A DNA stretch of 62,658 nt, filler included. It is 7 parts of 7 records of this genome, joined end to end, with 100 filler letters (N's around TTAATTAATTAA, not from the genome) between each part and the next. Parts side by side here need not be neighbours in the genome. Positions count along the whole stretch, not along the records: positions 50,422 to 57,077 come from DRR378314_2451; 6 more parts are not named here. One strand, given 5' to 3'. Position 1 is the first letter of the stretch. Every line of letters begins with the position of its first letter. This document shows, in pieces, positions 1 through 62,658 of the stretch. The position numbers and the translations under genes are program-made. The notes below the pieces were generated by a model. The model worked only from the letters and a program-made list of their open reading frames with translations, did no database searches and was not told where the DNA came from.

Positions 1-46
1 AACAACAACAACAACAACAACAAAAACAAACACAAAACAAACAAAC
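1..46. repeat. (AAC)n / A-rich microsatellite, probably inside an intron of the minus-strand Kv gene
   Basis: aacaacaacaacaacaacaac followed by a degenerate A/C tract. Confidence 0.85.
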
Positions 47-681
47 TCCACAGGTGTCTGAAAGCTATCATACACACACTGGTGCAGAAGTCTTGGGGTT
101 GGCCCAAGCGCACAGTTGCAACGCGTCCGAGACAAAAACGAAGCCGCAGTGCAGCGGCTACATGTGCGCCTATCTGGGAGCCAAGCTCCTCTCCTACGGC
201 AAAGTTCGACCTGCGGGATAGCTCAAGCACTGGCCGTAGACACAACTGCCAATCGGGCGAGAGCGCCACAGAACACCTTTTCATGGATTTCGATAACTGC
301 AACAATGATGCAACTTCTCCGACTAAACTTGGGAAAACAACAGGTATCTCATGCAGCGGCGAAGAACTGTGAGATCGGCTACAGTGCAAGAGAATGATGT
401 TGTAGTTGTGCGCCGCGCAGGGCCGGCCGAGGAATGTGACAATTCGCTACGCGGAATCGTACTGCGCACAGACCATCGCACCGTACTGCACCCCTACCCA
501 CACAAGCAATGGCCCACACGCACAGCCCAGTGACGTGGATCGGATCAACCACGACCATGAACGAAAAGGAAAAGCGTTTCATTGGACAGAAACATCGCGT
601 TCGTGATGGCGCGGAAATAGGCGTCGCGTGCAGGTGCGTGCGGGGCCGTGACCCTACCGCTGTGCGTTTTCGGTGGCGCAC

Positions 682-3608
682 CTTCGGCTGCCGTTGTCTC
701 GGTACCAGATGCGTGTACTCGGATCAAATGTCCCGCGCTCTGCGTAGTAGATCAACGTTGAGAGCACGATCATCGCCGCTGCAAGGACAGTTCCAAGCAG
801 AAGGAGCCCACTGCCCGACTCGATCATTGCAGTTCCAAACACCTGTCATCCGTGAACGACAGGAAGCAAGAACCACAACGAGCACATCAATCCATCGCGG
901 CGAAACATCTCGCAGGATTCTGCCCCGCCGCAGCAAACCATCTATGCAAGAAGGTGCACAGAACAAACATCTTGTCCGCACGACGCAAGATGTCGCAGGT
1001 ACATCGGTCTTGAGTGCTAGCATTTATGCGCGCGCGTCAACGGGTGGCCCATCCAGAGATGTCCGCACGCAATGCGGGCATGCCAGGAGCAGCGCCATCC
1101 GCAGGCGCGCAGCACCGCGAAATGCGACGTACCCGCAGAGAAGGAAAGAAGCGCGTGAGCTTGAAAACGCGGAAGACACGCAACAAGCGGATGACGCGCA
1201 GGAGGGCTAGGCCTGCGCCGAGAATGGCGGATCCGTCCAGAATTTCTTCGATATAAAACGGCATGATGGCAAGGAGATCGATCACAAACAGTGGTTCTGC
1301 GAAGCGACCAGCGCAGCAGCAACAGCATCAGGCAACGAATGGCGGATTGCTTCTAGAGGTGCCGGACCTAAAACGCAGTCCATTTCACCTTTGCATTGTG
1401 AAAAAAAGGTACAGAGGTTTTTTTTTTCGCGGTCGCTCAGAGAGCCACGCGATCTGCGGGTTCTGCGCGGCATCCGCGGGTGCGCAGGTACCAGCGTACC
1501 TGAGGCCGTGGCAAGGGGATCGCGCGACAGCCACATGCGGATGATGTACTCGCACGAAAATATGCTGATAAATATGACGTCAAACACACGGAATATGTCT
1601 AGAGGCAACCATATCAAACGAACGGATACGCGGTAGGTAAGGGTGAGAGAATGCAGATCGACAATACGTGGGGGGAGCGCGGGCAGGGCTAGCTGCGCGC
1701 ATGGTGCCTAGTATGGTAAACGAACGGCACACCTCAACATAATAGCACTACAGTGGAAAGTGAAACGCCTGGTAAACAACCCAAATAGTCTATTGCACAC
1801 CGCAAATGTGGCAATGAGAAATATGTCCTTACAAGCAGTCGCGACTCTTGCCAAATACAAGCACGGAGATGAGACGTCGAGGCGACTCTCGACCAACAGC
1901 AGGGGATGGTTGCCGGGCGCATGATACAACAGGTTATCAAATGAAGGCATACAGCTACAGTTGCTGATGGCTTTTCTAGCCACCGTAATGTACGGTTCGA
2001 CAGCGCCAGTACGGCAGGCTGTCACGTCAATGCAAATCGATCGTCAGAGATTCCAAAGATGCTCATGGCGCAGTTTGGCACTACCTGCGCAATCTGTGTC
2101 CGGGCCGCATGCAGTCCTTTACGTTGCACGCTTGCGCCGCTGGGTTGCGTGAGCATTCGAGGTGCGCCTTTGCCACTGTGTGAGCAGCGTGAGCGCATAG
2201 CCAGCTCCAGAGCGGGACACAAACTCATAGCAGACTGCATACGTATGCACGCACGTGCGTCGTGTACATTGTTTGTTTGGTCAGGGTGATTGCCCGCCCC
2301 GGCGCCGAGGGAGTAGAGAAGCAGGAAATCTGCACGCACCTGTGTCTTCGTACAGTTCAGGGAGGGTTTCCACACATAGCGCCGTTGTTGCGAAGATAAT
2401 TGCAAGAAAAATAATAGCATCGAATGCAACGCCCTGCACGCACGCGCCAAAACCCGGGTCCCATGAATAATTTTCATCAAATTCAGAGGACAGGAAAGGA
2501 GCAGAGAGCTTGCAAATGCCGTTGGCTGCTCCGTGCACACGCTGTGCGAGAATCCGGTGCCGAACGCAACGCACCAGCAAGCTATTCGCTCGGCTGCGAG
2601 TATTCCTCTGCAGTTGCATTTCAGACGACGTGTACAGGTCCTCTAGGTCCTCGTAGCGCACAGAAGATTTCCACAGCGCAGATTTTTCTGCATTGCAGGC
2701 GCATGTGTGCGTGTGTGAAACAAAAAAAAAACAAAACAAACAAACAAAGAATAAACAATCAAAAATCAAGAAAAAACAAAAACAAAACAACGACCGTGAG
2801 TTACCTGTACAGGTGCAAGAGCCACAGCGCGCCTGCCGCCAAGTGCCTAGCGCCGGCACACTCGTGTTTCTGTCGCTGCCGTTCACTCGCACCGGTAGCA
2901 ACTGCGTGGCAAGTGCACCGTGCGTCGCAACGCAAGCACGAAGGCGGCGCATCGAACGAACCTGCTGCGTCGTACAGTTGCCTGAACATGCGTCGCCGGA
3001 CGGCAGGTTGCCGAAGCGAGATGACAACTGGATCGCTGCAGCAGAGAAAGGACGGCGCGCAACTTGGCGCGCATGTTAGCACAGGAAGGCTTGCAAGCGC
3101 TTGTAGCATCGGGCAGAGCAAGGCGCCGCCAGCCGGGTGAATGAAAAGTGCACACCGTGCCAACGAAGAGAACCACTGGATAAGCCTACGCCGAAAAAGA
3201 GCCCAAACAACGCCTCACAGTTGAGCATGAATTCCAAGCATCCAGTATGAAACTAACCAGTGCTATGGGATGGACGTACCCTCCTATTCCAACGGCCGGG
3301 AGCGAAGCTGTGGCTGTGAGGAGCTCTTTCGGCGAGAGGAACGACGACTTTGTGATATCCTGCACGAGATGGTGGACTTCCACGGCGGAGAGCCCCGCCG
3401 CCGTTGACTGCGAGGCCTTTTGGTCTGTGCCGGCGCTCTCAATCGTCCCATTGTCACTCGACGGACGAAGCGAGCTCTGAAAAGATACTGCTTTGTTGAG
3501 AGCGCCACTTGGGCGAGGTCGCTGCTGCTCACCCGCAGAGTGGGCGTCGGCAGCAGGCGCGGGCGGGCTGGGATGCCGCGCGTGCTGCTGCGCATGTGCA
3601 GCGACCAT
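682..3608 (-). CDS. Voltage-gated K+ channel paralogue A (Shaker-superfamily-like, no T1 domain), at least 7 exons; pore and S6 exons not found in the window
   Basis: Phase-consistent GT-AG exons 3608-3280, 3035-2962, 2687-2575, 2433-2340, 1598-1500, 1296-1133 and 842-682 give S1 (IIFATTALCVETLP), S2 (IFSCEYIIR), S3 (VIDLLAIMPFY), S4 (LRVIRLLRVFRVFKLTR) and S5 (LSTLIYYAERG). The start codon is tentative. Confidence 0.88.
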
Positions 3609-4694
3609 GCTTTGCGGTAGTCGCGGCGTGCGAGCGTCACGCACGGCACAGGGCTGTGCGTTTCTTTACACGATGGCGGAGCACAAGAGGCCTGTTCGGA
3701 TGCACAAAACCGCAAGAGACGCGTGCTCTGCTGAATAAGTGCGCCGCGCTTGCGGAAGAGTGAGATGCCAAAGGAACCTGCAGCGGGCGCGTGCGTGCGT
3801 GGTTCGCTGCACGAGCGGGGAAACCGTGCGCGCTCACACTGCACCGGTCCGGTCGATACGCCGATACTCCGGAGCACAGCGAACTGGCCGCGAGTCTGTC
3901 GTGGCGTTGACCACCTGGAGCGCCGCTGGCGTGCAAGGCTGCTCTTGGCACTGCGCAAAACGGCAAAAACAAGGCCTTGCGTGGTCTCACACTCTTTCAC
4001 TTTGCACAGCACGCGTGTCGCCAGAAGTAAGCTGCGCAAAGCGGCAGTTCTCTTCGAGAGAATAGCTTCCACGCCAACCCGCGAGCACACTCTGCAGCGC
4101 CTGGCGCGGTGAAGTTGGACAGTGCCTTATCTCAGCTCCTGGGGAACTGCTCGTATAGGTAGGGCTAGAAACGTTCGCGAGTGGCAACGCGGGTTCCCAA
4201 CTTATCCTCTGTCGAACTTTGTTTCTGTACTGTATTTCATTCGAGTGATATATGGGCTTACGCGCAAGAACGCGCGAATACTTGGCTACGCTTGTGACAG
4301 AATCCTTTCCCGTTTGTACATGTGTGCGTTGTAACCCTAGAAAGAGTAGGGGAGAGAATTCTTGCGCTCACAACGACGAGCCGTTCCCTTGTTGCCGGCG
4401 TGCGGCGGCGCGGCTCTTTTGCAGAGCGGATACATCCGGAGAATCGGCCTGCCACGCGCACGCTTTACCCGCAGAGCGTTGGCGCTCTGTGCTGCACGCG
4501 CGCATAGCACCCGCTCGCTGCACAACGGAAGCCCACGCGCGCGCGAAGATACCCTAAGTTCCGCGCCGTATTTTTGCCTGTGGCTTGATTATTACATTTG
4601 GTCTCGGCAAAGACGGGTTTTATTGCGCGCTCGCGTTGCGGTTGTGCGACTGCTTTCTGTAGCGCTTCTGCGTGCCGCCGTTCCGCCCTGAACA

Positions 4695-7600
4695 ATGAGC
4701 GACAACGCGCGCCACCTGACGCTACGCGCGGCACAGCAGGACTCTCTGCTCCGGCGAGCTGTCTCCGACATTAACCCCTCTACGCCGAGGTATCTTGATG
4801 TAATCTTGGTGATTGTGCACCTAATTCGGTGGTTTTTTATGTGAACAAGAGTGCACCTTGTATCTGCCGCTCTCAAGACGCGGCGAATTGACCTCTTCCG
4901 GCTTGTGCTGGGAAGGTGTGCTGGAACGTGGCTCGCGTAGACTGGTACGGGAGTGCGCCTCCTGCTTTCAGTTTGCCGTTCTACCGCTGTGCTGGGCCGT
5001 GCCTCGTGGTTGGTGTTTTCGTAGCCGTCGCACATGCGAGTGCATCTTTGTTGTCTCACTTTTCTAGCTTGCGACGGGGTTCTTTTGATTTCCGATTTCG
5101 TCGAGGCGCGCGCGTGCCTGTGCGGCCGGCCGGGAGATGAGCACGGTTCGCGAGGTCGCGCGGTGGATGTGTGTCGCCTTCACGCAGGTTAACCGGCGCG
5201 TCCGCTCGTCCCGCTGTCTTGAGCGTTGTGACGCTGCGAAATGTCTGTGTCGCGTTGCGCAAAACTGCTGTTTTTTGTTTACGGATTGGCATTTCCCTAT
5301 TCTGCTTGTGTTTTCGCCGCGATGAGATACCAAGGTCGGTACGGGCATTTGCGAGGACGAGCCGAGGTGCTAGGTGCTGGCTGTGCCTCTGGGTCTTTCT
5401 CAGGCGCCGTGGTGGCTGCTTGCCTCCGGACGCTGCTGGATAGCCGACGGTATCGCTTACTCCAGTGAGAGTGCAACACAGGCGCGCGCGTGCTTTGGCA
5501 GAGTCGCACAGCGCGACGGGCTGGGACAACTGAAACTCCTTTATTGATCACCGTGAAGCCGGATTGTATGTGTGTCTATGCTGCATTTTCGCCGGTTCTT
5601 TCCCGTGCGGCAGACGCGCGAGCTTCCGGGCACGCCCACATGCTGGTGCCGCCTGGCAGAGCGCTTAGTCCGGCGGGCCCACTCGTCGGTTGCTCGCGCA
5701 GCGTCTCTGAACAGGTGTACAACGCGTGTATGTCCTGGTGCGCTTTGTCGTTATTTCTCGATAGATTGACATAGGTAAAACGCCAATATTTTTTACATAG
5801 GAGGCTTGCGTAGTTGCGAAAGTGATGGGCGAAAATGCCCCGCGCGCGTCGGGTGGCGCTTGTGCGCGGTGCTGTTGCTTGGTGTGGATGTGTGTCGAGT
5901 CGCGCGTTGCGCTTTCTTTCTTTTTGTTCCTTTTTGTGGTCCGCGCTGCTGAGCGTGCTTATCTACAGCCTGCTGCACATCGCCCACGAGCCGCTTTTGT
6001 ATGCTGAAAGGGGTCCGGAATTTTGTCGTATCATCGATTTTTTTGTTGTTGAATTATTATAGTTTTTCTTGCGCGGGCAGTGTTACATTTTTGGAGGAAA
6101 CGAATGGAAAGCACTACCCTTCTGCTGTGCGTATTCGGTACCAGGGGATGCTCTTTGTTCACCTGCGTCAGAGCTAGCCTGGCACAGTCTAGCTAGTGTG
6201 CAGCTAAGTAAGGGTTTTTTTGCTGTTGAAAGCTGCAGTTGGCGCCATCAGGAGCACTGCTCGTTTTATTTTCCAATATGAACTTGTCCGCAACACCTGC
6301 GCCTGAAGATGCGTACCAGATGGCGAATCTGCCAACGTGTCGGCCCAGCACGCGAATTGCTTGCGATCTAAGTTCGCTCGCGGCGCGCTCCCCTTATCTC
6401 TGCCGTTCCTTGTAGGTGTGCGAATTGCTCTACTTTCTTTCTTTTTTTGCCGATGTTGGTTGCTCCAACGTGCTACACGGCTGTAGTTCGTCTTTGTTTA
6501 CATTGCTGTTTTCAAGCGGATAAGTCCGGTTGTGCCACGAGCAGATGATTCCTGTGCCTGATACGTATACGATATCCATATACGAACCGGTTTCATTCCT
6601 GCGTTGCTCGCGCAGAGCATCCGAGGGGGTGGAGATGACGAGCTTCGCGCCGCAGCGCCACAGCTTCGATTCCGCTGCAGAAAGCACAGGAAACCCGCGC
6701 GACTCTGATCACCAACGGCCTATTCACATGGAGATTGGCGAGGCGCTGTCGATGCCGCCGGAGGTGCGCTGCATCCTGGATCCGTATTTCAGATAGGAAA
6801 CGGAGTGCGCGCTTGGCATTCTTCCTTGGCGCATTGGAAGCGTCGATTGAGCGGCTGGCCTACTGGCGTGTGTACGGGGCGAGTGATGCTGCTGCTGCCG
6901 CTGCTGCTGTTGCTGTTGCTCGAGTTTGTTGGCATTTGCGAGCGTTTGTGTGAGTATGTATCGCACGTTTGTATGTGCGATTACTTTTCACGGAGGCGGA
7001 AAAGAGTTCATTCATATTCTTCCTTTTTTTTTGTGGGATGCATGGGCCGGTGATGCGTGGCGAGAGCAGCGAATGGCGAATTCTTCTTGCGCAGGGCAAG
7101 TCGCGTGTTGCATACATTGGGATGGCAAGGACCCTGCAGGGTACACGATTGCGCTCATCGTGTGTACCTTGCCATGCGTTCTTCCGCTTGATTATGCGGC
7201 ATGTCGTTGCAGGCGCGGCTTGCATTGCCCGGCGATCGAAAGCGGGAGTTGCACGGGGCGGGCGGCACATCAGCGATAAAGGCGGCGAAGAGCACTTCTG
7301 CAACGGTGATTGAGATGAAAGCGAAGCCACGAAACGCAGCACAGAAAGCACTGCGGGATATGTTTGAAAATCCTATCGAGACTCGCTTTGGGGTGGCGTA
7401 CACACTGACGAATTTTCTTTTCATTGTTGCGTCGACCATGGCCCTATGCGCGGAGACCTTTCCCGACAACTACAACCGCAACGTTGCGAGGTGGCGAGTG
7501 ACCGAAATTGTCAGTGTAGCGTTTTTTACCATGGACTACGCACTACGACTATACGCGTATGCCGGGGCATGGCGGCGATTCTTTACAAACACGATGAATG

Positions 7601-8859
7601 TGATTGATCTTCTTTCGATCATGCCGTTTTACATTGAGTTGTTTACGCAGGTTGCCGGCGAGGAAGTTCCCGAGGATTTCGCGCTTCTCCGCATTCTGCG
7701 CGTGACGCGGATATCGCGTGTTTTTGCCGTTTCCAAATATCTCAAGGGCCTCCACGCCTTTTCTCACGCTCTGTATCGATCGAAAGAAGGGCTTGAGCTG
7801 CTTGGATTTTTCGTTATTATTACTCTGATTCTATTTTCTGCGGCGATCTACTACGCGGAGCGTGGCACGTACGACTATTCGCTCCGCCTCTGGGTACGCG
7901 AAGACGGGGAGCTGTCGCCGTTTGGGAGTATCCCCGCGGCATTCTGGTGGTGCATTACCACTCTGACGAGCGTCGGGTACGGAGATGTTGTTCCAATTAC
8001 GTTTTGGGGGAAATTTGTGGGGTCGCTAACGATGATTGCGGGTATCTTTGTCATTGCGATCCCGACCGCCGTTGTCGGCTCGCACTTTATGGACGAGTGG
8101 CGCAAGGCGTCTGCAAGGTCGAGTCGCCAGCGGGCGGAAGATGCATCGACACCGTCGTTACAGTCGAAGAGCGAATCGATGCGCGAGGTAGTTGACCTGT
8201 TTGTGTTGATGCAAGAGACGCTGGTGGCACTGGGAATGACGAACAAGAACCTGCGTGCTTCTTTGGCCGATGTGCGCGATTGGCACTTGTCTGCGAATAA
8301 GTCAACCGGCCCAGACGGTGACGACGGTCTCGGGTGGTCTTCGTGGCCTCGGGCACTGGACGGGCCTGCGCAACAGGTGAAAACTATTTTACACACGGAT
8401 GCGGTGCGACTGCGATCGATGCATGCATCTGTGGCAACTGCTCGGGATTTTCTTGCGGTTGTATCGTCGAAGCGCGCATCTGCCGTGTCGGAGGGTCTGC
8501 AGGTCGCGGGACCGAGTTGGGACGTAGTTGACCGCCACAGTGGCGACAGCGCAGGCGGTGTTGTGACGACTGCCGACGACGACGCACTGGAGGATATTGA
8601 GCTTCCTGCCGTGGCGCTGGCTGCTGCGCAGCAGATCACCGCGTTGCAGCAAGGCAGTGTCGATCGAGAGGCGCGCAGCTCGCGCAGGCGAAGCGGAAGG
8701 AAACCGAGGGTGTCCTCTCGTGCGGATATGTCCGCCATGCCGTCGAGCGTGGACTCGCAGGAGAACCAAGACGACGGTGGTCCCGCGCCAGTGGAAACAG
8801 TTGACGCTTCCCCACGCGGTGGACGTCATGTTAGTGTCTTGGCTCGTCAATTCATATGA
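4695..8859 (+). CDS. Voltage-gated K+ channel paralogue B (6TM, TSVGYGD filter, no T1 domain)
   Basis: The large exon 7213-8859 (ORF 7201-8859) holds S1-S6, the pore helix AAFWWCITTLTSVGYGD and S6 AGIFVIAIPT. Two upstream phase-compatible exons, 4695-4789 and 6616-6763, are inferred from GT-AG signals and are less certain. Confidence 0.92.
6887..6920. repeat. (GCT/GTT)n trinucleotide microsatellite in the inferred Kv-B intron
   Basis: tgctgctgctgccgctgctgctgttgctgttgct. Confidence 0.7.
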
Positions 8860-11243
8860 TGCTCAAGCAGCGAGAGCAGCTTGCTGCTCGCCGTGGAATC
8901 GCTTTTGGCCTGGCTTGCGATGCGGGTGCGGTCACGAAGCGCATTAGCGGGCTACTTCCCGTTGCTGTGTCGAATACGCGTCGGCTCTTTGGGCCGTGCG
9001 GAGGGCTTTTTCTGATTTCGATGCTGATGCAACGTTACATGCAAATAGTTAAAAAAATTCAGTTGGTGGCATTTCTGCAGAGGGAATTATAGGAAAGGCG
9101 CCTTTTGGGTTGCTTTCGAGGCGCACTGGTTCACGGGGTCGTGCAAGGCTGTGGGGATTGCGGCCTGTGTCATGGCGCTCCTGGGATAGACCCGCGCTGT
9201 GCCGACTTGCCGGCATGCGGTGGTAAGTTCTGATAGAGAATGCCGTGTTGCTTACGGCGCCAAAGGCGAGTATGCGCATGGTTTGCGGCCAGATACGAAT
9301 TCTATTCAGCCGACTGTTGTTGACTAGCAGAGCTTGCGCTGTGTTGGGCGCCTCGATGCTTTCTCGTCGATCAGGTTCGCGACGGTTGTGGCACGAAGAT
9401 ACGCCTGTTTGGTGGGTGGGGTGGCTTCTTTGGCGCCTCAGCGACCCGAGTCGACTCACGCCTACGGATAGGTCGCTGCGGATACTGTCCAGCTGTCCGT
9501 GTATTTGCCTCGGCATTTCGCGAACGCCAGGGCAGGGAGTTTTTTTTTTGTTCTTGTTCTCGAATGTTGGAGGCAACCATGTGAAGAATTATTCAGCATG
9601 TCGATTGCTCCTTTACAGCGTGGGGCTGTAGGACGAGCTTATTTCTTCCACGCGGCGATTGCAGGCGCTTTACTATGTTGGATGGCAGTCTGACGGGCAA
9701 CGCAGGGGTTGGCACGAAGCTCCGGGCTGACTCACAGACCGAGGCGAGGTATCTGCAGCGCTGCATACTTTAGCAACGTCCCTTGATAGAAAAAGAAAAG
9801 GCCATATTGGGATGTATTTTGTAGCTACTTGTTCCTCTGCGTGAGAAAGGGATGAATGGAACTAGTGGTCGCGCATACTGACTTGATGCGCATCCTTGCG
9901 GCGCTACAAGCCCCCGCTTGGTGTGAGTTTCTGCGGAGAGACTTGCGAAACATTTCGCTGAGGTTTGCATTGACAAAGCCGATTGTACAGTACAACCTAA
10001 TGGGATTCAGCAAGTCTGCATGTATGATTTTGCAATAAAAAATGGATTATGAGGGCTTAGGGCGTGTCCCGCTCCCTACGGTTGCATCTGCTGCGTTGTT
10101 ATGATCTCGTCGTGGTCACCACCCTGCTCCCGTACGTACGTAGACATTTCTACAGTGTCACCGAATCGTGTTCGTTGCGGATGTTTCTGCTGGTAAAGCC
10201 TGAGGGGGTTCTTCGGATGGGTATCCCAGTTCTTACTTTTTTGCTAGATCAGGCTGGGGGTGTAGGATGGCGTGCCATCGTTAGAAGTACTCTGCCACGT
10301 TTGTGCCGCGGGGCTCCCCGTAGGACTCTGTGTGCGGCGACTAACCCCGCTGCGCACCTTGCAGCGCACCCCGCAGCGCGGGCATGCTGGTTCTCACTCA
10401 ACTTCTCACAAGTCCGAGGCGGGCACGACTTTGAAAGAACGTACGAAGGAACGGGCGTTAAAATGGAGCCACGTGTTGATTCACGATTTCACGGCCATTT
10501 GCTGCTTGAATATATGTCCGTGTTTGATACCACTGTCCTTTCTCACAGCGCTCGGTGAGGCCGGGGATCGAGGTCAGAGCTTCGCAGTGAGAACCGCTGG
10601 CAGCTGGCGAGGTATGCTCTGTGAGGATGCTGTTAGTACGTCCGTTGTCGTGCGCGCGCACGATACGCTATCGAAGCACCCGCTTGCAAGCACGGGTGAT
10701 TGTGCGGCGAAAAAACGCTTGGTGGTAATTCAGCTCATCTTTCTCTCCTATTGCGGTCCGGGCTCTTCACGGTGCAACCCGGTTCAGCACGAGCTTCATT
10801 TGACCGCGACGCGCTGGGGCGGTGCGGACTGTCGTCGGCCTCAGTCGTGCAGTAGGCGTTATGGTCCTTTGGTCATTCGACCAGACTGAACGAGGGCCGA
10901 GTTATTGAAGAGTGATTTCTACTACAGCGATTGTGTATTGGTTTATAGGCCGTATGTGACGACTTTGCAGCGAGCGGGCGCAAACTGGATTGTAACTGCG
11001 CGTGCGCGTTCAAGTGGGTGTCCACGGTTTGTTCGTACGCGCTCGATCCGTCTGCAGGGTAGACGAGATGCTCGGCTGCGTTTGCATTTCTCAACCCTTG
11101 CCCCAACCCATATTGTAAGGGGATTTTCCGCAACCTGCTCTGGCTGGAGGGCGAGCCCAGGTGCGCGGCACACGAGGCCATCAGCAGCCGATTCTTCCCG
11201 TGCCTGTGCCGGTGTCGCCTGCGCTGTTGCAGTTGCGGCAAGA

Positions 11244-13899
11244 ATGTCGGAGCAAGAGCCTTCCCCGCCCTCTTCGCCGACATCCTCCTCATCCTCGCGT
11301 CAAAAAATGTCGATAACGGCAGCAGCGCACAATGTATTACACAAGACGGGTGGGCCGGGCGGTATTGAAACGGTATGCTAGAGCGGGAGTGGTTTCGTTG
11401 CGGCTGGCGCTGCTGCCGTTTCGAGCGCTGAGCAGCCCGCGAAACCTTGCGCAGGACAGCGCTTGCTGCAGGTTGGAGTCGCGCAAAGCTGTCCGTTGCG
11501 CTGGCTTTCTCTGTTGGATTTTCGCCTGCTTTTTATTCTCACTGGACTATACATAACCGATGTATTGGTCATGTTTATATGAACGGTATTGGCTTTATAT
11601 TTAGCATAAGCTCGCATGGAAGTGCCCAAACGGCGGGTGGGGAGGAAACGTTGGCCGGCGCACGCGGATGCAGCTTTAGTGCAAGAGCAGTACTTGCCGG
11701 GCCCCCGCGCTGTGCTCTTGCGGCGCTGTCTTCAGGCTGCTCGGTTTATTTCGTGCGGGCGCGCATAGTGCCGAAGGAAAATAGGAGAGCCTGTGGACAT
11801 ACTTGATTGGCGCATACCATGCATATGCGCGATTCTACTTGGTCTGCACAGCTTGACTGAGAAAGAGGGAGCACCGGGAGAGTTCTTTCCACGTCCTGTG
11901 CGTCACGAGCGGCTGCTTCGCCTGGGCGTATGCTTGTGCTTCTCCGTGTGCTTAGCTAACCGAGCGAACCGAGTCTGCTGCGCTCCAAACGTGCCGCCCT
12001 GCCACTCGGGCGCACCTGGATTTGGGGGAGCGTCCAAACACCATGGTGTCCTACTTTTCTTGATCACCTGTGGGCTTACTGCGGAAGCGTCGCTTTATTT
12101 TCGCGGCACTTTCTTCTCCAGTGGGTGGAAGCAGGATCGTCGTACGACAAGGCGCAGACGCCTCTACACGTTTGGTCGAAGAGCGACTTGTTTGAGCGCC
12201 ATCACAACACCAGCAAGGTATGTTGCCAACTGCGTTTACGCCCGCAACTCTGCCCTGGTGTGCATGATCCGTATCACCAGGTCACGGCTGTGCTAATACA
12301 GTATCGATCAGGATGATTTGCGTGTGCTGGGGAATGCGTGCATTTGCACGGCTAGGAGCTCGCGTTTCCGCGCAACCGCTTTTGCTGTGCTCGTTCGTGG
12401 GCACGCGAGCGCGGTGCTGTTGTTGAGAATCGCGGCGTGTACTTGTGCATATCAGCCCGACCGTTGGTAAGGCTCGCGTTGACGGTTTCCTTACGATGCG
12501 TCCGCGTAATCACAGTTTCTTCGTGAGCTTCTTGGGACAGATGCGGCGATTCGGTACGTGTGCATTTCGATGCCAGCATAGCCGTGGCAGTCCCGTGGTT
12601 CGGCGAGGTAGCTGCCTTTGATGAGTTTGCGCCTTGTCTGTCGCCGCCGCTGCACCAGCTCCGGAACTGCTCAGAGCAGCGCGGGCGCTGCGCGGTTGCG
12701 AATTAGATGGCTGCGTAACCCACGCTTGTAAACCGAGTGGGGTCGAGTTGTGTTCGGTGTCTCTGTGGCTGCTGTGGCGGTTGCAGTCCTTCTGTTCGTA
12801 CTGCACAGAATCCTACGAAGCCGCCTTTTGGCTGAGCGTATAGGGTCGGCCAAAGGCACAGTATGTTGCACGCGTCGCTTGGAGGAGTTGGCCGCGAACA
12901 TTCTTCTGCGCCAATCTACGATTTGCGATCCGTGTTTCTCCTGTTGGTTACATTGCTAACTTGCTACCTGCTTGCTTTTTTTTTCCGGATTTTGTTGCAG
13001 TGCGTTCAACGCGGTGAGTCCACCCTCGACACAGATTGGGCTCGCGCTCGCGAATGTTGCCGATGCGTACGAGGTACGGTCGCTGCTCTGCCAGCTGTCC
13101 GCTGCGCTGCTTGCAGATGTGGCTCGCGCGTTGCTTGACTACGGCCGCCTCCCGTTGATGCCTTCCACATGGACGGGCGGGCTCCCTGAGCCTTGCGCGC
13201 TTTCGTATTACCAGAGTTGCTGCTTCGCTTTGTTTTGTATTGTGGTGTTTTGCCCGGGTGCGTGGTTGCTAGGTTAGTGACGGAGAGGCGGGTGCTTTGT
13301 GCTGCCTGCCTTGTCACCGCTTAGGGTGCACGCCGTGGCTGTAAGTTCGTTTGTCGTCGTGTGTTGGGGAGCTTGAGCACACTTCGTCGCAGGGCAGGCT
13401 CTGCCAGCTTGCTTCGCTGCGGAGCCGGTCCCGGGTGGGTCGAGGTCGCACTACGACCGCACCATTGCGAACGGTTTGCCCCGCTTTCGCCCAGTACGGA
13501 AGACACATATCCCGATCGTTGAATATGTACAACGTAGTTGACGCTATTGTGCTGCTCTGCATTTTTTGTTATTATTTTCTTCGCAGTGCTCGCTGTATGT
13601 GATACGGGAGCTTGTGCATGCCGAGTTTGATGCACGCGCGCATGCGCCGCAGACGATTCTCCGGACGGACTGTCTTGCGTCGCGTGTGATCCGATTCTAC
13701 GTTGGAGAGCAAAGTCAGTACGTTTCGTTATCTTTCGACCTTCCATATTCGTACATGCCTTGCGCTGCGACAGCTGGGAGGTACTCAACCGGCTGCTCTT
13801 TCTTCGGGGTCTGGATCGTTTGGCGACAGGGGGTATCTACGATTCTGCGTGGGGAAGTATGTTGCACAGCTTACTTCGGAGGAGTTCCCGACGATGGAG
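11244..13899 (+). CDS. RasGAP-domain protein (neurofibromin GRD-like), spliced, 3' part missing at the contig end
   Basis: Exons 11244-11372, 12122-12217, 12516-12553, 13001-13073, 13495-13533 (weak donor), 13587-13717 and 13830-13899 splice in phase to ...QIGLALANVADAYEYGRHISRSLNMYNCSLYVIRELVHAEFDARAHAPQTILRTDCLASRVIRFYVGEQSQGYLRFCVGKYVAQLTSEEFPTME. This parallels the NF1 GRD segment IAMALANV...QTLFRGNSLASK...YL. Confidence 0.75.
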
Positions 13900-14339
13900 G
13901 TATGTTTGTGTCGGCTGCATTTGTTTTTATCGCGATAGGTGAATGCTGTTGTCGAGACACTGGCGCTGCACGAGCCACGGGGGAAGCTGATCACGCTTTG
14001 GGCTGTGCATCGCACGTGCTTGAGAGGCAGACTGCACTGTGAAGGGAGAGCAGAGCGCGCTGGCGGTGGCTGGTACGCGGGTTGGCAGGCGCGCGCCTCT
14101 TGTAAGGCGAGAAAGATTAGCTGTGATCCAACCGTACGTTGTGTCTTGCGAAGGCTTTTTCTTTCCTTTGCACTCGGACGTTGGTAGGTCGCGCGATCTC
14201 GCTGGGTAAACCTTTTACTTTGTCGTTCACATTCAAAGTAGGAACATGGGGGGGCGCTTCGTGCTGCACTGGCGGCCGAGTGTCGTGCTGTGAGACGGGT
14301 CGCTGACGCCACCGAAAGTTGAGCAATCATCCTTTATTG

Positions 14340-14439
14340 NNNNNNNNNNNNNNNNNNNNNNNNNNNNNNNNNNNNNNNNNNNNTTAATTAATTAANNNNN
14401 NNNNNNNNNNNNNNNNNNNNNNNNNNNNNNNNNNNNNNN
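14340..14439. other. Artificial contig-joining linker
   Basis: 44 N + TTAATTAATTAA + 44 N. Confidence 0.99.
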
Positions 14440-14847
14440 TTGATTAGGAATGGCGAATCACCAGGCAAAATCATGGCGGACGAAGGCGCCAAAGCATGCT
14501 GAGTAGTTGGGCAGAGAGGAACGAGAATCTTCATTATGAGAAGGCTGATTGTTCGTTGGCGCAAATACGTCTTTGGACGGGGCCGGTAGTTGCTTGTGGA
14601 GCTTGCCGGGAAGTTTGCAGCTCCTCGTGCTGTCTTCTCGTCTTGCTGCTGCGGTGGGATATCATAGCAAACTATTTCAATGCAGAAAGCGTCAACATGG
14701 GGGCATTCATTGAACGATGTCGTAGAGAAGCGGAGACCTGCCCAAGCACTCGCTTTGCTGCGGAATGCAAAATTTCTTGAGGAATCTTTTTGGTTCGAGA
14801 TCTCACTTCATTTTCGCAAAGAAGCAAAATTTGTACCTACTGCACGC

Positions 14848-16653
14848 TCAACCCGAATTCTCCTGGGGTGCGGCTGCCATTGCCTTGATCTCGATGAGAA
14901 TGTTTGGGTGAGGAAGCTGCAATAACGATTTGCATGGAATGGGACGAGGATCGCACAGAATCAGGGAAGAAGTCCAGCAGCAACACAAAACACACATTGA
15001 TCCGCGAGGGCAACGAGGTTTGCTATCGCGTTGCTCCTCGGCTTCTTTCTTCACCACAGTTTCGCTGCGGAACGAGATGGCCACACGTTTCCGCATAGCA
15101 GCCAAAGAGGGCGCCAGGCAAGAAAGGACAAGATACTCCTATGCTGTGCACGAGCAAGCATCAGCAATCCCAAGTTAGGTAGTGCGCAAGTCGCTCGAAG
15201 TTGCCACAACCCGTACATCAAACCACAACTGCGTAACTCTTCTAGCTCCCACAGAGCAAGCAGCCCATCTCTTCGCAACGAACATATCGTACAAAGAGGA
15301 AAACAGCGCGAAAGCCAGCGCTGGGAGCAAACAGGAAAGGCGTATCGGCCAACAGAGAAAGCACCTGCGCCTTTCTGCGGCACGGACATTGCTCAGGCGT
15401 TCCGCCGGCACCTCAAGGGCAGCAGTCCAGAAACCTTACCTCTTTCACTGCCACACACGTGCGAGTTGGACCGTTCGAAGCGTCAAAATACTCGTTGTAT
15501 ACCGCATTCATCTTGCCATAGTCGCTCATGTTGATTAAGAATACGGTGAGATCCACTACGTGGCTGAGGTCGGCACCAGCCTTGTGCGGACAACGGTGAG
15601 GACACACAGCGACAAGGACGGTCGAGCACGGACGGTGGGAAATTGGGGAAACAAAACCGGGATCTAGGCCTTATGATACATGGAGAATTTCGGATCAGAC
15701 GTAGAAGAGCTCCGCATACCCACAGCTTTTTCAATGGCACGGTCACGCTGCGCTGCGGATCGACAGAAGCAAGCAAGCCTAGCGCGACCCGGTTGGCTGA
15801 ACCGCTGGCAATACTTGCGCGGGCGGGGCTGCGCTGGCGGTGGCGACTCTTGCGTATGCGTTCGCCTAGCATGGGCTCTCTCTCTCACCCCTCCACTCTC
15901 TAATATGCGTGCACGACCAGAAATCACGCACTTGCGTGGATTACGAACCTCGCGTAAGATGAGCTCTAAGTTCTGGATGCACGCGCGCGTTTGCTGGGCT
16001 ACATCCAGCACCCACGTGCCGTCGGCGGGGTTCTTCTCGGCGCCGACGTGCCCGCTGTTGTCAGCGCGACGAGAAGAGATTCCGCTGACAAAGAGAAAAC
16101 CCCCTTGCAGACGAATGACATACGTGTAGCACGGAATACAATCGGAATGAGGGAATAGAGGAAGAAGAAGAAGAAGGTAGAGTTCCGCACGCGATCTTTC
16201 TGCTTGCTAGAGACAAGCGAAGGACACCGCATTTTCGTTCGCTTGCGCGCCAATGCGGACACCGCGGTCTTTCCCTCCCTGTCGGAAAGCGGCAGTTGCG
16301 CGCGCACTCGGACCGCACCGCGCCCGCGCCCGTTCTATCGCGTGGGAAGCCGTGGCGCAAACCAGGCCTTGTTCACTGACTGCCCATGGATGCACGTGCC
16401 ATAGTGCGACTTTGATGCATAGCCTCAGCGCAGCAATGCATGTGCGACACGAGTCCACGTCAAGAACCAGAACGGCCGAGGCGCTTAGGCAGCGACAGAT
16501 GCGGCGCGCTGCGCCTGCCTGTTGCCGCTTGTGCGCTCGTGGAAACGGCCGGCGGTGCTGCGGACCTGTTTTCCGCATGTGCGGATAGTTGGCAAGGGAG
16601 GGGGCGCCGCCAACGCGTGTGTACGCAATCCCATTCGGTTTAGTTCCGCTCAT
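14848..16653 (-). CDS. RidA/YjgF-family protein, 2-aminomuconate deaminase (AmnD/NbaF)-like, 4 exons
   Basis: Exons 16653-16566, 16103-15949, 15580-15440 and 14916-14848 give MSGTKPNG...[25 protein letters not shown]...LDVAQQTRACIQNLELILREAGADLSHVVDLTVFLINMSDY...[37 protein letters not shown]...*. Confidence 0.88.
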
Positions 16654-17194
16654 CTTGCAGTAGATAAACAGTTTCCTTCGTGGCTTGTAGCCGGCAACTC
16701 GGACAGGCCCGACGTGACGCGGATACGAAGACGGTAGCTTTGCGCCTGCGCGTCGTTCCTCTTGTGCACGCACGTGCGCCTCCATCTGGCGGTGTTGCAG
16801 GACATGAACCCCTGCGCCGTTTCGCAGCCACATTACTTTACGATCCTTCTTTTTTTCACCCGGGCACAGTAAACGTCGAACACCATAGTACCCCACACCG
16901 CAGTTCTCGTTCCGTGCACATGGTGTCGAAGACTCGAATTTTAATAGGGACGTCTGTAGTAACCCTAGTTAGAGCACACAACATCTTGGACGCACGCGCG
17001 CCGTCTTCGGCTTCCGAGCTGGCGCATTCGCGCGCAGGAACCGACTCCTGTTGCGCGCTGCTCTCGCTTTGGTCCAGCGCGTCCACGTAGCGCAGTGATG
17101 TACTGACTCGCTTGCCGTCATCTGCGCCCTCTCTTGCAGTTTGACACACAAAGTATTGGTGTATTTTCCAGTGTCGTGTCATAGTTGAGTTTTC

Positions 17195-18992
17195 ATGGAT
17201 CTTCGACCAGGACCGGCGAGGACTGCGGTTCAGCTTGTGCTCGCAGTGTGCGCCAGCGGTGTCCTCATCGCAGCGGCAGTGGCGCTCGGCGGTCCTGCGC
17301 ACCCCGCTTCACAACAGCTTGCTTCTCCGCTCGAGCTCGTCGCACAGGCAGGTGCCATCTTTGCCATCTTCCAAACTATTCTAGGTGCGATATTGCCTTG
17401 CCGTCAACATTTACGCACTCCGTGTAAGGGGCGAGTAATGACCTCCGTCGGCGCCGTGCGCTCGCTTTTGTGGACCGTACCGTGCTTTCGTGCTCTGCGT
17501 TTCGCGGCGCTGAACCGGAGGACTCGCTGCCGCCTTTGTGCTGGGGAAAGACGTGTCCTGAAACTGACGACACGCAATCCCCGTGATTCTGTTTTCAACT
17601 TGTAGAGTATGTGATACTTTCATGTGATGCACTTTCACCAGCCGTCGCAGCGGACCACGGGCAGCCTGGCTGTACCGGCCGTATTTGGTCGCTGTGCACC
17701 ACGCTCCGCCAGCGCGTGGAAGTATTGCTGGTAAGCGGAAAGGGCTTTGTACGATCGCACTGCTTGTACGCTTATGACTGCCTATGCCTGCGTTGGCGTG
17801 GAATGGATCAGCGATATGTTAGCACTATTGCTACGAAAGAAAGAGCGTTCTGCGCATGTCAAGCAATCCCGCCTTTTCTCTACTCGAGCCGTGCGTGGGC
17901 CATTGGGCGACGATACCGCTGACGTTGCCGCCACTGCTTCGCTCTGTGATGCTTGCCGTGGCAGCATGTTGCGCTGGGCATGGCTGCTGTATCCATGGTG
18001 GCATTTGCAGCCGTTTGGCTGTTTGGATGTACGGCTTCGCGGACGCTTTGCGGTGTTTCTCTTGCAGGTCTAGTTGTGCAAGTTGTCCACGCGTACGTTC
18101 TCTTGCAATACTGGCGGAAATGCGCAGTACCCGACAGTACAGCTACCGTGCCTGTGAAGTACCGGACCTTCCTCGGCCGCCAGGTATGTGCCGTGAGCTC
18201 TTGCAACTATGATCTTCTTCATCACAAATCGCTGATCATGGATGCTCGTTGCCGTTGACATCCAAGCCGGAAAGGCACGAGGGCAGTGCGCATAGCTGGC
18301 GGGCAGTGCGGGTACGGTTCCGAATAGTCTCGCTGTTCCGGTTTCTACGCATTTGCACGCAAACGCGCACGTCCGCGTGCGCCCTCTCTCGCAACGTTGA
18401 CCCCACCTCTGGATTTCGATTTCTTTCTTTCGCATGGTGTATCTTCGATGCAGTATTCGCAGTCAGGTGCGTTGTAAACCCGTACGGCGCGCGGCTTCCT
18501 GGGGAGTGTATCGGTTGGACAGCGCACGATTCTTCGTGTTCGCCTCCTTTGGGACTGGCAAGTCTTCCGCAAGCGTCAGCGTCCCTGGGCTCTATCGTTC
18601 TGCTCTACTTCTTGTGGAGGTTTCTTATGTAACTTGATGCGAAAAATGCTAGGATGAACTGTTTTTCTTTCGCAAAGAAGGGTATATAGCGATGGTTATT
18701 GTTTGCACGCCGTGCGTTTCTTTGTTCGTTGCTAAACACCCTGTCCAACGCTGTCTTGCTCGAATTGCTCCGCAGCGAATTCGTGGCTGCTGCTGGACGA
18801 CCGGGCAAACGTAGATCCCGAGTCGTTTTAAAACCTGAGGATGCCCCATGCACTGGGTTTGTCCTTGAGATTTATACGCTGCTTCTTCTTGCGCGCGCGC
18901 ACACATGCGGTATTTCTCTGCTCGTGTCCCTTCGCTCATTTCCTTTCTAGCTGCGCTTGTGCGCGGCGTACGGGCGTCCTCTGGATCTCTAG
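17195..18992 (+). CDS. Putative small spliced membrane protein, function unknown; exon structure uncertain
   Basis: Hydrophobic exon-like blocks bounded by AG/GT near 17195-17384, 17606-17730 and 18068-18183 (AVQLVLAVCASGVLIAAAV; LVVQVVHAYVLLQYW). The phases could not all be reconciled. Confidence 0.3.
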
Positions 18993-19183
18993 CGTCACTC
19001 GAGTCAATATTCCCTGTTTCCTCTCTGTACATCACCATCACAACCATACAATACACGCTAATTAGGGTCACTCGAAAAACCCATTCCAGCTGTGTGACCC
19101 TTGAAGCATGCACGCCGTCGCGTTCAACCTGCACGCACTGCAGGGCGCGTTTCCTCTTCGCCGCTCATAGCGCGAGGGAAAAC

Positions 19184-22100
19184 ATGGGAGACGTAGATAG
19201 TATCGGAGACACAGAAAGTGTCTGCACGCAAGATGCGAATCGTATGCTGCGAACTCTGGTGGACTGCCACATGGCGATCGCTGAGCTCCAGGGCGACGGC
19301 TTCGGCTCGTTTCGCGACCAGTTCCGTGGTATGCTCGCGACGCACGCAACAGACCGGTGCGCGCTGTTTTGTTTGGGGCACCCGGGGAAATTATTGCGCG
19401 TGTATGGGTTCGTAAGGTTTCGTCGTTATGTCTCGTCTTGCGTAGCTTCAATTTCTTCGCTGCCGTATGTGCACTTTGGAAACCTCAGGGCGTTGCATGC
19501 GCTTCCGTGCGAGTGCGCGCGCTGCTACTCTCTATCCCGCCCGCGCGCTCGTTGCAGCCAACGGCCACCGCGCTCGCAACGCGCCCGCACGCGCACTCTC
19601 ACCCACCATACATGCGCATCCTCGGCCACCGTCACCGCGAGACGTGCCGAGTACACGTGCTCTCTCAAGATATGGCGTGTGTATCCTTAGATGAGCGTTG
19701 CCCGGCATTTTGTGCGTCTGGACTGATCTGCGTTTCGTTGCGGTGCGGTAGGGCCTCGTTTCGCGTGCGGCACGCCGGGACGGTCGCAGCGCGCCTGACA
19801 CCCGCACCGTCCGCACGCACCGACGCTGCGGTGACCGTCGCGCACACTCGCTCAATTGCGACGCATCGCGCTCTTTCTCATCGCCAAGCGATACCCTTCG
19901 TACTTTGCCCGGTGTATGGGAATATATATTGCTTGATTGTACTTCTATTTTGTACTCCTGCTTTCCTCTGTGTTGCTGCAACGTACCGGGGGAAGGGATA
20001 GTATTCCAATACCACTCGTGCGTGAGCACAGCGTTGCGGCGCGTGGGAGGGAGCTGTGGCGCTCCGTCTCGCGGCACGGCACCAGCGCAGTGCTGCCGTA
20101 CGACAGGCCGTGCGCCAGCAATACCGGGTGCTGCTTTTTCTTCTTTGCAGCAGTACCAATTGTGTAGTCCTCATGTTACTTGCTATGGGGTGCTCTCCGT
20201 GGACTGTGCGTGCAGAGTCGAGCGATTCGTTGTTCATGGTCGGCGAGCGTCCTCCTGGGAAAGTAGCGTACACATGGTTCAGCCGCGAGGCGCAGCCGCG
20301 GTACATGCTCGCCAAGTTCGACGAAGAAGACACCGAGTACTTCCGCGCCTGGGTACGGCACAGGACGACAGTTACACCCGTGTACTCTGCGTTCTCATAG
20401 TGTATAGGATAGTGCAGCTGTAACTCCAATGGACTTGCGGAGTGGACTTGTTCAGCCTGCTCCGCAGGTGGTCGGCTGTGGCACCGTCGCGGAGCGTTCG
20501 CACACGCAGCGTCGCGGGAAGCGGCGCAAGGGGTCGCTCTCTGCAACAATGCGTGCGTGTATCCGAGGACTTCACGTTTTTTTTTCGCTCGCTTTAGAGC
20601 ATAGAAAATGTGTACCCACATGCATCCATATGCGCTTGGGCGCGGTTCTCCCTCGTACCTCGCGTGCGTGCTCGGCGTTTCTTCGATACGCGCACGAGCC
20701 CTACGCCTTTAGAACGTCTTCATACTCTACAGCTGCACATGTGCGCCTGTCCATGGACGCGTACGATTCCTTTCGATTCGTAAGTAAGCTGCGTACGGTA
20801 GAAAAGTTGAAGCGTACGAACCTCGTGTTGTTCCTCGCCAATTCGCTCATGTGCCTACGTGCGTTGGTGTTCCCCTTCCAGCGCGAGTTCATTGCGGAAG
20901 CGCGAGCCAATGCGCAGAAGGAAATCGACGACTACGCGCGCCGACTGCAGCGATTGCTTCGCATGTTGCGCGAGGAGCGTATGTACCGCGCGGACGCCAT
21001 CTTACAGCTTGCAGAGATGCGTGAAAGAATCCGTAACCTCCGCGAACGCGCTGAAGACCTCAGTGATCGCGCTGCACAGTCGGAGCGCAGGCGCAAGCTG
21101 CTGGAGATGGAAGTGAAGAGTGCGCGGTCGCTGACCGTTCGCGGAAGAGAGGCGGTTGAAGCGATGATTCGGTTCCGGAACCTGTGGCACGAAAACGATG
21201 GCGCACACGCCACGGTATGTTACGCGCTGAAGCGTTTTCGTTTCCACATGCCCTGACTGAGCGTGTGGTATGCGTGGTGTGTCTCTGTGTTGTCTTTGTG
21301 CGGCGCTTGTGCTTTGCTTTGGTAGTATGAACACGGATGCGAGGCTTGGATGCGGAGTGTCCGTTACAGGAGCCACGCGCGGTGTCTGGCCTTGTACGCG
21401 CCTGATGCGCGCCACCACCACCGTACTCGGCCCGCGTACGCTCCGCGATACGCACGCACTGCTTCGTAGTCGTACAAGAGCGATACCGTACTTCCTCTGG
21501 CGTACCTTCAACGGGAGTGTGCTGCTTGAGCGAGAGGAAACCTCTTGCTTGCGCGGTCTGCTCGGTGCCCGGACGACTGCGTGCGGTGCTGCGCTGGTGC
21601 GGTGACTCCGGTACATGGCGCGTGCGCTCGTCGTTGCTGCCATACTGAAATGCGCGCTCTCCCATCCCGCCGCATCGCCGTACTCGACCGTACTTGGATC
21701 TGGATCGTGTGCTGTCACTCCCGCGTGGGACGTGCGGTATGTCCGGCAGACCACTCGCGCTTACGGTAGTTGTTTCTTGCGTTCTGGTTCCTTGTACAGC
21801 TGGACGAGCGAACGAATCGCCTGTGGAACTTCTTCCGCGATCCAGACGGGACACTTGCACAGTTCCGTGATCCGCCCCCTCGGCCGGACAATCCGTTCCT
21901 GGCGCAGTGCGTGGACGACATCAATGCGGCCCTTGTACAGAACGAGGCAGACGCACTTCGGTGTAAAGCAGTGTTCAAACGTGAAGAGGATCAGCATACG
22001 GCCCGCAAGATTGTATTCCACATTCTTGCCACTTATATCGGTGAGTAGGATGCGCGGTTGCGCGCGCGCACAGACACAGCACAGCGTTGCACCAGCGCAG

Positions 22101-23955
22101 AGCGAGCGCAGCGCTGCCAGGCGCGCGGCGATAGCGCGGGCAGCGGGTCTTCTACCGCGGTGTGCGATGTCGTCCGCGCCGCGGGTTGTCCGCAAGCAAT
22201 CCAGGCGATGACAACAGCGCTGCGGCACCCGCCGCTCAGGACGCGCTCACCTCGCCCTGCGCAACGCTGTGGGTACGGAAACACAAGGCGCTCATGAACG
22301 CTCTATGTACCTATGGTACCTGTTCGTGCAGAGGAACTGGTTGTCGTGTATCGTACATTTGTATTTGGCAGCGTGAAGATGGTGGACGCAGCGGAGGCGG
22401 TGGCGCGGTCCTCGTCCACCCTCAGCGGCCTGCGTATGGATCTTCATCACTTTCTCCTCTTTGTCAAGCAGTGCCGCGCAGTAACGAAGCATGCGCCGCT
22501 AGGTACGTCGATTGCGTTTGCTGTCTCCTGCGATGCGCGAGTTCCTCTGCTGTCCGCCCCTCCAGCACGCATCGAGGACGAGGGGGGCGCCCCTCAACTC
22601 CCCATCGACCTCGCTCACGACGGCGCTGGATGCGGGTGCTGGCGTGCTTTTTCCGGTACCCTATGCCGTTGTGATGCAGTGCGGTACAACAAAGCGTGGA
22701 GTGCAGAGGCAAAGGGGGTCGGGCTCGACATCGAGCGGTTTCTGTGCACTGTCGTGCGCGTGGCGTGTATCCGGTTCCCTTGGAGCACGCCTGCCGTCTC
22801 CGTGTTACACTTCATCGCCGATGCGGTACTGCCGTACGGAGGTACGCCTCGTCGGGGAACCCTGACACAACACGCAATGCTCCTCCCTTGTGCAGAGCGC
22901 GCTGCGAGTGCGGACGCTCGCGCGGGAAACCGCCGCGCGACGGAGGGCCGCGTGCGCCTGGGGAGGAGGAAGGCGCGTTCGCACCCGTGCCTGCGTGCTG
23001 CGCGTCGTGTCGCTTCTTCATCGTTCATGCTTGTGCGGCGTGGTTTTGTGCAGGTTTGGCGTGCGGGCTGCTGATGCGACGACAGATGAAGTATCCCGAT
23101 GTGCAGGTACTGCTCGCGCACACGCCGCGGCGGCCCGCGAGAGCGGACGCTTGCGGCTCGCTCCGCACCGCCATGCAAACCGCCACCAGGCGCCAGCCAC
23201 TGTCATTTGTGTGTCACCAAGCGCTTGCTGTGGTGATCGTTGTCCCGGCGGGCGCCTATCGTCCTCTGTGGAGCCGCTTTCGCACTGCTGTGGCGACTTC
23301 CTACTCGCCCCAGACGCGGCGGCGCGCTCGTCTTGACGTTTATGTGCGCCTTGTCCTGGTCTGGTGCGCACTGCGTTCGTAGGCTTGCTTTGCGACGTAC
23401 GCAGAAGTGATTCAGTCGCTATTTGACGATGTGGCCAATCGAGACCACGGTCGTGACGGCACTGTGGTTACGCTACAGCAGTTTATGCGCCTGCTGCAGG
23501 AGCACGGCATCCTTGGGAGGCGACTGTCGATCGGTAGCGCAGTGTCCGCCTGTGTGGAGAGCATCCCTGTCCGCGACAGCACAGACCTCGCGGTACGCTC
23601 CGGTTGCGCGCGCCATATCATCGCAAAAGCGGTTGCGACGCAGCGCGCGCCTTGTCGCTCGGCGACAGGAGCGTTGCGCGCACCAGCTCGCGCCGCCGGT
23701 GCAAGTCTTCCCCGTGGAGACTGGCGCCATAGATGTCGCACCGCTTTAGATTTGCACTTCTTTCTGGGCGTGAGTCATTACGACTGCTGACTTGCGTTCT
23801 ATTTCTTCGTCAATGTGTGTGTGTAGTTGGAATTCGAGCCGTTCATGGAGGCGCTCGCACGCGTTGCTGCACTCTACGTCGACGACGGAACGGCAACAGG
23901 GGTGCGAAGAAAAGTGGAGAAATTATTCACCAAGATGAAACTGATTCGCCCGTGA
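19184..23955 (+). CDS. Uncharacterised multi-exon protein with a coiled coil and a C-terminal EF-hand-like helical region reminiscent of RSPH10B/flagellar proteins
   Basis: Clear exons at 20882-21214 (coiled coil), 21800-22040, 22332-22502 (MDLHHFLLFVKQC), about 23400-23590 (VTLQQFMRLLQEHGIL) and terminal 23827-23955 (LEFEPFMEALARVAALY...RP*). The 5' exons and the linkage into a single gene are tentative. Confidence 0.45.
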
Positions 23956-24510
23956 TTGCTGTGCACGTCCTTCGCTACTGAGTTAGCGGCGCGTATAAAG
24001 GACCAAGGAGATCGATCTGTGTGTATTGTATGACTCGCAGTGCATTCCACGCTCCTAGGTTTTCCACCTCCGTTGTCGTAGTCCCTCTGGTTGCGCAAGT
24101 GGCTCTCGTTCCCTCGCGGATTCGTTCCTCCGCTGCGCCTGTGAGTACGCAAGTGTGCGCCAACGAGAGCCGCGGCATTGAAGTGGCACAGTGCTGGAGA
24201 TGTGGGACATATCATTTTTTTTGTATATCGCATAAGCGCTACCGGTACGCGCAATGGGCCGGCCGGCGCACGTATTCCCGAGCGTACGGGAGTGGAACGA
24301 ATCGAAACGTGCCGTCGCGCTTGAGGGGACCGTAAAGCCTCAACAAATGAAAGCGCCTGCAATGCGGACACACTCGCGAAAAAGCAACACTTTATTGCGC
24401 ACGAACACAGCTCTCTCTATTTCTCTCTTGTTCTCTCTTTCTGTGGAACGCCCATTGCGTGCGGATGCCATGACAGAGAGACTTCCCATCAGTACAGCGG
24501 AGGAACATCC

Positions 24511-27103
24511 TTAGAGCAAGTCAGCGACTGCACCAAAGCAACGCCAGTAGAGCACAAGCACACATACAGAGGACGTGAAATCAGTTTGCATAGGCGCGCA
24601 CAGTGCGAAGAAACAGGGAATACAACGCACATGCACTTAGCAGCCGCCCCCCGCCCCAAGGTTGGAGACTTGAGAACTCGATGACGTGGTGAGCTACACG
24701 TGTACCTTCGTCCACGCGAAGCGCATCGAGCAGCGCTGATCATAAAGGCAGAGGAATACTCGACATCACCAGAGGAGCATATAGTATCCCACGAGCAGAT
24801 ACACACAATGCTGTAAATTACACGGGTACGCTCCATACGTACCGTTCATTGGCATTTCATCGATTTGGGTGGAATAGTACTGTGAACGAGAGAGTGCAAG
24901 AAACGAGCGCAAAGAGTATCCATGTCATTACTGCGGATAAGGAGCGAGGGCGCGCGCATAGTTCGTCCGCGCCACATGTTGCAGCCGCTGTGTCCTCTCA
25001 TGTGTTCAACGTGTACTGAGTCGGCATTATCTCCTATCTCCTTCTTCAAATCCGGATTGCTGATACACAGTACCCGCAACCATACACAACACAACGTAGC
25101 CTTCGCATACGAAGGCCTCTCTTTGTCGTACACGCGGCCATTTTCTCACGTTGCATACAGCGGGGGAGCACATACTCGCACGTAGTACCCATGCAGCCTA
25201 CCTGCTCGATATCCCTCAGAATGCGGATATCGTCGTCCTTTACGAAATTGATCGCGACACCTTTCCGGCCGAAGCGTCCCGAGCGACCAATGCGGTGGAT
25301 GTAGAGCTCACGACTGTTCGGGAGGTCGTAGTTGATCACGAGCGATACTTGCTGCACGTCCAGGCCACGCGCCCAAACGTCTGCGGAAACCGACCACACA
25401 GCGCATAGCCTCAAGCACATAAGCAAGCATGCACACACTTTCGACTGTCGCACCCGTTGGCGGGTCTCCCCCACACTGGAGGAACGCCGTGCGGATAGCT
25501 TTCCAGATGCGTATGCGACGGTCACCGGCACGCAACGGAGAATCCAGCGACCGGCCCACTGAATCGCAACGGAACCACTTTCGACCGCGGCGGTACTTGC
25601 GCGGGCGCGTTTGCTTACGCAACGCACCTGTGGTGATCAGCACCCGCGACGAACCGGAGCGGAACTCTTGCATGATCTCATCTCGCTCTTTCTGCTCCAT
25701 ATCGCCGTGCATGGACGATACTGTGAAGTTGGCATCGGTCATCTTCTTCGCTAGCCAGTCCACCTGCCAACGCAGTTCCGCCACAATGTTCCGCGCACGC
25801 GCCGACCACATTCATCAGATCCGTCACGCCAATCGCAGCGAGAGCACACAGGGAACAGACAGAGCCTCACTTTCAACACGAACCCTGCTTCCTCGCGTTC
25901 ATAGCGCGCTGGTTGAAGTAGGAAGCGGAAACGTAAATACAATGGGCGAGCACATACAAAAGAGGAGAAAATAAAGGAAGATGGTGAACGGACCTTCCTT
26001 CTCGTGTTGCAGAAGATCACGGCCTGTGTGATAGTCAACGTGTCGTACAAGTCGCAGAGCGTCTCAAACTTCCACTCCTCCTTCTCGACCGCTACGAAGA
26101 ACTGCAGGCACATCGGCATCCGCGAGCACGATGTGTACGTTCGCACCATGTACATATCAGACAGTACCGCCAGCCAAGGTGCGGGAAGCGCGTCAGCACG
26201 TGCCTACGAGCATGCGCAAGCCGCGCTGTTTCCGTGGCCGTTGCGTGAGCAGCGCCGGTCTTCCGCAGGGTCGAGGCAAACAGCGTGTGCAACGACCCCG
26301 CCTCCGTACCTGGCGAATGCCTTCGAGCGTCAACTCATCGCGCTTCACCAGAACGCGAATGGGGGAATTCATAAACTTGGTGGTGAGCTCAAGGACTTCG
26401 TGCGGAAGCGTTGCTGAGACCAGAACAACTTGGCACGCCGGTGGAAGGTATCGGTACACGTCATAAATCTGCTCTTTGAAACCACGACCGAGCATCTCAT
26501 CGGCTTCGTCCAGAACAAGCATCTTGATGTTCCTTGTCCGCAGGCAGCGCCGCTTGATCATGTCTGGACACCCCGTGCGCATGCGCGGACAGAGCCGCGG
26601 AATCAGGTAAGCCACGTACTTTGCCTTTTCTCGTTCTACATGTCTCTCACCGCTCCCCGCCTCGGAAAACAAGCCATACATATATACACCACGCAGCGCG
26701 CCGCACGTAACCACTCGCCACGATTCGCCTTCCCTCCCGTGACCGAAACATCCAAACGAACGCACACAGAGAATCGAAGCAGACGCTGCACCTCACTTAT
26801 TCTCTCTGTTTCTCTTCTGTGCACGATGTCGAGGCGCGCGCAAAGCACCGTCGCTTTCCTCTGCAACAGCGGTACGCATCTGCCTTGTGCTGCGCATCAC
26901 GATACACACACTCGGGACTCGCTCAGCGCTAAGTGCAGAGGACGTGTGTACCATGCTCGCATAAACACACCAAAGACACGACCGGGCGTTCCCGACACGG
27001 CGTGCACTCCGTTCTCCAGCGTGCGCATATCCTCTCCCACGCTCGTTCCGCCAATGCACGCGTGTGCCTGCACATTGAGAAAGTCTCCGATGGCGAGAAT
27101 GTT
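24511..27103 (-). CDS. EIF4A3: DEAD-box RNA helicase eIF4A-III (exon junction complex core), 5' part off contig
   Basis: Exons 27103-26971, 26563-26310, 26101-25994, 25763-25628, 25380-25202, 24879-24843 and 24527-24511, all GT-AG and in phase. Motifs TPGRVFD, LDEADEM, SAT and [13 protein letters not shown]; eIF4A-III-type [20 protein letters not shown] and C-terminus [17 protein letters not shown]. Confidence 0.96.
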
Positions 27104-27539
27104 CTGTCCCATGCGTATACGGAAGCAAAACCGCAGGTACTCGTTAGCAATCCAAGTGGGTGAAGAGGAGGAACGTGTAGCACAATGCCTATCCACTACT
27201 CTTCTACACAAGCTCGCGGCGCACTCCGCGAGAACTCACGAGCGAACCAGCGTGTGCACTAGCTGCGATTCAACGCAACGCCGCAGCTTGATACCGACTG
27301 TTGAACACACGCGCCTGCATTAGTATCTCTGCACGTACACACACCCTACGTTTCTTTCGCTTTCAGCACGGAAATTGACGGGTGCAGCATCGTACGCAGC
27401 GCGGACAGCGCGGCTATACGGCAAACGCAAGCGCAGGACCCGGAAGCGCATCCAACTCCTCCACACCAGAGAGCCGCGCGCACGTTCCACACCATTCGCT
27501 CCCGAAGAGAAACGACTGTGAAGAAACGCGCAATGCGCC

Positions 27540-27639
27540 NNNNNNNNNNNNNNNNNNNNNNNNNNNNNNNNNNNNNNNNNNNNTTAATTAATTAANNNNN
27601 NNNNNNNNNNNNNNNNNNNNNNNNNNNNNNNNNNNNNNN
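27540..27639. other. Artificial contig-joining linker
   Basis: 44 N + TTAATTAATTAA + 44 N. Confidence 0.99.
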
Positions 27640-27778
27640 CGTTGGCAAAATCTACTGCCGCGAACGCCCCGAGCGTATGGTGCGCAACCCTGCGACCGGC
27701 GAGCAGTTCAAGAAAGAAGCCGACAAGGTGGTCAAAATGACTATCGCGAAGGCTCTGAAGGATAGCGTCAACGGCTAA
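27640..27778 (+). CDS. HU-family DNA-binding protein, 3' fragment
   Basis: VGKIYCRERPERMVRNPATGEQFKKEADKVVKMTIAKALKDSVNG*, with the RNPxTG arm motif. Confidence 0.9.
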
Positions 27779-27804
27779 TCCGCCGAAGATTGATCACAAG
27801 ATCG

Positions 27805-27832
27805 AAGGGGTCGCCATCGGGCGGCCCCTTTT
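27805..27832 (+). terminator. Rho-independent terminator after the HU gene
   Basis: aaggggtcgcc-atcg-ggcggcccctt-tt hairpin. Confidence 0.8.
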
Positions 27833-27889
27833 CCTTGCGGTGGTCGCAAAAACCGGTGACAGTCGCCCCGATTTACTAAGGATACCAAT

Positions 27890-28768
27890 ATGGACGTGCG
27901 CGCCATCGCCATGGGGCTTGTCTTTGCCCTGATCTGGTCATCGGCATTTACCTCGGCACGTATCATTGTCGCCGATGCTTCACCCCTGTTCTCGCTGGCG
28001 CTACGCTTTCTGATTTCCGGCCTGCTGGGAGTAGCGATTGCGCGCGCAATGGGGCAAAGCTGGAACCTGACGCGGGCGCAATGGCGTGCGACCATTCTAT
28101 TCGGAATATGCCAAAATGCCCTTTATTTGGGCCTGAATTTCTACGCCATGCAGACGGTCGAGGCATCGATGGCCGCAATTATCGCGTCGACCATGCCGTT
28201 GCTTGTCGCGCTGGCCGGATGGCTATTGCTTGGTGATCGGCTGCGTCCCCTTGGCGTCATGGGGCTGTGTGCTGGTTTTGCGGGCGTCGCCTTGATCATG
28301 GGCAGCCGGATTGGGGCTGGTATCGACCTGTTTGGCATCATGCTCTGCGGGTTCGGGGCGCTGGCACTGACATTCGCCACGTTGGCGGTGCGCGGGGCGA
28401 CATCGGGCGGGAATTTCATGATGGTGGTCGGGCTGCAAATGCTGGTGGGATCAGGGGCGCTGTTTCTCGCCGCGCCAATCTTTGAAACGATCTATATCCA
28501 CCCCACCCTCCCCTTTGTGCTGGCCTTTACTTACACCACACTCTTCCCTGGCCTTTTGGCCACGCTGATTTGGTTTCTGCTGCTGGACCGCATCGGTCCC
28601 ATTCGCGCGGCCACCTTCCACTTTCTCAATCCGGTATTTGGCGTCACCATCGCCGCCATATTACTGGGCGAAAAACTCGGGCCATTGGATGCGGTTGGCG
28701 TTGTGATCACCACGTTGGGTATTCTGGCCGTGCAACTGTCGCGCCAACCCGTCGCCAAACCGGCCTAA
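27890..28768 (+). CDS. DMT/EamA-family transporter
   Basis: 292 aa, about 10 hydrophobic segments, IWSSAF, LALRF and LNPVFG...ILLGEKL motifs. Confidence 0.92.
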
Positions 28769-28863
28769 AGTCACGCACGTATGCGCGAGCAGATGTTACA
28801 AGGCTTTGCTTTCCCCCACAGAACCCCATCTACTGGATCAAACCCCAAAGAATCGGAGGAGCC

Positions 28864-29310
28864 ATGACCCGCTATTCCAAATCTCCCGAGGCCGTCGCCG
28901 CCCTGTCACCGGAAGAGTTCCACGTCACCCAACGCAGCGGAACCGAACGCCCGGGCACCGGCAAACACCTGAATAACAAGGAGCCGGGCATTTACGTGGA
29001 TATCGTCTCAGGCGAGCCGTTGTTCGCCTCAACGCATAAATACGAATCCGGCTGTGGCTGGCCCAGTTTCACCAAGCCCATCGTGCATGAACATGTGGAA
29101 GAGTTTCGCGACTCCACACTTGGAATGATCCGCACCGAGGTCCGCTCGAAACACGGCGACAGTCATCTGGGCCATGTGTTCCCCGATGGTCCGCGCGAAC
29201 ATGGTGGGCTACGATATTGCATCAACTCTGCCTCGCTGCGGTTCATCCATCGTGATGAGATGGAAGCCGAAGGCTATGGCGAATACCTGATCCATGTGGA
29301 GGATATCTGA
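28864..29310 (+). CDS. msrB: Peptide-methionine (R)-S-oxide reductase
   Basis: [38 protein letters not shown] lies before ATG 28864, so the ORF-track start at 28570 is over-extended. Confidence 0.96.
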
Positions 29311-29822
29311 TGACCGATGAACGCGCCGTTCTGGCCGGAGGCTGCTTTTGGGGCATGCAGGACCTGATCCGCAAATTGCCCGGCGTCTTGCGCACCCGCG
29401 TCGGCTATACCGGGGGTGATCTGCCCAATGCCACCTATCGCAACCATGGCACCCATGCCGAGGGGATCGAGATCTGGTTCAACCCAACTCAGATCACGTA
29501 TCGAGAACTGTTGGAGTTCTTCTTCCAGATCCACGACCCTACCACTGTGAACCGTCAGGGCAATGACCGCGGCATGAGCTATCGCTCGGCGATCTACTAT
29601 GTGGACAACGCCCAGAAACAGATGGCCGAAGACACAATTGCCGATGTAAATGCCAGCGGTATCTGGCCCGGCAAAGTGGTGACCGAGGTTGAGCCCGTTG
29701 GCGATTTCTGGGAGGCCGAGCCCGAGCATCAGGATTATCTGGAGCGTATCCCCAACGGTTATACCTGCCACTTTCCGCGCGCGGACTGGGTTCTGCCAAA
29801 GCGATCCAGCACGGCAGAATAA
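29310..29822 (+). CDS. msrA: Peptide-methionine (S)-S-oxide reductase
   Basis: [28 protein letters not shown] overlap with msrB. Confidence 0.96.
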
Positions 29823-29829
29823 TAGTTCC

Positions 29830-29849
29830 GGTAGCCCCCCGGGGCTACC
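29830..29849. terminator. GC-rich hairpin between convergent msrA and hydantoinase genes
   Basis: ggtagcccc-cc-ggggctacc, overlapping the hydantoinase stop codon; no U-tract. Confidence 0.4.
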
Positions 29850-31848
29850 CGACCGCTACCCGTGGGCGTCCGCTGGCCTCAACCGTGATCAACGCTTCGA
29901 CGAATACCTCTTGCGCTTCGATTTTTGCGGTCCGGATGTCGCGGTCGACTGTTACACGAATATCCTCGGCACCCGCTTCGCGTACGGCACCTTCGGCTTC
30001 ACCACGCAATACTGTTTCCAGGACCTGCAGTGCAGCGTGCGAATCCGAGAAATCTTGCGGCCCTTCCTCCAGATGCACCCGATAGCGACCCTCTGCCGGA
30101 GACGTAACTGTGCCAGATTTGCGCAAGGTCATCCGCCCCACAATCGCACCGATCGCATTTGCAACGCCAGCGTGTTCTGGCAGGATCATATTGCAGCGCA
30201 GCCGCATACCTACTGCCGGGTAATAGCTCGGCGCTGAGGCTCCCAATCCCACTACATCGACGTTCAACGCTGTATCCAACGCGATCAAGCCTCGATGTTC
30301 GGCAAGGCCACGATGCGTTAGCACGTGCCTGGCCAATTCCTGCGCTGGAAGCCCGAAACTGTCAGATTCCTCGGCAAAAGCAGTCTCTAACAAAGTCAAT
30401 GAGGTCTGTTCGGTCAATTGATCCACGATCATATGCGCCAGAGCCTCAGGCGATTTCGCTAACTGCTCACCAGATCCCACCCGCTTGCGCGCCATCAGCT
30501 GCAACGCCTTTTGCGCCGCCTCACCGTCCCAGTCATCCAGTCGTTCAAGAACATGGCTGGCATCCGATGGCGTAACGCCAGACACCTGCACAACTCCACG
30601 ATCTACCAGGCGGGTCAGCGCGCCGTTTTCCATGCGCGTTTGCAACAGTTTGTTCAGCGCCAAAACCCCATCGCCCAGCCGGGCCAGTAAGGCAGCTTCA
30701 CGAGGGCCCACACCCTCGACAGGGATACCGGGCACCCGTCGTGCGAAACGGGTATCATGCTCGCCAACAGTCGGCGCGCGCAATTGTTCATCCAATCCAG
30801 CGTGAACCACCTCCGGCGCTTCGGACGCGATCAATGAAACCGGAAGTACCCGACGCGGGCCAAGAAAAACACCGCCCCCCAACCCTTCGGTCAAGACATG
30901 CACCTGGCTGTCTCCGCCAAGGCCGTGGGTCCGCATCGCGACGGCCTCGACCATGGTGCGAAAACCGCCAACCCGAGCGCCTACAGGATCGATAGCAGGC
31001 CTACCTTCTCGGATCAAAGCCACATCGGTGGTCGTACCACCAATGTCCGAGACCAAAGCGTTTTCGGCACCAGTCAGCCAACGCGCGCCAACAATCGACG
31101 CAGCCGGTCCGCTGAGAATTGTCTCGATTGGCCGCGCACGCGCTTGTTCGGCACTCATTAACGCCCCGTCCCCGCGCACCACCATCATCGGCGCCGAGAT
31201 ACCCAGCTCTTGCAACTGGTCCTGCGCCCGCCCGATCAACCGATCAATCATGCCAATCAGCCGCGCATTCAACACCGCAGTCACAGCCCGCTTGGGCCCA
31301 TTCAATTTAGCCGACAAATGATGCGAGCATGTCACTGGAATATTGGTTCTTTCAGCAATCACGCGTGCCACTTCCAGTTCATGCGCCGGGTTTCGCGTGG
31401 CGAACTGCGCCGCGACCGCATAACCCGATACCCCTTCATGAGAGCCTAAAAAAGCCTCAAGCGCGGCAATATCCAACGATTCTTTCTCGCCACCCGCATG
31501 ATTGTGCCCCCCTGCCAAAACCAACGCAGGGTCACCTTTCAGCGCATCCCGCAACCCGTGCTTTTCAAGATCACCTTCTCGAAACCCGACATAGATCAGC
31601 GCAATACGCCCGCCCTGCCCCTCGACCAGCGCGTTGGTGGCCAATGTGGTCGATAGCGATGCTAACCCGATCTGATCAGGCGCAATCTGGGCTTCTTCCA
31701 GCACAGCCGAGATCGCCCGACCCACACCAATCGCCAAATCCGCCCGAGTGGTCAGGGACTTGGCCGAGGCAATAACCTCGCGCTCATCCCGGACCAACAC
31801 CGCATCTGTGTAGGTTCCGCCCGTATCTACCCCCAAAGCCAGCGCCAT
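29845..31848 (-). CDS. Hydantoinase/oxoprolinase (HyuA-like) family protein
   Basis: LGVDTGGTYTD, STTLATNALVEG, TILSGPAAS, DIGGTTTD, VANAIGA; GGAGG before ATG 31848. Confidence 0.92.
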   Translation of the reverse strand: MALALGVDTGGTYTDAVLVRDEREVIASAKSLTTRADLAIGVGRAISAVLEEAQIAPDQIGLASLSTTLATNALVEGQGGRIALIYVGFREGDLEKHGLRDALKGDPALVLAGGHNHAGGEKESLDIAALEAFLGSHEGVSGYAVAAQFATRNPAHELEVARVIAERTNIPVTCSHHLSAKLNGPKRAVTAVLNARLIGMIDRLIGRAQDQLQELGISAPMMVVRGDGALMSAEQARARPIETILSGPAASIVGARWLTGAENALVSDIGGTTTDVALIREGRPAIDPVGARVGGFRTMVEAVAMRTHGLGGDSQVHVLTEGLGGGVFLGPRRVLPVSLIASEAPEVVHAGLDEQLRAPTVGEHDTRFARRVPGIPVEGVGPREAALLARLGDGVLALNKLLQTRMENGALTRLVDRGVVQVSGVTPSDASHVLERLDDWDGEAAQKALQLMARKRVGSGEQLAKSPEALAHMIVDQLTEQTSLTLLETAFAEESDSFGLPAQELARHVLTHRGLAEHRGLIALDTALNVDVVGLGASAPSYYPAVGMRLRCNMILPEHAGVANAIGAIVGRMTLRKSGTVTSPAEGRYRVHLEEGPQDFSDSHAALQVLETVLRGEAEGAVREAGAEDIRVTVDRDIRTAKIEAQEVFVEALITVEASGRPRVAVG

Positions 31849-31909
31849 CGGCTCCTCCATCCGTTCGCAGAATCGGGTGTAGCGTTTTCACACGGCGCGT
31901 CCAGCCCGT

Positions 31910-32947
31910 TTACGACAACCTATCGACCGCCCAGCGCGCAGCATCGGCTACAGTCTGATCAGGATCCTCGGTCAAATTCTGCGCGACAGGAAGCAAAGAG
32001 GTTTGCGCGGAATTCCCAATCGCATAAAGCACATTGCGAACAAACCGATCCCGCCCGATCCGCTTGATGGGCGAACCGGAAAACATCGCACGAAACGCCG
32101 TATCATCCAGCACCGCCAAATCTGCAAGTGCAGGCGCTTTCAATTCGTCCCGCGCCGCATAGCGAAGATCGCTGGCCGCAACCGCAAACTTGTTCCACGG
32201 ACACGCGGCAAGACAATCATCGCAGCCATATATCCGGTTGCCCAGCAGAGCCCGCAAATCTTCATCAACCGGGCCCTTATGCTCGATGGTCAAATATGAA
32301 ATGCAGCGCCGCGCATCCAACTGATACGGCGCCGGGAACGCATCCGTCGGACAGGCGGTCAAACAAGCCCTACATGATCCACAATGATCAACCTCAGCGC
32401 CATCTACGGGCAAGTCCAATGTCGTAAAAACAGAGCCTAAGAAGGCCCAGTTTCCCCAATCCTGGCTGACCAGATTGGTATGCTTGCCCTGCCAGCCCAA
32501 CCCGGCCGCGTGGCCCAGTGCCTTCTCTGGCACAGGCGCAGTGTCTACAAACACCTTCACCTCGCCCCCACCCTTGGCAATGAGCCAGCGCGCCAGTCGT
32601 TTCAGGCGCTTCTTGACCAGATCATGATAATCCTTGTTCTGCGCATAAACCGAAATCGCCCCTAATTCAGGATGCGCCAACACCTCTGTCGGATCATGTT
32701 CGGGCGTGTAGCTCTCGGCCAGCATGATCACGGATCGCGCCTCTGGCCACAGCACTGATGGATCGCCCCGCCAATGGCTCCGCTCGGCCATCCAGGCCAT
32801 TTGTCCATGAAACCCGGCGTTCAGAAACGCCTCCAACCGTTCGGGAACCTGCGGCACATCCCATGGGCGGCATACCCGGCACGCGACGAACCCCTCTGTC
32901 AGGGCCTGCTCCACCAACTGCTCTTTTAGATCCAATCCGCTCTTCAT
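31910..32947 (-). CDS. queG: tRNA epoxyqueuosine reductase
   Basis: [54 protein letters not shown]. Confidence 0.96.
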
Positions 32948-33011
32948 CTGGCCACAAATACCTTCGGGGGTGAATTGGCCCAAAGGGCCAAGAGGGGGCA
33001 GACAGCCCCCT
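32941..33011. repeat. Probable Rhodobacteraceae palindromic intergenic repeat element
   Basis: Two hairpins, ttggccc-aaa-gggccaa and agggggc-agaca-gccccct, after tcttcatctggccacaaatacc. Only one copy is in the window, so repeat status is inferred from recalled similarity to roseobacter repeats. Confidence 0.55.
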
Positions 33012-33025
33012 TTACGCCCACCTTA

Positions 33026-33691
33026 TCAGAAATCCAGATCAGCGTAGTGCGGCGGCGGTCGAAATCCCGATATCTGATCCGCCAAAATTGACCTGAACGC
33101 CGGACGCGACTTGATCTTGGCATACCAGTCCTTCACCGCCGCGCTGCGATTCCAATCCACGTCCGAGATGTAATCCAACGCCGACAGGTGCGCTGCGGCA
33201 GCAAAATCAGCCAACGTCATCTGATCGCCGGCAAGCCAGCGGCGATGGTCCAGCAACCAGGCCATATAATCCAGATGATACTTGATCGCGCGCGCGCCTT
33301 CTTTGATGTTTTTGCTGTCCGGATAACCCTGCCCGATCACTTTCTTGTTCACCCGCTCATACAGCAGCTTTGAAGTGACCTCATGATGGAACTTATCGTC
33401 GAACCAACCAACAAGGCGCCTGACTTCATAGCGTGCCTCGGGCTTTTTGGGCATCAAAGGTGGCTCTGGACGGGTTTCTTCGATATATTCACAGATCGCG
33501 GCGCTTTCTGCCATGATCTGACCATCCAGTCGCAACACCGGTACCTTGCCAGCGGGGTTTCGTCTCAGAAAATCCGGATCCTGTTCCCAATATCGTTCTT
33601 CAACCAGTTCAACTTCTATCTTCTTTTCGGCCAAAGACAGGCGAACCTTGCGGCAATAGGGTGAGAGGGGAACGTGAAACAGACGCGCCAT
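33026..33691 (-). CDS. fzlA: Glutathione S-transferase-family FtsZ-binding protein FzlA
   Basis: LSPYCRKVRL, NPAGKVPVL, TLADFAAAAHLS, C-terminal YADLDF; mtgA-fzlA-queG synteny typical of alphaproteobacteria. Confidence 0.88.
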   Translation of the reverse strand: MARLFHVPLSPYCRKVRLSLAEKKIEVELVEERYWEQDPDFLRRNPAGKVPVLRLDGQIMAESAAICEYIEETRPEPPLMPKKPEARYEVRRLVGWFDDKFHHEVTSKLLYERVNKKVIGQGYPDSKNIKEGARAIKYHLDYMAWLLDHRRWLAGDQMTLADFAAAAHLSALDYISDVDWNRSAAVKDWYAKIKSRPAFRSILADQISGFRPPPHYADLDF

Positions 33692-33749
33692 GGGCTTCCA
33701 ATCGAACCAGAGAGTACCCTTCAGCTTTAGCCTCTGAGGGGCTTGGGTT

Positions 33750-34490
33750 TCAATCCTCGAAACACGCGGCGCGCCCATCTGCGCGGATGGTGGCCGCCCC
33801 GTCCAGAATCGAGGCTGCACGCCTGCGGGTTCGGACAGAGGGATCTGTAACCGACCTTTTGCGCGGTGACGGGAGAATTGCCGCTATTCTCGCGGCCTGT
33901 ACGGGGGACATCTTCGCCGCACTCACCCCGTAATATTTCTGTGCAGCCGCCTCTACCCCGAACACCCCCTGCCCGGTCTCTGCCACGTTCAGATAGACCT
34001 CAAGGATGCGTTGTTTGCTCCAGACGATTTCGACAATCGGGGTTATCGAAGTTTCAAGCGCCTTGCGTACCCAGCTGCGCCCCTGCCAGAGGAAGACATT
34101 CTTCACCACCTGCTGTGATATGGTCGAAGCCCCACGAGAGCTTCCGTCTTCTAACGCATCCCGGATGGCTTCGACATCGAATCCCCAATGCAGGCAAAAA
34201 TTCGCATCCTCGGCCGCCACTGCGGATCGCGCCATGACCGGAGAGATCTCTTCAATCGAGACCCAGTCGCGCTCGACCTTTCCCAGCCGCCGCCATTCCG
34301 ACCAGATCGTATGTGTAATCGGTGGATTCACGACCGCGTAAATCAGGATCAACGCCAAAAATACAGCGGCAATACCCAAAACAGCACGAAGAACCCATCG
34401 CCGAATCCGCGCGATGAGACCTGTTGATTTTTTTGACCTGGACGCCTTGTTTTTCTTACCGCGTGACTTGCGCGCTGCTTTCTTTGCCAT
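33750..34490 (-). CDS. mtgA: Monofunctional peptidoglycan transglycosylase
   Basis: AEDANFCLHWGFD, RGASTISQQVVKN, RKALE, KQRILEVYLN; N-terminal basic segment plus TM anchor. Confidence 0.96.
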   Translation of the reverse strand: MAKKAARKSRGKKNKASRSKKSTGLIARIRRWVLRAVLGIAAVFLALILIYAVVNPPITHTIWSEWRRLGKVERDWVSIEEISPVMARSAVAAEDANFCLHWGFDVEAIRDALEDGSSRGASTISQQVVKNVFLWQGRSWVRKALETSITPIVEIVWSKQRILEVYLNVAETGQGVFGVEAAAQKYYGVSAAKMSPVQAARIAAILPSPRKRSVTDPSVRTRRRAASILDGAATIRADGRAACFED

Positions 34491-34528
34491 GCCTTGCTAT
34501 ACGCCGCACCGGGCGCCTTTGAAACGGA

Positions 34529-35479
34529 TTATTTTGCCAGCATCCGCCCGTCGCGTGGCCGAATAACCGGACGCACTGTTTTGATGGCTGCGTCGCCACG
34601 CGCCTTCAACTCTGGGAACAACGCGTAAATCTCTGCCTGAGTGCGTCGTTCGGACCGCGTTAATGCATGGCCCGGATAATAGCTTTCGCTTTTGGCACCG
34701 TTGGCAATCACGATCTCATGTCGTCTGAACAGAAGATGGATGTATTCCACCTCTCCGCCTTCGACACGCGTCACTGTTTTTCCGTTCACAAGGCAATGTG
34801 CGGCGATCAAAACCTCGTCATGGCCATAGAGATACGGCGCGCGCCAGTCGTCGATCAACATCCGGTGCTGGGGGGAAACCAGCAGCGGCTGGGTCAGCCC
34901 GAACACTCCAGCATCAAACCTGATCGGGGCAAATTTTCCCGTGGCGGCAACCGACTTGCGCCCGATCCAAAGCAAGGGTTTTGCTCCGCTATCAGCAGTT
35001 GTCACCAGATCCCCGGGCTTGAGGTCCTCGATCAAACGAGGGCCATCAGGTGTCGCGATCAGCGTACCAGGAGTAAAACAGGGTGGCCCAAGATCGCCAT
35101 TGTCGATGTCGACCGAGCCAAAGGACCCTCCGTCATCGCTGAAATCGGTGACAGAGGAAGACACGAACGTGCCTTGCTGCAGAACCGATCCATCGGTGGG
35201 TGTAAATACTTCCCGCCCGTCGGCAAGATAGAACGTGACGCCGGTATAAGTGACCTCGGTGCCGTCCGGCAGTTCGATCGTAACAACATCATCAAAGTAG
35301 GACGCGGTGATATCGGACCCATCGACAGAGTCATCGTTCAACCGGTTGATCAGGTCATCGTCATTCTGATCGACGATGTCAAAAACCTCGACGTTCAGTG
35401 TGGTTCCGACCACTGTACCGTTCGCCCCAGGGTTCGCTGGGTCGAGCACAAAAAACTGGTCCGTATGGGTCGTAGGCAC
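34529..35479 (-). CDS. Hint-domain (Hint_2 / B-type bacterial intein-like) protein with an acidic N-terminal domain of about 133 aa
   Basis: PCFTPGTLIATPDG, VSPQHRML, YIHLLFRRHEIVIANGAKSES; GGAG 7 nt before GTG 35479. Confidence 0.92.
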   Translation of the reverse strand: MPTTHTDQFFVLDPANPGANGTVVGTTLNVEVFDIVDQNDDDLINRLNDDSVDGSDITASYFDDVVTIELPDGTEVTYTGVTFYLADGREVFTPTDGSVLQQGTFVSSSVTDFSDDGGSFGSVDIDNGDLGPPCFTPGTLIATPDGPRLIEDLKPGDLVTTADSGAKPLLWIGRKSVAATGKFAPIRFDAGVFGLTQPLLVSPQHRMLIDDWRAPYLYGHDEVLIAAHCLVNGKTVTRVEGGEVEYIHLLFRRHEIVIANGAKSESYYPGHALTRSERRTQAEIYALFPELKARGDAAIKTVRPVIRPRDGRMLAK

Positions 35480-35663
35480 CTGACAACTCCGCTTCACTCA
35501 TATCGACAGGATTGCAGAATGCCTGCATTTCCCGAACAAACTATGACCAAAGCTAGGAGTTTTCCGCCCGGGCGAGCAAGAACTTACCTCAATATGTACG
35601 TGCTTAATGAAGCCCGCGTGTCATTTAAAACACGCAAGCCCAAAGATTTTCCCGTATCAGAGC

Positions 35664-36795
35664 TTATTCAGCAGGCACAGCCGCCGCTTCGGTTGTCAAA
35701 GGATGACTGAGGTTGTTCAGCATCTCTTTGGGGCAAACCTGCAGGAAATGGCGTTTTTCTACCTCCCAATGCTGCAGGATATCCAAGGCTTTGCGGCTGT
35801 TTGTCTCCTCGGCGTGACGTTCGATCAGTGACTTCAGTTGATCGACCCAATGGTCAACGGTCATTGGACATGTCACCAGCGTTTCCAGATTCATCAACGC
35901 CTCGGCCTTGCCGTCGGGGTTATACAGATAGGCCATACCCCCCGTCATCCCAGCACCGAAATTGGCACCGATTTCCCCAAGGATCACCGCAACGCCTCCG
36001 GTCATGTATTCACACCCGTTCGAGCCGCAGCCCTCGACGACAACACTGGCACCCGAGTTGCGCACTGCAAACCGCTCACCCGCGCGGCCGGCCGCGAACA
36101 GGTGGCCGTCGGTAGCGCCATACAGAACCGTGTTGCCGATAATGGTATTGTCATCTGCCTTGAGCGGGCTCACCTGAGGAGGACGCACAACAATCGTACC
36201 GCCCGACAATCCCTTGCCGACATAGTCGTTCGCATCGCCCGACACCTCTAGCTTAAGCCCCGGAGCGGCAAACGCCCCCAGCGATTGACCTGCCGAACCT
36301 TGCAATTTCACGTGCAAATGATCGTCCTGGAACGTATTCCGCATCCCGAAATTCTGCACGATATGGCTGGACACGCGTGTGCCCACGGTTCGGTGCGTGT
36401 TCTGAACTGCATAAGACAGCTGCATCTTCTCACCGTCTTTCAGGAACCGGGCCGCGTCTCGGACAATCTCGGCGTCCAACGTATCCGGCACTGCGTTGCG
36501 ATCCTTGTCGCGGTCATAGACGATATCATGTGCCCCATCGACGGTGATCAGTAGCGGGTTCAGGTCCAGATCATCCAGATTGGCAGACCCACGGCTGACC
36601 TGAGCCAACAGATCAGCCCGACCGATGATTTCGTCGATCGAACGGGCCCCAAGGCTGGCCAGCAATTCGCGCACTTCCTGCGCGTAGAAGGTGATCAGGT
36701 TGACAACCTTGTCCGCGTTGCCAGTGAACTTGGCGCGCAGATCTTCGTCCTGAGTACACACACCAACCGGGCAGGTGTTCGACTGGCACTGACGC
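35664..36795 (-). CDS. gltB: Glutamate synthase large subunit, 3' fragment
   Basis: RQCQSNTCPVGVCTQ, GSAGQSLGAF, GDANDYVGKG, GERFAVRNSG, CEYMTGG. Confidence 0.97.
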
Positions 36796-36895
36796 NNNNN
36801 NNNNNNNNNNNNNNNNNNNNNNNNNNNNNNNNNNNNNNNTTAATTAATTAANNNNNNNNNNNNNNNNNNNNNNNNNNNNNNNNNNNNNNNNNNNN
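36796..36895. other. Artificial contig-joining linker
   Basis: 44 N + TTAATTAATTAA + 44 N. Confidence 0.99.
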
Positions 36896-36938
36896 CACGA
36901 GGCGCGATTCCTGCGTCAGTTTGTACTGTGATTTTCAT

Positions 36939-39900
36939 TCAAAACATCGGAATATCAACAGGCTGACGCATCGGCGGGGTCTCTTGCTTCTGCGTGCGAG
37001 GCGCTTCTGCAGCAGTTGGCCCCGTCGTCACGGCCGGGTCGCGCGGTGATGAGCGCGCGCGCATCGTCGCGAGGTATGGCGGGGAGTCGGAGGGATCTTC
37101 GATGGCGACAATGCGACTTACGCGTGTTTGGCCTATCGAAGACGCAAACGAAGGGGCCATGGCCGGTTCAGCAACTTCAATCGAAATCGTGGCGGACGCA
37201 ACGTGGGGGCGAAGCGCGGCAGGCGCGGCACCGCGGGTCGCACCCGGCAACGCACTTGCTGCAGCGCTGGCCACGGGTGCGATGTCTTCGCGGACCGACG
37301 ATGCTGTAGTATTCCGGGGTTCACTTGGGCTTTCGAGAGCATGATGCTGATCAATACGGCGAGGAACATTCGCGTGTGATGTTTGCGGAACGCGCGGACT
37401 TCCTCCCGATCGCTGAAATACAGACCGGTATGCAACCGATTGCGGACGGCCGAGGTCCTGAGAGCCATCTGGTGGACTGGCGAAAGGGTGGGCGCTCGCC
37501 TCCTCCTCCAGATCACGACTTTCTGCGATCGATGCCATTGTTTGCCTTCGAGTGACAACCAAAGGTCTGTTGTGTTCGCGCACGGGGTGACGTACACTGT
37601 CACCACCAGCACGCGCCGGGCGCGGCATGGGTCGCTGGGTTGCCGCCGCGCGCGACTTGTCTGCCACGGCCACCGTGCCTGCTGTCGCACCGGTACGCTC
37701 GCTTGCCGCCGGCCGTTCTGGTGCTTCCGCGGAGCCAATTGTGGCGCGCCGCGACAAGGCACACTGAAACCGCGCGTTACGCGCCGAGGCTTGCGACATT
37801 CCGATGTGGGGGTAAAAGTTTTCGCGATCGTTAAGCCACAGGTTCACGGCAGTGCTTCCGATCCGGGGTATGGCGTCGCGGCGGTTGATCCGTGCCAAGT
37901 CTGCAAGGATTTCACACTTTGCAATTTTTTCGCCGTCGGCGGGATTTCCCCGCAGCGTTATCGCATGCAGCGTGGTGTTTTTAAGCAGCGCAGAGTAAAT
38001 CGCGTCCAATCCCATGTCGGCTATGCGGTTCGAGGAGAGGTCGAGCTCGCGCAGGGTTGTGTCTTCGCGCAGCGCGGCGGCAAGCGCCATGGCGCCCTGG
38101 TCGTCGATTCCATTCCGCGGCAGATGAATGCTGTTTGTGACAGTTTCGCTTACCATGAGAGCCGCGATCACTGTGGCACCCTGGTGGCCGAGAATGTTCC
38201 ATCCTAACGTCAGGTCAGTCACCTGTCTCCCATTCGAGGCTAACCGGCGAGTAAGCACGGCCGCAGACTTTGCACTCACGCTGGACTTGTCCAAGAATAT
38301 CTTGTCCGTAGAACCGCGCTCAAACGCTTCGACAGCCTTTTGCACGGCGTACACGGAAGCAAACAGACGGTGCGTCGCTTCGCCGATCCAGTTGGCTTTC
38401 GCAGATACTCTAACCGGGCGGTTGACAAATCTCACTGCATCCGCAATGCGTCCACCGTCCTTGTTGGAGAGGTGGCAGTTGTGTACGCTGAGCTCGCGCA
38501 ACTTGTCGCACCGATGGATGAGTGCAGTAATGGCAATCGAGGCTTCACGCTCGGCATGGTTGCCGTCCAAGACGAGTTTTTCCAAATTGGCCGCCGGCTC
38601 GCTCTGCCGCAGCTCCGCGAGCGAGAGCGCTCGCGCCCTCGCACCAGCAGCTTTGGTGCTCAGTTGCTCGAGATCCTTTTCGTGTATGCGGGAGCGTTTC
38701 TCACCGTAGCGATTCTTCACTCGGTCGCTGTCCCTACTAGTACCTCTGTGCTTGTGCTTCGAGTGACGCTCGTAGCTTGGAGGGGAAATGCCAGCGAGCG
38801 CAGATACGAGCACCGACAAACCAGCGGCTGGAATGTCGTTTTTGGCGACGTTGAGCAAGCGCAGGTTTCTGGCGCTCCCGAGCGCATTCGCTAGCTTGAT
38901 TGCACCTTCGAGTTCCATCTTTACCGAGGCGAGCTCCAGCACAGACACACATTCACTAATAGAAGAGGGTAGTTGCACTGGCGCTTGAGGGCGGCTTGCC
39001 GATGGATCGGTGATTCCGTGCGGCGCGTGCGTGCCTCGCGCAGCAGTGCCCTGACGGCCAGTGGACACGGGTGGCGAGCCGTCGTTCCCCGAGGACTCCG
39101 GATCCGACCAGCTGGCGTGCCAATCGGCGGTTTGCTCCCGATCGGTATCACCAACAGCCTTGCCGTAGAGCACATATGTTTGCGCCGCCGAAGGCATGGG
39201 CGAAGAAGCGACGGCAGGAAGCTGAGCGCTTCCGGACGAGCTTGGCGCCTCGGCTTGCAGAGAGGCCGTGCGTGTCTGGGCAGAGTGAATCCTCTCGTCG
39301 AAAACCCGGCGCGGATGCGGGCATTCCCGCTTCATCTCTCGGGCAAGGAGGCTTACACCGCCATGGTGAAGTGGATTGTTACTTAAACGCAGCGAGCAGT
39401 CACTACTGGGAAAGCATGCGAGCGCCTGGATGAGTTTATCAACGCACAGCTCTGTCAACAAGCAGCCGTGGAGCGCCAAGCGCACTTGGCTGTCTCGCCC
39501 TTCGAGCGCCTGGCGTACGTGCGAGATGCCGCTGAACCCCAAGGGGTTGTGAGACAGATCAAAAAATCGCAGATTTTTGCAGTTGGTAATAATTTGTCCA
39601 GCATGCACCGCCGATGCTGCGTCCAGCTTGCACACGCTGAGATCGAGCTCCTCGAGAGCACACGCGGTAGAGCTGGTGAGAGCGTCTGCCAGTTGGCGCG
39701 CGCTCTCCTGGTCGAGAACGTTCCCGCGCAGCGAAAGCGCCTGCAGCGCCCATATTTCCATATTCGTTGATGACACTATATTTGATATGGCAGTGCCTAG
39801 CCGGCAATTCGCCATCGTCACGCGACGAAGCGGCGACGAGCTCCGCACACCGCGCAAGATCTCGTGCGCGCCGAGGTCGCCAAGCGGGTTATCGTCCAGC

Positions 39901-40529
39901 GCGAGGCCAGCGAGCGAAGCGCTAAACTTGAGCGAGTCGGCAAGCAGAGCAGCGCCTGGGGCACCGATACTGCACGAAGCAAGCGTCAGCGTTGTCAGCG
40001 ATGAATGTTCTCGAATCACGCGGGCGAGCACAATCGCACCGTCGTCGTGCAGAGGGTTCGAGTCCAGGTGGAGCGAAGCCAGCGTAGCGCACGAGCGCAG
40101 AGCGCTTGCCAAGGGCCCCAGCGCGGCGCCTGCCAGGCCGCAGCCCCTCAGGTCGAGCCGTTCCAGGTGCGGAACGGCATCCGAAGATCGCGTAAGCAAA
40201 AACGCAAGCATAGTTACATCTCGGGCTGTCAGCTTTGTTTTAGCAAACGATAGATGCCGCAGTTGCGGAGATCCTTCTGTAAGCGCGTCGCACATTTGCC
40301 AGACGTTCCTCGCGTTGTGAAGCTTGAGAGACTGGAGCGCGGTTGCACGCGCCACGCTGCGCGCGTTCGCCGGTGTGCACGTCGCACCGTTCCCCATGAT
40401 GGCACGCGGATTCAGCGAGGCTCGTGCAAGGAGAGCATGCTCGACGTCCTGAATAGCTTCAGTGACGTCATTGCAGTTCCCGTTTTGGGAAGAGTCGGTA
40501 AGCCCTTGCGATGCTTCTGTGTCCGACAT
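36939..40529 (-). CDS. Eukaryotic ribonuclease-inhibitor-like leucine-rich repeat protein, 1196 aa, uninterrupted ORF
   Basis: Many 28-residue LxxLxLxxNxLxxxGaxxLa repeats (LASLHLDSNPLHDDGAIVLA; LRELDLSSNRIADMG) in two blocks, with an S/P/A-rich linker and tail. Confidence 0.9.
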   Translation of the reverse strand: MSDTEASQGLTDSSQNGNCNDVTEAIQDVEHALLARASLNPRAIMGNGATCTPANARSVARATALQSLKLHNARNVWQMCDALTEGSPQLRHLSFAKTKLTARDVTMLAFLLTRSSDAVPHLERLDLRGCGLAGAALGPLASALRSCATLASLHLDSNPLHDDGAIVLARVIREHSSLTTLTLASCSIGAPGAALLADSLKFSASLAGLALDDNPLGDLGAHEILRGVRSSSPLRRVTMANCRLGTAISNIVSSTNMEIWALQALSLRGNVLDQESARQLADALTSSTACALEELDLSVCKLDAASAVHAGQIITNCKNLRFFDLSHNPLGFSGISHVRQALEGRDSQVRLALHGCLLTELCVDKLIQALACFPSSDCSLRLSNNPLHHGGVSLLAREMKRECPHPRRVFDERIHSAQTRTASLQAEAPSSSGSAQLPAVASSPMPSAAQTYVLYGKAVGDTDREQTADWHASWSDPESSGNDGSPPVSTGRQGTAARGTHAPHGITDPSASRPQAPVQLPSSISECVSVLELASVKMELEGAIKLANALGSARNLRLLNVAKNDIPAAGLSVLVSALAGISPPSYERHSKHKHRGTSRDSDRVKNRYGEKRSRIHEKDLEQLSTKAAGARARALSLAELRQSEPAANLEKLVLDGNHAEREASIAITALIHRCDKLRELSVHNCHLSNKDGGRIADAVRFVNRPVRVSAKANWIGEATHRLFASVYAVQKAVEAFERGSTDKIFLDKSSVSAKSAAVLTRRLASNGRQVTDLTLGWNILGHQGATVIAALMVSETVTNSIHLPRNGIDDQGAMALAAALREDTTLRELDLSSNRIADMGLDAIYSALLKNTTLHAITLRGNPADGEKIAKCEILADLARINRRDAIPRIGSTAVNLWLNDRENFYPHIGMSQASARNARFQCALSRRATIGSAEAPERPAASERTGATAGTVAVADKSRAAATQRPMPRPARAGGDSVRHPVREHNRPLVVTRRQTMASIAESRDLEEEASAHPFASPPDGSQDLGRPQSVAYRSVFQRSGGSPRVPQTSHANVPRRIDQHHALESPSEPRNTTASSVREDIAPVASAAASALPGATRGAAPAALRPHVASATISIEVAEPAMAPSFASSIGQTRVSRIVAIEDPSDSPPYLATMRARSSPRDPAVTTGPTAAEAPRTQKQETPPMRQPVDIPMF

Positions 40530-42680
40530 GGATGCGTTGCGCTCGGTGCGCTTGTGGCAAGGCCAGACGAAGCTGTGCGTAGGGACGCGCGTGAGCTGGG
40601 GCGTGTGGGATTCGCGCGGGGCCTGTTGCTTGAGGGGGGCATTGGCCAGGGCCCCCTCGTTCGGCGAAGGCGTATACCCATCTGAGGCAATTTGGTGGGT
40701 TGAGTAGAAGGTGGGTTAGATGGGGGCTGGTCCTAACCCTGCGGGCGGAGCCTATGAGGCAATACGCAGATTTACGAGCGTGCTGCAATGCGCGTGTGTT
40801 GTTACGTTGTTTTAGGCGCGTGCTTGCTTGTCTCGTAGGTAAAGAAAGGCTGAAGCGTGGGCTAGCAAGCAACGAGATGGCACGCAGTGCGCAAGCGCAA
40901 CGTCCGGCTGGCGAAGGCGACGGCGGCCAGCAGGGTTACCAGGCGCTTCCCGGTGCGTGGAAGTGTGCGCGTGTTGATGCAAGGCCGGCAACAAAGCTTA
41001 GGGTTGTGTAATAGTATAAAAACTGCTCTCTAAACTCGGACGGCGGTTTGTGGCGGGAGGTATGTGCTAATCCAGATGCAATCTGGGTTAGCGAGGCTGC
41101 GATGGAATTCGCCCGTGGCGCAAAGCAACTGCCGCAGGTGAGAGTTCAGTACGAAACGTCGGGCAGCTCTTCATTTCTCTGCAGAAGAGTAACCTTGATC
41201 CATTTAGGAGACTAGATTGGTATGTATACAGGCGGAGGAGTACAATCACATTGCCTTTTGAACCATATTTGCGTACTGGCCATCGAGGAAGTTGCTTTCT
41301 GTGGGTCAGCTGTACCGTACGTGTTTCTCCGAGGCACGCGGGCAGTTTATATGCAGGTATCAAATGCCTTTGCCCCGTTCCTGGGACACATGCTGCTCTT
41401 CAAGGGTGCTGCAGGTTAGTGTGCGCAGGTCTTAGGATTTATAAGTGGGAAGCAATGCCTTTCCGGTGCTTGACGACGAAGCTACCCACAGAACGGGAGG
41501 AGATCAGCGCATAGGGGATATGTGCGGCGTTACACTCGCTTTCCTCGTACCGCTGCTGGAGCTTTCCAAATCTTTGGCGGCCTGAGATGACCAACCTACC
41601 GTTACAGGGGATGCGTAGAGACCACACACGGGTAACGCGTTTCCTGCCGTCATGTGGTAGGCAAAGTAGGGTGCAACGATAGTTCGCTTACGAGAGCGAC
41701 TCCGGGCGGGCTTTTGGGAAGCAATGGGAAGCGTCAGTGACTCCCTTCGGTTGACGACTCCGGCTCCTGCCAAAGGACGGTCTTCCTGAAGAACTGAGAT
41801 CACCGATCAAATATCGATCCTCTGCTGAACTTGGCGCAAGCTATCGCATTCACAACGCGCACACAGCTATTTGACACACGATGTGTACGTTTTATACGTA
41901 GCATGCACGAGGATGTTGTCAGGCAGGACAAGAGAGGGGTAAACCGGCCAGATGCTGGGCTGATTGAAGCTTACGATGCGCCTAGTTGATGTTCCCGTCT
42001 TGCTCCGACATCCAGGTCACTTCTCCCCTAAACACGAGGACTAGTCGGCTTCCTATCACTACTCGCACTGATACATGTCTATTCTGTAGAGCCATGTTGT
42101 ACGCTGGCGAACAAATGCCCCATGCATTCTGGCTTGCATGAACCTTTCTTTCCCGATTCTTGTAGTGGAATAGAGGATCAGGGGAAGGGCCACGTCGGTT
42201 CTCTGTTTGTTTCCGACGGCTGTCGTTGCATAGAGGTATGCATCGATCTTTGGGGTACACAAAGAGCAAAGAAAGTAGGGATGGTGCTCGATTCGGCAAG
42301 GTGCGTACTCTTTCATTTCGCTGCCTGTGCTCAAGAAGGCGCTCTCGCTACTCATGTTGCGCACTGCTTGCTTGGTGAGCAAGCAAAAAACAAGAACAAA
42401 AACAATCTGTTGTCCCGTGGACGTTGTATACAGAATGTTCGCAGCTGTTCCTGCTACGCAAGACTACATCGTTACTCTTCACACACCATCATTTTTGCGC
42501 CCATAATCTGCCACACAGTGGTATGCGGAAGAGTGGGAGCGAGAGCGCGCGTGTGCGCGTTGACGGCTAGCTGTACAGCAATGACAGCTAGTTCGATGTC
42601 GAGCGCAGGAGGAGGAGGGAGGAATATAAGGTTTAGCACGCCGTGATATGTAAAATAGTATTTGACGCAGATACCACGAC

Positions 42681-43037
42681 TCATTTGGCTGACCCAGAAG
42701 TAGCATGGGCAGTATTGAGCTCGATATTATTGCCGAATAGGCCTCTCATCGCAACGCTACTCCGAGAAGCTCGACTGGCGACAGGCTTTTCTGTACATTC
42801 GAGGAGAGACACTACAGTTCCTCTAACCATAACTGGAAGAAGAAACAACAGTCCGAGCAGGCACAGTCCTCCTACGACTATGCTGGTAATGTACACATTG
42901 TATGAAAACATAATGTGCAGCGCAGCCATTACCCCGACACAGAGACTCAGAATCGACAGTACCAACGAAAAGGACGGAACGTCGAAGAGAAGCCCGAAGC
43001 GCTTGATGAAACTTTCAATATGTTTCTCATCTTCAAC
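42681..43037 (-). CDS. Probable terminal exon of a eukaryotic membrane protein
   Basis: ttctcag acceptor, then VEDEKHIESFIKRFG, two hydrophobic segments and a stop; upstream exons not seen. Confidence 0.45.
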   Translation of the reverse strand, partial: VEDEKHIESFIKRFGLLFDVPSFSLVLSILSLCVGVMAALHIMFSYNVYITSIVVGGLCLLGLLFLLPVMVRGTVVSLLECTEKPVASRASRSSVAMRGLFGNNIELNTAHATSGSAK

Positions 43038-43342
43038 CTGAGAAAACAAGTGCGTCGATTCGCAAAAAGAGGTGATGGGAGTAGTGGAAAGATTAGTATT
43101 TGGTAGAGCACTCGTGCATACAAAAATAAATTTGTATAAGCAACCCATGTCATAGTTTCAAACACGGTGCAAAAGTGATAGGCACGTGCAAGCATTCCCG
43201 CAGCGAAATGGCACGCACGGTCTCGAGTACATCGTCCGTAGCGAAAAGCCAAAAGCTCTCTTCTGTGGCGTGACAAGATGAGTATAATCGAATTGCTATC
43301 AAATCTCCGCAGAACGGACCTTCTGCTCCGTTTATGTGCGCA

Positions 43343-43366
43343 AGAGAGAGAGAGAGAGAGAGAGAG
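43343..43366. repeat. (AG)12 microsatellite at the contig end
   Basis: Perfect AG run abutting the linker. Confidence 0.95.
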
Positions 43367-43466
43367 NNNNNNNNNNNNNNNNNNNNNNNNNNNNNNNNNN
43401 NNNNNNNNNNTTAATTAATTAANNNNNNNNNNNNNNNNNNNNNNNNNNNNNNNNNNNNNNNNNNNN
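43367..43466. other. Artificial contig-joining linker
   Basis: 44 N + TTAATTAATTAA + 44 N. Confidence 0.99.
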
Positions 43467-44500
43467 ATGTTATCGAGAAACAAAACGGCGCTGAAACCGC
43501 TCGGGCGCTGGGTGCGATGGCATTTGAGGGTAACCAGATTATCCGTCAGCGCATTGAAAAGTATCAGATCGACTGCGACCTAAAAGAAGGCAACTTGTTT
43601 GCTGCTTGTAACAAGAAACAGTGGGAAGGCTTAAAGGAGCAAAAAGCCTTATGGGAGCGCTACGGCCATCAGAAACTTGAGCTGTTGGAAGGTGAAGAGG
43701 TCAGACGAGAAATAGGCAGCGATCGTTATGTGGGTGCGTTGGTGGATCACTCTGGTGGGCATCTTCATCCTCTCAATTTAGTGTTGGGGCAGGCGGCAGC
43801 GTTGGAGTCGTTAGGTGGCAAGATTTTTGAGCACTCCCCCGTGACTCGCGTGGAGCACGGTGAACCGGTGACGCTGCATACCCCCAAGGGTCGCGTGACC
43901 GCTCAACGGGTCGTTATGGCTGGCAATGCCTATTTGCAAGGGTTGCTACCCAAACTGGAAAGCAAGGCGATGCCGTGCGGCACTCAGATCATTACCACTG
44001 AGCCGCTGTCTGCAGAGTTAGCAGCACGATTACTACCTAACGATAAAGCAGTAGAGGATTGTAATTATCTCTTGGATTACTACCGTCTGACCGCCGATAA
44101 CCGTTTGCTATATGGCGGCGGAGTGAACTATGGCGGGCAGGAGTCCGCCAGTATTGAGGCAGCTATTCGACCGAAAATGCTGTCTACCTTCCCAGAGCTT
44201 GGCGATGTCCGCGTCGATTACGCCTGGAGCGGTAACTTTTTGCTGACACTCAACCGCCTGCCGCAGTTCGGCCGCATTAATAGCAACGTTTACTACGCCC
44301 AGGGGTACTCTGGCCACGGGGTAACGTGCTCTCATCTGGCTGGCAAGTTAGTGGCAGAAACGATTAGCGGTGAAGAGACGCGTTTTGAAGCTTTTGCACA
44401 GATTTCCCACCTGCCAATGCCCGGCGGACGGCTGTTACGTGTTCCGCTTTCCGCGATGGGAGCGTGGTTCTACGCCATGCGTGACCGGTTGGCTGTTTAG
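43467..44500 (+). CDS. puuB: Gamma-glutamylputrescine oxidoreductase (FAD-dependent), 5' truncated
   Basis: GGHLHPLNL, AGNAY, VEDCNYLLDYYRL, YAWSGNF, QGYSGHGV; located in a puu cluster. Confidence 0.9.
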
Positions 44501-44536
44501 CGCTGTTTAGCGCTGATTAGTTTGAGGATTGCTTGG

Positions 44537-44572
44537 AAGCGGGCTGGCGAATACGTTCGTCAGCCCGTTTTT
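44537..44572 (+). terminator. Rho-independent terminator after puuB
   Basis: aagcgggctggcgaa-tacg-ttcgtcagcccgttt-tt. Confidence 0.85.
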
Positions 44573-44656
44573 ATTTGCCACGGATGCTCACGGATAACAC
44601 GGCATAAAAAGCTAATAGAAGGACGGGGATAGCAGCATAAGATAGGCAGAAGCAAT

Positions 44657-44686
44657 AAAAGAGAGACGCCGAGCAGCGCCTCTCTC
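44657..44686 (-). terminator. Rho-independent terminator after puuA
   Basis: Minus strand agagaggcgc-tgctcg-gcgtctctct followed by T-tract. Confidence 0.75.
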
Positions 44687-44722
44687 TATTCTCTTGGTGG
44701 GTTCTATTGGTGGTTTATCAGC

Positions 44723-46111
44723 TTATACGTGGCGCAGGTACCAGTCATACTCCATGGCACTGACTTCGCGCATGGTTTCGGCGCGCTCTGCTTGGCGGTT
44801 GGCAATGAACACTTCAATAAAGTCTTCGCCAAGCTGTTCGCCAAGTACACGGTTGTTGCTTAACAGGTGCAGCGCTTGGGTCCAGCTGTTAGTTAGCTGG
44901 GGTGCGATTTGGTCATAGGCGTTGCCGATGATTGGCTCCGCAGGTGTAGTCTGCTGAGTTAGGCCATGGTGGATAGAGGCCAGTACGGTGGCCAGTAACA
45001 AGTAGGGATTAACATCGGCACCCGCTACGCGGTGTTCTATGCGCCGCGCTTCTTTTGGCCCGGCGGGAACGCGTATGGCCACAGAGCGGTTATCGTATCC
45101 CCAGGTAGGTGCCAAGGGCACATAGAGTCCTTCCTGAAAACGGCGGAACGAGTTTAGGTTGGGAGCCAGCAGTGCCATGGAGTCTGGCATCAGCTCCAGC
45201 AGTCCTCCTACGGCGTGTTGCAGTGCGGTGCTCTCCAGCGGATCGTCGCCGTTTTCGGCAAAGATATTGTGTCCGTTGCTATCTACCAGACTGACGTGAA
45301 CATGGGTGCCGCTACCCGCTTCTAAGCCGTAAGGCTTGGCCATAAAGGTAGCTTCAAAGCCGTGCTTTAATGCAACGCCCTTGATCAATCGCTTGAGTAG
45401 TACCGAGTGGTCGCAGGCGCTTAACGCATCATCTGTGTGAATCAGATTGGCTTCAAACTGGCCGGGTGCACACTCTTTCAATACCGTATCCAGCGGCAAG
45501 CCTTGCGCCTGGGCGGCACTCTGCAAGTCATTGATAAACTCAGCGTACTCGTCTAGCTCAAGCACCGAATACAGCTGACTTTGAGTGGCCCGCTCGCCGC
45601 TGCAGGGAGACTGCGGTGGCTGAATCAAGTTTTCTTCGTCGCGTAAACGATCAACCAGATAAAACTCTAACTCAAGGGCGACGACAGGGGTTAAACCACG
45701 CTCGGAGAACTGCTCAAGAATGCGCCGCAGAATCTGGCGAGGATCGGCAAAAAATGGCGCACCGTCCATCTCCTCCATGGTCATCAATAGCTGGCCATAC
45801 TGGTTGTTATTCATCCAGGTGACCGGATTGAGCGTGCCCGGAATGGCGCGACATACGCGGTCGCCGTCGCCGCTGGAAAGCCCCAGCCCCGTCTCTTCAA
45901 CGGTGTTGCCATTGATGTCCAACGCAAATACCGAAGCAGGCAAATAGATGCCTTTTTCAAACACTTTACCAAGGTTATCGCTAGGGATGCGTTTACCACG
46001 AATGACGCCGTTAAGATCACTGATTAACAAGTCAATGCTGGTGATCTCTGGGTGACTGTCAAGAAAGTCCGAGGCTACGTTTTGAGCGTCTGTGTTATTG
46101 GCAGAGGACAT
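44723..46111 (-). CDS. puuA: Gamma-glutamylputrescine synthetase (glutamine synthetase family)
   Basis: DLNGVIRGKRI, LELEFYL, ECAPGQFE, TFMAKP, GSGTHVHVSL, WGYDNR, IEHRVAGADVNPY; likely start ATG 46111. Confidence 0.92.
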   Translation of the reverse strand: MSSANNTDAQNVASDFLDSHPEITSIDLLISDLNGVIRGKRIPSDNLGKVFEKGIYLPASVFALDINGNTVEETGLGLSSGDGDRVCRAIPGTLNPVTWMNNNQYGQLLMTMEEMDGAPFFADPRQILRRILEQFSERGLTPVVALELEFYLVDRLRDEENLIQPPQSPCSGERATQSQLYSVLELDEYAEFINDLQSAAQAQGLPLDTVLKECAPGQFEANLIHTDDALSACDHSVLLKRLIKGVALKHGFEATFMAKPYGLEAGSGTHVHVSLVDSNGHNIFAENGDDPLESTALQHAVGGLLELMPDSMALLAPNLNSFRRFQEGLYVPLAPTWGYDNRSVAIRVPAGPKEARRIEHRVAGADVNPYLLLATVLASIHHGLTQQTTPAEPIIGNAYDQIAPQLTNSWTQALHLLSNNRVLGEQLGEDFIEVFIANRQAERAETMREVSAMEYDWYLRHV

Positions 46112-46377
46112 ACGTTGTACCTTATTTTTATGCCGTTTTAGTTGTGTTTCTGCTAACAGTATCCTTGCTTCGGTAGCCGCCTGTGTCAAATATTTAATAA
46201 CAAAAATAGTGTCATTATTTTTTGTCGGTAACGGATGTGTTTTTTAATTCGTTGTTTATCAATGATTTAATATGTTTTTTCATAAAAATGCTATTTTGCT
46301 ATTGGAAAATAAAACAAGCCACGCTATGTTGAAGTGACTGTTGAATAAAACATAACAACTGACAAAGTGGTTTGACT
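46112..46377. promoter_or_regulatory. Divergent AT-rich puuA/puuD promoter region with two candidate operators
   Basis: TTGGAA-17-TATGTT (46302-46330) toward puuD; TTGACA on the minus strand (46189-46184) toward puuA; related 19-mers TGTCAAATATTTAATAACA (46184-46202) and TGTTGAATAAAACATAACA (46339-46357). Confidence 0.6.
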
Positions 46378-47184
46378 ATGCAAGCAACGCATTCCCCACG
46401 CCCACTGGTGGGTGTTATCGCCTGCTGCCGAGAAGTGGAAGGCCATCCCGCGCAGATAGTGACCGATAAATTCCTGCAGGCGCTTTACCACTACGGCATC
46501 ACGCCGGTGATTCTTCCTGTGTTAGCCGCCGATACATTGACGCCCGAGCAGCATGCTGAACAGGCCATTGCTCTGTTGGGCAGCCTGGATGGCTTGCTGC
46601 TAACTGGCAGTTATACCAACGTCGCTCCTGACCGCTATGGTGCAGAACGCGCCCCAGAGAATACCCGTGCTGACGCACGGCGCGATGAAGCGGCACTTTG
46701 CTGGGTGCACGAGGCATTACGTCAGGCGTTGCCTCTATTTGGCATTTGTCGCGGCTTTCAGGAAATGAATGTCGCCTTTGGAGGCACCCTTCATCAGGCA
46801 GTTCAAACGCTACCAGGCATGCTCGATCATCGTGAGCCGCCCGCTGACGACATGGCGGGCCATTATGCGCCCTCTCATACGGTAAAGATCCGCCCGGATG
46901 GCGCCCTGGCGGCGCTCTATAGCAGCGAGCATGCTGAGGTGAATTCACTGCACCAGCAGGGGATTGATCAGCTTGCACCAGGTCTGGATGCAGAAGCCTG
47001 GGCACCTGATGGATTAGTTGAAGCGATTTCGGTGCGCGACGCTGCTGCGTTCGCCCTGGCTGTGCAGTGGCATCCGGAGTGGCGCCCTAAAGAACACCCT
47101 TTCTATGACGCACTCTTTCAGGGGTTTGCGGCGGCCTGCCGTCAGCATCGTACCCAACGCGCCGCCCAGCCAGTTAATAGCTGA
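46378..47184 (+). CDS. puuD: Gamma-glutamyl-GABA hydrolase (peptidase C26)
   Basis: GLLLTGS, GICRGFQE, VNSLHQQG, VQWHPE. Confidence 0.93.
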   Translation: MQATHSPRPLVGVIACCREVEGHPAQIVTDKFLQALYHYGITPVILPVLAADTLTPEQHAEQAIALLGSLDGLLLTGSYTNVAPDRYGAERAPENTRADARRDEAALCWVHEALRQALPLFGICRGFQEMNVAFGGTLHQAVQTLPGMLDHREPPADDMAGHYAPSHTVKIRPDGALAALYSSEHAEVNSLHQQGIDQLAPGLDAEAWAPDGLVEAISVRDAAAFALAVQWHPEWRPKEHPFYDALFQGFAAACRQHRTQRAAQPVNS

Positions 47185-47219
47185 ATGCTTGTTGCAACGA
47201 CTTGAACAGGAGCCGACCT

Positions 47220-48596
47220 ATGCAGACCCAGGACTATCAGGCGTTGGATCGCCAACACCACCTTCATCCATTCACTGACTTTAAATCACTTGGCGAAGAG
47301 GGTAGCCGCATCATCACCCACGCCGATGGGGTATACATTTACGACAGCCAGGGCAATCGTATTCTTGATGGTATGGCGGGACTTTGGTGTGTCAATCTCG
47401 GTTACGGGCGACAGGAGTTAGTTGATGCCGCCAGCGAGCAGATGCAGCAACTGCCGTATTACAACAACTTCTTTAAAACCACCCATCCTCCGGCAGTAAA
47501 GCTGGCCGCTAAGCTGAGTGAGCTGGCACCCGAGCATATCAATCATGTGTTCTTCACGGGTTCCGGGTCTGAAGCCAACGATACCGTGCTGCGCATGGTG
47601 CGGCGCTACTGGGCGATTAAAGGCAAGCCGGAGAAGCAATGGGTCATTTCGCGTGAAAATGGTTATCACGGCTCAACTGTCGCGGGCATGAGCCTTGGCG
47701 GCATGGCGCCGATGCATGATCAAGGCGGCCCGTGTGTGCCGGGGATTAGCCATATTTGCCAGCCTTACTGGTTTGGTGAAGGGCGCGATATGAGCCAGGA
47801 AGCTTTTGGCAAGCAGTGTGCCCAAGCGTTGGAAGAGCAAATTCTGGCGTTGGGTGAAGACAAGGTGGCGGCGTTTATTGCTGAGCCGGTGCAGGGCGCA
47901 GGTGGTGCGATTATTCCGCCGGACAGCTATTGGCCTGCGGTGAAAGAGGTGTTGGCCAAGTACGACATTCTGTTGATTGCCGATGAAGTGATTTGCGGGT
48001 TCGGGCGTTTAGGCGAGTGGTTTGGCAGTACTCACTATGGGTTAAAGCCTGACCTGATGCCGATTGCCAAGGGGTTGTCGTCGGGCTATCTGCCCATTGG
48101 CGCGGTGCTGGTGGGAGATCGAGTGGCCGATACGCTGATCGAAGACGGCGGTGAGTTCTTCCACGGTTTTACTTACTCTGGTCACCCGGTCTGTGCAGCG
48201 GTTGCGCTTAAAAACCTCGAATTGCTGGAAAGTGAACGGGTAGTCGAGAAAGTCCGCGATGAATTGGGGCCCTATCTGGCTAAGCGTTGGCAGGAGCTGG
48301 CTGAGCATCCGCTGGTGGGTGAAGCCCGTTCGTTGGGCTTGATTGGGGCACTAGAGCTGGTCGCCGACAAGCGCACCGGTGAACGCTTCGATAAGTCGCT
48401 TTCCGCGGGCAACTTGTGTCGTGATTTGTGCTTTGAGCATGGCCTGGTGATGCGCTCAGTGGGCGATACGATGGTGATGTCGCCGCCGCTAATTATCACC
48501 CGCGATGAAATCGATGAATTGGTCAGTAAGGCGCGTTTAGCGTTGGATAAAACCGCTGAAAAGCTGGCGATAACACACCCTGTGGAGAGTGCATAA
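47220..48596 (+). CDS. spuC: Class-III PLP aminotransferase, putrescine-pyruvate transaminase SpuC-like
   Basis: DGMAGLWCVN, SGSEAND, FIAEPVQGAGG, DEVICGFGR, AKGLSSGY, HGFTYSGHP. Confidence 0.85.
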   Translation: MQTQDYQALDRQHHLHPFTDFKSLGEEGSRIITHADGVYIYDSQGNRILDGMAGLWCVNLGYGRQELVDAASEQMQQLPYYNNFFKTTHPPAVKLAAKLSELAPEHINHVFFTGSGSEANDTVLRMVRRYWAIKGKPEKQWVISRENGYHGSTVAGMSLGGMAPMHDQGGPCVPGISHICQPYWFGEGRDMSQEAFGKQCAQALEEQILALGEDKVAAFIAEPVQGAGGAIIPPDSYWPAVKEVLAKYDILLIADEVICGFGRLGEWFGSTHYGLKPDLMPIAKGLSSGYLPIGAVLVGDRVADTLIEDGGEFFHGFTYSGHPVCAAVALKNLELLESERVVEKVRDELGPYLAKRWQELAEHPLVGEARSLGLIGALELVADKRTGERFDKSLSAGNLCRDLCFEHGLVMRSVGDTMVMSPPLIITRDEIDELVSKARLALDKTAEKLAITHPVESA

Positions 48597-50095
48597 TGGC
48601 GGCAGATACACCGAAAACCCTCGCCGACTGGCAATCAAAAGCCGCATCACTGAGCTTTGAAACGCGCGCTTTCATTAATGGTGAGTTTGTCGCTGCCGCT
48701 GATGGTAGCACGCTGAGCAGTATCAACCCTGCCACCGGACATGTTCTTGCTGAGGTAGCCAGCTGCGATGCGCAAGATGCTGAGCTTGCGACGCAAGCAG
48801 CCCGTGCAACCTTTGAAAGTGGTGTCTGGTCACGCTGCCACCCAAGTAAGCGCAAGCGGGTGCTACTGCGTTTAGCCGAGTTGGTAGAGACACACCGCGA
48901 TGAACTGGCGCTGTTAGATACGTTGGACATGGGCAAGCCGATTTCCAGTTCGCTAGGGGATTTGGCAGGCACCGTCGCCTGTCTGCGCTATCAAGCGGAA
49001 TGTATCGACAAGCTTTACGGTGAAGTGGCTCCTACTGGAGATCGTGCGCTAGGGTTGGTGCTGCGCGAGCCAATGGGCGTTATCGCTGCCATTGTGCCGT
49101 GGAATTTCCCACTAATGATGACGTCGTGGAAGATTGCACCGGCACTGGCGGCAGGCAACAGCGTCATTCTCAAGCCGTCGGAAAAATCACCTTTGTCAGC
49201 GCTGCGCTTGGCCCACCTTGCCAAGGAAGCGGGTATTCCCGATGGCGTCTTTCAGGTGCTGCCAGGGTACGGCCATACGGTGGGCAAGGCTCTGGCACTT
49301 TCCATGCAGGTTGATGGTCTGGCGTTTACCGGCTCCACCGGCGTGGGTAAACAGCTGATGCAGTACGCCGGACAATCCAACTTGAAACGCGTGTTTCTGG
49401 AGTGCGGTGGCAAAAGCCCCAACATCGTTTTTGCCGACTGCCAACACCTTGATGCCGTCGCCCAAAGCGCTGCGGAAGCTATTTTCCACAACCAAGGCGA
49501 AGTCTGTATTGCCGGTTCTCGCCTGCTGGTGGAAAACAGCATTCGCAAAGATTTTGTGGCTCGCGTAGTGAAAGCTGCTGAGCATATGCAGCCGGGAGAT
49601 CCGCTCGATCCGGGTAGCTTCATGGGTGCCATGGTTGATGAAGCGCAGTACCAACGCGTACTGGAGTATATTCGCCAAGGCGAAAGCGAAGGTGCCACCC
49701 TGAAACTGGGCGGCGAACCTAGCGATTCCAATGGGTATTTCCTGCCGCCTACCGTCTTCGATGATGTGACTCCCGACATGTGCATTGGCCGCGAAGAAAT
49801 ATTTGGCCCTGTGCTGAGTGTGTTTGGGTTCGACAGCGAAGAGCAAGCCATTGCGCTGGCCAATGACAGCGACTACGGCCTTGCTGCCGGCGTTTGGAGT
49901 CAAGATATTGACCGCATCATGCGGGTCTCTCGGCGGCTGCAATCCGGTCAGGTCTATGTGAATAACTGGGCCGGTATCGATCAGACCGTTCCCTTCGGCG
50001 GTGTTAAGCAGTCGGGCAATGGACGCGATAAATCGCTTCACGCGCAGGAGAAATACTGTGAGGTGAAGACGGTATGGATGTCGCTTAGCTCTTAA
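48596..50095 (+). CDS. puuC: Aldehyde dehydrogenase, gamma-glutamyl-gamma-aminobutyraldehyde dehydrogenase-like
   Basis: PWNFP, FTGST, LECGGKSP, NQGEVC, EEIFGP, PFGGVKQSG; TAATG overlap with spuC. Confidence 0.88.
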   Translation: MAADTPKTLADWQSKAASLSFETRAFINGEFVAAADGSTLSSINPATGHVLAEVASCDAQDAELATQAARATFESGVWSRCHPSKRKRVLLRLAELVETHRDELALLDTLDMGKPISSSLGDLAGTVACLRYQAECIDKLYGEVAPTGDRALGLVLREPMGVIAAIVPWNFPLMMTSWKIAPALAAGNSVILKPSEKSPLSALRLAHLAKEAGIPDGVFQVLPGYGHTVGKALALSMQVDGLAFTGSTGVGKQLMQYAGQSNLKRVFLECGGKSPNIVFADCQHLDAVAQSAAEAIFHNQGEVCIAGSRLLVENSIRKDFVARVVKAAEHMQPGDPLDPGSFMGAMVDEAQYQRVLEYIRQGESEGATLKLGGEPSDSNGYFLPPTVFDDVTPDMCIGREEIFGPVLSVFGFDSEEQAIALANDSDYGLAAGVWSQDIDRIMRVSRRLQSGQVYVNNWAGIDQTVPFGGVKQSGNGRDKSLHAQEKYCEVKTVWMSLSS

Positions 50096-50321
50096 AGCAT
50101 CTTTACCACGTATTGATTGAAGTCATCCACAGCGCCAGACGCCGCCGTATAAACGGTGGCTCTGGCCATGGCCATGGCTTCCCTGTGCCTGAGCGCCGTA
50201 TCAGAAAGGTAATAACAATCTCTGCGATGGTCTCTGCAAAGGTCTCAGCGATGACCAGCACAACGGTTTCTAACGCGGTTACATCACTATCAACACCAAC
50301 AACAAGCAAATGCTGAGTGAG

Positions 50322-50421
50322 NNNNNNNNNNNNNNNNNNNNNNNNNNNNNNNNNNNNNNNNNNNNTTAATTAATTAANNNNNNNNNNNNNNNNNNNNNNN
50401 NNNNNNNNNNNNNNNNNNNNN
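50322..50421. other. Artificial contig-joining linker
   Basis: 44 N + TTAATTAATTAA + 44 N. Confidence 0.99.
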
Positions 50422-51354
50422 ATCGTGCCCGCGCCCTATCACGACATGTACCCGCCTGAAACGCATAGTCCCGTACTGCGCAGTGATGTGGAAAAGGACG
50501 ACCCGCATCCTGTTTTCGGCGCATTCATGGAAGAACGCGTCTCCAAAGCCTTCACCAATGAGACAACCCGCACAAAGGTCATCGGTGCCTATATGGGCCT
50601 GATCAAGCAGATCGATGATCAGATGGGCGAATTGATGGCCTTTCTGAAGGCGCAGGGGCTGACGGATGATACGATGATTGTCTTCACCTCCGATCATGGC
50701 GACTATCTGGGCGATCACTGGATGGGCGAAAAAGAGCTGTTTCACGACCCTTCCGCCCGTATCCCGCTCATCGTGGTTGATCCCAGCCGCGAGGCTGATG
50801 TAACGCGTGGCACAGTGTCTGAGGCCTTGGTTGAAGCCATTGATGTGGTGCCCACGATCCTTGACTATTTCGGCGGCGCAGAGGCCCCCCATATCATCGA
50901 AGGCAAATCCCTGCGCCCATTGATGCAGGGCGACTGCGAAAGTCTGCACGATTTTGTCATCTCGGAATACGATTATTCTTTCCGGCAAGCCCGCCGAAGG
51001 CTCGGGGTGAGCGTGGCCGATGCCAAGCTGACGATGCTGTTCGACGGAAGATGGAAATACGTTTTTGCCGAAGGCTTCAGGCCGATGTTGTTCGATCTGC
51101 GCTCTGACCCGGATGAGTTCCACGACCTTGGCGGCAATCCCGACTATGCGCAGGAATGCGATCGCCTGCAGGCGCTTTTCTTTCAGTGGACCCGCAGGAT
51201 CAGTCAGCGCACAACCATGTCCGATGCAGAGATAGAAAAACGTGGTGTGGACCTGAACGAAGCCAAGGCCGGAATCCTTATCGGGTTTCCTACCGAAGCT
51301 GATTTGTCCGACGCACTTGCCGCAAACAAAGCGCAGCAGAAAGTTTCTAAGTGA
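50422..51354 (+). CDS. Sulfatase / phosphonate monoester hydrolase-like enzyme (alkaline phosphatase superfamily), 5' truncated
   Basis: IVFTSDHGDYLGDHWMGEK, DVVPTIL, WKYV, LFDLRSDPDE. Confidence 0.88.
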   Translation: MVPAPYHDMYPPETHSPVLRSDVEKDDPHPVFGAFMEERVSKAFTNETTRTKVIGAYMGLIKQIDDQMGELMAFLKAQGLTDDTMIVFTSDHGDYLGDHWMGEKELFHDPSARIPLIVVDPSREADVTRGTVSEALVEAIDVVPTILDYFGGAEAPHIIEGKSLRPLMQGDCESLHDFVISEYDYSFRQARRRLGVSVADAKLTMLFDGRWKYVFAEGFRPMLFDLRSDPDEFHDLGGNPDYAQECDRLQALFFQWTRRISQRTTMSDAEIEKRGVDLNEAKAGILIGFPTEADLSDALAANKAQQKVSK

Positions 51355-51365
51355 CGTGGAGTCCC

Positions 51366-51400
51366 TTCAGGGAAAGGTGAATTGCGTGGATTTCCCTGAA
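51366..51400. promoter_or_regulatory. Perfect 10-bp inverted repeat (terminator or operator) between the sulfatase and creatinase genes
   Basis: ttcagggaaa-N15-tttccctgaa. Confidence 0.45.
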
Positions 51401-51618
51401 AACCCTATTCGTTAAATGCCAAAAACGACATGGAGTGGCGTGATGGTGTTATCCAGATTTCTTGTCGGAGTGTAACCAGCGGGACAAGGGTCGGCGATGG
51501 CGTCGCCAGCAATTGTTTGCATGCCCCTTTCACCATCCTGAACGCCGGGATCTTGCTTTGCCGTTTGGGCGATGAGGAGAAATCTCCATCACTCAAACGC
51601 TTGATAGGAGTTGGTTTG

Positions 51619-52821
51619 ATGGAACGTCCACAACACTACCGCTTTCACCAGGGTCAGAAGACCCTTCCGTTTCCCGATGCAGAATATGAAGCCCGCCTGA
51701 GCAAACTGCGTGCGCAGATGGCAGAGATGGGGATCGACGCCTGTGTGCTTACCTCAATGCACAACGTGGCCTATTATTCAGGTTTCCTCTATTGCGCGTT
51801 TGGTCGCCCATACGCACAGGTTGTAACAGCTACCGAAACCGTGACATTCAGTGCCGGCATCGACGCCGCGCAGCCTTGGCGGCGCGGTTACGGCGATAAC
51901 ATCACTTACACTGACTGGCAGCGGAACAATTACTGGCGTGCGATCCAATCTGTGATCGGTTCAGGCAAGGTCATTGGCTTTGAAGGTGATCACATTTCCT
52001 ACACGCAACTGGCGTTGCTGGATGAATTCCTTGCCCCATCCGCAAAGAAGGACATTGCGCCCACAACGATGCGACTGCGCATGCACAAATCTGCGGCCGA
52101 GATTGAATTGATCCGCGCAGGCGCTGCAACTGCGGACGTCGGTGGATATGCGATCAAGGATGCCATCAAAGCAGGCGTGCGTGAAATCGACGTTGCAATG
52201 GCGGGCCGTGATGCAATGGAGCTTGAGATTGCGCGGCGTTTTCCTGAGTCCGAAATCCGTGATACCTGGGTCTGGTTCCAGTCCGGCATCAATACCGATG
52301 GAGCTCACAACCCGGTCACCTGCCGCCAATTGGAACGCGGTGACATCCTGAGCCTCAACACTTTTCCGATGATTTCAGGTTACTACACCGCCCTTGAGCG
52401 GACGTTGTTTGTCGAGGAGGCCGATGCAGCAAGTCTGAAAATATGGGAAGCCAACGTCGCCGCGCATGAACTGGGCATCAGCCTGTTGAAGCCGGGCGCG
52501 TCCTGCGCTGAGGTGACGCATAAGATCAACGATTTCTTCGCAGAGCGTGATCTGCTGCAGTACCGGAGCTTTGGTTACGGCCATTCCTTCGGTGTGTTGT
52601 CGCACTATTATGGCCGCGAGGCGGGCCTCGAACTGCGCGAGGATATCGACACGGTACTTGAGCCGGGCATGGTGATCTCTATGGAGCCGATGCTGACCAT
52701 CCCCGAAGGTCAGCCCGGTGCAGGGGGCTACCGCGAGCATGATATTCTTGTCATCACCGAAGATGGCAACGAGAACATCACCGGATATCCTTACGGGCCA
52801 GAGTTCAACGTGGTTGGCTAG
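51619..52821 (+). CDS. Creatinase (creatine amidinohydrolase, M24 fold)
   Basis: FLYCAFGRPY, QPWRR, YTDWQR, WFQSGINTDGAHN, YYTALERT, YGHSFGVLSHYYGREAGLELRED, GYREHD; AGGAG before ATG 51619. Confidence 0.93.
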   Translation: MERPQHYRFHQGQKTLPFPDAEYEARLSKLRAQMAEMGIDACVLTSMHNVAYYSGFLYCAFGRPYAQVVTATETVTFSAGIDAAQPWRRGYGDNITYTDWQRNNYWRAIQSVIGSGKVIGFEGDHISYTQLALLDEFLAPSAKKDIAPTTMRLRMHKSAAEIELIRAGAATADVGGYAIKDAIKAGVREIDVAMAGRDAMELEIARRFPESEIRDTWVWFQSGINTDGAHNPVTCRQLERGDILSLNTFPMISGYYTALERTLFVEEADAASLKIWEANVAAHELGISLLKPGASCAEVTHKINDFFAERDLLQYRSFGYGHSFGVLSHYYGREAGLELREDIDTVLEPGMVISMEPMLTIPEGQPGAGGYREHDILVITEDGNENITGYPYGPEFNVVG

Positions 52822-53173
52822 TTTGCCGGAACCTGAAGTGAGCGATTGTGATTGCTCGCTTCATTCATTTCCTGCCAATTCTGGTGTGCAGTAGGGGAGC
52901 TTCCAAAGCGCCTTGTGCTGGCGTGCAAGTCCATAGATTGCCGTCAATTGCACTGATTGTCATCAGCGTGAAACGCGGCAGAAACAAGAACCCCAGTTCC
53001 AACCGTGCTTTGGCGTCCTCAAACCGGGAAGAAGAACGCGCCTTTCAGGAGCACTTCGTGCCCGAGGCAAGAAACAGGTTCTTACTGTCCATCACACTTA
53101 ACGGGCCACCGGCCTGGGCGGTGAGGTCGATACAAACACCGCCGGCTTGGCCTGCCAACAGCGGTAAATACTG

Positions 53174-54214
53174 CTATTCGGCCATTTGTTTATCAACCTG
53201 CTGTTCTTCATTGATCATGGCCTGCAACTGGCGGCGGAACCGCAGTTGTCCGCCGTCAATTGGCAGGTCGATGTGTGGCGAGGTCTTGTTGCTCATGCCT
53301 TTTTGCACCTCATTAAGGACATCCCTGTCCTCCTCAAAGGCGTGTTGAACGTCTTCCGACATCATCTTGGAAAGGTCGTCGTCATCAGGTCTGATATTGC
53401 GTAGCTGGAACCAGTAGTAGCGCGTGCGCCCTTCATCGGTGGGCGTCATGAAGTTGTAGCTGTCCATGATGAAGGTGTTTTCATGTAACGGGCCGTCCGG
53501 TCCCCCGGTGCCTGCGGGTGTAAAAACAGCCTTGATCAGCGCATGGGAGGGGTAGCGTACTTCGTAATGCTGAAGGCGATCACAATTGCCCTCGAACTCC
53601 ACCACCTTTTTGTAAAAGGGGGCCGGTTCATGATCCATCATCCAGCGATGCACAATCACGCCGTCATCGGTTTTCTTGATCCTCAGAGGCGTATCTTTGG
53701 TGGCATCGGCGGCAAAGCTGCTTTGATGCACCCATGCGACATGCGTCGGGTCCAGCAGGTTGTCACACATCAGCAGATAGTTGCAATCAAGCTCCATCGC
53801 ATCACCGCGATTTATGCCCCATGCCGGGTCGTCGTAATTCTCGATCTCGAAAATATCGACAGGATCGGCAAGCGCCGGGTTCCCCATCCAGATCCATACC
53901 AGCCCATATTTCTCGTGCAGGGGGTAGGCGTGGACCTTGGCATTGGACGGAATGCCAGCTGAGCCGGGAGCCCAGACGCATTGGCCAACACAATTGAAAG
54001 TCAGGCCGTGATAACCACATTCGACCGTATCACCCTTAATGCGGCCCTTTGACAGTGGCAGCTTGCGATGCGGACAGGCGTCTTCGAGGGCGACCAACTC
54101 ACCAGCTTCAGAGCGAAATACGCATATCTTTTCACCAAGCACTATGATCTGCCGCAAGTCGCGGGTGATCTCGTGATCCCAAGCAGCGACGTACCAGGCG
54201 TTTTTCAAGAACAT
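53174..54214 (-). CDS. Rieske non-heme iron oxygenase alpha subunit, VanA/demethylase-like
   Basis: MFLKNAWYVAAW, Rieske CPH...CGYH, mononuclear-iron ligands DNLLDPTHVAWVH and FEED. Confidence 0.94.
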   Translation of the reverse strand: MFLKNAWYVAAWDHEITRDLRQIIVLGEKICVFRSEAGELVALEDACPHRKLPLSKGRIKGDTVECGYHGLTFNCVGQCVWAPGSAGIPSNAKVHAYPLHEKYGLVWIWMGNPALADPVDIFEIENYDDPAWGINRGDAMELDCNYLLMCDNLLDPTHVAWVHQSSFAADATKDTPLRIKKTDDGVIVHRWMMDHEPAPFYKKVVEFEGNCDRLQHYEVRYPSHALIKAVFTPAGTGGPDGPLHENTFIMDSYNFMTPTDEGRTRYYWFQLRNIRPDDDDLSKMMSEDVQHAFEEDRDVLNEVQKGMSNKTSPHIDLPIDGGQLRFRRQLQAMINEEQQVDKQMAE

Positions 54215-54216
54215 AG

Positions 54217-55887
54217 CTATTTCCCCAGAATGCCGGGCAAGTTCAGCCCTTTTTCCCGTGCACAGTCCAGAGCAATTTCATAACCCGCATCTGCGTGACG
54301 CATCACGCCAGTTGCAGGATCGTTCCACAGGACATTGGCGATCCGGCGGTCTGCGTCCTCTGAACCGTCACAACAAATTACCATACCGGAATGTTGGGAA
54401 AAACCCATCCCCACGCCGCCGCCATGGTGCAGCGATACCCATGTTGCACCGCCCGCCACATTTAACATCGCGTTAAGCAGCGGCCAGTCCGATACCGCGT
54501 CAGAGCCGTCTTTCATAGCCTCCGTTTCGCGGTTTGGCGAAGCAACTGATCCAGAGTCCAGATGGTCGCGGCCAATCACAACAGGCGCGGAAAGCTCTCC
54601 CGTACGTACCATCTCGTTGAAGGCCAGCCCCAGCTTGTCGCGCAGGCCCAGACCGACCCAGCAAATGCGTGCCGGCAGGCCTTGAAATGCAATCCGCTCA
54701 CGCGCCATATCCAGCCAGTTGTGCAGATGCGGATCGTCAATCAGTTCTTTGACCTTGGCGTCCGTCTTGTAGATATCCTCCGGATCACCGGACAGTGCGC
54801 ACCAACGGAACGGCCCTACACCACGGCAGAAAAGCGGACGGATATAGGCGGGCACAAAGCCCGGAAAGGCAAAGGCGTTTTCAAGCCCTTCTTCCTGGGC
54901 CACCTGACGGATGTTGTTGCCATAATCCAGCGTTGGCACACCTGCATTCCAGAAATCCACCATCGCGGCGACCTGCACCTTCATGCTGGCGCGGGCAGCT
55001 CGCTCCACCCCTTTGGGATCGCTCTCCTGTTTGGCGCGCCATTCGGCGACGGTCCAGCCTTGCGGCAGATAGCCGTGGACCGGATCGTGTGCAGAGGTCT
55101 GGTCGGTGACCATATCGGGCTTCACACCGCGCTTGACCAGCTCGGGGAAGACATCTGCGGCATTGCCGATCAGCGCCACGGACTTGGCTTCGCCATTGGC
55201 CGTCCATTTGTCGATCATGGCGAGTGCTTCGTCCAGATCATGGGTTTTCTCATCGACATACCGTGTGCGCAGACGGAAATCGGCGCGGGTCTCATCACAT
55301 TCGACGGCCAGACAACATGCGCCGGCCATCACAGCGGCCAGCGGTTGGGCACCACCCATCCCACCCAGACCACCTGTCAAAATCCAACGGCCCTTGAGGT
55401 TGCCCTCATAGTGCTGGCGCCCGGCTTCCATAAAGGTCTCATAGGTGCCTTGCACGATGCCTTGCGTGCCGATGTAAATCCACGAACCGGCGGTCATCTG
55501 GCCGTACATTGCCAGGCCCTTTTTATCCAATTCGTTGAAGTGATCCCAATTGGCCCAATGTGGCACAAGGTTGGAGTTGGCGATCAACACGCGCGGCGCA
55601 TCCTTATGGGTGTTGAATACGCCCACGGGTTTACCCGATTGCACCAGCAGCGTCTGGGTGTCCTCAAGCTCTTTGAGAGCGGCGACGATGGCGTCAAAAT
55701 CTTCCCATGTCCGCGCCGCGCGGCCAATACCGCCATAGACAACCAGCTCATGCGGGTTCTCGGCCACATCAGGGTGCAGGTTGTTCATCAGCATCCGCAT
55801 TGGTGCCTCGGTCAGCCAGCTTTTGGCTGTGATCTCAGAGCCTGTCGGCGGGTAAACGTCGCGCAGGTTGTGGCGGGAAATATTCAT
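54217..55887 (-). CDS. hutU: Urocanate hydratase
   Basis: [57 protein letters not shown]. Confidence 0.98.
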
Positions 55888-56681
55888 GTCAGATCTCCGT
55901 TGATGGCGATATGTGCAAGTTTGCCCAGAAGCCGTGAGAGAGGGCGGCGCAGGCGGGTGGCTTTGATCTCGTCATAGCTCCAGGGCGGGGCTTCATCGCT
56001 GAGATAGGTGGATTGGGCGAGTTCCATCTGGATGGCGTGGATGCCCTGTTCGGGCTTCCCATAACGGCGTGTCGCCCAGCCGCCTTTGAAACGGCCGTTC
56101 AGGACAGTGGTGTAACTATCCTCGGCGCGGCAAAGGCCGTAGGTGGCGGTTTCAATGACACGGCCGCAGGTCGTGCCAAGGTTCGTGCCAATGTTGAAAT
56201 CGGGCAGGATGCCACTGAACAGGAACGGAATTTTGCTGCGGATCGAGTGGCAGTCATACAAGATCGCGATACCGTGGATCGCCTTCACCCGCATCAGTTC
56301 TTCCTTGAGGGCCGCGTGATAGGCCGCGTGAAACTTGCGGCGGCGGTCTTCGGTGTCGGCTTCGCTTGGCGGCGTATCCCAGATATCCTTGCCATCAAAA
56401 TCCGTCAGCGGCACCAGCGTCGTGGTGTTCTGACCGGGATAAAGGCTTGCGCCAGAGGGGTCACGGTTTGCGTCAATCACATAGCGGTGGAAGTTGGCCG
56501 TAACGCTGGTCGAATCCGCCAGCAGCCCGTCGTAAAGGCGATCAATGTGCCAATCGGTATCGGCCAGCTTGCGCCCGTTGTCGTTCAGCTTGGCCGCGAT
56601 GTCATTAGGCACATAAGTCCCTGTATGCGGCAGGCCAAGGACAATCGGGCCGCTGCCTTGCCTGACCGTCACCGGGGTCAT
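55884..56681 (-). CDS. hutG: N-formylglutamate deformylase
   Basis: [41 protein letters not shown] overlap with hutU. Confidence 0.95.
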
Positions 56682-57077
56682 ACTGCCTGTCCTTTGACAT
56701 AGGCGGGCAGGTCAACCGCATCCGACAATCTGCCCGAGACAACCAGCGCCGCAGCCGCTTCGATGGACGGAGCCATATAGCGATCCTCGGCAATCGCGGG
56801 AACCTCTGCACGCAAAGCGGCCATTGCAACTTTAAGTGGCGCACTGGTCTGCAAAGGTGCGCGGAACTCGATGCCTTGCGCGGCGCACATCGCCTCAACG
56901 CCAAGGATTACATTCAGGTTCGCGTTCATCCGTAACAGACGGCGCGCGGCATGGGCGGCCATGCTGACGTGGTCCTCTTGATTGGCGGAGGTTGGCGTGC
57001 TGTCCGTGGTGCAGGGATTGGCGAGGTGCTTGTTCTCGCTCATCAGGGCGGCCGTGGTGACCTCGGCGATCATCAGG
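56678..57077 (-). CDS. hutH: Histidine ammonia-lyase, 3' fragment
   Basis: [38 protein letters not shown] overlap with hutG. Confidence 0.95.
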
Positions 57078-57177
57078 NNNNNNNNNNNNNNNNNNNNNNN
57101 NNNNNNNNNNNNNNNNNNNNNTTAATTAATTAANNNNNNNNNNNNNNNNNNNNNNNNNNNNNNNNNNNNNNNNNNNN
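57078..57177. other. Artificial contig-joining linker
   Basis: 44 N + TTAATTAATTAA + 44 N. Confidence 0.99.
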
Positions 57178-57235
57178 TTGAAACCTGTGCGTGTATGTCC
57201 TTCGGTCCTCCCATCGCTATTTGGAGTAACACGAC

Positions 57236-57565
57236 TTGTATATGGTCCATGGTGTGTACACCTCCGGAAATGCTCCGCAGATGGTTGCAGATCTTCGCGC
57301 GACATGCTGCTCCTCGCAAGTGCGATGGGACACCGCAGCCAAGCTCGAGGCTGCCAATCGCGCTTGGGAGTCTGTTGTTGTCTGCGGAAATGATCGGGAA
57401 ACCTGGGATTGGCAGGCACAAACCTCGGCAACGATGGGGTGCTTTTACACGCCATTTCGCCAAGTGCATTATCTCAGCGACGAAGACTCGCTCAGTGAAT
57501 ACGCGTCGGACGACGAACTGTCTGATTTTGAGGGCGACGACAATGTTCTTACATTAGCATACTAA
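57236..57565 (+). CDS. Possible terminal exon of an unknown eukaryotic gene with an acidic tail
   Basis: Open frame ending SDEDSLSEYASDDELSDFEGDDNVLTLAY*, followed by T-rich sequence; no family recognised. Confidence 0.3.
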   Translation: MYMVHGVYTSGNAPQMVADLRATCCSSQVRWDTAAKLEAANRAWESVVVCGNDRETWDWQAQTSATMGCFYTPFRQVHYLSDEDSLSEYASDDELSDFEGDDNVLTLAY

Positions 57566-59171
57566 ATTTTCTTACTTTCGTTTCTGTTTCCGCCGTTAAG
57601 GAGAGGATGGAAGTTTTCAGTCTGTTACAAGGTCGGTGGCATGGAGAATGTGAATTCAGAGCCAGCGCGGCGGATGCGCATTGCGGTAACAGCGCGCACA
57701 TGGTGCACTATCGGATGGAGCACTGCTTTGCAGACCAAGTGGGTAGTCGACAAGTAAATGCGCATGCGTTCGTCGCTCGTCACACTACCTCGCACGCATT
57801 GCGAGTTGGTATGCAGTAGGACATTGCGACACACAGAGAGCTGACATGCGCACCGAGTTCATCATTCAGGTGATCCACTATGGGCATTTCTCTGTATTTT
57901 ACTACGCATAAAATCATGTAATTGGGTTAAAGAACTACACGCCTGCCGCAATAACAATATGATGTAATCGTTGTAGAATCCTCCCATTACAAGTTGCCTC
58001 CAGGAAATTACGCACTGGGGCCGGAAAGATGCTCATGCACACAACAAAAGACACACATTTTTATATATACATACGATATTTACTCGCGCACGGCGCCTTA
58101 CGAGGTGTGGCTGCTCGCAATCTTCTGCCACCAGGCGCACAAGTCTGCACCGCCAAGGTCATGACAGCGGCGGAAGCAGCTCGCGCACACGAAACAAAAC
58201 GCGCGCGCGCAATGAACAGACGCATGATTGCGATCAACAATCATGGAGACAAATAAATCACCGTTTGTTTGTTGGTTGGTACGTTGTTGTTGTTGTTTAT
58301 TGCAAGAGCGCAATTCGAAACGTGAACTTGCTTCGCTTCCGCACTCTGCGTTGAGCAGCGACAAGCGCACTATGTCTGCAGAGCGAAGGACAGAGCACAA
58401 GGCATATCCACCACACAGTGGTCAAGGTGCAAGCGATTGTCAAGAGAGCGGGCATGACCACTTCATACCATCGATCGCATATAAAAACAAAGAGACGAGA
58501 CAACGAGCGAAAGGAAGTGCTATAAAACGCAGTGGAAAGGCGTAAACGGGTCGAGCGCCGAAAACGCGGTACGGTTGCTTGACTGCTCGCTGTGCGCCAC
58601 CACGCCTCGGCACTCTCAGCGGACCGTTCGTAGCCAAAGCAGGATCAAACCCGGCACACAAGGGGCGCGAAGACATAAATAGACACAAGAGAACACAAGC
58701 AGATAGTTTGCAGAACTGTATCACAGTACGAACGCGCAGCGGTAACTTCGCTGGAAAGGACCGCCTGCGTTTGTTCTCGCACGGGGAGAAACGCGGAGCA
58801 CACTCTATACGGGACGACATAATGAAACAGCTGCACACACTCGACCAGAGCAAACGAACAAAAACGGTACGTATACGCACCCACACAAATATAAAAACAA
58901 ACTTCCCGCCAAACCAAAACAGAAAAGAGCTCATGTTTTCCATACAACAAGGTACACCAAGGCTCCAACTTACGAAAACATCATTTGACTTGGAGAGGAT
59001 ATCGCAAGGTTACAAACTACGCGGAATTCACTTTCGCAAATGAACGGGCTACATTTCCTCAGAAAAAAATATGGGATTCTCGTGGCGGCGGGGAGGGTAC
59101 TGCAGTGAAGAAAAGCATGTCCTACAAAATGCGTCGACAACAATTCATGCGCGACACCAGCACGCACGTAC

Positions 59172-62108
59172 CTGCTGCTGGTCATGCTGCGGACCAAACT
59201 GGAATAGGTGCTTCTCCATTGCATGCGAAGGAGGAACGGAAAACGTCGGGTGGAAATTGTGCCCAGGCTGCGAAGTTGCGGCGGCTGCAGCGGCGGCTGC
59301 AGCCGCTGCTGCCGTCATCAACGAGGCATCATGGGACGAATGCTGCTGCTGCTGCTGCTGTGAAGGCATGGAAGGCGGTCGCGCTGCCATGCCCATCAGC
59401 CCAGCAGCCGCGTTATTCGCTGCCGATTGCGCATAGAGAGGATGCTGTCCCATCAGCAGTGCGCTCACTGCAGGAGGGAGACCTTGTAGGCTCCCCGGAT
59501 ACCCCGCACTCGCGCTATGCAAATAATCGGTTCTCTGGCGAATCGCATGCTCGGGGCCAAGAGGATCTTCCGCTCCGCGCTTCATGCCACCATAAACATC
59601 CTGGTGCGCGAGCATCCCGCCGCGAAACGCAGGCGGAGGCGAACGCATCGAAGGTGAAAGGGCAGCCTGTCGGCTACCGGCTGGCTCCCGCTTGGGCGCG
59701 TCCGCTTGGCCAGCTGCATGTTCTGGAACGCCACTTCCATTCTCAGGCGTCCCATGCAGCTTCTTCGTATACCGCTCAATGACTTTCGCGAACGCCCCGA
59801 CAGTTGTCCGCACTCGTGCCATAATCTGGTCCAGCCGCGCGCGCGTCTCCTCCAGGTTTCGCAACAGAGATTCGAAGTTGGGAGCATTGCGGTCAGTCGA
59901 ACGCACAAGAGTTTCCAGCTCCAGCTTCTCTCGCCGCGCCTGGCAAGCCTGGTCGCGAAGTGTAGCCATGTTGCGGATATGGTCGGAAAAGCGGGTCTGC
60001 AGCGAGCGCGGGCCGCTCCGTGTCAAGTCGTTCCACTGCTCGACCAGAATGTCCGGCTTCTTGATCACTTTCCACTGAAACGTCACCAGCTCGCTAATTT
60101 CAGCCTTGGACATTGTTTTATGGGCCCCTGCACGGTTGGTCGGTGGTTTCCCACCCCACAACAAAAAAGAAAGGGAGTTGCGCACAACGATAGAAAAGCG
60201 CGCACCCAGGCGAGAGAACGACACCAGCCGCACGATGTAAGGAAGCGCACGGCAGGCAAAGCAGGCGTTGTCGCCTTTGCACGCTAGGCTGGTTCGCCAG
60301 CAAATGCGAGCCGCGCACCCATGCGCACACGCGCACAAGAGCGAGACCAACCCGACTCGCGCAACCAGCGGTGCAGCCCCGCGAGAATGCACCCCAGCAG
60401 CTTGTGCGAGTATTGCTCTCACGAATAATTGGGAGGGCACCCCCCCCAAAAAAAACCTTTGAAAAAGCTTCGCGGAGTTGGACAGCAAGCCGCCCAGAAC
60501 AACGAGCTCGTGCAAGAGAGAAGAACCGCTTCGTCGAACGCAACGCGCACGCGTCGGGCAAGGGTTGCGCATTGACAGAAATTCGTCGCTGCACGTGCCC
60601 TTCAAGTCGCGAGGTGCGCAACGCAGACTGAGCGCTACGGCGCCGGCAAAGCACACCTTCAGCGTACAGCCGTTCGCTCTCGGTGTTCCAGTATTTGTAC
60701 CACAGTTTCGTGAGTCCCTTTGCCTTTTCGATTTCTTCTGTGCTGTATACTTTGGTAAAAAAGCTTGCATTCGGGTACTGAGCGTGGCGCGTCTGTGCAC
60801 GCACAAGAACGGCAGAGTATGTTCGCCGTGGTGAGAAGGAGCGGTCACAGAAAACACAAAGACCACCGCGCCAACGCAGACGGTCCTAGGCAGAGCACAG
60901 CACTGCCTGCCACATGCAGTGCCGAGACGCCTCCGAGGCGACCTTGCGAGGAACGTCGGCGGCACGTCGCTTTCTACGGCACGGCGCGTTGCACACGGCA
61001 GCGGAAGCACATGTCCGCATACATGTACTATCTTTTCCATTGCCCGTATCTTGCACATCTCCGCCACCGCGTGTAGCCGTAATTAAACGGGGCAGGGGGA
61101 GCGCGCCAAAGGTAAGCGGCGACGTGGACGCTACAAGCTGCTTGGGGATTGGCTGAACAGCAAGGCGGCCGCAGTTGGCACGGCCAGGGACGGGGCGTCA
61201 CGCGGCGTCCACGCACGCGCGCGATCGTTCCGCGCGTGCCCGTCCCGAAGCGCCTCTGCGCCCGCACGTCCGCGGGATCGCGGCTGCAACGGGCGCAGAG
61301 GCCAGTCTCCTTCGCTACTGGCCGAAACAAGGCTAACTAAGATACGCAGTAATCAGGAAAAGGCGGCGCCGAGAGTTTTGAGGACATTTACAGTTGCAAA
61401 GGAGCCTCAAACAAAGTAGGGAAGACGCGGGGCACTGGCGAGAGGCAGTGCGCTGCGTGCGCAAACGCAGTTTCACAATCGGGTTCGACACTGGCGCGGA
61501 CGCGGCATTCGTCGCCACGCCCCCGGTGACATCCCAAAGAGCCGGACGGCGGTCTTCCGAGGGGCAAGCTTGCCCCCGGGGAAAACGCCCTTGCGCTCGT
61601 TGTCGTGACAGCAGCCCGCCAAGGAGTTTGACTGCCGATGAACGAGGCTCAACCAAGCTACCACTGCTCTAGGAGCTTACCGCGCTCGTCGAAAGCCTAC
61701 GCACAGCGTGGCCACCGCGCTGCGTTGCAGCGCCTTGGAATCTCACCATATGGTGCAAGAACATACCCTGGTTGTTGTGGGTGCCGGCACATTCGGCAGC
61801 GTGCCCACATCAGCACGAGGAAGGGAGCCATCGTCGCTCACAAAAATGCGCGCCCCGTGGGGAATGGTCTCTGCGTCCGCCAGGTCTACAAGCTCGTGAA
61901 AAAGCAGGTCATACACTGCGAAGCGCCACTTCGGGTCGTCCTCTGAAGGCTTCGCAGCCGCGGCCTCCTTGCCGCCAAACAAGTCCAGCGAGTCAAAAAA
62001 CCGTCGGCGCAATTGCACAAACGACGGCGGTGCATTGAAAGCAAAGCGCAGACGGCGCCCGCTGTACGTTACAAGCACCGTAGTCAGGGCAGCAGCAGCG
62101 TCCGACAT
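59172..62108 (-). CDS. Uncharacterised spliced protein: ubiquitin/PB1-like N-terminus, HMG-box-like helices, coiled coil, Q/A-rich tail; 3' end unresolved
   Basis: Exons 62108-61767, 60792-60657 and 60127-59172 with GT-AG boundaries and compatible phases; further exons may lie between 61767 and 60792 and below 59172. Confidence 0.55.
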
Positions 62109-62658
62109 CGGGAAGGAATCGCGCAACAGGAGGTCGCAGCGGTCGAAGGCACGCGCAAGCGTCGAGCGCACAGGCAGCGGCGGGCAAGCCCCCGCACGGG
62201 AGAGACCGCAATCCAGCTCTGGGCCATGGCGCAGGGGGCCGCGACAGGCTACCATGCATTACAAATTTGCCATTTATTGGTAAAACACCCAAAGCTTGGA
62301 AAAAACGTCGTTCACCGAAGTCGAGCCCCTTGTCCCAGACCCGCGTCGCCACCGCAGCCCAGGCGTCCGTCTGACCACCCTGCGCTTGACTAGGGGCGGG
62401 AACGCAGATCTCATCCTTGGACCAGCCGGAGGAGCTTTGCCGATTCACATAGGGCGTGCGAGAGCGACTGCAGGCACGCTTGCCCAGCACTCGTTGCCAA
62501 TGCACACGCATACCATGCTGCACGCACACGCTTCGACTTTTTAAAAAAATGCACGACAATAAGATGAACGGAATCTTCTCGACCTCGTACTCGTCTCGTT
62601 AGGCGCGGGAAAAACGTCTTTCGCCACCGGGTTGCATCCGCGCCCTGTTCGCAGCTGA

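Follow-up and report, generated by a model that had tools for sequence, protein, structure and literature searches.

The gene for a Rieske-type oxygenase described here is a member of a hut operon in a marine bacterium: it runs in the same direction as hutH-hutG-hutU, follows these genes at tight spacing and is not separated from them by a promoter- or terminator-like site. Recurrent adjacency to hut genes among its relatives points to an apparently undescribed route for using a modified histidine, probably a methylated one. We see about an even chance that the enzyme is an N-demethylase, which would convert a methylated histidine derivative to histidine for the Hut pathway.

The analysed stretch of DNA (the window, 62,658 nucleotides) is composed of seven short contigs with N44-TTAATTAATTAA-N44 spacers between them. 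The true genomic context of the Rieske gene is one 6.6-kb contig (50422-57077), and an N spacer starts at 57078. The features of this contig are listed in Table 1. An earlier note, made from the sequence alone, had claimed that hutH, hutG and hutU overlap by ATGA, and both overlaps were read directly at the hutH/hutG junction (GTATGACC) and the hutG/hutU junction (ACATGAAT). Of hutH, just a 3′ fragment (C-terminal 131 aa) is present, because the contig stops at 57077. HutU, said to carry the standard motifs, matched all three Pfam urocanase domains, and the gene is 80-97% identical to hutU of related genomes. HutG scored 342 bits with the NCBIfam model TIGR02017 (cut-off 279). The hutU stop codon TAG (54219-54217) is followed by CT and then by the Rieske ATG at 54214. 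These coordinates and the Pfam domains agree with the claim that a complete VanA-like oxygenase starts 2 nt past hutU, and the GGGGAA named as its likely ribosome binding site was found inside hutU, as expected. Gene order and a hairpin 3′ of the gene likewise fit its description as the last cistron. In a consensus scan, no promoter-like site was found on the minus strand; the promoter region of the operon itself lies outside this contig.

Table 1. Features of the contig carrying the Rieske gene, numbered along the window.
Feature	Position	Strand	Remarks
Creatinase (creatine amidinohydrolase)	51619-52821	+	Convergent neighbour, context outside the operon; phmmer against PDB creatinases
Terminator-like hairpin	52834-52863	+	Past the creatinase stop; consensus scan
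Terminator-like hairpin	53137-53163	-	11 nt past the Rieske stop; 10-pair stem and T-rich tail; consensus scan, pattern match only
Rieske oxygenase, VanA/DdmC-type oxygenase component, 346 aa	53174-54214	-	Last cistron of the hut operon
hutU, urocanate hydratase, 556 aa	54217-55887	-	Pfam Urocanase_N, Urocanase, Urocanase_C, E 1e-58 to 1e-88
Shine-Dalgarno-like GGGGAA	54221-54226	-	In the last hutU codons, 6 nt 5′ of the Rieske ATG; direct read
hutG, N-formylglutamate deformylase, 265 aa	55884-56681	-	Pfam FGase; TIGR02017
hutH, histidine ammonia-lyase, 3′ part, last 131 codons	56678-57077	-	Pfam Lyase_aromatic positions 377-465 of 466

The convergent gene next to the operon matched the PDB creatinases 7yto, 1chm and 1kp0 over its full length (phmmer E 1e-149 to 1e-154). 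Its true start is likely M64 of a 463-aa open reading frame that opens at 51430. Assignment of this M24-family neighbour as an ectoine hydrolase was ruled out, since phmmer shows a true creatinase.

Expression was surveyed in four runs, whose contigs cover the region in patches. A single contig (54151-54495), from the presumed RNA run X16, bridges the hutU/Rieske junction; such contigs are weak evidence, as they fall short of demonstrating one shared transcript. One metatranscriptome contig, from X19, lies within the Rieske gene (53832-54015), and a metatranscriptome contig at the hutU/Rieske junction includes 9 nt on the Rieske side.

The oxygenase is an alpha-only, VanA/DdmC-like Rieske non-heme-iron monooxygenase. 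It matched the Pfam families Rieske (E 6e-21) and VanA_C (E 8e-47, 192 of 193 profile positions). Across 120 aligned homologues, the cluster ligands C47-P-H49 and C66-G-Y-H69 are invariant. At the iron site H158 and D296 are invariant as well, and H163, the bridging D155 and N152 are conserved in at least 90%; these residues align with the DdmC motifs DNLMDLGH..VH and ED. The AlphaFold model has a pLDDT of 95.8, and its nearest solved folds are the O-demethylases DdmC and 7qwt, followed by the hydroxylases SxtT and GxtA and the N-demethylases NdmA and NdmB. The enzyme probably forms a homotrimer. No NCBIfam equivalog was found for the oxygenase, whose top match was a sterol monooxygenase model (102 bits, cut-off 600), or for the PhyH-family neighbour, and the protein atlas gives generic names alone for both proteins. 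Of the features expected of VanA proper, neither a linked reductase nor a vanillate or aromatic catabolic setting was found in the window and the loci read; the neighbours there are hut, creatinase and PhyH genes. The clade is conserved across Alpha-, Beta- and Gammaproteobacteria. In a quick tree many of the forks were unresolved. Forty-one positions, among them N135, H216, R220, D251, Y253, R265, Y267 and Q270, reach at least 95% conservation throughout the 95 clade sequences and are seldom seen among 110 other VanA-like proteins. This conservation argues that hut-linked and reductase-linked members may have a common type of substrate, and the secondary structure of the model would place the residues on the pocket-forming sheet.

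Comparison with characterised systems places the enzyme closest to demethylases. The oxygenase of dicamba O-demethylase, DdmC (PDB 3gb4, 3gke), is the top match in both sequence (phmmer E 3e-39) and fold (Foldseek TM 0.85-0.88). Like the query, it combines Rieske and VanA_C domains at similar length without a beta subunit, and it acts as a monooxygenase that releases the methyl group as formaldehyde. However, identity is about 29% across the structure-based alignment of the whole fold, and the substrate of DdmC is a chlorinated aromatic acid, its electrons passing through a reductase and a ferredoxin that are separate proteins, whereas the query clade occurs in histidine or amino-acid contexts and has conserved residues of its own. 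The second-best PDB match is the guaiacol O-demethylase 7qwt (E 3e-38, TM 0.86, 26% identity). Guaiacol- and VanA-type demethylases carry the VanA_C domain and form two-component systems with a reductase of FNR/ferredoxin type, similar to the one found after plasmid-borne orthologues. Unlike them, the window gene has no adjacent reductase, transporter or ring-cleavage gene, but hut neighbours instead. NdmA, NdmB and NdmC, likewise Rieske monooxygenases, strip a nitrogen heterocycle of its N-methyl groups, and NdmC acts on the imidazole-ring N7. Their fold is related (TM 0.70-0.75), but identity is 19-20% and phmmer matches the Rieske half alone (E 1e-15). Among the comparators of the earlier note, VanA and DdmC represent the type of the query, whereas the Ndm enzymes belong to a different sub-family and can serve as a functional analogy, without membership. 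Oxidative N-demethylation feeding amino-acid catabolism is also carried out by the betaine-type Rieske demethylases GbcA, Stc2 and HpbB1. These have GbdR-type regulators and sarcosine-oxidase-type enzymes nearby, as do some of the loci here, but the query is of VanA_C type. GbcA, Stc2 and HpbB1 were compared by description, and the 23 PDB sequences matched at E ≤1e-5 include no entry under any of these names.

Linkage to hut genes extends well beyond the window. Among 80 species-representative orthologue loci (83-95% identity), a co-directional hutU ends 1-33 nt (median 4) upstream of the Rieske gene in 30 (16 named genera). Because the same tight junction occurs in so many loci, it is far beyond chance. 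Relatives at 48-81% identity adjoin hut genes in at least five further layouts. These include hutU-TRAP transporter-Rieske on a single strand (L072), a Rieske gene convergent on hutU (L097, 63%; L099, 79%), a SoxA-like gene followed by a Rieske gene convergent on hutU (L098, 64%), LysR-Rieske-reductase-hutC convergent on hutU (L100) and Rieske-hutC (L102). In both of the other alphaproteobacterial genomes that matched at 60-62% identity, the Rieske cluster lies beside a HutH homologue (L107, L108). At the family level (at least 44% identity), hutU was present in 52 of 68 gene-carrying genomes vs 166 of 333 others (Fisher p = 5e-5, a hand tally that ignores kinship). That homologues might rarely stand next to hut genes, which the earlier note had named as grounds for refutation, is clearly contradicted by this survey, with linkage in many genera, several layouts and several sub-families. 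The Rieske gene is also present in many marine metagenomes.

Other observations on close orthologues speak against the proposed role in the Hut pathway. Pathway co-occurrence was scored for the 19 of 401 genomes that carry an orthologue (at least 73% identity). Eight of the 19 lack urocanase, with neither hutU nor a Urocanase Pfam match in any of them, and therefore the enzyme persists without the Hut pathway. HutH was also absent from all five urocanase-less genomes tested, which rules out the Rieske enzyme as a substitute for urocanase there. For the orthologue clade, hutU presence equals background (11 of 19 carriers vs 207 of 382 others, Fisher p = 0.82). In 50 of the 80 loci the upstream neighbour is another, varying gene. 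A PhyH-family dioxygenase lies within 10 kb in 15 of the 80, and other neighbours that recur without being hut genes are a GbdR-like regulator and, in some Roseobacter genomes, creatinase, hydantoinase A/B and sarcosine oxidase subunits. These neighbours point towards creatine or creatinine metabolism. Neither the Rieske contig of the window nor any of the 80 orthologue loci encodes the plasmid-type reductase. A search of five orthologue genomes yielded no orthologue of this reductase, the FNR/ferredoxin (FNR/Fer2) matches found elsewhere in them being 22-31% identical; one match reached 34%, and short matches of 34-45% covered the ferredoxin domain alone.

Plasmid-borne relatives were examined in 16 annotated contexts, a non-random sample chosen from 106 records to include the top of the identity ranking as well as a spread. 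A reductase (FNR/ferredoxin) gene directly follows the oxygenase gene in 14 of the 16, and a LysR regulator is adjacent in 14. Amino-acid or peptide ABC importers are usual companions, and the Pseudomonas fragi cluster encodes a binding protein of the LAO/HisJ type. Ten contexts contain a hydrolase (AstE/AspA in four, DUF2817 in six) and nine a HisC-like aminotransferase; in most Rhodobacterales plasmids the latter and an FAD-linked 2-hydroxy-acid-oxidase-type gene accompany the cluster. GntR/UTRA regulators occur in 7/16, the Mameliella one passing the HutC equivalog cut-off, and hut enzymes are encoded within 9 kb in 4/16. Glutathione-dependent formaldehyde genes are found in three of the plasmid clusters and at chromosomal locus L099, which fits demethylation as a possible reaction.

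Gene order and overlaps, metal-binding motifs, fold and recurrent neighbourhoods are what the analysis shows; for the proposed function we infer the substrate, demethylation as the reaction, control by HutC and the supply of electrons. The protein is predicted to be the oxygenase component of a two-component Rieske monooxygenase of the kind represented by the VanA/DdmC demethylases. It would be translated from the hutH-hutG-hutU mRNA, so that histidine or urocanate, in inducing the Hut pathway, would also turn on its synthesis. Most likely, the enzyme would use O2 and two electrons supplied by NAD(P)H to hydroxylate an N-methyl group on a methylated derivative of histidine; the hydroxymethyl group would be lost as formaldehyde, and the histidine (or urocanate) so formed would enter the standard Hut route. 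Candidate substrates are pi- or tau-methylhistidine from anserine, balenine or actin, and less likely ones N-alpha-methylhistidine, hercynine or methyl-urocanate. From sequence, ring-methyl histidine, N-alpha-methyl histidine or hercynine, methylated urocanate and other histidine derivatives are indistinguishable as substrates. The Roseobacter copies would have to draw electrons from an unlinked reductase. Outside Roseobacter chromosomes, LysR-controlled oxygenase-reductase pairs lie within islands, often beside hutC, hutH, hutU, hutF or hutI. These islands may take up a basic amino-acid- or peptide-like compound, free it of its acyl or peptidyl group and then process the product by transamination or deamination.

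The neighbours shared with creatine metabolism raise the question whether the substrate could instead be an N-methyl compound of the creatine, creatinine and sarcosine group (e.g. creatinine or N-methylhydantoin), perhaps handled together with the PhyH dioxygenase, the position in hut reflecting a clustering of genes for nitrogen-rich, animal-derived compounds. A genuine creatinase is convergent in the window and in a minority of orthologue loci, SoxA and SoxG are encoded directly upstream in L040, L041 and L044, hydantoinase A/B in L010, L027 and L067, and a GbdR-like regulator in nine loci. Creatinase was found in 17 of the 19 orthologue genomes vs 253 of 382 others (p = 0.04), and retention of the gene in hut-less genomes also suits this reading. 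However, creatinase is common regardless (270 of 401 genomes) and accounts by itself for the sarcosine oxidase genes. Creatine and creatinine are canonically broken down by hydrolysis, without any oxygenase, and no creatinase or hydantoinase is annotated in the 16 plasmid clusters, where amino-acid or peptide importers occur along with HisC-like aminotransferases and hut genes. We therefore consider a substrate of this group unlikely.

Hut linkage would also fit a ring or side-chain hydroxylase acting on an imidazole compound (imidazole propionate, imidazole lactate or thiohistidine) to give a Hut intermediate. The fold family includes the pure hydroxylases SxtT and GxtA, and the 2-hydroxy-acid-oxidase-type and HisC-like genes could process imidazole lactate or imidazole pyruvate. 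On the other hand, the nearest solved relatives are demethylases, formaldehyde-oxidation genes occur in some clusters, and no data specifically demand hydroxylation; such an activity appears rather improbable. Least probable is an ordinary aromatic O-demethylase or methyl-hydroxylase of the vanillate or toluenesulfonate type that hitch-hikes on the hut transcript. It is suggested by the source-database labels of relatives ('vanillate O-demethylase monooxygenase subunit' or 'TsaM1') and by the best PDB matches, which act on aromatic acids. But the low identity to DdmC, the polar residues conserved in the clade itself and the lack of an adjacent reductase, aromatic-acid transporter or ring-cleavage gene among the contexts read argue against it, and hitch-hiking leaves hut linkage in at least six layouts unexplained.

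N-demethylation of a methylated histidine may also describe the wider family. It is possible, though we hold it to be somewhat short of an even chance, that a widespread two-component Rieske N-demethylase family for methylated histidines forms, as demethylase-reductase pairs, the core of mobile histidine-derivative islands that further comprise an importer, an AstE/DUF2817 deacylase, a HisC-like transaminase and HutC. In marine Roseobacters the oxygenase alone would then have joined hutIHGU and its reductase would have been lost, and this would be the first methylhistidine catabolic route. Substrates would be pi-/tau-methylhistidine from the sources named above, and possibly N-alpha-methylhistidine or hercynine. 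Full-text literature searches, with subscription journals and supplementary files outside their scope, gave no description of a Rieske enzyme in hut operons, of bacterial breakdown of methylhistidine, anserine or hercynine, or of a function for DUF2817. The earlier note's impression that the route is undescribed thus agrees with the literature covered.

Methylhistidines are released as animal and algal protein and dipeptides decay, their sources being actin, myosin and two dipeptides of muscle, anserine and balenine. They pass through animals without change and are commonly regarded as dead ends of metabolism. Cultured strains and commercially available substrates should permit a direct test of the proposal. 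If true, it would add an oxygen-dependent entry step to the textbook histidine pathway and offer a function for the many proteins at present labelled 'aromatic ring-hydroxylating dioxygenase subunit alpha'. It would also provide a first functional handle on DUF2817 and a PhyH sub-family, and would account for a gene seen in many marine metagenomes.

The six N44-TTAATTAATTAA-N44 spacers split the window into seven contigs, and gene neighbourhoods that span them are concatenation artefacts. The Rieske/hut cluster is confined to the contig at 50422-57077. The gene layout given in the earlier note was confirmed for the ATGA overlaps at both the hutH/hutG and hutG/hutU junctions, for the gap of 2 nt between the hutU stop and the Rieske ATG, and for the GGGGAA within hutU, 6 nt 5′ of this ATG; hutH, however, is present only as a fragment. 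A scan of the minus strand of this contig for promoter-like sites found none, and a hairpin lies 3′ of the Rieske stop. On the opposite strand, a creatinase gene (E 7.5e-151 against PDB 1chm) is convergent on the Rieske gene. The N-terminal extension of its listed ORF has no similarity to creatinases and PDB alignments begin near M64, so that the true start is probably further downstream (see table). The last contig (57178-62658) contains long ORFs, a strongly positive AT skew (0.29 at 58000-58999) and CAA/CAAA-type microsatellite runs near 58260-58300; it looks non-bacterial and may be eukaryotic DNA co-assembled with the bacterium.

Positions of features in the window and in individual loci of orthologues and relatives (L handles)
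Feature	Position	Strand	Remark
Spacers	14340-14439, 27540-27639, 36796-36895, 43367-43466, 50322-50421, 57078-57177		
hutH		-	final 131 codons only, truncated at contig end
hutG		-	N-formylglutamate deformylase; TIGR02017 above cut-off
hutU		-	three urocanase domains, all present
Rieske/VanA_C gene	53174-54214	-	346 aa; after hutU
Creatinase ORF, N-terminal extension	51430-51618		63 codons
Creatinase, probable true start	51619		
Long ORFs, last contig	59145-61067, 58440-58943		no Pfam match
PhyH-family Fe/2-oxoglutarate dioxygenase	L028:11062-11865 and 9 other loci; L086:7060-7902; L089:12515-13333; L091:282-1067		260-280 aa
SoxBDAG-like operon with Rieske gene	L091:3074-9041; L098:9265-13683; L040, L041, L044		
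DUF2817 genes	L085:12449-14413, L092:9181-11148, L093:10157-12127, L096:11384-13393		~655-670 aa
Rieske gene beside RepC-type replication gene	L030:8672-9892; L073		Planktotalea MAGs
hutU in pieces	L057:8296-9978		MAG

In the Rieske protein, the cluster ligands C47, H49, C66 and H69 and the iron ligands H158 and D296 are invariant among 120 homologues, down to about 30% identity; conservation reaches 90% or more at H163 and at the bridging D155. Confidence in the AlphaFold model is high (pLDDT 95.8). Among its nearest solved structures are dicamba O-demethylase DdmC (TM 0.85-0.88, 29% identity), guaiacol O-demethylase (7qwt), the saxitoxin hydroxylases SxtT and GxtA and the caffeine N-demethylases NdmA and NdmB, and the protein was therefore assigned to the demethylase/hydroxylase group of alpha-only Rieske monooxygenases. 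It is distant from every characterised enzyme, and NCBIfam holds no equivalog for it. Across all 95 clade members, 41 positions reach at least 95% conservation, with residues that are rare among other VanA-like proteins. Many of these are polar (N135, H216, R220, D251, Y253, R265, Y267 and Q270). In the model, the 41 positions lie on strands of the sheet in the catalytic domain, where they may face the pocket.

Orthologues with 74-92% identity occur in many Roseobacter-group genera. The genome search gave about 580 hits, and 80 species-representative loci were retrieved for neighbourhood reading. The earlier note proposed that a Rieske enzyme of the hut operon demethylates ring-methylated histidine or urocanate and called for a survey of this kind; hut linkage indeed recurs, in 30 of the 80 loci and in several other layouts. 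These 30 loci come from 16 named genera; in each, hutU runs in the same direction as the Rieske gene and stops 1-33 nt (median 4) 5′ of it. The full arrangement is hutI-hutH-hutG-hutU-Rieske with hutF and hutC divergent. Litoreibacter arenae DSM 19593 and Sulfitobacter sp. M05 are examples of cultured carriers of the hut-linked gene. A quick tree disperses the hut-linked copies across the clade instead of placing them on a single branch. Elsewhere, hutU, a TRAP transporter and the Rieske gene share one strand, or the Rieske gene is convergent on hutU (copies of 63% and 79% identity), with a LysR gene and then an flhA-like formaldehyde dehydrogenase gene (73%) upstream of the 79% copy (L099). 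Further layouts are LysR-Rieske-reductase-hutC convergent on hutU, and Rieske-hutC. This adjacency in quite different layouts is more telling than the count of hutU-Rieske junctions. Besides the reference genome G001, three of 401 sampled alphaproteobacterial genomes carry a homologue. Both copies with 60-62% identity adjoin a HutH homologue along with genes of the FAD-oxidase and GntR types, and HisC-like, AstE-like and PhyH genes lie near one of the two as well; near the third match (44% identity), none of the HutH, FAD-oxidase, GntR, HisC, AstE or PhyH markers was found. In one MAG locus (L057), the hutU 5′ of an intact Rieske gene matches only as four overlapping, frame-shifted pieces and is either a decaying gene or an assembly error. 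The alphaproteobacterial genome G506 contains seven separate urocanase-family matches (46-75% identity to HutU), an unusually high number for an enzyme that is normally single-copy.

For the wider family, a tblastn search against plasmids gave 106 records, and 16 annotated contexts were read; these are a non-random sample, since they combine the top-ranked records with a spread of others. An FNR-type FAD/NAD reductase with a C-terminal ferredoxin domain lies directly downstream in 14 of the 16, and a LysR regulator adjoins in 14. Also found were a zinc hydrolase in ten contexts (AstE/AspA-family in four, DUF2817 in six), a HisC-like aminotransferase in nine, a GntR/UTRA regulator in seven, hut enzymes within 9 kb in four, and glutathione-dependent formaldehyde genes and a PhyH-family dioxygenase in three each. 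In Mameliella, these hut enzymes are hutU, hutG and hutH, and NCBIfam identifies the GntR regulator there as HutC; Pseudohalocynthiibacter has hutU, Leisingera hutF, and Paracoccus yeei both hutF and hutI. Mameliella alba KU6B, Paracoccus yeei and Pseudomonas fragi NMC25 are among the cultured strains with an oxygenase-reductase island. The tested HisC-like protein scored above the TIGR01141 cut-off, and one AstE/AspA protein is similar to DoeB, an N-acetyl-diaminobutyrate deacetylase, with a score below the model cut-off. Rhodobacterales islands carry importers of the Dpp/Opp type; in Rhizobiales, Burkholderiales and Pseudomonas fragi the importers are of the polar-amino-acid type, with a LAO/HisJ-like binding protein in P. 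fragi. In the quick tree, those Rhodobacterales plasmid genes that are linked to a reductase group together with good support, inside the clade of the Rieske protein. DUF2817 is an AstE/AspA-related hydrolase. Long DUF2817-bearing products adjoin the Rieske cluster on plasmids recorded as Shinella, Rhizobium, Brucella anthropi and Roseateles sp. XES5 (the last record flagged UNVERIFIED_ORG); in the Shinella protein, Pfam places DUF2817 in fusion with an ABC-transporter ATPase domain, which suggests hydrolysis coupled to import. In two Planktotalea MAGs, the Rieske gene adjoins a repABC-like RepC-type replication gene and is thus probably plasmid-borne.

Several observations bear on whether the enzyme feeds the Hut pathway. 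An orthologue (at least 73% identity) was found in 19 of 401 family-level genomes. Neither hutU nor a Urocanase-family match was detected in eight of the 19, and HutH, sought in five of these, was found in none; hutU occurs in the other 11, which is not above background (p = 0.82). For the whole family (at least 44% identity), a hand tally that ignores phylogeny gave an enrichment of hutU (52/68 vs 166/333, p = 5e-5). The plasmid-type reductase is absent at all 80 orthologue loci, and elsewhere in orthologue genomes only distant FNR/ferredoxin proteins were found. Both the hutU-less carriers and the missing reductase count against a Hut-feeding demethylase. Other partners accompany the Rieske gene in some Roseobacter genomes, namely a GbdR-like regulator, creatinase, hydantoinase A/B, sarcosine oxidase subunits and PhyH. 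The PhyH gene lies directly downstream in 10 loci, beginning about 36 nt 3′ of the Rieske gene, and within 10 kb in 15 of the 80. Paraburkholderia and two plasmids likewise have a PhyH gene near Rieske relatives, and NCBIfam lacks a model for its product. These non-hut partners leave room for a creatine- or creatinine-related role; they may also mean no more than that genes acting on muscle-derived nitrogen compounds lie together. A heterotetrameric sarcosine-oxidase-like (SoxBDAG) operon ends with the Rieske gene in some Rhodobacterales; the one in L098, where the Rieske gene follows a SoxA-like gene, is convergent on hutU.

Judged from sequence, a methylated histidine would be the best-fitting substrate, a reading to which we give an even chance. 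Within it, a histidine carrying a pi- or tau-methyl on the ring is the likeliest, if tentative, choice and N-alpha-methylhistidine or hercynine an improbable one, with methyl-urocanate or a similar compound taking the remainder. On the proposed route, a basic amino-acid derivative would be imported, an acyl or peptidyl group taken off, a methyl group removed as formaldehyde by the Rieske enzyme, and the product passed to histidine metabolism via HutH/HutU or a HisC-type transaminase. In the lineage studied here, the oxygenase gene alone would have been placed 3′ of hutU, so that Hut control would govern synthesis of the enzyme and an unlinked reductase would have to supply its electrons. Many marine metagenome runs contain sequence of the hut-Rieske stretch. 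The hutU-Rieske junction is spanned by a 345-nt contig of a run whose RNA origin is a guess, and a metatranscriptome contig falls inside the Rieske gene; both hint weakly at expression.

Full-text literature searches, outside supplementary files and subscription journals, turned up neither a Rieske enzyme in hut operons nor bacterial catabolism of methylhistidine, anserine or hercynine. The kind of enzyme is already known. A methylhistidine demethylase is a well-supported, testable lead rather than a demonstrated function. New relative to that literature would be the substrate class as proposed, the conserved island, and the joining of the oxygenase to the hut operon without a reductase.
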